A stretch of 64,000 bases of DNA from contig CM068764.1 of NCBI GenBank assembly GCA_035084275.1, positions 7,750,001 through 7,814,000 on the forward strand, in the 5' to 3' direction. Below the pieces are notes generated by a model. It ran no database searches, had not been told where the DNA came from, and saw only the letters and a program-made list of their open reading frames with translations. Origin of the DNA: Hydrolagus colliei (taxonomy: Eukaryota). The position numbers were made by a program, and so were the translations under genes. This document shows positions 1 to 64,000 of the stretch, piece after piece (position 1 is the stretch's first letter; every line of letters starts with the position of its first letter).

Positions 1-212
1 ACTACACACACACACGCACCTAATAATAATAATCCCTGAAATGAACAATCCACGACTGTTTGTGTGGGGGACGCTGCTGCGCGCAATCGGCTGCCGCGTT
101 TCGCGTACAAATACACAGTCAATCCACTTTATAGTAAATTCGGCCAAGCGCGTTGAGACGTCTAGAAGAGGTGAAAAGCGTTGTATCAAATGCAAGGATT
201 ATTATTAATATT
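1..212 (+). mobile_element. tRNA-derived Deu-type SINE, 3' part
   Basis: Family core ctgtgcgcaattggctgccgcgtttc and tail aaatgcaaggattatt. Confidence 0.85.
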
Positions 213-490
213 TTATTTGCCCATCACGAGTTGCATTTTATCTACGGTCTATTCTCTGGTGAAGAAAAAAATTTCTCTTTAAAATTAGTTACAACCAAGT
301 TAACAAACAAAACGCGCGTTTCTTCCCATTGGAATTTCTGCATCTATCAAGATGCTTTGTCTGGTCTGTGCAGCACAGGGCGGCAGCTGAAATATCCCTC
401 AAACCTGCGAAAGGTTAGGATAAGAGCAAGTCCGCAGCCCTGGATTCAATGACCTGTTAATGCTCAAGACTGCAGGGAGGTCTCTCCTAC

Positions 491-589
491 CTGTGTAGCC
501 AGACTGAGGACTTGCTGCACCAGCTCCTGGGTGTCTGTTGGCTTCTTCAGGAACAACTTCACGATGGCGGTGAGTAGTGTCAGCTGTAC
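491..589 (-). CDS. AP2B1: AP-2 complex subunit beta, coding exon 12 (VQLTLLTAIVKLFLKKPTDTQELVQQVLSLATQ); gene continues beyond left edge
   Basis: 99-nt exon, tccag| acceptor and |gtagg donor, phase 0-0; translation matches the beta-adaptin N-terminal trunk. Confidence 0.96.
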
Positions 590-1060
590 CTGGAATACAG
601 ACACAAATTTCCACGTCGCGACATACGTAGCCTTCTTGTTGGATTGTCCTGCAACAATCCTGTGTTCGATACTGAGTCTTTTATATCAAAGGGCGTCCGC
701 CTGACGTGAAAGTTGCTCTATAAATGTAATTTTGTTTGTGGTTGTTGTTAACGAATGACTGATTTTATCTGGGGTGGGGGGGGTGCGGGGTGGGCGATTG
801 TGGACCTAATGGTGATCGACAATCACAGAGCTGTAGTGAATTTTGGATCTCGATTCTTCAGATCATCACCCAGGTGCCTAATAAACACTGCAACCTTGGT
901 TCATTCTTCAGATCACACCTGAAGACCTTCCTCTTCGACTGTGCTGACAGACACCCCCCACTCCCCCGTCATCACCCCACCCAGCTCAGCGTCAGACTCT
1001 GCCACCATTTAGCCCTCAGAAACACACAGCGCCTTAGGACGTCCTCCTGACCTGATAGGT

Positions 1061-1240
1061 AACAAAAACAGAAGTTGCTGGGAACACTCAGCAGGTCAGG
1101 CATCATCTATGGAGGAAGGAAACGTGAGTCAACATTTCGGGTCCGTGACCCTTCGTCAGAACACCAAGGATGATCGTCCCGAAACGTTGACTCACTTTTG
1201 CTTTCTCCATAGATGCTGCATGACCTGTTGGTTATTTTGT
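1061..1240. mobile_element. Palindromic Penelope-like (PLE) terminal-repeat remnant with hammerhead-like core
   Basis: Inverted arms caggtcaggcatcatctatggag...gtgagtcaacatttcggg / cccgaaacgttgactcac...ctccatagatgctgcatgacctg; CTGACGA...GAAA on - strand. Confidence 0.65.
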
Positions 1241-1278
1241 TGTAATTTGTCGGGAAGCTGGTGTCGTCGATGCCTTAC

Positions 1279-1444
1279 CTGGGTGCTCTCATCGTGGAAC
1301 CCATCGAGGAAACTCTCCAACAGCTCATCTGCGTTGTCAATCCTCTCCGCGTATTCGCCCACAATCCAGATCATGGCCGCTCGGGCATCGGGCTCGTCGA
1401 GGGAGTCCAGGTTCTCGCATAAGGTGGCTATGATACTCTCGTAC
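1279..1444 (-). CDS. AP2B1: AP2B1 exon 11 ([55 protein letters not shown])
   Basis: 166 nt, AG/GT boundaries, frame-consistent with neighbours. Confidence 0.97.
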
Positions 1445-1580
1445 CTAACGGATCAAAGCGAGAGACTGTTTCAATCAGAGCAACGTTACTTTCCCCCCAC
1501 CTTACTATTCTACTGCAAAATAAGGAATGGTGAGCCCATCATCTTTTCTAAAGGCCGGACAGGGGACAAGGAGTGAGCGC

Positions 1581-1869
1581 AATAATAATAATAATAAATT
1601 TGAAAAAATGCTTTTCAAATCTTATCGACGTCTCAAAGCGCTTCACAGAATATACCGTAAAGTGAATTGACTGCATATTTGTGGACGAAACGCGGCAGAC
1701 AATTGCGCACAGCAGCGTTCCCCCCCACAAACACTCGTGGATTGAAATGACCAATTTTCTTAGTGTGGGTTTTTTCGGACAGATTATTATTAGGCGCGCG
1801 TGTGTGTGGAGGAAAGAAACTTTCCCAAGGTTTCGCCCTGATCTGCCCGGATTCGAACACAGGTCTCAC
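1581..1869 (-). mobile_element. SINE copy (same family)
   Basis: Core, B-box remnant and (ATT)n tail on - strand. Confidence 0.85.
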
Positions 1870-2067
1870 GACGTCAGGGTTGGGCTGTTGCAATGTACCA
1901 CCCAGTCCAATAGTTTTCACACTTGCTAATTAATAAAGGTCTCTTGTCCGAGGGAATCGAAGAACGCTCTAGATCAGACAGTTACATCACCAGATTGAGA
2001 TACTGTCGGTCAGTAGGTCTCTTCGTTCAGTTTCTCTCTTTCCTGAGGAACGAAAGGCCCTACTTAC

Positions 2068-2183
2068 TTGTTGGGGTACTTGCGGAAGATGTCCCTGATG
2101 ACCACAATAGCTTCCTGGACCACATAGTTGACTTTAGTCTGGATGAGATCGAGCAGAGTGCTGACACAGCGCTCGGCCGATTG
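2068..2183 (-). CDS. AP2B1: AP2B1 exon 10 ([38 protein letters not shown])
   Basis: 116 nt, ccccag| and |gtaagt. Confidence 0.97.
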
Positions 2184-2334
2184 CTGGGGATCACAACAAG
2201 ACTCGATTAGCCCCACAAGGTTCATTCACGCTTTTCTATTCAATCAGTCAAGTCAGCTGTGAGCCAAAGCAAATGAGGGGAACAGGAGCAAATAAAGATA
2301 GATACTTTTGTGCCCCTTCATTACCCTCCATCAG

Positions 2335-2840
2335 ATAAGAACATAAGAACATAAGAATAAGTAGCTGGAGTATGGCCAGTCAGGCAATTGAGCCTGCTCT
2401 GCTTTAACTCCATATCCCTTAATCCCTTTATCCATAAGAAATCTATCAATCCCAGTCTTGAATATGTTCAAAGACTGAGCATCTACAGCCCTTTTGGGAG
2501 GTAGAGAATTCCATAAATTCACTACTCTCTGAGGGAAGAAGTGTTTCTTCAACTCTGCGCAAAAAGGCTGACCTCCTAATCTTAAAACTATGACCCCCTA
2601 ATTATAGTTTCTCCAACTAGGAGAAACAGTTTCCCGCTGACTACGCTGCCATGTCCCTTCTAGGTTTCTATCAGATCACCTCTAATTTTTCTATATTCTA
2701 GAGAATACAGGCCAAGTTTACTCCACCCATCCTCATAGCTCAACCACCTCATCCCAGGAACTAACCTAGTGAATCTAAGCTGTACCCTCTCTGAGGAGAG
2801 TATGTCATTTCTTAAAAAACGAGACCCAAACTGCAAGCAC
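2335..2840 (-). mobile_element. CR1-type LINE 3' fragment
   Basis: ORF2 C-terminus (RFTRLVPGM..LSYE...LGLYSLE.R.IRGDLIE; FFPQRVVNLWNSLP..AVDA.SLNIFK..IDRFL...GIKGY) and (TTCTTATG)n tail. Confidence 0.9.
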
Positions 2841-3377
2841 GGAAGGCTCTTGACGAAGAGAAGCATTTGGCAGCCTGTTGGAATGCACTGAGCGCCAAAT
2901 GAACCCAAACAATTTACATTTTTGCTGCTAGCTCTCATCTGTTTCCTACAGCAGGAGTAAGCGTGGCATCTATCCAGCCAAGGACTGTTTTGAGGGCTGA
3001 CTGTTCCCAGTGACGGTTTAACTCCACACACAGAAACACACACACATACCCCCGAGAGAGTTTTTTTTAAAAAAAATATTAGCTTGACATAAGAGGGAGT
3101 GGACGCAGAACCTTTGAGTCATACGTTCACCCAATTATTGTAATTCTAAGCACCAAATTGTCAGTTCCGAGCTATTATCTGCCGCATTCAACCAGATCAA
3201 ACACGGCCAACTGTCCCATCAGTGGACCTCACGCAGTGCAAAGGCTCAACAGCTCCAAGTCTCTTGAAACTCGTTACCATGTGCCTCAGTTTCCAGGTTA
3301 AGAGGACAGTGAACACACAGACACACACACACGCACACAAAACCCCAATTATCAGAGGAGAAACAGAGGCAGCTGAC

Positions 3378-3473
3378 CTCAACTTTGATGGCACATCGGC
3401 CGATGGCACGCACGGCCTTCCTCACAAAATCGACGTCGACCTCGGTGGCGTACTCCTTCAGCTCGGCCAGGAC
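3378..3473 (-). CDS. AP2B1: AP2B1 exon 9 ([32 protein letters not shown])
   Basis: 96 nt, canonical splice sites, ORF track 3246..3518. Confidence 0.97.
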
Positions 3474-5227
3474 CTGAGGGGAAACGAGAGGCGTTGAGTA
3501 ACCAAGATATCGTGGCATCTACACCCCCCGCACAAATGATAACAACAAACAAACAAACAAACAAACAACAACAAAATTACATTTATAGAGCGCCATTCAC
3601 GTCGGGAGGACGGTCCCAAGGCTCATCTCCATAACCTAAATGTTTACAACCAAGGGCACTTATACCCAAGCCACCAACACACGCCTGGTACCATTACCAC
3701 CGCTGGTCGTTCTCAATCCCGCGCTTTCACGTGTTAACACTCATCAAGGACGACTTTCTAGAGATAATGATTGCGGCAGGCAATTGCGCACAGCAGCGTT
3801 CCCCCCACAAACAGTCGTGGATTGAAAATGACCAATTTTATTACTGTGGTTTTTTGGGGGACAGATTATTATTAGGCGCGTGAGGCGAGGAATCTTGCCC
3901 AAGTGACTCGAATGGTCATCTGTCCCGCACACACGGCTGACACGCTCCGAAACATACACGGCATGACAGACTGGTAAAACGAGGGGCTCATAATAATGCC
4001 TTTCATTTTGTTTTCTTAAGACGCACAACTCAAATTGCGAGGATTTGTACCTCGCCCACAGAACACACAGTCAATTCACTATAAAGTGTATTCCGTGAAG
4101 CGCTTTGAGACATCGAGAAGACATATGAAAGGCTATATGAAAGAAAGGCTATCATTATTATTATTATTATGATTATTATTAAGTGAATTCGACTTGACAG
4201 CTCGTCTTCAGCACACATATCTTAGCGGGTTGGAGCCTGTGATAAGCCTGTATTGCACAAACCTCGGTTGCTAGGCTACCAGCTGGAAAAACATCAAACA
4301 CCTGAAAGGCTAAACTAATATTTATTCGGCATTTTCAATACAGGGCTAATTTCTCCGGAAGGGCGCTTGCAGCAATCCTATTAATCCTCCGGACTTTAAT
4401 TTGTCTCTTTTGACTGGCGCCTTTTGGAAACCTGACAAGATTAGGAGCCGACCGGAGTGCCTGGGGGCACGCGATTGGCAAATCCAACAAGCCCGGGCTT
4501 GGTGGATCTCTCTCTCCGCAAACGGTTTTGTGCACGTCAAGATGACCCAGAAGGTCTCCCGGCATCGTCGAAACATTCCAGAACAAGCCTCGCATCAATT
4601 GGCTAATTTCTCTCGCTCTCTCTCTCTCTCTCCACCCCCCCCCCCACACACACACACACACAAAATGTCTAGGAGAGAGTGAGGCGCTCTGAATTAAAAA
4701 CAGAGGTGAGACGAGGGAGCCACAAATACTGGAGTGATCAGATCAGCACATTGTAGAGGCTAACACATTAATATAGGTGTTTGCTCTACTATATTTACAG
4801 GATGCTCTTGCACACAGAGAGGGAGAACAACAGCAAAAGATATCAAAAGCCCAGACCCCAAATTATCCCCAATTCATACTTAAATCCATAAAATCATGAC
4901 TTCATGCGTGCCCCAGCATATCCAGTCTGTGATGAATCAATCTGACAGGCAACTGAGAGATGCCACACAATAGACAATGACATTTCTATAGTGCCTTTCA
5001 TGGCGGGAGGACGTCCCAAGGCACTGGACAGTTAGGGATATTGACCAAGATTGGTGGGGGTTGGTGGAGGGAATCGCAGCTGCCTCACATTCTAGACCCT
5101 TCCCGCTTAGCGCCAGAGTCCTGACGTTTACAAGAACAACAAAATGGCATTGATAGAGCGCCTTTCACGTCGGGGGGACATCCCAAGGTGACAATGGCCA
5201 CTCTGACCCTGTCTGCTAGGAGCTGAC

Positions 5228-5348
5228 CTGAGCAATGTTGGCCTGGGAGGCCAGACGGATCATGATGTCCAGCTTCTCCAGTTTCACGTAGATCGGGTCG
5301 TTGTACTTGACAAAGAACACCTTGATCTCCTGCTTCAGGATTTCAGGC
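5228..5348 (-). CDS. AP2B1: AP2B1 exon 8 ([40 protein letters not shown])
   Basis: 121 nt, cacag| and |gtcag. Confidence 0.97.
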
Positions 5349-5489
5349 CTGTGGGGAAGAAGGAAGAAACTTCAGAACACTCCGGAGCAAGTAATACTCG
5401 CGAAGGACAGGCCTGGGAGTCCGTTACAGCACGTAGAATGTGTAATTTAACCAAACTTCACTCGATAACTTTTGATAATAAAAATCACT

Positions 5490-5776
5490 ATCCTTGTATT
5501 TGTTATAGCGCTTTTCACGTCTTCTAGACGTCTCAAAGCGCTTCACAGAATATACTGTAAAGTGAATTGACTGTATATATGTGGGAGAAATGCGGCAGCA
5601 GTGTCCCACAAACAGTCGCAGACTGAAATGATCAATTTATTGGGGGGGATGGATTATTAGCAGGCGTGTGGAGGAAGGAAATTTGCACAAGGTTTTGCCC
5701 CTGACTTGTTTTGAATTGGACCCAGGTACTCTCACTTGCAAAGCGAGTGCTCTAACCACTGAGCCACAGGGACTCC
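5490..5776 (-). mobile_element. SINE copy, near full length
   Basis: tRNA-like head to tail. Confidence 0.85.
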
Positions 5777-6184
5777 ACGAATGGGGATTATCACAGCAGG
5801 GGAGGGGAAAGCTGAGAGTTTGCCAGAGAAACATAACGTCTCAGAGTTAACACTTTCCTATTGTCTGAGTGAAGTGATGCAAAACAACAAATTACATTTC
5901 GTTAGCGCCTTTCACGTCAGTGGGATATAACAACAATAATCCTTGCATTTAATAATAGTGCTTTTCACGTCTTCTAGACGTCGCGAAGCTCTTCACAGAA
6001 CATACCGTAAAGCGAACGGATTGTATACTTATGGGCGAAACGCAGCAGCCGATTGCGCGCACGGCAGCGGCCTCCCACCGACGGCACGGTTACAAATGTC
6101 CCTAAAGTGAGAATCTCTAAAGCGCTTCACGGTGAACTCGACCGAGGTCGATTTCCCCCCCTTTCGCCCTCGTCGCCCGCTCAC

Positions 6185-6406
6185 CTCTTCTGGACGATGA
6201 GGTTGATGTTCCTCAGAGCCACGTACTGCACCTCGGGCTCGCCGGAGAGCAGGGTGACCAGTGGCGGGGCCAGCTTCTTCAGGATGGTGTTGTAGTACTC
6301 CGTCTCCTTGGGCAGGAGCTCGATGAACTTCATCAGCACTTTGACGGCGGAGAGGACGACCGCAGAGTTGGCGTGGGACAGGCGCGGAGTCACCCGCTCG
6401 CAGATA
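6185..6406 (-). CDS. AP2B1: AP2B1 exon 7 ([73 protein letters not shown])
   Basis: 222 nt, phase 2-2, canonical sites. Confidence 0.97.
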
Positions 6407-6890
6407 CTGAGGTACGGAGAAAGGGTTCGAGCGTAAGATTATAATGCTAGTTACTAACAACGCTTGCGTTTGATATCGAGCCTGATCACGTCATTGAGAC
6501 ATCTCAAAGTGCTTGACGGAATATACTGTAAAGCGAAATAACCGTAGTACATTTCGTAGCCAATTGCGCACAGAACGGTCCCCACAAACACTCATGGGAT
6601 TGACTGACCAATCTATTTAGCAGAAGGAATCATTACCCACAGAAATCGACCCGCCAATCGACTAACAAGCGGGTTTCCTACTTACTGTTAGGTAAACAGA
6701 GGCGTCTGGATTAAGGAAAGTGCGTTGGCCATGAATCGAACCTGCTTGCTTGCGAGTGCTCTAACCACTACACTACAGGACTCCACACTGCGCTTCGTCT
6801 GCGCCTATACTTATCCAATCTTAATCAAATCTACCACTTTCCCTGAGCGCCCCACTCTGGCTCAGGCGGCCACACACAGCGCTGGCTCAC

Positions 6891-7081
6891 CTCTGTGCCT
6901 CGCGCTCGTCCTTGGGGTTGTAGTTGGACAGGCAGTCCAGGATGAAGATCTGCCCCCACTCAGTGCACTCGTTCAGAGCCGTGATCAGCTTGTTGATGTT
7001 CTGCGGGTTCAGATCCAGCAGGTTGCTGTTTGGGTGAGACTCGCTGATCTCAGACAGGGCAGCCACAGCATTCGCCACCAC
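6891..7081 (-). CDS. AP2B1: AP2B1 exon 6 ([63 protein letters not shown])
   Basis: 191 nt, ccttag| and |gtgag. Confidence 0.97.
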
Positions 7082-10000
7082 CTAAGGACAGGGAGATCAT
7101 AATAATAATTCTCATCTCCGAGACGTCTCAAAGCACTTCACAGGACATACTTGTAAAGTCAATCGACTGCGTATTTTGTGGGCGAGAACATAAGAATTGC
7201 AAGGTTCATCCAGTTCGCCTTCCACCATCTTGGCAGTCGAACGTAGACTTCAAATCGCAAACTACGCATGATATTATTTCCTAAGAGAAAAGTACCTCAT
7301 TAGCTTTTGAAAGATTAAAAACAAATTAAACTCAACTGAAAATAATAGTTCGTTCCAATACGATGACGTTACATTTTACGCGGAACGACTTAGGAATGGC
7401 ACGGAGTCACTGGATGGCAGACTCACTGAGGCGTGGGCGATGAAAGTACCAGATTATTCTGCGCTGATTAAGATTATCCCACATTAATCAGATCTACCAT
7501 CTCTGGTTGATTTGATTGAAGAGCAGATAATCGTGTGCTTTCATCACCTGATACCGAGCGAGTGGGAAGCGACGGGGGGGGGGGTGGGGGGGGGCAGACG
7601 GAAGGCAGTCAAAAGCGCAGCGGGTGAGGTAGGCTTTTAGGAAAGCCGGTCTCAGGGTGCAGGAATTTGGGGAGAGAATTCCAGAATGCTGGATCATTGC
7701 TGTCCCAAGCTCAGCCACCAAGGGAAGTGCAGCAGTCGACAAGCTCGGCTCAGAGAGAACAGAGAGAGTAGGTAAATAATGAGCAGAATAATCCTTGCAT
7801 TTGATATCGTGCCTTATCGCGTCTGTGAGACGTCTCAGAGCGCTTCACAGAACGTACTGTAAAGTGAACTGACTGCATATTTTGTGGGCGAAACGCAGCG
7901 CGTCAATTGCGCCCAGCAGCCTCCAACAAACGGTCGTGGATTGAGTGACCCGAATCATTACGCATTTTTCGTTTGTTTCATTGAAGACTGACGTGCATCA
8001 GCTGCATCTATCTCTCTCTCTCACAACATACATACGCACACACACACTCTCTCCCCCCTTGCCACACGTTCTCTATGACTTGGCAGAAAATTGATTGAGA
8101 CCCCCGAAAGAATAATAGCACAAACTCAAATCAGTCACTCCAAAATCACCCAGTACTGCTCACCCCACAAGCACCTGCAGCTGACTTGACAGCCCCTTTC
8201 GATCGACTCGCGCCAACTAAACATACTGTTTATTCACTCTCCCTAGCGAAAGTGTTAACCTATGTGTTAAGATGCAGCCAGGCCTGAAAACATTGGCGGT
8301 AATAGGATATCCCTGGGCCAACTGCCCGCGGCTAATCACTTCGGAGCTAAAATTGAAGGCGTTTCCGAAAATGCTCGCAGAAGTTTTTCCCTCTTGTGTG
8401 AGAGGCGCTATCTCTCGCAGTAAATTGCTGCCGTTCCATCCAGGAGGCTGGAAGGGGTGAGGAATTGATTGCGAAGGCAGCTGCCTTCCATCCGGCCTGC
8501 TGAGTATTCCAGTCACAAGTGCAAACGTAAACCAAGGCTGATCGATTCCACCGTTGCGCTCGTTCCTTAAGTTTCCTTTACAGTACGTTCCTTGAGTTTC
8601 AACTCCTTTGAGAATCGGCAAGGATATCTTAGTTCCCAGACGCGACTGCATTGGGTCGTCTTAAAAGTCGAGAGCTAAGCTGGCTCGAAAAGAAGTCAGA
8701 TAAGAATTTTTCCCGCCCGCTCGCAGAAAGTGGATGGGTTGCCAAATCTCTCAGTCAAGTATAATAGGATTAGAGGTCTTCAACACCCGCTGGACAAATT
8801 ACACACACTAAAAGGTTCACGTCGAAGTGCCAGGGGAAAAGAAAAAAGCCGCTCTGCACACCACCGCGAGTGAAAAAAAAGGTAAAACAGGAAGGAAATT
8901 TGAATCCACGCAACAAACGACAGCCTTGACGTTCCTCTTAAGTCAATCGATCACGGCAGATAGGACCTAAAATGAGATGCCCTGTAGAATCGATAAGTGC
9001 GCAATGCTTCCAACGGGAGCACAGAGTAGGACGTAAATTGCACCAATGGAACAAGACTCAAGGCTGCGCGGTCAAATCTTTGGAAGCAAGTGTTATAGAA
9101 TCGCTAAGGAAATGATTCAAGCAATCAATGGGTTGAAACAACATGGATGTATTTTAAGAGACAACCTCGAGGACCGGCTGGTCGTTTCACCTAGAGATAC
9201 AACTCTCTCATACACATGCACACACACAGGTGATCGCTCTCGATTACACAGCTGTTTACGCGCAGCCAGTAAAATCGTTAAAGCCAGCCTTTTAATAAAG
9301 CATAGTGCTTGTATTTGATATCATGCTTTTCACATGGCTTTTAAAACCAACACAGAATGGATTAGCATTGAAAGCTAAAGCCTCCAAATACCGTTCACTG
9401 ATCTGGACAGTAATAACTCGCAAAGCAGGTTAATGCTAGGATTGGTGCAACAATAACGCGAGGATTATTGCTATTGTGTTCTTAGAAAATCCAAGTCATT
9501 GTGGGAGGTAAAGAGAAACGAAACGCTTGGGAAGATGCTAATAGCAGCGAGAGAATATTACCACAGCAACACAAAGCTCCGAGAGACCCAAGGTTTATAG
9601 CTGCATAAACAAAGCAATTCCTTTTAGATAAAAGGATTAATGAATGATTCCCCAAGTTCGTGGACAAACAGTACCATCTAGTGGCAGTGGAAGCAACGTT
9701 ACAATTCTGGAACCATTGCTAAACACAATGCAGTGGATTCATTATTTTGCCGAATGGGTTACAACCTCAACTCTATATTCCGGGAGCAGGATTGGATTTG
9801 AGCACGAGCGGAGACCGGCAGACAATAGATTGTCTGAGGAGCCCACGACAGGTTTGATCAGTGAGTGACCCGTCGCCACAACTTCTGCTATTGCCAAACA
9901 CCTCACCTTCAGCCTCTTCCCAACGTTAAATAGAAAGGGTTGGAATGAAATAAACTGGCAAGACGGAGGGATTGAGGGTGAGGGGGTTGGGAAAAGAGTG

Positions 10001-10174
10001 TTCGAGGGTATCGTGGCTGCAAGCGAATCCGTGCTTAAGAGATAACAGCCAGTGCTTGAGTCGCTGTGCAAACGCAGTATGAGAGATTTAAGTGGTTTGC
10101 CTTGTAGTCACACAACCGAATGTGTGCGTGTATCTATGTCCGTCCGCCTGTAAACAGATAGGTGCGGTGATTAC

Positions 10175-10420
10175 CATGGGGTTGGAATCAGCGATCAGGT
10201 CCCGCAGGGAGTCGAGGAAGCCCTGGTCCTCCACCATCTGGGCGTTGATGTCGTGCAGTTTGGCGACGCACACGGCGGCGGTTTTACGCACGTACGGGTC
10301 CTCGTCCTTAAGACACTTGCGCAGTGGCTCGCACAGGTACTCGGTGATCTTGTCGACACGGATGCATCCCATGGTGCGGACGGCCAGGGCTCGGATCAGT
10401 GGGTTGGGGTCCTCACAGTC
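10175..10420 (-). CDS. AP2B1: AP2B1 exon 5 ([82 protein letters not shown])
   Basis: 246 nt, phase 0-0, canonical sites. Confidence 0.97.
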
Positions 10421-10862
10421 CTGTCGAGGAAACAGGATGCGTCATTAAAACCGCACAACTCCTTCCGGATGCGGTGGTTAAGGCAACTCTTGTGTTCGAT
10501 ACAATGCTCGTCACTTGGGGAGCGAACATCTCAAAGCCTCTCACAGGATTTACTGTAATAACAACCACCACATTATACTTGTACAGGGCCTTTCTGGACA
10601 GGAGGACGCCCCACAAGGCGCTGTGTAGTGACTCAGTGACTCGCCGCAAGGAATAAACATGCAAATCCAAAGTCAGCTCTCAAACTCTCGATGGTGCTTT
10701 TGGGGAATGTATTGAATGAAATAACAATTTTTTAAAATAATAATAATAATCCTTGCATTGGATATAGTACCTTCGCCCGTCTTCGAGGCATCTCAAAGCA
10801 ATTCAACGGGATGCACTGTAAAATAAAGCTAACTGACTGTAGATTTTGTGGGCGAGTGTTAC

Positions 10863-10998
10863 CTTGACAAAGCTGTTGACAGCCATGATGGCCATGTCGG
10901 GTTGGTTCTTGGCATAGTTCATGAGGTAGAGATACACAAGCTTCTTCAGCTCCAGGTTGTCCGTCTGCATACAGTTCACCACGTCCGGGAAGAGAGAG
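10863..10998 (-). CDS. AP2B1: AP2B1 exon 4 ([45 protein letters not shown])
   Basis: 136 nt; NSFVK is beta-2-type (beta-1 has NTFVK). Confidence 0.97.
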
Positions 10999-11230
10999 CT
11001 GCGCAAAACACAGAGAAGACGGGATCTGCTTAGCTCCGCCGTGAACAGTCTTAAGTGGCGGAGGGAGAGAGAGAACTCTTGGCGCACTATCTCAGCATCA
11101 GCAGGCTCCCTCCCCTTCCTCCCCCACTCCATAACCTAACCCACCCACAACAAACCAGCCTGTCAAAGCTCCTTGCCTGTCTCACTTGGACATAGAGCCA
11201 TTCTCTGTCCAACATGTTGTCCCATCAATC

Positions 11231-11577
11231 ATAATAATAATAATCCTTGCATTTGATAATAGCGCTTTACACATCTTAGCGACGTCTCAAAGCGCTTCCT
11301 AAAATATACTGTAAAGTGAACTGTCTATATATTTGTGGGCGAAACGCGGCAGCCAATTGCACACAGCAGGTGTCCCGCAAACAGTCGCGGATTAAAATGA
11401 CCGATTTTTATTATTGTGGGTTTTTTTTACGGACTATTATCAGGCGCGCGTGTGTGTGTGTGTGTGTGTGTGGAGTAAGGAAATTTGCCCAAGGTTTCGC
11501 CCTGACCTGCCTGGATTCGAACACAGGTCTCACACTTGTAAGGCGAGCGCTCTAACCCACTGAGCCTCAGGAGCTCC
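11231..11577 (-). mobile_element. SINE copy, full length with internal (CA)n
   Basis: A box, B box (gttcgaatcc), core, (ATT)n tail. Confidence 0.9.
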
Positions 11578-12374
11578 ACATCATCGTGATCAACAACAGA
11601 ATTACATTAGTAGAGCGGAAGGAAACATCACCCCCCCCCCCCATCTCCTTCCCACCAAAGTCTCATTCTCACCCAGACCGTCAGTGAAGACGCTGGCAGC
11701 AATTTTACAGGCAGCATTTTTACACGCAGAGCTTTCGCAGAGGACTAAAATATCACCCTTTCTCCCTTTCACTTTCTTTCGCGGTCGATCTCGCTAAAGT
11801 ACGATCCAGCTAAAGATCTAGCTAGCGTACAATTAGCGGTGTGGAAATGATTCGGTGTCTTTAACAGCTTTCATGAATTAACGAATTAACCCTCTGCCAA
11901 GGAAACTGCCGTCGGCCCGAGCCACCTGCAACCTTCCCACCTCGGGAGAAGCTTTCTGCTTCAACCTTTCTGAAAAAACTCTGCGCGGTTGCCTTGCCGA
12001 CAAGCCTTAATACCCCAGGGTGCTGATGCACACGAGGCACGGTTGCTAAATTGCAACAGCCGCAGCAGCTGTGCAGGTCTGAGGCACCTGAGCCCCCACC
12101 CGCCAACCACCTCCCATCAAAATTCGTATCGATTTACTCCACTTTCGATCCATCTCCTCCCTCGACGGACGGACGGACGGATGCACGTACAATATCAATT
12201 CTGTTAAAAGGTTGAACGCAAACTCAATACCGATTTTAAAAAAGTGGAGACATTGAGGAGCTGATGAAATCTGAGGAGCTCCCACTCTGCGCTCTGCAGA
12301 TCACAAGCTCTACTCCCGACAAGAACGCTCCCCGAATCTCGAGCGCGCGGGTTCCCGATCATTCCGCATCCCAC

Positions 12375-12480
12375 CTCACATCCTTGCCGACTGTCATGGC
12401 AGCAATGACCTTCTTCACCGCCTCTTTCCTCTTCTCTTTCTTCTCATTGTTCAGCTCAGCCTTCAATTCGAATATCTCTC
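12375..12480 (-). CDS. AP2B1: AP2B1 exon 3 ([34 protein letters not shown])
   Basis: 106 nt; [10 protein letters not shown] is diagnostic of AP2B1 rather than AP1B1. Confidence 0.97.
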
Positions 12481-13043
12481 CTGGGAAAAAACAGCAGCCG
12501 ACACCGGAGACACACTATTTTAGCTTCAATCGCGCTCTCTCCCCACAGCTTAAGTGATATGCGTCTGTGTTATTCATTTTGTCTCACACAGACACGCAAA
12601 CATTGTTCCCTTTCACACCACAGCTGTTCAGTCACCCAACCACAAGCCCATAAAACCCACCCTCCACCCACATGACACCTCTGCCCACGCAAACCTCTTC
12701 TTTCTCCCTCCCTCCCCCCAATCCCATCCCCAGATTCGCAGCCCGAAACACCTTATTTCTGAACACAGGGGGCTTGCTATCAAGTCTGTGCTAACTCCGC
12801 TCCCTATCCATCAGATGGCACATACACGCGCACGCACACACAACACACACACACACGCGCGTGTGTATCTACTGGCTCCTTGTTCCTCCACAAAGGATCC
12901 CGCGCAGATGTCAACACTCGACATGACACTTTCACATTCGAGTTAACCCAGGCTGTGGGTTTCACCCTGAGCCACAAAACCATCCATCACCGTACAATAT
13001 GCAAAGCAGCGGGGGAATCGACTGCCCGGGAGGCAGAACCTAC

Positions 13044-13080
13044 CTTTCTTATTAGTCGTGAAATATTTTGAATCGGTCAT
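13044..13080 (-). CDS. AP2B1: AP2B1 exon 2 coding part, start codon (MTDSKYFTTNKK-G); exon begins at 13102
   Basis: GCCACCATG Kozak context, ttttgcag| acceptor at 13103-13104, |gtagg donor. Confidence 0.96.
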
Positions 13081-14207
13081 GGTGGCAGTCACCTCGAACT
13101 ACCTGCAAAAATAAACATTTTACAATGAGCTCTATTCAAGGTGTGTGTGTGTTTTTTTTCCACAAGCCACTCTTCAACCAACAGGTCGTAACTTAGCGCT
13201 CAGCTTTCAGCTGAAGCTTCATTGGCAGTGCTGGGTTAGCAGGAGGTTTAAGCAAATAATGAACTATACATCTCAGGAAAAATACCAAATTTATTTGGAG
13301 GGATGGGGGGAGGGAGGTGGGGTGGGGCGGGTAGGAGAGAGAGAAGGAGGTGGGAGAGGATCTCAGGAGCATTGACGTTGAGCTAATTTTGATGAAAATT
13401 GGAGACAGTTGAGAACCGATCCTTTGATTAGGGAAATGGCTTTCATTCAGTCTGTTTAAGAATGTGCGTTCAGAGGGGGGGTGGGGAAAGGTGCGGAGAG
13501 TTTAAACGGTCCATTCAGGCTCGCCCTGATCTGCCTGGATTCGAACACATGTCTCGCCCTTGCAAGGCGGGTGCTCTATCTAACCACTCACTGAGCAACA
13601 GGAGCTCCAAAAATGGCAGGTGTTAGAAACAGAAATGTCAAAATGGTGCAGTGAGATGTACTCCCATGTTGGGTAGCAGGGCGGGGGGTGGGGGGGGTGG
13701 TTTGGTGGAATGAAGGTGTATCTTTGGCAGAGCATCTGCATCTGTGCTAATGTTAATATTTATTTACCTTGAAAATACAAATATTCACAATCCAGGCTAA
13801 CAATGCAGCGCAGCCAGAGATTACTGTTGAAAAGGTTTATCGTTCGGAACAGGCAGCCAGAACAGGGAGAAGTGTTTTTTTTTTGGCAAAAAAAAAAAAA
13901 TCAGTGCGTTGGCTGTCTATACTCAACGCAGCACAAAGCTCGGGAAGAATAGAACTTGCCCTGCGGTTCTGTCAAAATATTGTCTTCACAGAAATTTGTA
14001 AGATAAAATATTATAATTTGGTATTCAGATCCTTGCTGGCACAAAGTAGTTGCGACGTTTCCCCGCATAACAATCACTGCACTACAAAGCAACGCTCGTC
14101 TGTTGAGGTGCCGACATTCTAAAGGTCTAAAGCAAATCCATGCATCATCATCCCTTGCCTTGGCAGGAGCCACATTCACCTAAATGATTTCCTTTTCCAA
14201 GAGGAAT

Positions 14208-14257
<50 letters not shown>

Positions 14258-16202
14258 GCGTGCGCGCCCGCGGCGCTTTAGATTCAAAGAGATTGCAATG
14301 AGTCAATGTCACATTTGAATGTGTTAATTCATTAAAACGGTTCCCAAAGAAAATCAACAGGTTCCTTTTTCACAGATGTGGTGTGAAAGTCTGCTGAATG
14401 CAGAACACTCTCAGCACGCACACTGAGGAGTTTTGGGGGCATCGGAGCTGTCCAGCTGATGTTGCCTGTCCCCGAGTTCTGACCAATATTTTACCGCCGT
14501 CGGAATTGGCCAAAGCAAATCGATTCTTTTACTGCCATCTCATGTGAGATTCGTGGGTTGCCGCCATACGCAGTTGAGCTGGCTGCCACACTCACCCCAG
14601 GTAGCGCAACTACGCTGCACCTAGCGACTGGCAGAGCCTCGCACGCGAAAGTGGCCGGCGCAACGACACGCTCACAACATTCACGTTTCGCCCACTGAAA
14701 TACACAGTCAGTTCACTTGACGGGATATTCTGCGAAGCGCTTTGAGACGCCTAGAAGTCGTGAAAAGCCGCCGTATCAAATGCAAGGATTATTATCATTC
14801 TTATTGTTATTTAAAACATGAGGGAATTGAAAGTAACGACAGTGTGGTCCTCCCTCTCGCTTACATTTCACTCACTGAACAAAGGGAAGATTGTGTTTTC
14901 AATGGTTTCACAAGTAAAAGCCTTCAAACGGGGTTAGAGGTGAATGATTTATTTTATCTGGGGAGTGGGGGGGGATGACTGGCCGTGATCCCAGAGGGAA
15001 AACCTCTCTTCTATTTCCCGGTAGCGTCGTAGAATCATAGAATGTTACGGCACAGAAGGAGGCCATTCGGCCCATCGAGTCTGTGCCGGCTCTCTGACCG
15101 AGCAAGTCACTTTCATTAAACCCCGATCACCAGCTCTCTCCCCATAACCCTGCAAACCCCGTCTTGCCCAGATACCCATCTAGTTCTCTCTTCGATCATC
15201 TCACACGATCTGTGACATCCACCGGTTCAGGGACAGACAGCTCGGCTTTAACGGTCTCATCCGAAGTGGAGCGTGGGGAGGTGAGGGCTCGAGAAGAGAG
15301 GCGAGAAAAACTTGAACACACACACAACCTTCTGAACCAGGGGGTGGGGGTGGGGGGTGGGAGAAGTGGGGTGGGGGGGGGGGGGGTAAGAGTGGTTACC
15401 GCGACTGAGCCAGGCTGACACCAGTGCAATCTGTAGGACATTTTCAAGCGCCTGTTCAATAAAATGGGAGGAGAGGGAGGAGGTTTGGTTGTGGTGGGTG
15501 GGTGTGTGTGTGGAGGGAGGGGAGAGAGAGAGAGGGGTGGGGGGAAGCGAGAGTAGAGAGAGAGGAAATAACTTAAATGGAGAGAGAGAGAGAGAGAGAG
15601 GCTAGCTGGCTGTCCTGAGTGTCAAGAGGCTGGCCTTTTAGAGAGGAAGAAGGGGGAGACCCTGAAACCCTCTGTGTTGCTCACAACAACAATAATTTGC
15701 AGCTGATTAAACCCGACCTCACAGGAAGGGAGAGGAGGGACAAATGGGTGGCCATTGTTTCAGTAAACAACAACAACAACAACAACCAAAGCAGCAGTTA
15801 CACAGTAGAGGACGTCTCAAGGAGCTGGGATAAGGAGGGATAATTAATAAGAAGAATATTATTATTATTGTGAATGAGATTCATTCTTATTTATTAACAG
15901 AATAAGATGATTTCTAGGGCATCCCGACAAGGGACCGAGTGACAGCTCAGCTCCCGCCCCCTCGGGGGTGGGGGGGGGGGGGGGGTAGTTGGGGAGGGAG
16001 GGGGAGGCCTGACCAACGATAAAAAAAAAACCGAGCTTTAGTATCTTGTTAACCGGGAGCCCGGGGTTGACCGGCGGCGGCGGCGACCCTCCCTCTCTCA
16101 CACACACACGGGGAGGAATGGGGATAGCGGGGCGGGGAGGGCTGTCCGAAGAGGGAGGGAGGCAAGGAGGGAGGGAGGGAGGGAGAAGAAGCGATGACTG
16201 AC

Positions 16203-16340
16203 CTGGTCCCGGGCTGGACGGCGGCGGTGAGGAGGAGGAGGAGGAGGAAGAGAAGCTGTGGGTGAAGTGAGTCCGGCACCCGGAGTAGAGAAGGCGACGC
16301 ACCGACTGGGCGGTGGCGGTACGTCGGGTAACAGAGTCCC
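16203..16340 (-). other. AP2B1: Probable non-coding first exon (5' UTR) of AP2B1; 5' end approximate
   Basis: CpG-rich segment with CCT/CCG repeats ending in accag|gtcagt donor at 16202; lies upstream of the exon 2 acceptor. Confidence 0.65.
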
Positions 16341-17499
16341 CGGATCGCCTGTGCGCCGCGCAAAGGGGCCCCTCCTCGAGGGAGGAGCTAATGCGGGAGG
16401 GGATCAACAGCCCCCAGCTCAGCTGGTTTGAATGCTATATACTGTACTGTATACAGCAAACACAGTCCTGGCAATCCCACAGCGCCTTATAGCGTCGTTG
16501 AGACGTCTCGGAGAAAGTGCGTTGAGAGCGAGACACTGTACAGTACACATCGCGGGAATAATACACTGTAAAGTGAATTGTCTGAAAACGCCTTCGCGGG
16601 CGAAACGCAGCAGCCAGTCGCTCCCACCGCCGCGTCCCACGCTCGTGATGATACACGATTCACGTCGTCAGACGTGGCTTTCTTTTCAGGAGGAGTCTCA
16701 AAGGGTCTCCCCCTCACGCAGCTGGCTTGGCAACCACGACAAAATTGCACTCATACGGCGCCTTTCACGAGGCCGGTAGCAATTAAAAATACTGATTTTG
16801 TCACTCACTCGATCCACAACTATGTGCGCCATTGGCTGAGTATATATGGAGCGCTCTGAGACGCTGTCCAGCGTGGAGGGTGCTATATAAGTCCAAGTTG
16901 TTATCGTATATAATTCACATTGTATTTTTGGTTGAAGATCTCCGACTTTATTCTCTGTATGAAAAGGTGCCGTGTTTTTGTTATCTGTTATCATGGCATA
17001 CGGACAGACAGGCTCGTTATTCTTACCAGATCAAGAGTGCGATAGGTTCACGGCGAGCTGCATTTAAATACAGAATGCGGTAGAGGTGGCACGAGAGAAG
17101 ATTTCACTGGTATGTCGTTAATACTTTGCCAATGTGGACTGACAATTGGAAAATCTACTCCACGTCCACTCGGGGGTGTATTACACCGCGGTAATGTGAT
17201 GGGTAGGAACCAAAAGTGAACACCCTACAGATGCTTGCAGGAAAATCAACAGATTCAGATGAGGCCAGACTTAAAAAAGTAGATCTTTTATTTCGTTCAA
17301 ATCACTACGTACATATTTTAAAAGAAAACCCCATCTGCATGTGTTCCAGCCAACATTCCTCCTGATGAAATCAGTCATTCCCATCAGCGCTGTTTTTTGA
17401 GACGTTCCTCTAGCAAATTGACTGCCATGTTTGTTTCAAGGTCCACAGTCCGTGCTCCACGATAGCAATTCCTTGTGCATAGAGCCAGTGTCTAGGAGG

Positions 17500-17860
17500 G
17501 GGGGGGGGGGCGGTGGGGGAGGATTTTGAGTGACCGATGGGACTGTCGAAGAGGAGAGTCTTGAGGCGGGACTTGAAGGATGCCAGTGAGGGGGTGGGGC
17601 GGAGGGACTGCGGGATGGAATTCCAGAAGTTGGCGGCAGATTATCTGAAGGCTCACCCGCCATTTGGTGGGGCGGGGGTCATGGAGCGGGCCGGAGCTTG
17701 CTGAGTTGAGGGGGTGGGCAGGTGGTTAGGACGATTAGGAGGTCACAGAATGTAGGGTGGGCGGGGGGGCGAGGAGGCCGTGCAGGGCTTTGAGTGTGAG
17801 GACCAGGATCTTGAAATTGGTTCCTCGGGATGGTGAGGAGCCAATGGAGATGGGGGTCAA
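17500..17860 (-). mobile_element. Degenerate L2 fragment in the AP2B1/PEX12 intergenic region
   Basis: LHWL / FKILVLTLKALHGL motifs in shifted frames. Confidence 0.8.
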
Positions 17861-17922
17861 GGAGCTCGGAGCAGGGTTTAGCCCATTTCCCACGTCGGCT
17901 TTCTCTTTCCCAGCGTTCCGGA

Positions 17923-18105
17923 CAGGGTCCGCTCGATAGTCTGAAGGTTCGATAGTCCGAACACACAAATTTCCTATACCTGTTTGGGGGGGGGGGGGGT
18001 TATCGCTCGATAGTCCGAATCATTCATTAGTCCAAAGGTTAGGGTTACGGTTGGAGTTAGGGGAAGCTTCGGACTAACGAACCTTCGGACCATCGAGCGG
18101 TAACC
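17923..18105. mobile_element. Non-autonomous DNA transposon (MITE) with ~33-bp inverted repeats and 8-9-bp target-site duplication
   Basis: ccgctcgatagtctgaaggttcgatagtccgaa (17929-17961) is the near-perfect reverse complement of 18068-18100; GTTCCGGA at 17915-17922 and 18106-18113. Confidence 0.75.
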
Positions 18106-18562
18106 GTTCCGGAAGGAGAATTTAACCCCGGGGAGGAGGGGGGGGGGGGGTGGTGGTGGTGGGAGAGAGAACAAGGGGGAAAGAAAGAACTCGCGGACGC
18201 ACTGAGACAACCAAACAGCGGCGGCGAAAGGGGGGAGATTTCTAGACGGAGACCAGGAAGTGTTTCTTAACCGGGAGGGTAATGAATGGATGAAGCAGAG
18301 ACATCTATCATCCTGTCCCTGTGAGGGGGGTGGGGGGGGGGGGGAGGAGACACTAACACTAGCCCCAGTGAGGGTGTGAGGGACACTGATTGATTGCCCC
18401 GCGGTGGGGGGGAAGTACCCTGTGTGCTGACAGTCGCGGCTGCCGGGTGAGGGCGGCTGTGGAGTGGAGGAGGAGGGGGGGGGGGGGGGGGGGGGCGTGT
18501 CGGTGGCTACTCGAGGCCGAGGCTCAGGCTGCGGTTGAGGCCTCGGGCCCAGGGCTCAGGCG

Positions 18563-18685
18563 ATGGCGGAGCGCGGAGCTCACCTGACGGCGTCCGTCAG
18601 CCCCGAGCGGCCCAGCATCTTCGAGTTGGCGGCTCAGGACACGCTGCTGGCGGCGGTCAGGCCCGCGGCCCGGCACATCAGCAAG
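18563..18685 (+). CDS. PEX12: Peroxisomal biogenesis factor 12, exon 1 ([41 protein letters not shown])
   Basis: Recognisable PEX12 N-terminus (GAHLT...PSIFE..AQD); aag|gtcagg donor. Confidence 0.96.
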
Positions 18686-19000
18686 GTCAGGCCCGGCGGG
18701 GGGGGGTGGGGAGGGGGGGGTCAGGCCCGGCGGGGGGGGTGGGGAGGGCGGAGGGGGGGGTCAGGCCCGGCGGGGGGGGTGGGGAGGGCGGAGGGAGGGG
18801 TCAGGCCAGGAGGGGGGGGGTGGGGAGGGCGGAGGGGGGGGGTCAGGCCAGGAGGGGGGGGTGGGGAGGGCGGAGGGGGGGGGGTCAGGCCAGGAGGGGG
18901 GGGGTGGGGAGGGCGGAGGCGGAGGGGGGGGGGGTCAGGCCAGGAGGGGGGGGTGTGGAGGGCGGAGGGGGGGGGTCAGGCCCGGCGGGGGGGGGGGGGT
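18686..19000 (+). repeat. G-rich minisatellite, ~8 units of ~34-50 bp (ggtcaggcc[c/a]gg[c/a]Gn-tggggagggcgga-Gn)
   Basis: tcagg recurs at about 18687, 18721, 18761, 18801, 18843, 18884, 18934, 18976. Confidence 0.92.
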
Positions 19001-19074
19001 TTCAAGGCTCCACAGTAGGAGCCGGGATACAGCCCCCCCCCCCCCCCCCTCTCCCTCAGGGAGCCTGTTCCTTA

Positions 19075-19499
19075 ATATTAATAATAATAATAATAAACCT
19101 GGCATTTTGAGAGAGAGTCCGATCACTTTGTCTTCGAGACGTCTCAGAGCCCTTCGCAGACTGTAAAGTGAATTGACTGTATATATATATCTGTGGGCGA
19201 AACGCGGCAGCCGATTGCACCCAGCGGCATGTTCCGTCCCCCCCCCCCCCCCTCCTTCCCCCCCTCTTTCCCCCCCTCGCGCACGAACAGTCGTCGATTG
19301 AAATGACCAATTTCATTATTGTGTGTGTGCGTGTGTTTTTCTGGAAGGATTATTATTAGGCCTGTGTGTGTGTGTGTGTGCGCGTGTGTAAGTGGAGAGT
19401 AAGGAAACTGGCCCAAGGTTTCGCCCCCAGATGTGTCCGGATTCGAAACACACGCTGTGTAAGGCGAGTGGCTCTAACCCACTGAGCTGCGGGAGCTCC
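19075..19499 (-). mobile_element. SINE copy in PEX12 intron 1
   Basis: Head, core and tail of the family. Confidence 0.88.
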
Positions 19500-19579
19500 T
19501 TTGGTTCGACAGTTTCCAACAGCAGCGACTTTTGCCGTACGCGCCGCGCTTACCAGACGCTTCTCCGTTTGTGCTGCAG

Positions 19580-20130
19580 GTGCTGGCCGAGTCCAACCCT
19601 GGCCGCTACGGCTCGTTGTTGCGATGGTTCGACGAGCTCTACACGGCGCTGGACCTGCTGCTCCAGCACTACTGCCTGTTGCGGACGGCCGCCTCCTTCT
19701 CCGAGAACTTCTACGGCTTGAAGAGGGTCCCCCCCGGGTCGGCGGGGTCCCCGGGGCTGGCTTCCGGCGGGCTCCCGGCCGCCCACCACCTCCGCTCGCT
19801 CCTCCTCCTCGTCCTGGTCCCCTACCTGAGGGTCAAGCTGGACAAGCTCTTCGGCCGGATGAGGGAGGAAGAGGATTACGCCATTCGCCTGCCCGCCTCT
19901 CGCCGCCAGCGCTTGCACCGAGCCTTTCTGGCCGCCTACCCCTACCTGAACATGGGCTGGGAGGGGTGGTTCCTGGCTCACCAGCTGCTGTACGTGTTCG
20001 GGAGGGCACGGCACCACTCGCCCCTGTTGAGGCTGGCCAGGGTCGTCTTGGTGACTCTCTCACCCGCGGACCTGCTGGATATGGAGCAGAGGTCCTCCTC
20101 CGCCAACGCATCACAGCCCGGGGGGAACAG
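19580..20130 (+). CDS. PEX12: PEX12 exon 2 (VLAESNPGRYGSLLRWFDELY...ASFSENFYGLKR...HHSPLLRLARV...PGGN)
   Basis: 551 nt, tgcag| and |gtaaag; Pex2/Pex12 N-terminal domain motifs. Confidence 0.96.
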
Positions 20131-20605
20131 GTAAAGCAAGGGCTGCCATTTTATTTTCACGACCGCCTTACAACAACCACAACCACAACTTGCATTTATA
20201 ATGATCCTTGAATTTCAATAATAGTGCTTTTTCACGTCTTCTAGACGTCTCAAAGCGCTTCGCAGAACATACCGTAAATTGAATTGACCGTATACTCGTG
20301 GGCGAAATATATAGCGACCACAATAATACAACAACAACTTGCGTTTACATAGCACCCTCTAGGGCGGGCGGCATCTCGGAGAGCTTCAAGGTAGAGGTGG
20401 AACACAGACTAGAGGCTTAGAGGCTGGACAAACAGTGGGAAGTTTGCCTGACATTGCTCTCAAGGATATGTTACGTGGATTTAGTTGGTGATATGCGAGC
20501 AGTTATCCGAGCTGTGGGTAGGAATTAGGAGGGGGGAAGGAGGAGGAGGGCAGGGTAGGAAAGCTGAAGGCAGTACCTGGATTAATAACCCTTCGTCTCT
20601 TTCTG

Positions 20606-20637
<32 letters not shown>

Positions 20638-20638
<1 letters not shown>

Positions 20639-21037
20639 GCAATTGAACAGCTGACCTTCTTCTTCCGCAATGCCTTTGGACGTATGGCATCTTCCCTGTC
20701 CACCGGCCTGGCCATGGGTGTCTTCTTCCTCCAGTTCCTGGAGTGGTGGTACTCGTCGGAAAACCAGGAGACAGTGAAGTCGCTGTCAAGCCTCCCGACC
20801 CCTCCGCCCCCAGTCCACCTCGACGGGTATCTGGCTCCCACGGCCTTGCCTGCCCTGAAGAGCCTCTGCCCACTGTGCCGCAAACACCGGGCCAACCACA
20901 CCGCACTCTCCACCTCGGGCCACGTCTTCTGCTACAGATGCATCTACGCCCACGTCAAGCGCCATCAAAGGTGCCCGATGACTGGCTACCCTTCGGAGCT
21001 GCAGCATCTCATCAAACTCTACTCCCCCGAGAGTTAA
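20638..21037 (+). CDS. PEX12: PEX12 exon 3 with [12 protein letters not shown] segment and degenerate RING finger, stop TAA; total CDS 1074 nt = 357 aa
   Basis: (CT)n tract + cag| acceptor; CPLCRK...VFCYRC...CPMTGYP..LIKLY; frame-consistent with exon 2. Confidence 0.97.
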
Positions 21038-21460
21038 GCCTGCGAGGCACAGAGGGTTGGTGGCTTAGCTCGATGGCTTTTGTCTCTCCAAACCATCCCA
21101 CCCACCTTGGCTTAATTCAGCCAAGTTTGGTTCGCGAGTTAAATTGAAAGGTAATGCGTTCGCTGAGCTGGACTGTGCTACAGTACTGTATAATGTTTAT
21201 ATGGAGTCAATCAATGGTGGGTTATAGCCTGGTGCCAAGATAGGCTAATGTGGACTGTCATAGGTTGAATGCTCTCTCCAGCTTCTCACGCTCAGTCTAT
21301 TGTATATTAATCCTTGGATTTGATAGAGCACCTTATTGTATTGGGAGGACGTCTCAAAGCGCCCTCCAGGTATTTTAATTTCAAGTACGTTTACTGTGTC
21401 TTTTGTGGGCATTTGGGGTACACAGAGTAATTGTGAGCCCTGGGCAAAGTGGAAGAAATA

Positions 21461-21655
21461 ATCATAATAATCCTTGAATTTGATATAGCGTTTTTCAGAT
21501 CTTCCAGACAGACATCTGAAAGCGCTTCACAGAATATGTTGCAAAGTGAACTGTATATTTGTGGGTGAAACGCGCCAGCCCATTGCGCACATTCAGCGTC
21601 CCCCACAAACAGTTGTGGATTGAAAATGACCAATTTTATTATTGTGGGTTTTTTT
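21461..21655 (-). mobile_element. 5'-truncated SINE in the probable PEX12 3' UTR
   Basis: Core and tail, antisense to PEX12. Confidence 0.8.
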
Positions 21656-21712
21656 TTTTTGTGCGGGTAAGAATTTGCAAGGGCTTCTGTGGTGGGGAGG
21701 GTAATGGGTCTG

Positions 21713-21718
21713 AATAAA
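21713..21718 (+). promoter_or_regulatory. Candidate PEX12 polyadenylation signal AATAAA
   Basis: AATAAA ~680 nt downstream of the stop, with ATTAAA and T-rich sequence shortly after. Confidence 0.4.
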
Positions 21719-22279
21719 AAGGAACAACAGCAACTTTCCTGTCAGAAGCTAGTTTTATTAAAGTGGAGATTTTTTTTTACTACGTTTCTTATTTGTCAAA
21801 GTTGATTTCCCTCTCGTAGTAGCTCCTTGTCTCACGGGGAGTCAGAACTATGGCTCCAATCGGTAACGAGCCATGCTTGAGCCATGCTAAAACCTCAACA
21901 CTGTAATTCACTGACGCTCTAACGTAACCCATTCTCCCTCCCCACGTCCCTCTCTGTCTGGACTCCAGACACGGTAAGTTTCCCCATGTTAGCGGGAGGG
22001 AAGGGGGAGCGTGCGTATTTAAAGGGGTAGCGGCCAAAAGATACAGCAAGCGTGACTTTCAAATCCAAGCCCGGTTAGATGGGCTGAAAGTGCTTGCGTG
22101 GGTCATTGAGCGCATTTTGGGCCTTTCTCAGCCCTTTGTGCCTTGTAATCTTTTCCTTTCCTGCTCCCTTCTTGTCCCACCTCGCTCTCCGCCTTGGCTT
22201 GACATCGGACTCCGCCGCTTCCTAGTCTGCGCTCGGGGGCTCCACCCAACAGGAACGGCACTATCCAAAATGCAACAGT

Positions 22280-22580
22280 AGCTGTGGCCTTTGCTCTCTG
22301 GCCTCCTCCTTGTCCCCCGAATCCTCCGTTCCACCATTGGCGGCCGTCAGCCACTACTCCCCGAGGCTCTGGAATTCCCTTCCTCGCCCTCTTTGCCTTG
22401 CCCCCTCCCTTCCTATTTTCAGGTCAGGCCTAAAGACTTTTCTTTTCGGCCGCGCTTTCGGTCACCTTTTTTCCCCCCCCCCTCGTGCCTGGTTCGGCCC
22501 CAGGATCTGCTATTGTGAAGCGCTCTGAGATGCCGTCTGGCGTGGAGGGGCGCTAAATAAATCCAAGTTGTTGTTGTTGC
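22280..22580 (+). mobile_element. L2-type LINE 3' fragment
   Basis: SHYSPRLWNSLP...FRSGLKTFLF, stem-loop end gtgaagcgctctgagatgccgtctggcgtggagggcgct, (TTG)n tail. Confidence 0.88.
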
Positions 22581-23130
22581 ATTGTCGTTGTGTGGGACTC
22601 ATTTCCTTTGCACCCAGGCCAACGGGTAAAGACCATGGTATAACTCGCTTGAGTTGGATCGCCATTGGCGAGAGGTTTGGACGAAGGGAAAACAACAAAG
22701 GCCCGAGGAGAGGGAAGAGCGTGGTACAGGGGCATCACAGTGGGCAGGTCTGTTCTTCTTGCACGTGTCATTCAAAGCTGCCTCTGTCAGCGACGCAGTG
22801 GAACGAAGAAGGCAGAATAGCGACAACACTGCTCGCTCTTGTGAGGCTGGAATGTGTGGAGCGGCCGCCAACGGAGCTGGGCTCTCAACGCCCGCAGACA
22901 TATGTCAACAAGGTGTCCTTGGCCTGCTCCCTGGCACTGTGCGAGCTCATACGGTCTCACAGACAGGCCCCCGAACAATAGGTGTTTTGTGAGGTCGCCT
23001 CTACAAGGCTTACCCCTTTCACCTGCAAATACATCCCCTGTCAGGCATTCGTCCAGGCAATTCACCAATGCAAACATTGCCATTTGTTTCTATCTATTTG
23101 TGTATCGTTTCCACCCATTTCCTCCCTCCT

Positions 23131-23161
<31 letters not shown>

Positions 23162-24025
23162 AAGACCTTCCTTTTTGATCATGCATATGGTCACCTCTCC
23201 CCTCCCTCTCCCCTTGGCTGGTTGTCAGACTCCGCCACTGTGAAGCGCTCCTGGATGTGAAGGGCGTGATGCGAATGCAAGTTGCTGTTGTTGTTTCGCG
23301 GGCTCGGCCGTAGGGTTCCCGGGTGAGATCCATCTCAACCAACTCTGCAAAAGCCCTGCCCCAATCCTTAAAACATATCCACAGAGAGGGGGGCTAAGAG
23401 GGAGCTTTCTGCTCTGCATCCAACCATTTGTATGTACTGTACAGTATATCTGAGAGTGATCGCTGGCCAATATCCCAGCGATTAATGAAACGTTTCATCA
23501 GGTCTCTGTCCTAAAATGACCCTTTGCCTTTCTCAAACCTTGCCCTCTCTTATCCTGTCGCCTCGACACGTCTCAAAAGGATTGCCAAGTTGGTTCCAAG
23601 TCCCGAGCAGTTCCGTCCTCTGAGCTCAGACTGACCCCGAAAACCCATTTCGCGTGAGGACCCTATGCATCGACAGAGGTTCCTGTTGAGCCCCCCTCAT
23701 CAGGCTCCCATTGAGGAGGGAGAGAGCCCCTTTCGAGGCAAGAAAGACAGCATGATTGATGGAGATTAAACGCCTTGCCGGAAACTCAGCTCTCGCACGC
23801 TCTATATCACGTTCCTCCTCTGTACGGTTGCCATGCCCAAAAGGACAAGAATGCTAATTGCAGATGGTGAGATCAAATCTGTTGATAATCCCAGTCGATT
23901 ATTAATGTATCTGCGGCTCATGTTGCTTCGGAGACAGGCTGGTAATGCGTACCGAGGAACCCAACATTTATCATTGCCAGTCTAATTTGAGATGAATTTA
24001 ATGTATTATCCACCAGACTTGCCCT

Positions 24026-24058
<33 letters not shown>

Positions 24059-24647
24059 TGCAGGATGGTTTCATTGTGCATTGTTGGTTTCTTATCTTCA
24101 GCAAACCCTTCTCATTTTACCTGCATAAAAATAAAATAGCAATAATCTTTGCATTTGATACAGCGGCTTATCATGCACTGCGAATGTCTCTAAAGTGCCT
24201 CACAACGTTTTGCTGTAAACTGCAGTGACTGTCTTATTTTGTAGCCGGAAAGCGACGGACAATTTGCGCGCCGCGCCGTCTCACAGACAGCCTTGGTTGA
24301 CCAATCTTTAACGTGGGGGTATTGTTGGCCAGGACACCGAGAGAGGGAGAGAGAGAGAAACTCCTCTCCTTTCAAATAGTGTCTCGGGATCTTTACCATC
24401 CACCTGAACAGACAGAACGATCGTCAGTTGAATGCAAAGCATGGCACTGTCAACAATGTAGCCCCCCCTCCCCCTGTCCCCCCCCCCCCCAGCATTGCAC
24501 TGGGAGCATCAGCCTAGACTGAAGTCAAATTTCGCCAAGTAGAGCTTTGAACCTGCAACCTTTTGAATCAGAGAAGAGAATTCAACCAACCAACCAACCA
24601 ACCAATCAACCAACCGAGCCAGGCTGCCCCTGTGCCTAACTCTTAAT

Positions 24648-24969
24648 ATAATAATAATAATAATAATAATCATCCTTGCATTTGATATAACTGTTCATGT
24701 CTTCTAGACGTCTCAAAGCGCTTCACAGAATACACTGTAACGTGAATTGACTGTATATTTGTGGGCGAAACAGCCAAGTCAGCCAATTGCGCACAGCAGC
24801 GTCCCCACTCACAGTCATGGATTGAACTGACCAGTTTTTGTTTGAGGGATTATTAGTAGGCATGTGCAGTAAGGAAGCTTGCCCAAGCTTTCGGCCTGAT
24901 CTGTCTAGAATTGAACCCAGGTCTCTCGCTTGGAAGGCGAGTGCTCTAACCACTGAGCTACTGGACTCC
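24648..24969 (-). mobile_element. SINE copy, full length
   Basis: Head ggagtcc..tagctcagtggttagagcactcgcc to (ATT)n tail. Confidence 0.9.
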
Positions 24970-37954: not shown

Positions 37955-40361
37955 TCTTCAATACGTTCAATTTGATAACCGCAGTTATGGTTCCCTATCT
38001 CCCCCCCTCCCTTGTAAATTAACCCCCCCCTCCCGCTCAACCACCCTCTCCCCCTCCCTCCCCTCCCCTCCCTCCCGCCCCCACCAGCTCCACACACACA
38101 GTTTGGCCGGAATAGTTGAGCAGATCTGTCTCTGCGGAGATTATGAAAAGGCTGAAAGGTTTAAGTCTTCTGCTCGGAGCACTTTAACCTGAAAGGCCCT
38201 GAGCAAAACTAAACTGAGTTGTGTACCTGTCAATCAATCAATCAATCAATCGATCGATCGATCGAAACTTACATTTATATAGCGCCTTTCATGTCGAGAG
38301 GACGTCCTAAGGTGCTGATGCACACACACACACACACACACACACCCACACTCACACACACACACAAGGGAATAATGATAACTTCTCTCTGTGGTGGGTT
38401 GGTGCGGGCGATGCCTCTGAAGGCAGACTGACTGCAGGCATGAATAATAGCGACAGGTCTCGAACGGGAATGCCAGCATTTTGTGCGGTTTAATTGCCGA
38501 GGCGCGAGTCTCATTACGCTCGCTTTAATTAAGACGCAAAATAAATACAGGGAGAGAAAGGTCCCAAAGCGTCCACAGCGTTAACCTGCAGACCATCGCC
38601 TAAAATCTAAGATCGCGCAGAATGATGTCAAAGTTCCTCAACGCGGGCTACTTTCTGCGGTTTATGGCGTTCGATGCCGAGCCTCAGCGCGGCCATACCG
38701 CGCGAGAGCGTTCCACAAACGTATTCGGGGGGGGGGGGGGGAAAGCGGGTCTCACTGTGTACTACTGCACAAATTCCAAATCCAGGTTGAAACTTGAGAA
38801 TAAGTAAGAAACATTCGGCACATTTGAGATCCACCGGAACGTCCGACTCCTCGACCAGATTGGAATCCACTTTACGGTTCTACCGAATAAAGTGCTATCT
38901 GTCGCTGTCGCGCGGGACGGTAAGAAAATGCATCTGCCTCGGGTGTCGCGGACGTGTGAAGCGTTTGATACCAGGGTTCGCCCGACTGCCGTCCCTTCTG
39001 CATCCAAACCCTGGAGGCCACGAGCCAGGAAACCGACCCGAAAAAATGGCTGCCACGCCATGCCACGCCACGCGCCATTGAGCTCAGAGGGACCCGAAAT
39101 TCCATCGTAGTCCCAGCCTGCGAGATCGTTTCAACCCCGAGGCAAGACAAGAACGTCAGGCGGAAATTTGCGCCTTTCAAACGACGAAACAGGCAAACGG
39201 AGACGTCAGTTCGATTGGTAAACTTGAGGGAGGTTTTTTTTTAAGGTCGGTGGGAGAAAAAACCGTCCAATGTAAAGAGCGTTTTCGCCGAACAAAAACG
39301 GTTCGACAAAACCGTGGGGTTTTTGGAGATGTGAGGATGGATGGAATGCGGGGGGCCTCTGATGCTCCCCATTAGTCACTATTAATGTGCCTTGAGCTAG
39401 TTTCTCTTGTATTTTGTTTGACGAGACATGAATTGATGAGACATTACCAAGCATTGTTTGGCCCGCGTCTCTCCCCTGTACTGAGATGGAGGGGGTGAGG
39501 GGAGGTGGGAGGGGTGAGGGGAGGTGGGGGGAGGGGGTGAGGGTGGGTGGTGGGGGGGGGGGGGGGGTGTGTGGGGGGGGGGGGGAAACCCAGAGCGATG
39601 CCCTCCCCACCCTCACTCCCACCCCTCGCCCCCACCCCCACCGAAATCTCCTTCACCTCTTCACCGTTTCACACCCGCCCCTGCCGCCCCCACCTCCTCC
39701 ACCTCCCCCTCTCGCGGAGGAGATTGCCTGCCCGAGACTCAGAGGGGACGCAAGGAAAAACGCAACCTCTTCGCGAGAGAGAGAGAGAGAAAGAGAGAGC
39801 AAACTGTTGCAACGCCAAATCGTCAGCTTAGCCAGCAAAAACACACTCATCCCGGGATAGGGAGGGATGGGCGGGAACAGGTGGCCATTCAGCCCATCGA
39901 GCCTGTTCCCCAATTGAATGCAAACAGTGGATAGATCTTTCAATCCCATCTCACCCTTGCCTTTCCTCCATTCTTCCCAAGTATCCTTTTCAAATATCCC
40001 AATTTGATTTTGCCTGCACGGCCATGTTACATACTCTTGCTCAATCCCAATTCACCCCCCCACCCGCCCACTCACTCACCCACCCACTCACCCACCCAAC
40101 CACCTAATCGTTCAGCTGGTAAGAATTTGGGGTTACAACAGGCGAGTGCTATATTGATACAAGTGATGGCTGCTGTTATGATGGACTGAGCATGCTGTTC
40201 AGATGGGCGGTGGGGGGGGGGGGGGGGTAAGGAATGGGGGGGGTGGGGGGGTGGGGGAGTGGGGGAGAGGGTAGGGGTGGGCGATGGGGAAAGAGAAAAA
40301 ACAATGGTGGAGAATGACGAGCACACACAAAAACTCCGAGACCGGCCTTCAGAACTCCCAG

Positions 40362-40492
40362 NNNNNNNNNNNNNNNNNNNNNNNNNNNNNNNNNNNNNNN
40401 NNNNNNNNNNNNNNNNNNNNNNNNNNNNNNNNNNNNNNNNNNNNNNNNNNNNNNNNNNNNNNNNNNNNNNNNNNNNNNNNNNNNNNNNNNNN
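40362..40492. other. Assembly gap, 131 N
   Basis: Run of N. Confidence 0.99.
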
Positions 40493-40517
40493 GTTAAGAG
40501 GAAGAGACTATACATAC

Positions 40518-40755
40518 ATCCTGTGTTTTGTCTGCGGGGCGTCCGTGTCTGCCGTTCCAGGAGTCTGCCTTGTATCCATTCTGCCGGAGGGAGTCTGTTC
40601 TGCGTGCGGCCGGCGGTGGGGACTGGCTAGCGCTGGAGCTGGGGCAGCACGGCTTGCGTCCGTTGGCGTCCTTCTTGGGGTTTTGCCGGGAGCCGGCGCC
40701 GCGCCGCTTGCTCTTGCCGTGGGCGGCCCTGCGCTCCGAAGGCGGGCTGCCACAG
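40518..40755 (-). CDS. SRRM3: SRRM3 exon (CGSPPSERRAAHGKSKRRGAGSRQNPKKDANGRK...RQNGYKADSWNGRHGRPADKTQD); last clearly visible exon
   Basis: (CT)n tract + ccag|, |gtatgt donor, phase 2-0; loosely matches the SRRM3 RLSPKHRDEGRK...PPD exon. Confidence 0.8.
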
Positions 40756-40837
40756 CTGGAGAGAGAGAGAGAGAGAGAGAGAGACGAGGAGGGGGGGGGA
40801 GATAAGCCACCTGCGTTACATGGGGTCGTTGGGTAAG

Positions 40838-41105
40838 ACACTCACACACGCTCCCACTCACTGACTCACAGACACACTGACTGACTCACTGATACACTCG
40901 CTCACAGACACACTCGCTCACAGACACGCTCGCTCACAGACACGCTCACTGACTGGCTCGCTGACACACACACTCAATCACTGACTCATTGACACATGCA
41001 CCCACTGATACATTCACTCGCTGACTCACTGAGCCACTCACTCACGGACTCATTGACATACTCACTAACACACTTACTCACTCACTCACTCACACACAGG
41101 CACAC
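40838..41105. repeat. Degenerate (CACT/GACT/CACA)n low-complexity repeat
   Basis: Directly visible tetranucleotide-based array. Confidence 0.85.
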
Positions 41106-41297
41106 ACCCCCACCACCAAAAAATATATAGCCCATCCGCTTTACGGCGTGAAGCGCTTTTGCGACGTGTCGTGGACGCGTTAAGGAGCTGCGGCAAACGC
41201 AAGCATTATTATTGTGGTGACTGTTTACTCTCGTTAATCACAAGTTCTCGCTCCGTCAAGGCGCTGTCGCGTTCCGCCGCCCGCCGCCCACACTGAC

Positions 41298-41405
41298 CTG
41301 CTGAGGGACTTGGAGGTGCTGGCGACGGACGACACCGAGAGGCTGCGCGACCGACAGGAGCTCCTGCCTCGGTGCGATTTGCGCGCCGGAGATTCACTGC
41401 GCGAC
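41298..41405 (-). CDS. SRRM3: SRRM3 exon (SRSESPARKSHRGRSSCRSRSLSVSSVASTSKSLS)
   Basis: 108 nt phase 2-2, cacag| and cag|gtcagt; resembles SRRM3 TESPGRRSHRHSS. Confidence 0.88.
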
Positions 41406-41671
41406 CTGTGGGTTGGAAAGAGGCCACGGGTGAGGCACGGGCGAGGCGAGCCACGGGAATAATATCACTGGCCCGCGTCCCAACGCAAGCCTGGCCTCGG
41501 AATTAAACTAGGAAGCTACGACACGGCGATTTCAATTCGTCCGCGTCAGCGTCTACAGTCCATGTAGTTTCTACCTACCCACCCACCCTCCCCACCACAT
41601 TCCTACCCCCGCCATCCCATTACCATCTCCCCACCCCCCACCCACCCCGTTATTAACATTTTAAACTTTAC

Positions 41672-41722
41672 CTTTTCCTCTGTTTTTTCTTTTCTCTGCG
41701 TCTGCTTTTAGGTGTGGTAGAT
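41672..41722 (-). CDS. SRRM3: SRRM3 51-nt exon (STTPKSRRREKKKQRK)
   Basis: tgtag| and aag|gtaaag, phase 2-2. Confidence 0.88.
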
Positions 41723-42295
41723 CTACAGACAGAGGACAATGTTCGGAAGCATTTGTCAAATAGAGCTTTGATACGGAAGAAAGGTTTCGATAATAATAAT
41801 AATAATATATTCATAATTCTTGCATTTGATGTACAGCAGTTTTTCACGTCTTCTAAACTGTGTCTCAAAGTGTTTCACAGAATATACTGTAAAGTGAATT
41901 GACTGTATGCTTGTGGGAGAAACGCAGCAGCCAATTGCACACAACAGCGTCCCCCACGTGGATTGAAATGACCAATTTTATTATTCTAGTTTTTTTGGGA
42001 GGGTTTATCATTAGGCGTGTGGAGTAAGGAAACTTGCCCAAGGTTTGGCCCTGTTGGTTTCCACGTGAATTGGGCACCAAAATACACAATAGCTGATCAC
42101 CTTCCATGTAAACCTGGCCTTCACCAGACAACCCCCACACCCCACCCCACCCGACCCCACTCCCACCCTCCAACCTCTCACTCCAATCTCATGTCCTCCT
42201 GCCTCAGAGGTTGAGGAATTGAAAGGTGAATGACTGAACGTGTGATTATGGCAATGGTCAGTGAATAGCTATCTGTCCCCAACACATTACCGTAC

Positions 42296-42331
42296 CTGTG
42301 TCTCCTTTTTTTCCTGGAGCCGGAATTAGAC
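42296..42331 (-). CDS. SRRM3: SRRM3 36-nt exon (SNSGSRKKRRH)
   Basis: tgcag| and cag|gtacgg; matches SRRM3 SDSGSRRKRRH. Confidence 0.9.
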
Positions 42332-42450
42332 CTGCACAACAACGAGAGGCGAGTCAGACAATGTTTCGCTTGATTCCCACACAGCCTTCAACACCACAAT
42401 TCCCTACGTGAGGAGCCTTTCCGATGGAACGCTACAACGTGTATATATAT

Positions 42451-42750
42451 ATAATAATCCTTGCATTTGATATAGCGCTTTTCACATCTTATCGACGTCT
42501 CAAAGCGCTTCACGGAATAAACTGTAAAGTGAATTGACTGTATACTTGTGGGCGAAACGTGGCATCCAATCGCGCACAGCAGTGTCCCACAAACAGTCGT
42601 TGATTTACATGACCAATTTTTTTTTTTTTTTTTTTTTTTTAGGGATTATTATTAGGCATTATTAGGCATGACCTGCCAGGATTCGAACACAGGTCTCACT
42701 CACTCTTGTAAAGGCGAGTACTCTAACCACTGAGCTACAGGACTGACTCC
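42451..42750 (-). mobile_element. SINE copy in SRRM3 intron
   Basis: Head, core and tail. Confidence 0.85.
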
Positions 42751-43444
42751 ACAAGCGGCGGCATGTCACAGTTGCCAAACTCCCTGGTCACTTCGATTGG
42801 GACAATGAACCGCGTGCGACTCTGTAGCTCAGTAGTCTCCCTACCCCAAGTGCCAGGGTCTACAATTCATAGACAGCCCCTCAATCATTTCCTTTCGTGT
42901 CGACATTTACCAGAGAGAAAAATATACCGTGTTCAGCCGCCAGCTCATCGTCTTGTCTTGCCTTTCAGATTGAGGGTGAAATTGAGAAATTCCCAATCTT
43001 TAACGGGTCTCATTGGGGGCTAAGGCTTAAGTGGAATTTTGGTGCCTGAGAAGCCACATGATAAATAGAGGTTGGTGTTGAGAGGATTGGTAAAAACCAA
43101 TTGGTCATTAAACAACATGGCCTCACAGACTGTCACACAGTCCGGTCCAGCGTGATGGGAAAGAGATTGATTAACAAGGTCACGGATGACGTCCTTATTT
43201 TAGGAAATAATTATTTTAGGAATTCAAGAGCTCAGGGATTCTACCCCATGTGAGGAGGCGCTATATGAATGCAAGTTGTTGTTGTTTTTGAATGTCCTGA
43301 GTGAAGCTATCAACAAGCCACCCTCATGCTGGACATCAGACCATACAGGCATTCAATCTGGTTAGAAACTGTTCAATGAAGGTGAATCTGAAGCAACGTC
43401 CTTTCAGCCACGCCCCTGAAGGAGTGATGGTGTATGTGGGAGAG

Positions 43445-43685
43445 GATGTGTGTGTTTGTGCATGTGTGGTGTCTCTGTGGATTGTGTGTTTGTGCACATG
43501 AGTGTATGTGAGTGGATTCTGTGTGTGTGTTTGGTGTGGTGTGTCGATGAATTGTGTGCGTGTGGGGTGTGTCTGTAGATTGTGTGCGTGTGCATGTGGG
43601 GTGTGTGTGTTTGTGTAGTTAGTCTGGGGATTGTGTGTGTTTGGTGCGTGTGTTTGGGCATGTGTGCGTGGTGTGTGAAGGTGAA
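43445..43685. repeat. Degenerate (TG)n microsatellite; many other (CA)n, (GA)n and poly-G/C runs occur throughout the window
   Basis: Directly visible. Confidence 0.85.
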
Positions 43686-43780
43686 TGCGTTTGCGCTCGA
43701 TCCTTTCTCCACCCCAGGAGATCCCTGTCGCAGGGCGACGGGATGTCAGACAGACAGACAGACTGAAACGATCACTTCAC

Positions 43781-43849
43781 CTGTCTCTCTTGTGCTTCTT
43801 TCCACTCTTCTTTCTCTTCTCCTTCCGTGACGGTGATGAACTGTCACAA
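43781..43849 (-). CDS. SRRM3: SRRM3 69-nt exon (CDSSSPSRKEKRKKSGKKHKRD)
   Basis: tgtag| and cag|gtgaag; matches CGSSSPLRKKKKSVKKHRRD. Confidence 0.9.
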
Positions 43850-45133
43850 CTACAAGACAATGGAACAAACAAAACACAATCACTGACTGACTGAAGCTGT
43901 AATCGGGTGGGGGCTGGGTGACAGATGTGGGGGGGGGGGGAGGGGGGAGGGGGGGCTGGTGGGACAAATGCTTTAAATTGGTGTATATATATATATATAT
44001 ACAGTCTTTTGTTTTAAAGAAAAGAACAATTCAGATGCTGTACAACAGTTAAAGTTGAGGGTTAAAGTCGATGCTTCTGCAAAAACTGCTAAAATAAAAC
44101 ACAGTCACAGTCAACACAGCTGCCCCGACATGAAAGTCGCTATATAAATACAATTTGGTGTTAGAAACATATAAACATAGGAACAGGACTAGGCCATTCA
44201 GCCCCTCAAGCCTGTAGCATCCTCTTACAAGATCATGGCTCATCTGTACCTCAACTCCAATTAACCGCCTTTGCCCCATATCCCTTGATATTCAGACCTA
44301 AGCAATATCTATCCAAATGTCTTGTCCTTGTTTTCTGTCCTGAAATTGTCTTTCACCCCCACCCCCTTCCCCTGAACCTTGTGTTAAATATCAAGCGTGG
44401 CGTTTGCAATGTTGGGTTCAATAACAACTTGGTTCATGGAAAATAGGTCTATTGCTCAGGCAATGTGACCAATTCCTGAGGGACTGTTTTAGGAATTGTG
44501 TCAATGACTCGTGGAAGGATGAATCTAGGGCCACTTTCCTACCACGGTGTAACGCTGCAGAGCTTCATTGCGTGTCTACCCGAAATGCACGCCAACCTGT
44601 GCTCGATACTCGGCAGATTTCGGGTGAGCAGCAGGAGAAAGTGTGCGCTCCATTCCAGACACAGGGACATTTGGTCAGCCCAGATTCACCCAGACAGAAA
44701 AACACACACTGGCTGACTGCGTAGTAAATTTGCTGAAAATCCCACAAAGAGCTCTAGTAACAATAATAATATTCCTTGCATTTGATATAGCGCTTTTCAC
44801 GTCTTCTGGATATCACAAAGTAACTTCACGGAATATAAATGTGGTAGCCAATTGCGCTCAGCAGTGTCCCCACAAACAGTCGTGGATTGAAATCACAAAT
44901 TTGTTACATAGGTCTATCACCTCTTGTGTTAAATATCAATCTATCCAATATTGGTTGGATTATTATTAGGCGTGTGCGTGTATGGGGGTGGGGGGGGGAC
45001 TTGGGAGGGGGGGGGGGGGGGGGCAGTGCTACGGGGGAGTGCTGGGGGCTGGGGAGAAAGGAATGACGTAACCTGTCTTTGACCGAAACACACAGTTGTT
45101 TCTGTTCCTGTTTCTGAACCTCGTTATTCTTAC

Positions 45134-45163
45134 CTTCTCTCGTGGCCTGGCTTCCTCTTTTTG
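45134..45163 (-). CDS. SRRM3: SRRM3 30-nt exon (KKRKPGHER)
   Basis: AAG-type acceptor, aag|gtaaga donor, phase 2-2; positionally equals SRRM3 KKRRLESEC. Confidence 0.75.
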
Positions 45164-46103
45164 CTTGCGATTAACAGTGTGAGGATGCGGTGGAAAGGGA
45201 TTCAATCATTAGAAAGCATACAAAGGCATCTCCGAGTTCCTACAACCCATCATGATACGCGACCGCGACAAGCTGCCAACTGGGCAACGGGAATTTCAGA
45301 TTGTTAACCACCCACCCCACCATAAAAGGGGAGAGTTTCGGAGAAGGTTGTTTTATGACATGGAAAGAATGACAGAGGCTGGAATGGCTTCTAAAAGAGA
45401 CCTAGAGACATCTCTACACAGAAAAATCTAAAAGGGTGTGAGTGGGGTGGGTTGTGGGGGAGTGTGGTGGAGTGGGGGGGAAAGGGAAGGGCAGGGCAGG
45501 CGACTGAACAGACGTCTCTGTGTAGACACACACGGTGGGCTGTTTGGCCTCTCTCATGATGGATTTCAACCCGTGACTCCCCTATGAAGCCGTCCATCTT
45601 AATTCCCCATTCACTGCTCTTTACCATCCCCACTAACCCCCTCCCTTGGCATGTGATTCAACCCTCCCCACCCACCCAACAATCGACTGCTCTTCCAGCA
45701 CCCTCTCCCGCCCCATACGCCCCCCCCCCCCCCCCCCACCACCATACACAGCAAACCATTCCACACCCCTGCCAATAATCTTCAAAGTTCTTCTCTCCCT
45801 TCAACCCCAACCACCCCCCACCCACCACCACCTCCATACCAACCACACCACCCCACCCCCTCCTCATTCCAGTCACAAGCTCCCTATTGGAACTGATCCA
45901 GTGCTCATCTTACACTCCACACAATGACCTCTGCAAACGAGAGAGCGTTTTGAATATGACTGACGAGATTCAAAACTAGTAACTAGGTGCAGTCTGTCCC
46001 AGAACCTCACTGTATCTATGGGTGACACACACCAAATGCACGGTTTGGTGTAAAGTAAAATATCTGTTTGTCGCCAATCTGTTTGTCGCCAAGAGACACC
46101 TAC

Positions 46104-46184
46104 CGGCTTCTGTAGTGTCCAGACCTTTTCTTCTTTTTCTTTCTGGGCGGAGGAGAGGCAGAACTGCTCGATTTCCTCTTCAGA
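46104..46184 (-). CDS. SRRM3: SRRM3 81-nt exon (LKRKSSSSASPPPRKKKKKRSGHYRS)
   Basis: (CT)n tract + gacag|, |gtaggt; matches SSSSASPPPKKKKKKKGGHRRSR. Confidence 0.92.
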
Positions 46185-46211
46185 CTGTCAGCAAGGCGGA
46201 GAGATAGAGAT

Positions 46212-46259
<48 letters not shown>

Positions 46260-46627
46260 GGGGAATGGATAAATATCACCAATGTTAAAAAAAAATATCT
46301 CGCGCAAGAAACCATTAATAATGAGAATAATAATATTATTTTTCACATCTTATCGACTGTTTGTGGAGACGCTGCTGTGCGCAATTAGCTGCCGCGTTTC
46401 GTACACAAATATACAGTCAAGTCACTTTACAGTATATTCCGTAAAGCGCTTTGAGACGTCTAGAGGACATGAAAGGCGCTACACTAAATTCAAGGAGTAT
46501 CATTATATATTATTATTATCTCCACCAGAGCTACAGTCCTTGCAATAAAGCCAGTTAAATAACCTGGGTACAGAGGCTCGCATACAGCCTGCTCCATTCA
46601 GCTTTGAGCATCCAGCACGCATACACA

Positions 46628-46670
<43 letters not shown>

Positions 46671-46837
46671 CAGCTCTAAACTGACAACCCCGTGCTGATT
46701 GCCCGGCTGTAATAAATCACACGGAGAGAATGAGTCTCTTCCTTTGTTACCATGGTGACTGGGGGGGGGGGGGGGGGGGGGGGGGAAATCTGGAGATTTA
46801 CTGAGACTCGGCAAAACAACGAGAGTTACCGTCTTGT

Positions 46838-47179
46838 GAAGTCCTGCAACTCAGCGGTTAGAGCGCTCGCCTCGCAAGCGGGAGACCCGGGTTCGATTCC
46901 CGGCAGGTCAGGGGGCGAAACCAAGAGGCAGACGCCTTCCTTACTCCAGACGCCCGATAAATAATCCCTCCGAAAAATGAAACCCCGCACTACATCGGTC
47001 ATTTCAAACCACGGCCGTTTGCGGGCGCCGCCGCCGTGCGCAATTGGCTGCCGCGTTTCGCCCACAAATGCACACTCGATTCACTTTACAGCGTACTTAT
47101 TCCGTGAAGCGCTTTGAGACGTCGATAAGCTGTGAAAAGCGCTGCGTCAAATGTAAGGATTATTGCTCGTATTATTATT
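46838..47179 (+). mobile_element. SINE copy, full length
   Basis: B box ggttcgattcc, core, tail. Confidence 0.85.
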
Positions 47180-47735
47180 CTTCTGGTGAACAAGTCACCG
47201 ACCGGCAGCACAGAGAGCGGCCGTCACTCACCGTCTGTGACGGGTTTCACAACACGGCGCTCCACCCCACACCGAAGGCCTGCCGCTCGCACTCATTCCA
47301 CCCGCTGCGTTGAAAGGCCAGCGACACAGGCTGTCGCTGAGGAAGCCCATTCCGCAGATAAGAGTGCCACGCCGAGAGATGCCATTTGGTTAATGAAGCA
47401 AGACAGATTGAATCACAGAAATTACAGCACAGAGGGAGGCCCATTCAACCTCCCAGTCCATGCTGTCGCTGATTGGCTCCACCAACCCCCACCTCACCTC
47501 CCCCCCCCACCACCCCGACTGGAAACCACCCACGTTCGACACACAAGATTTCCCCTGCTTGTTTCCCTGCTGCCCTTTCACATTGATCAACCCACGCGTG
47601 TTGTTAGGAGCGTGTTGTTGGCTGTTGTTGGGTCGCGATATCCATGTAGTTGGCCCTGAATTCCATAACATTGGAACGCAACTCAATCTCCTTATCATCA
47701 AACTCCCCGCACTGCGGGGTGAAACCTCCGTGATA

Positions 47736-48326
47736 AAACAACAACAACAACAAATTACACCTGTAAAGCGCCTTTCACATCGGGAGGACATCCCAAGGCG
47801 CTGCACAGGAGGCGTGTGACCCGAGCTGGGAGGGGAGTGTACGGGAAGGGGTGAAACAAGTAGGGGAGGTCGAAGAATTCAGGGTGGAACAAAAGGCACG
47901 GTCGAAGAGGAAAGTCTTCAAACCGGCCTTGAAAGAGGAAAGGGAAGAAACGAGACGGAGGGATTGGGGGATGGAATTCCATAGGGTCGGAGCAGAAAAA
48001 CGGAATGCCCGGCCCTCGATGGTGGGGCGGTTGGGGCGGGGGGCTTGGAGCAGGCCAAGTGCTGCTGAACGGAGGGTCTAGGTGGGGGAGAGTAAATTGG
48101 TTAAATAGGGCGGGGCAAGGCCATGTAAGGCCTTGAAGGTGAGGACGAGGATCTTGAACTCGATCCTCTGGAGGATGGGGAGCCAGTGGAGACGGGCGAG
48201 GGTGGGGGTTATGTGGTCGCGGAGGCAGGTGCGGGATAATACATGGGCTGCAGAGTTTTGGATGACCTGCAGCCTGGGAATGGAGGAACTGGGGAGGCCG
48301 ACGAGGAGAGAGTTTCCGTAGTCCAA
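47736..48326 (-). mobile_element. L2-type LINE 3' fragment
   Basis: DYGNSLLVGLP...LQVIQNSAAHVL...DHITPTLARLHWLPI..RIEFKILVLTFKALHGLAPPYL, followed by 3' UTR and (TTG)n tail. Confidence 0.92.
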
Positions 48327-48856
48327 CGTTTATTACGCAAAACGATAAGTCTCTGGCTTTTGAGACACGCATGGTAAAATCATAGGGTCACAGCGCAGAG
48401 GTAGGCCATTTGGCACCTTGCGCTCTCTCCCCCCACTGGAATTCTTTCCTCAACTATTTATCCAAAGTGCATCACCAAATACAACCTTCATTTGCACGGT
48501 GCCTTTCAGATCGTGAGGAAGTCGCAAGGCGCTGGACAGACAGGTGTGGAGGGTAGAGGCGTAGAGGTAGGAGGGTGACCGAAGGCAAGGTCGAAGAAGA
48601 GGAGGGTCTTGAGACGTGCCTTGAATGAGGCAAGGGAGGGAGCAAGTCAAATGGACTGTAGGATTGAGTTCCAAAGATTGGGGGGCCGAGAGGCTGAAGG
48701 CCCAAATTGCCGATGCTGGGGCAGATTTAGTATTTTGTGGGCAAAACACAGACGGCAGCCAGATTGCTCACAGCAACATCCCACAAACAGCCGTGGAGTG
48801 AGTGAGCCATGGAGTGAGTGACCAATTTTATTTGGGGGATTATCAGCCAGGCCACC

Positions 48857-48891
<35 letters not shown>

Positions 48892-49983
48892 CGAGACTTT
48901 AAGATGCCATGAGATCCTTAAAGTCCACCTGAACAGGCAGGCCAGACGCGAGTCTAAAGGAGGGCGTGTCTGCCGGCGGAGAACAACACCCCCTTGACAA
49001 TAACGTACCCCGACCGAAGCCTCGGACGAGGGGGCAGCGTCAGTGAGTGTCAGTGCCGTGCGCTCTCGTGTTGAGTCCGATGTCATTTGAAGGACATCAC
49101 TGGAGCAGAGCAGAGCTGGGCTGGGCTCGTTTCCAAGTTGCCAATCGCGTCAGGAAGCCTGCAGTGCACGGCAGGAGAAGCCACAGCAGGACTTTGATCG
49201 AATTAAAAATCATTCCGTGTGCGGCTCCGATGTTTCATTCGACCCTCTCGACGTGACAGTCCTGCGCTACGACTCAACGCCTGTATTCCCGCCGCGGACA
49301 ACGCCGCAGTCAGCTAACCTACCCCGGTGCCAGCCAAGCTCCGTATTAAACAGGGAGCGCAATTAAAATCCTCGCTCCGGGTTCCCGCCGCACCACGTCA
49401 CCCGCCTGACAGTAATTACTGTGCAGCTCTTCGAAGCATTTCAACGTGACAAAAATACCATTTCTCTTTTTTTTGTGCTATCTTCTGTTCACTCTCTCCT
49501 ACCCTCCCCGCCCCCAAATCCCCACGTCCCTTTCTCCCTGCCTTCGAAGGATTTCTTCGGATCCACCTGCCCTGATCCACAGTGTTTTTGATCACCCACC
49601 TCCTACCCTTGTCCTGTTGTTTCCACCTTGGCTGAGCGCTCCATGCTGTTGGGATGCTCTCAGACATATCCTATGTGAAAGGCTCGATACTGTTTGATTC
49701 TCTCCCTCTCTCTGGGTCTCACTCTCTGAGTCCCGCTTCTCTCGATCTCACTCTCTCCCTCTTTCGCTCTTTCTCTCTCGCACGCACACTCTTTTCCTGT
49801 GACTCTTCTCTCACAGTGATCGACGGTCACATGAGGTTAAACTTTATTTGGTAGGTTTTAGCCATGCTGATATCACAGAGAGGAAGAAGAAAGGAGAGGT
49901 CAGAAATCTGGAGTGGCAAGACAGAGAGCCAGCTCCGATTTGACCCAGGTAGCCAGACACGGTATGTTCCCTCCCCTGCCAAC

Positions 49984-50140
49984 CTATCCACTACTCCTGC
50001 CTCCTCATCCTTTTTGACTAGTGCCAGCCGAGCACTGTGCTTCAGTGGAGAAGCACGGCCATCTGTGGCCACTTTCTCCCTGTCCCTTGTATCCATTCTT
50101 GTTCTCATTAACATCTGCCATCTCCCGGGTCTTGTGAACA
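49984..50140 (-). CDS. SRRM3: Probable SRRM3 exon following cwf21 (VHKTREMADVNENKN...); 3' boundary uncertain, frame disrupted as assembled
   Basis: Strong pyrimidine tract + cacag|; start resembles SRRM2-family VTETHQLAELNEKKN; in-frame TGA at 50005-50007 precedes the best donor. Confidence 0.55.
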
Positions 50141-50520
50141 CTGTGGTGTGAAGGATGGAGAAGAACGAGGATGGCAAAGGGAGGATTGAAAGTGTGGGGT
50201 GGGGGGGGGGGGGGGGGGGGCGGGGGAGAACACACATTAAAATGTGGAAGAACATGGGAGTCAGTGGATTCCACTCTTGACTACAGTAGCAGAATTGCAA
50301 TTCAGGCAGCAGTGTTTACAGCACTGTTCTGTGGGAAGCCTAGCACTGGACTCCTAGCCGTTCCGTACTAATCAGCCTTTTGACCTTAAAGAGCCCGAGC
50401 TCAAGAACGGGCAGATAGCTGCCAGGATCACCCGCCCGCCTACGCTTAGCACAGGGTTCGACAAATTACACATATAATACACCGCCTTTCACTTTGTGAG
50501 GTCGACCCAAGGACTCCCGT

Positions 50521-50840
50521 GGAGTCCTGTAGCTCGGTGGTTAAGGCGCTCGCCTTACAAGCGTGAGACCTGTGTTTCGAATCCAGGCAGGTCAGGGCGA
50601 AACCTTGGGCACGTTTCCTTACTCCATAGGCCTAATAATAATCCGCCCAAACTACACTTTTATAAATTGGTCATTTCAATCCACGACTGTTTGTGGGGGG
50701 GCGCCGCTGTGCGCAATTGGCTGCCGCGTTTCACCCACAAATACGTATTCAATTCACTTTACAGCACATTCTGTGAAGTGCTCTGAGACGTCTAGAAGAT
50801 GTGAAAAGCGCTATATCAAAATGCAAGGATTATTATATTA
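50521..50840 (+). mobile_element. SINE copy, full length, near consensus
   Basis: ggagtcctgtagctcggtggttaaggcgctcgccttacaagcg...aaatgcaaggattatt. Confidence 0.9.
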
Positions 50841-51851
50841 CATTACTTATATGTTGCAGATTGAGCGAGCATCCAAAGGCATCTGGTCTATCCCAGGCAG
50901 CAACAATGCGCAAATATCAGTACGTTGCCCAAAGTGAAGACTTATTACTAATCCTGAATCGCCCACGGCTCGGTGCTGGTGACTGGAGAACGGGTTTGTT
51001 TTTGACTATTACTGAGGCCTATGTTCTCAGGCCGAGTCTTTGCCTCAACAACAACAACAAAGTAAAGAATGTCAGAGTAGTAAACCCAGAAGACACAGCC
51101 TGCGATTGAAGGGAATCGGCCTAAATACTATTTGAGTGAGCAAATAGCGAACGTGTGGGAGATGGCAATCAGCCTCCACAGAATACACAGTCACTTCACT
51201 TTACAGTATATCCAGTGAAGCGCTTTGAGATGTCACGAAGACGTGATGAGGCGCTGTATCGAATGCAAGGATTATTCTCATTATTACTATTAGTAATAAG
51301 TCGATAATAATAATTACATTTTGAAATATTTATTTTAACAACAGACTACACTTGGGTCGTCATTGGCTTGTCCAAGAAGAAAAAACACACAACCACACAC
51401 ACACACCCAAACATACACGCGCACACACACACACACACACACACACGAGCTCTCAATCTAGTCCTGAGCAGAGCAGTGATTTCACAGCTTCACAATATCC
51501 TGCTTGGTTGATGAGGGCCAACAAACATCCTCCATTTTACTGCTTAGCACATTCCGAGACAGACAGACAAACAGACAGACACACACAGACTCCACCATAG
51601 CATTCAAGATCTGCTGGTCCCTCAACAGATATTACTCGCAGGAAAGAGACTGATGGCGGGGAGTGAGGAGGGGGCCGAGGGGGGAATGGGGTGGAGGGTG
51701 AGAAATTAATGGATTTCTCACGGGAGAAAGCTAGGTTTGCTATAGATGTCTGAGTGCTGGGGGTGGGGAGGGTGAGGAGGGTAACGAGTTGGGGAGTGGG
51801 AGGGGGGGGGTGGGGAGGAGGCGCTCGGTGTGTGTTAAGCCATCCACTGAC

Positions 51852-51964
51852 CTGCTTGTGAGAGCAATGTCACTGGCCACCTCCCCGGCCTGGCTCTCTG
51901 TCTCTGGAGCCTTTCGCAGCCTCTCGGGGAACTGCTGTTCACCGCTTCCTCCTGTCGCAGGCAT
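51852..51964 (-). CDS. SRRM3: Putative alternative first coding exon of SRRM3 (MPATGGSGEQQFPERLRKAPETESQAGEVASDIALTS), SRRM4-exon-1-like
   Basis: gccATG start, open frame, cag|gtcagt phase-2 donor; upstream sequence looks like a 5' UTR/promoter. Confidence 0.5.
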
Positions 51965-53166
51965 GGCTGATAGGGTCTGTGCACAGCTGGCACCGGGAGT
52001 CACTGACATTCACGCACGCAGGGGACAGATGCAGCGAGAGCGAGAGCGAGAGAGAGAGAGGGAGCGCGCGAGAGGCTGCCAGCGACACCGCAAATCCCTG
52101 CTCTCATTCACAGTCTGGTTGTCATGGTGTACGACATGCTGGTAATTGTGCAGAAGCGCACAGCCCACCTACACCCACATCCACACCCATACACGCACAC
52201 ACACAGTGCTGTGTAGCCGTGCTGGTGTTTTGCCCCACATACACAGACACAGACTTCACACCAGTTTCAACAGAGTGAGCATCTCTTGGGGATTTGTGAG
52301 GGAGGATTTATTCTGTTGACATTTGGGTGTGAGGAGATTTCTAGAAGCTTTCTCTTTCTTTCTCTCACTCGCTCGCGCTCTCTGTCTATCTCGCCCACTT
52401 CTCTCCTCCTCCTCCTCCTCCGTTCCACTCCACATTGTCTAGCCATCTTCCACTGATGGATGGTTCCCTGCTGTTCAGAGCTTTAATAGACTCCAGCGTC
52501 ACATACAGCCAGATAGTGTTTAGAGATGCAACACTATCCATTTAACCATGACAAACAGGCATCTTTTTAAACAATAGATTTCTAACAGCTGTGTATGTGT
52601 GTCTGTGGAGGGGGGAGGGGGAATGGGATGGATATTTGGTTGTGGGGGGGAGGGGGAGTACAGGGAGGCATAGCCAAGGTAGACTGCTTGCAAAACGTGG
52701 ATTGTGGATCACCAGATTCACAGCACTCAGGATCGGACTGTTGTAAGCCCATTGATATACAGTATATCAATGTGCTCTTCAAAATGGGGGGCAGAAGGCG
52801 AGTGCGGAAAAGACCGACCGTGCTCACTTATCCTGCGCGAAAGGTGCTAGACCAGCATTTCACCCACATATATACAGTTGGTTGACTTTACAGCATATTC
52901 TATGAAGCGCCTGGAGACGTCTCGAAGACGTGAAAAGCGGTATATCAAATGAAAGGATTATTGTTGTATTATTAGTTCTTTTTTAAAAGCACCTTTCATG
53001 TCAGTAGGACATGCCAAGCCGCTGATCCTGCAGTTACGCACTCTGGGACGCACTCCCTGCCTGAGATGGGGCTATATAAATAGTTGGGGCAAGTTGTTGT
53101 TGTTTACCAGCCAATTAACTGCAGAAAATCAATACTCTAATGAGCAAAAAAATGCAAACACTCCAT

Positions 53167-53187
53167 TTCAGCACCATGGAGAGCAGC
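53167..53187 (+). promoter_or_regulatory. REST/NRSF binding site (RE1/NRSE) TTCAGCACCATGGAGAGCAGC
   Basis: Both half sites (TTCAGCACC, GGASAG) with canonical 2-nt spacer; lies inside SRRM3. Confidence 0.8.
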
Positions 53188-55168
53188 TGTGAATTGGTAG
53201 TGATTGGCTTGACTGTAAAGGCTAGTAAGTGCAGGGAATGCTGTGTGTTAATGTCAGGCTCCTATTTCTTCATACTCTCACCACCAGCAAAAAACATTTC
53301 AATGGAGATTCACTCTGAATATTTTTCTCCGAAGCTCTCTCAGGAACTCCATCCCAAACTCCCCCTGCCTCACCTCGCCTCTCCTCTCTCCCAGCTCTCT
53401 TTAAAGCCTCGCCTTAAGATCTTTCCTTCCGACCGTGCTTTCGGTCACCCCTTCTCGGCTCCCTGTCACCCCCAGCCGAAGAGTCCCAGTCAGACTGTGG
53501 TGGTGGGTGTTGAAGCGGGAGGTGGGTTGGTGGGGGGGGGGGGGGAGTAGGGGGGTGGGTAGGGGGATCGAGAGTGAGAATTTTCAGTCGAGGATTACAC
53601 AAACTGCCACACGATGGCGATATAAACCAACAATTCACTCAACTTCCCACTGAAATTCCGCACCTCAGACTGGCTGTAAAATGGCAGATGACGGGGTTTT
53701 GTCTCGTGAGTGGTTAATAATCCCTTCCAAAAAGTAATTAATAATAACTTATTTAATTATTCGGTCCACGACTATGTGTGGGACACTGCTGTGCGCAATT
53801 GGCTGGTGCATTTCGCCTCACAGAAATATACCGTACAGTCAATCCACTTTACGGTATATTCTGTGAAGCGCTTTGAGATGTCTCGCAGATTTGATTGGGC
53901 GCTACATCAAATGCAAGGATTATTATCATAAGAATATTGAATATTTGGAGATGTAATCCATGTATTTCTGCTTTCTTGACCTGATTATTTTTTGAACGTG
54001 GGGAGCGGGGGAGAGAGTAAGCTAATTTGCAGGAGAATTTCCCCTCACTTCTCAGTGTCTTTGTTATCCTGAGGCTGACTCAGGTATTCAAAGCCCTTCA
54101 GAACTTCAAGTATCTCAATTAAAACCCCCCTCAGATACTCTCCCCAGGTGAGTAATGTCCGCACGATAAGATACAATACAATAGACATTTATCCAGCATC
54201 TTTCACTTCTCTGAGGAGAGACAGACTTGACTTGTGTCTCTGTTTTAGATGGCGGAGGAGTCACCTAAAGTGAACGATACGGTCCGAAAATGGGGAAGGT
54301 GAATTGAGAATAAATAATACTGTAATATTGGATGTATAATACCAATATAGTGTATGTAATATTCAAGCAAAGAAATCGGAATAAATCCTCCCAACTAATG
54401 CATTATTTGTTACCCTTCTGTGAAGTGCCTGAAGCTATCAGATAGCTGGAGCAAAGGGAAAAAGCGAGCACTTCACTTGGCTGCAATGTCAATAAATCAT
54501 CATGGCAATGCCAAGGCAGATCCTCCCCCCGCTACACCCCACCCCCCTCACTCCTCTCTCTCTCTCTTGCTTTGGAACCTATTCCTTTAGGAATATGTCG
54601 AGCTGCTGTGGTTTCCGTTAATAATACAAAAAAGATCACAAGAAACATTGCCTGGGTCTGGGTCTCTCAGGAGAAACCGGTGGCGTCCATTAAAGTGAGG
54701 GACTGGCCTTTGGATTATCGCTGAGGAGGCAGCCTGGGCTTCTCTTTCTGTTTATCAAAATTAGAGCATTGCACAGTGGCACCTCTGGCTGGCAACATTA
54801 GCAGCTGCAGAAACAACAACAACCTTAGAAAACAGACCGATTCCGGTGATGATTCACGTACTGTAATTGATTTGTGATTTGTACACATGAAAGATGGCAA
54901 ATCTTCCAATAAATCTGTCAATGAATAAAGTCACATTTGACCAACGCACATCTGAACAAACGCAGATGAATCCCAGGTTTTGTTTCACCCCACACTGGAG
55001 CTCTGCGCTTCTCTAGGACTGAATTAACTGTTAACGTGTCTAACAATACTGACTCGAGGAAACGAATTGTAGCCACGAGTGCTACTAGCAAGGAATAAGC
55101 AGGCACAGTCATTAATCCCTGGTCAAACCCAGCGAACTGGGAGTTGGAATTCACCAATAACTGTGGAT

Positions 55169-55498
55169 GGAGCCCTGCAGCTCAGTGGTTAGAGCACTCG
55201 CCTTACATGTGGGAGACCTGGGTTCAATTCCAGGCAGGTCAGAGTGAAATCTTGGGCACGGTTCCTTACTCCACGCATCTGATAATAATCCCTCATAAAA
55301 ATAATAAATTGGTCACTTCAATCCACGACTGTTTGTGGGACAGTGCTGTGCGCAATTGGCTGCCGCATTTCACCCACATATATCTATATATATATAATAT
55401 AAAATCAATTAACTTTACTGTATATTGTGTGAAGCGCTTTGAGACGTATAGAAGATATGAAAAGGTGCTATATCAAATGCGAGGATTATTATTATTAT
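55169..55498 (+). mobile_element. SINE copy, full length
   Basis: Head, core, tail. Confidence 0.9.
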
Positions 55499-55668
55499 TC
55501 TGTTAGACAGACAGAAAGAAATATCTCGGTGTCTGTACCTAAGATACTCCTCAAGCCATTTAAGGTCCATTCAACAAGCCCGTTAAATTTTACCTCTGTG
55601 TGTGTGTGCAGTCAAGGGGGAAATGTCATATCCTCATATAGTGACTTGAGGGCCGTCGATGTACTTAC

Positions 55669-55770
55669 ACGTTGGGTCCGTGGGAATCCTCTCTGGTCAG
55701 CACTCCTTCCTTTTCCATCAGCATTTGCCGAAAGGTGCCGACTTTTTGGCGAATCTCTTCCAGAGTGTAG
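55669..55770 (-). CDS. SRRM3: SRRM3 cwf21-domain second exon (YTLEEIRQKVGTFRQMLMEKEGVLTREDSHGPN); preceding coding exon not found in window
   Basis: 102 nt phase 2-2, tttcag| and |gtaagt; nearly identical to SRRM3 YSEEEIRQKVGTFRQMLMEKEGVLTRED. Confidence 0.96.
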
Positions 55771-56040
55771 CTGAAACATAGAGCACCTCAAGTTAGACCA
55801 TCTTCAGATGGGAGAGTTTCAGTCTTCGGAGTCATTACAGCTCAGGAGGACGCTGTTCAGCAACCTAGTGCCTGCTCTGACAGTTTATTAAATCACGGCA
55901 GATCTTTAAATCCCACCCCCCCGGTCTTTTCCTCAAACCCCTTTGCTTCGCAGTTAGCTATTTTGAGCATCTCATTTGACTCTGTCTATGCTGCCCTCCG
56001 TATTCTCACCACCCCCTCTGCGCAAAGACACAAGGTTTAT

Positions 56041-56345
56041 AATCATCCGTGCATTTAACATAGCGCTTTTCACGTCTTCTAGATATCTCAAAGTGCTTCA
56101 CGGAATATATTGTCAAGTGAACTGACTGTACGTCTGTGGGCGAAACGCGGCAGCCAATAGCGCACAGCAGTGTCCCCACAAACACTCCCGGATTGAACTG
56201 ACTGATTTATTATTGTTCTTTTTTGAGGGATTATTATCAGGCGTGTGGAGTAAGGAAACTTGCCCAAGGTTTCGCCCTGGCCGGGAATCGAACCCGGGCC
56301 TCTCACTTGCGAGGCGGGTGCCCTAACTACTGAGCTACTGGACTC
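56041..56345 (-). mobile_element. SINE copy, full length
   Basis: Head, core, tail on - strand. Confidence 0.9.
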
Positions 56346-59300
56346 TACGTTGCCTTCTTCTTCACTCTGTAATTTTAATCCTTGCGCTCGCCACATGGTG
56401 CAAAAGTCTCAAAGCATTCACTGGTTTGCCAAGTGTAGTTAATGAGCCTTTCTGTTGCCTCAGCAGAAGCGGGACAGGTTTACAGCACATCCGGAGGGAA
56501 ACACTGAAATACATGCATTTCCGCACCTTGCCACAGCACTTGAAAAATATCCAAACTGAATCAAACTGAGTAGAAATTGAGGACAAAAATACTCAAATGA
56601 AGCAATAGGCCCGGAAGGCAGCACATTTGCATACATTATGAAATGGCATAGGAGGGTACGGTTTACTTAGAAAAACACACACACACACAGTTACTTAAGA
56701 GCCACCTGAGCTTCATTTGGACTGCGAGCAACGGGCTTGCTGATTTCCTCTTCATTTAATGCCATATGTCCACACTTCTTTGCGAGTTCAGGCTCTCTCC
56801 TTTATTGCGGTGATAAAGAACCTGGTGTATTATTCCAGCTCTCGGTAGAGCAGATCAGCCCAGCTCAGCTCCCACCCTCCACCTGCCCACAAGGAAATGA
56901 TGGGGGCCTTGAGCAGGCAGAGAATAGGGCATGAGATGAAGTGGAGCAAAGTTAACCTTTACTGTCAGATACAGCCAGGCAAGAGGGCAGGGGCACCAAT
57001 TCAGGGTGTGTGAAGGTCAATTTCAGGTGACACAGCAGTGAGTGTACCTTAAGCCAGAAGCGTAATTAACTGCTGGAAAAAAGGGTTAGCACACGGGTAG
57101 TTAAGGCCAGAGGGCTAGGACTGACTCACGTGAGAAGCAGCTCAACAGCTGCTGTAATGGGAAGACGGGAGGGCGGGGAGGGTAGGAGGATTGAGATCGA
57201 GTCTTTCTTGTAATCTTGCAAGTTCTGCTTTTTGGCAGAAATATGGGCAGCTGGGGTACTGATTTATATAGAGCTAATTGCTGTTCAGAGACCTGGAGAA
57301 TATTGGGAAGACATTGAGTGAGAGCAGATGGGAAGAGGGTTCCATGTTAGAGGTTGTTAGGTAGGGAGTTACAAGCTGTAATTAATAGACAGAGTTACTG
57401 ATATCACACAGTGAAAGACAAGGAGGGTGGCTTCCTCACCCACACTTCCACACTTGCTCACTCAGCCCTAGAGTAATTACTCTGCTGACTTATCTCTTAA
57501 ACCTTTGGTTGACGTTTTATTTTTAACCTAACCTTTGCTTACCTAGCGGTAAGTAAGGAACCCAGTTGCTTGTCGATTAGTGGATCGCTTTTCGGGGGCC
57601 GTATTTCCTCCAAACTCACTTACGCAGAAAAAAAATTGGGTCACTCATTCCACGGCTATTTGTGGGAGGCTGCTGTGCGCAATTGGTTGCTGCGTTTCGC
57701 TCACAAAATACAGTCAATCCACTTTACAGGATATTCAGTGAAGCACTGTGAGATATCTGAATGTTGTTGTTTGCGTTGCTGGCATTCATTGACACGTGGC
57801 TATCGCTCCGAACAATACAATCGAGAGGCCGTTTCGACAATGTAAAAAGGGGCGCTGTACCAAATGTGAAGTCGATGTGAATTATTATTACTCGAATTAT
57901 TACTTTAGCTCAAATTCTCCACTTGGGCCACCAGAGGGAAACATTGTCCTGAATGCACATTGTCAATTCCCTTCATTACTTCAGTCGCATCATCACCCCC
58001 ATTAACCTCCCCAGCTCTGGGGAATACAACTCAAAATCAGCCACGTAACAGAAGGTTAATGAGAGGACCGAAAGCCCGAGTGCGGGCTCCTGCGTGGCAT
58101 CTCTTAAAGGCACAGCCGCCTTTATTCCCCCTGTCGACGAAGGAAAGCAGACGATGAAGGGCAAGTCAATTCACTTTGAAGCGCTTTGAGACGTCGAGAA
58201 GGCGTGAAAAGGTGCTACTTCAATGGCAAGGATTATTATTATTATATTATGCGCAAAGGCCTTTGATTTGATGAAAGGAGGGACAGGCACGTACATGATC
58301 AATCCGAAGCAGATCTTCCCACTGATGAATTAATCCTTTGGGCAGGACTAACTGGAGTTGCGTTTGGAAGGTTAAGAGCGCTGGTCTCACAGGGGAGAGG
58401 ACCTAGGTTCGATTCCGGTTAAAGGCCAAACCGTTTCGTTCCTCCACACGCCACCGTATATTACCTGGCTGTTTGTTAGCCAATTGGTAGATCACTTTCC
58501 AGTGGAGTCTGATCCTGAGCCAGGGGGAGAGGGAGGGCTGGTGGGGGGGGGGGGAGAGGTGACTGTACGCACCATCAAGAAAGCACGTCTCAATAACTCG
58601 ATAAGGTACTACAGTATATCGAAAATGAATATATAATGATTAGAAGAAGTAGGGAAGGATGAGTTATAAATTGACCCACAAAAAATGCTCAGTCGGAGAG
58701 GGGGGAAAGGGAGAACGGAGGCAATCTCAGAATTTGGAGAGAAAGCCAAGCAAAATGTCTCCGTCACAAGCCACTTAACCCGGGTCGAGAGACATCAATA
58801 GCGTTCGCCAAGGCAACCATTACCCTGCCCGAATCAAAGCCATTTGCACACCCTCCCCAGAGATTGGTTGTGCAACTAACTATCTGCCACAGGTCAAAGA
58901 GTTTATTATGACTGAAAAAATCATTAGCGCTAATGTATTAGGACTGGGAGAGGAGCAATTTGTAGGGGAGACGCGTTAAGTGGCCCGGCCGGCAGGGGAT
59001 CACAGTTGTGTGTAGTTTTCATGGTATAAAATACAATCTATTGGAAAATGTAATTTCATTGGCAGCTGGGCTCCATGTTAAAATTCCACTGGGTTGCGTG
59101 TGGAAAAGCATTGATCTCAAAGTGAAGGGTATCACAGGTTTAATGTTTAATGGAGGGAGGAGTGGAGTGATGGGGGAGGTGTCTTAGGGGTGGGGGTGGG
59201 AGAGGAGGGTAAAGAGGCACACGGAAGCTGATTGAACTGAAAGATCTATTATGTGGTTCTCCCACAACAGCTATGTCTGTGAGGGTCCCTCGGTAAAGTT

Positions 59301-59820
59301 AGTTGATTGATTGATTGATTGATTGATCGAAATTCGTTTTGTCTCCGCCAGTTATAGGTTGGATATTGAAGCCAACCTCCTCCTGACGTAAAAAAGGGCC
59401 CTTCGCATTCAGATTATGATGATGGTGGGAGACTCATGAATGGGGGGAGCTGAAGGAAGAAGTTCCTAACTGGATTGCGGCTTTGGGGCAGCAAGTGTTG
59501 AGATGTGTTTCTATGCTGACAGCGAAAACATACTCAGTTTTCATACTCAAACATACGTTTGCGTAACATAATCCCCTTGGCTATGTTTGCTGACCACGTT
59601 TTCAACCCTGTAATCAGCTGCGATAAACTTTATGAGTGATTCCTGTTAATCCATCTCTAGCTACCTAATCACACAGCGTGCATGCAGGCGGACATGCGTG
59701 ATGCTATCTGAGGATCTGATCCGGTCCAGTGGGCGGGGGTGGTGGGGGGGGAAACGCTGCTGTTTTGGAGTAAAATCGCTGATGTGGTTTTGAACCATTG
59801 GGACGGAATCCGTTGTGGAC

Positions 59821-60108
59821 GGTCCTATAGCTCAGTGGTTATGACACTCGCGTTACAAGTGAGACACCAAGCAGGTCAGGACGAAACCTTGGACAAGTTT
59901 CCTTACTCCACAAGCCTAATAATAATCCGTCCAAAAATACAACAGGAAAAATTGGTCATTTTCAATCCACGACTGTTTGTGGGGACGCTGCTGTGTGCCA
60001 TTGGCTGCCGCGTTTCACCCACAAATATACAGTCAATTCACTTTGCAGCATATGCTGTGTCGATGAGATGTGAAAAGCGCTACATCAAATGCAAGGATTA
60101 TTATTATT
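59821..60108 (+). mobile_element. SINE copy with small internal deletions
   Basis: Head, core, tail. Confidence 0.85.
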
Positions 60109-61725
60109 GATTTGCGAATTTTAGCTCTACCTTTTTTTGGGACTCTCTTGAGATGGGCGAGCGTAGCATTGTCAGATGCGATATTAAACAAAGGTCTCAT
60201 TACATCCTCATCAATAGTTCTCTATTAAGGCAAAGGTTATTATTATATTCCCCCACCACTATTGTTTCCCCCACCAGTGTCTATTGGATCCGTACAGAAA
60301 AAGGCAGCAAACTTCAAATCCTCAGCCACGTTTTCTGTGATCAGCGAGGCCTGAATCATTTATTTTTCGATGTGGTTTCGACGCAGAAATGTTAGGCTCA
60401 GAGGCTGATAATTCATCCGGACGGATTCCTAATCCGTGTGCTCCTGTTCTGCCGGGAATTGAAACCCCGGACAGCGCCAATCGGATTGAAACTGGGCGAG
60501 CCGCAGCTTCAATGAATGTAACATCACTCTACCTGACACGATTTAGCAACACGAACGCACAGAGGCATGGCTGCCAAAATACTGGCAGCTCAGTGGCTCA
60601 GCGATTTAATGGAAAGTACGGAGCGATTTGTAAATTCCCGGGAGAGAGGAAGAGGAGGGAGAGAAAGGGGTGTGTGTGGTGGGGGGGGGGGGGTCGGAAA
60701 GAGAGTCGAACATGCATAAAATGGGTGTTGTGTGTTTCAGCTTCAAACAATTAGAGCCTGAAGGGAATGGGAGGGAGTTCAGAGTATGTTTTCGCTGTCA
60801 GCATAGAAACATCTCGACACTTGCTGCCACAAATGTGCACTGGCTAAACACGGCTTCTCGTACCGATGCAAGTAACATGACCTCTTTGTTTCCTTCTGAA
60901 ATAGCAGTCCACTGTGTTAAAGGCACGTATCTAGGCGTTAGACTTTAAGTGCTATTTCCTCCCCAAATCCCCCCAACCTTACCAAACCTCCACCCCTCAC
61001 ACTGTCTCTGCCTTGTGTCCTCCCTCCCCAGCATCAATCAGATAAAAGAGCAACTATAACCGATGACCTTGCATTGATACAGGTCACAAGCTCGGTTTTA
61101 ATTAGGATGGATATATTTACAAAAATTAGCATTTGATATTGCTAATATCATCACATAAATAATATTATTAATAATAATCCTTGCATTTGATACAGCGCTT
61201 TTCACATCTTTTTGACGTCTCAAAGCGCTTCACGGAATACATTGTAAATTTAATTGACTGTATATTTGCGGGCAAAACGCGGCAGCCAATTGCACACAGC
61301 GATCTCGATCAGCACCCTGACAAATAATTAAACGGGGAATGGGGAAAACTTTTTTTGTTACAACAGGCGCATTTGGCTGGTAGTTACAAGCACAATCACA
61401 CGTGGTCGGAAATTCAAGGGCTGGCACATGCCCCTCCCTGTACAGCAACGATGCTCTTTTAATTGGAAGTCTTAATCTGCTTTATTGTCACTTTCCTTTG
61501 TCAACAGCTGCAATAACGCAAAGAGCTAACAAAAAAAGTGTTTAAAATAGCAAGATTATTTCATCGCCTCTCCCACTCCTCATTAAAAAAAATGAATGCA
61601 TTAAAAAAGGATAGAGGGGAATTCTTTCCTTTGTCTCTGCTCACGCAATTGAGTTACTCTTGATGTCTGAACTGGCCCCAGCTCTGAGCTAACCTGTCTC
61701 GGGGTGCCCACAATCCCACAATTGT

Positions 61726-62042
61726 GGAGTCCTGTAGCTCACTCAGTGGTTAGAGCACTCGCCTCACGCGAGAGAACTGGGTCAATTCCAGGCAGGTCAG
61801 GGCGAAACCTTGGGCTCGTTTCCTTGCTTCACATGCCTAATAAGAATCCCTCAAAAAGAAAAATGAATTGGTCATTTCAATTCATGACTTCTTTGTGGGA
61901 CACTGCTGTGCGCAATTGGCGGCAGCGTTTCGCCTACATATATACAGTCAATTCACCTTAGAGTTTATTCTATGAAGCGCTTTGAGACGTCTATAAAAAA
62001 GATGTGAAAAGCGCTATATCAAATGCAAGGATTATTATTAAT
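61726..62042 (+). mobile_element. SINE copy, full length
   Basis: Head, core, tail. Confidence 0.88.
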
Positions 62043-63169
62043 CCAGAGGAATTTGTATAAAAAGCACAGCTCTATCTAATCAGGACTAGAACTGGGGAGG
62101 GTTGGGAGGCGGCGAGGGATGGGATTTAAAAAAGAATTGGGGTTTAATAATAAGACAATTCTTGTATTTCCTGTGAACTCTCTCACACTGGGGAGGATGT
62201 CTCAGAGAGCTTTACAGGATTTATAACAACTTAGCATTTATATAGCGTGCTTCACACGATGTAGTATCTCGGAGGACTCCTTTAAAGTGGGGTGACTGTG
62301 TATTGCGAGAGCGAAGACAGCAGCCAATCCCGCAAACAGCCTTGAAGTGAGTGACCAATTTGATTTGGGGGTTTATTGGCCTGGACACCGAGTTAGGGAA
62401 ATTCCTTTCTATTTGTGAATAGCGCTGTAGTGATCTTTAATGTCCGCCTGAATAGGGCACAGACCCTAGTTTAATGTGTGATGCGAAGGACCGCGCCTCT
62501 GCCTCCGACAGAGCTTCGCACCCAGCACTGAAAACATTTAAAATTATAATAATAATAATCCTTGCATTTGACAGAGCGCTTTTCACGTCTTCTGCTAGAC
62601 GTCTCAAAGCGCTTCACAGAATATACTGTAAAGTGAATTGACTGTATATGTTCGTGAAACGCGGCAGCCAATTGCACACAGCTGCATCCCCACAAACAGT
62701 GACGGATTGAAATGACCAATTTTTATTATGTTTGTTTTTGAACGGATGATAATTTTATAAATTGCGTTATATTCGCGAAAAGATATGCGCTGGCTGACAT
62801 CAGCACACACTCCATTGAAAATGCTGGAGCCATCAGATTAGGGACATATTTGAGTATCTCATCAGTCTGATTCAACTCTGGTGATTAAGTGATTTCTCCA
62901 AATCAATAATGCCTGTTGCACATTATTTGATGTCAAACTCTCTTTCAAGGTCTCTTGTAAACCAATTTTACTAAGTGTTCATGTGCAACATGACCTGTAT
63001 TTTGCAGACTCCGAAATCCATTAGGCTTTTAATGGATTTGAGGTGGGGGGGAAAGGAGAAAAGGAAGCTGAGCGACAGATTGTTTGATGTGAAACTCGAG
63101 GCTTCGAAAAATGGATCCGGCTTTTCCTTAATTGCAAAACTAACAATAAATGCAATAATCCAACAGTTG

Positions 63170-63560
63170 AACAACAACAACTTGCATTTATATTGCGTCC
63201 CTCACCCAAGTAGCGTCTCAGAGCGCTTGACAGTGTCAGAGCACGACACCAAGCTGGGGGGTGGGGGGGGGGAGGCCAACAGAAGTACAGTCAAACAGGA
63301 ATTGGCTTTAGCCAGGTCCTGATGATGGTGGAAGGAAGTGGGTTGGGGGAGGGGCAAGGTGGAGGGATTGAGGGAGAGCGTTCCAAAGTTTCGGGGAGTA
63401 GTGACTGAAGGTGCGGCTAGTGTTGTTAAACAGAGCGAAAAGCAGGAGCCAGTCCATGGGTTATGGAGTAGGTAATAAGCAGATCGAAGAGGTAGGGAGA
63501 TCCCAAGGAATGAAAGGGTTTGAAGACGAATGAGAGAACTCCTGTCCTGAATTGACCGAT
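63170..63560 (-). mobile_element. Degenerate L2 3' fragment
   Basis: FKPFHSLGSPYLFDLL motif and (TTG)n tail. Confidence 0.7.
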
Positions 63561-64000
63561 ATAAATTTCATAAGCCTTCTCAGTCATATCTGTTCTTTTC
63601 ACTTGCCAACTCACCAGGTCGGGACTATTGGGACGGGGGAAGGGGGTGGCTTCACGTAACTTTGCATTCAATTAGAATTGGAGCACCACATATTTACTCA
63701 AGATGAAAACTGCCGGGGTAATGAGTAATATTAACCCAACATATTGGTAGCAGTGAAATTTGGATTGTGGGTTGAATGCCTCTTGTGCTATCAGCTATTA
63801 GTGATGTTCTTTGTGAAGTATCGCTGGAAGATCCATCAATATCCACAGTTACGCTCCAAGACATCAGCAGTAATTGCGCAAGACATCAGGCTTTACAGAG
63901 TGTGAGATTCCCCCAGACTCCAGTGCCTGTACCGGGAGCGCAGAAACGAAGCGTTTAGCAAACGGCAATTTTCTCTGCGACAGTTTTCGGGTTAGAATCA

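Follow-up and report, generated by a model that had tools for sequence, protein, structure and literature searches.

SRRM3 and SRRM4 are master regulators of neural microexons. In the chimaera Hydrolagus colliei, the intron following the cwf21 exon of SRRM3 raises the question of whether this gene possesses a second, internal start resembling that of SRRM4. We analysed a window of 64,000 nucleotides (GenBank assembly GCA_035084275.1, contig CM068764.1, positions 7,750,001 to 7,814,000), in which SRRM3 lies on the - strand, together with genes that, by their translations, look as if they encode an adaptor-complex beta subunit (~1000-11100, -), PEX12 (18500-21030, +) and an SRCR-domain protein (36680-36900, +). 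The SRRM3 gene model and the possible splice partners of an internal start are as follows:

G000:C31:7825840-7826087, outside the window: first cwf21 exon of SRRM3
55669..55770, - strand: exon 3 of SRRM3, which encodes the second half of cwf21 and is in phase 2 at either end
50010..50140, - strand: doubtful exon with an acceptor at 50140 and a 44-codon open frame, end approximate
46104..46184, - strand: first well-supported downstream SRRM3 exon and likely splice partner, phase 2
45163-45134, 43849-43781, 42331-42296, 41722-41672, 41405-41298 and 40755-40518, - strand: six further SRRM3 exons

The exons in the window rebuild the SRRM3 protein of Callorhinchus milii, with 283 of 319 aligned residues identical to the current model (P0134, XP_042194502.1). 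Both this model and an older one (P0241, XP_007894873.1) splice exon 3 straight to the exon matching 46184. Our gene model ends at 40518, before the eMIC exons, as does the current C. milii model, whose last exon is the same. Runs of N occupy 40362-40492 and 37755-37954, and the depth of contigs from the DNA run X1, which behave as genomic DNA, drops from ~25 at 54 kb to ~4 at 39 kb, fitting a sequencing drop-out. A search of the whole assembly for the 3' exons of SRRM3, including the eMIC, found none, the only eMIC there being that of SRRM4. In holocephalans the 3' end of SRRM3 is probably difficult to sequence. The last eMIC exon is present in the older C. milii model. As for the exon at 45163-45134 (-), it comprises 30 nt behind an AAG acceptor with a poor pyrimidine tract and is part of the C. 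milii model. The Narcine isoform P0233 and many models of bony fishes and frogs lack it, and it is possibly a self-regulated small exon. Elsewhere in the genome there are three other cwf21 matches (G000:C21:10722328, C18:18682525 and C17:585042), two of them over the Pfam cut-off.

Intron 3, between the exons at 55669 and 46184, contains the following elements:

51852..51964, - strand: candidate alternative first coding exon, opened by gccATG and made of 37 codons plus 2 nt (113 nt), phase 2
51846..51851, - strand: splice donor GTCAGT (phase 2), read as CAG/GTCAGT
51965..52009, - strand: upstream in-frame ATG with a weaker context, which could add 15 residues
52031..52421, - strand: simple repeats of the CT/CTCG and GGA/GA types, a putative promoter or 5' UTR

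The gccATG at 51964, the 37 codons and the phase-2 donor are all found as the initial annotation had claimed, and the cwf21 exon (55770-55669) indeed ends in the same phase. With an approximate donor matrix, the candidate donor ranks fifth among the 584 GT sites between 55668 and 46185, and its 9-mer is the donor 9-mer of the SRRM3 exon 41405-41298. Protein and DNA searches found the candidate exon as a single copy in the 1.0-Gb assembly; a repeat origin was rejected. An internal cassette exon was also considered and rejected, the sole pyrimidine-rich acceptor within 750 nt upstream giving a frame with stops. One contig of run X1 carries a G>A change at window position 51900, by which codon 22 of the candidate encodes Ile in place of Thr (T22I). 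It is the sole difference from that run listed inside the exon, in a listing that omits 6 differences over the stretch covered.

The sequence upstream had been described as promoter-like between 52.0 and 52.4 kb. Its repeats are present (CT/CTCG at ~52075-52031 and GGA/GA at ~52421-52348), but there is no CpG island at the candidate start (observed/expected 0.34-0.56). The SRRM4 start of the same genome is also CpG-poor (observed/expected 0.14-0.35). Besides the in-frame ATG at 52009, several out-of-frame ATGs precede the candidate, none of them mentioned in the initial annotation.

Splicing in frame into either the 50140 or the 46184 exon had been proposed, of which only the latter stood up well. 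Joined to the 46184 exon and the six further exons, the candidate opens a 242-residue frame, in which 181 of 204 aligned residues are identical to C. milii SRRM3. The exon at 50140 offers only two weak phase-2 GT sites inside its 44-codon open frame, does not match the profile of bony-vertebrate SRRM3 exon 4 and is missing from both C. milii models, which makes 46184 the safer partner. Its comparison with SRRM4 exon 2 gave p 0.12. The stretch 50140-50010 (-) sits where bony vertebrates have SRRM3 exon 4, an exon that may be lost or dying in holocephalans. With its start-codon context, open frame, strong donor and in-frame partner exon, the candidate is, judged from the sequence, plausible as an alternative first exon.

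How closely does this exon follow the layout of a genuine SRRM4 start? We located the SRRM4 gene of the same genome through its eMIC exon and then found its first exon:

G000:C28:6351911-6352041: SRRM4 exon 1, ACC-ATG, 131 nt, phase 2, ending in AGCAG/GT

The phase-2 first intron that the initial annotation gave for SRRM4 is thereby seen in this genome. The candidate and SRRM4 exon 1 share an RCC-ATG start, a phase-2 end and the AGCAG/GT boundary, and the candidate, like an SRRM4 first exon, is ATG-initiated and lies upstream of Lys/Ser-rich exons. We scanned 648 kb of the SRRM3 and SRRM4 regions on both strands for an ATG followed by 28-50 open codons and a phase-2 GT. Among the 2241 stretches obtained, 15 have a donor as strong, 6 of which also have a purine at -3, and only two additionally have GCC or ACC before the ATG, of which one is the candidate and the other the true exon 1 of SRRM4. 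Because the candidate itself served to set the cut-offs and the stretches overlap one another, this rarity is suggestive and does not amount to a p-value. The layout argument for a predicted SRRM4-like start holds; the own-genome SRRM4 exon 1 and the scarcity of stretches combining these signals strengthen it.

The same scan also feeds the most serious alternative, that an intronic ATG and donor resemble an SRRM4 start by chance and caught the eye of a reader primed for one. Per 9.5 kb, ~0.09 stretches with an equal donor and a purine at -3 are expected, or 0.22 without the -3 rule, which counts in favour of a chance look-alike; it would nevertheless have to combine these signals on the right strand and in the right intron, along with a decoy rank in the top 1-3% (see below). 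Neither does the phase match say much about descent, because phase 2 is shared by almost every SRRM3 intron in this genome. This favours a real internal first exon that arose independently in the SRRM3 lineage, in the intron where cwf21 can drop out in frame.

In the sequence itself, the claimed peptide homology fared poorly. SRRM4 exon 1 is highly conserved, with 73-98% identity among the 120 listed of 131 matches, and the copy in this genome is 98% identical to that of C. milii. Against a profile of 39 distinct exon-1 peptides cut from 103 of these 120 proteins, a comparison set in advance as one of the refuting tests, the candidate peptide scored no better than shuffled sequence (0.2 bits, with 566 of 5000 shuffles scoring as high). 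Decoys from introns score up to 8.7 bits. Local peptide alignment gave p 0.26. In the global alignment, which needs three gaps, 11 of 37 residues are identical (p ~0.05), and the FW core is missing in the candidate. When the candidate was compared by tblastn with the 200-kb SRRM4 locus, SRRM4 exon 1 was absent from the best six matches, and SRRM4 exon 1 searched genome-wide matched itself only. Comparison of the non-coding SRRM3 intron and SRRM4 upstream region gave at least 40 matches, and those listed all belong to one dispersed repeat. We consider the peptide homology between the candidate and SRRM4 exon 1 weak.

Alignments anchored at the ends gave p 0.03-0.10 under four scoring schemes, with 19-69 of 2239 decoys as good. 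A GE-Q--E start and an AGCAG end lie at matching distances from both exon ends. At the DNA level, codon shuffling gave p 0.09-0.13 globally (874 of 10000 shuffles reach the score) and 0.18-0.77 locally; under base shuffling 282 of 10000 reach the score of the candidate, which ties for third among 837 stretches. The end-anchored likeness is thus borderline. If the exons are homologous, little is left in the peptide of the constraint by which SRRM4 exon 1 stays almost unchanged, and the main effect of the candidate would be the removal of cwf21 and a second point of control.

These comparisons bear on every alternative. A likeness that is borderline or absent in peptide and DNA is what a chance resemblance predicts. 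First-exon signals that are stronger than the sequence likeness would suit an independent origin within SRRM3, which we regard as unlikely given the equally spaced GE-Q--E start and AGCAG end and the decoy rank in the top 1-3%. The strong divergence from SRRM4 exon 1 could also mean that an ancestral first exon of the SRRM4 type has fallen out of use and survives as a decaying relic. The change at 51900, which alters an amino acid, and the lack of a good donor in the next putative exon (50140) are consistent with such decay. An unused exon would, however, not be expected to keep its ATG context, frame and donor since the vertebrate genome duplications, and we hold this last reading to be very improbable.

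A further element of the locus is the site for the repressor REST that had been noted upstream of the candidate. Together with related sites, it is placed as follows:

53167..53187, + strand: RE1/REST motif agreeing with the core at 13 of 14 positions, antisense to SRRM3, 1.2 kb upstream of the candidate ATG
G000:C31:7827268-7827350, sense to SRRM3: two RE1 sites 62 bases apart and a lone left half-site, ~1.2 kb upstream of the exon-2 ATG
G000:C28:6316533-6316553: RE1 antisense to SRRM4 and 35 kb upstream of its start; the intronic SRRM3 site is likewise antisense to its gene

We used an RE1 consensus of two half-sites with a 2-base spacer. The motif at 53167 is present on the + strand as described and beats the genome control: genome-wide, 19 sites fit the strict pattern as compared with none for the reversed control. 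Sites that agree at 13 of 14 core positions are expected 0.03 times per 124 kb. Three of the 19 lie at SRRM3 or SRRM4, two in SRRM3, the motif at 53167 among them, and one 35 kb upstream of SRRM4. A looser pattern with two mismatches is not significant, since 27 of 100 shuffles match too. One of the sites upstream of SRRM3 exon 2 has a perfect core. The RE1 at 53167 is therefore real as a motif, and REST control of the candidate promoter is a prediction from it.

The intronic RE1 does not require a second promoter, because two more sites lie upstream of exon 2. In the parts of the literature consulted, SRRM3 is described as a known REST target (PMC4459148), including Srrm3 in mouse (PMC7652395), so that a third RE1 in the gene is no proof of a second promoter either. 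If the candidate resembles an SRRM4 start by chance, the intronic RE1 would simply be a silencer of the ordinary SRRM3 promoter, alongside two others; its position only 1.2 kb upstream of the candidate speaks against this. Outside the motif, the RE1 flanks of SRRM3 and SRRM4 show no likeness by eye, as expected of independent origins.

Searches for relatives of the candidate exon returned nothing that would identify an orthologous protein, which again agrees with a chance resemblance. A word-index search restricted to proteins of 71-2000 aa gave 13 candidates, none at E<=10, and comparison with 1.84 billion representatives, behind which isoforms can hide, gave no match at E<=0.001. The ESM Atlas gave no usable match for the candidate or for SRRM4 exon 1 and was uninformative. 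Among 30 SRRM3 clusters, none of the 116 non-representative members matches the candidate or the SRRM4 profile. All but 4 short fragments (112 members) contain cwf21 and start upstream; because cwf21 served to select the clusters, this speaks only weakly against an annotated form that is common. The metagenome scan for host contigs recovered two loci only, both with invertebrate-like cwf21 exons (L035:378-449 and L036:593-670). These exons appear to end where SRRM3 exon 3 ends, which suggests that SRRM3 intron 3 is ancient. In the parts of the literature searched, no internal SRRM3 promoter is described. Weighing all this, we regard a chance resemblance as somewhat improbable, while giving it serious consideration.

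What is observed is the context of the ATG, the frame, the donor and its matching phase, the RE1 motif and an SRRM4 exon 1 of like layout; from there we tentatively favour, at a probability just under even, a REST-repressed first exon driven by an internal promoter and sharing ancestry with SRRM4 exon 1. A promoter at ~52.0-52.4 kb would start the transcript, REST would repress it outside neurons and release it in neurons, and the donor at 51852 would be spliced to the 46184 exon. The product would be a cwf21-less SRRM3 laid out like SRRM4, and this short form would presumably end in the eMIC. The eMIC is described, in the consulted parts of one study, as required for the regulation of microexons and sufficient for it (10.1101/2022.04.02.486809). 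Together with the last eMIC exon of the older C. milii model, this makes it conceivable that the short form acts as a microexon regulator. The candidate and SRRM4 exon 1 would then descend from a common source, possibly from the same ancestral exon.

If so, the N-terminus regarded as specific to SRRM4 would be older than the duplication that gave rise to SRRM3 and SRRM4. The ancestor would have possessed two REST-guarded starts, one for a protein with cwf21 and eMIC and one of the SRRM4 type; SRRM4 would have kept only the second, and the chimaera SRRM3 would still use both. We find this history possible, at rather less than even probability. Internal promoters that drop a domain are common, and the mechanism is therefore not new; the evolutionary link would be. 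Provided that the exon is both in use and homologous, two isoforms already existed, and SRRM4 came about by retaining one of them and did not invent a new start; SRRM3 alone could then make an SRRM4-like protein. Such a form would bear on the srrm4-mutant zebrafish, for which the consulted parts of a report give no evident phenotype (10.1101/2021.09.08.459463).

The closest known system is SRRM4 exon 1 itself, for whose protein a figure legend in the same report names an 'srrm4 specific' N-terminal domain (10.1101/2021.09.08.459463). Beyond the shared RCC-ATG start, phase-2 end and AGCAG/GT boundary, it resembles the candidate in length (131 and 113 nt), in the CT/GA repeats upstream and in having an upstream antisense RE1. 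It differs in that only 11 of 37 residues are common, a likeness that is not significant by profile, and in that its RE1 lies 35 kb from the start as compared with 1.2 kb. With canonical SRRM3 the contrast is one of starts: all 112 cwf21-bearing cluster members, a sample biased by the cwf21 selection, begin upstream, and none has the candidate exon.

In mouse, a gene trap of Srrm3 in intron 3 is described in the consulted parts of two studies (10.1101/2022.04.02.486809; PMC7652395), of which the latter finds that it lowers Srrm3 expression effectively in the inner ear. The trap sits in the intron equivalent to that of the candidate. This effective knockdown would count against an internal promoter; conversely, a real internal promoter would bear on the completeness of the trap. 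An alternative mouse Srrm3 promoter able to bypass the intron-3 trap was reportedly described by Nakano et al. in Cell Rep in 2019. If a mouse internal promoter has already been published, what is new would be limited to the homology with SRRM4 exon 1 and to its age.

Finally, the invertebrate Srrm234 gene gives rise to eMIC and non-eMIC forms from a single gene, according to the consulted parts of two studies (PMC10551640; 10.1101/2021.02.24.432780). As would be the case for the candidate, one locus thereby provides several domain combinations under neural control. The invertebrate switch is an alternative last exon that turns the eMIC on or off, whereas the candidate in the chimaera SRRM3 would be an alternative first exon that turns cwf21 on or off.
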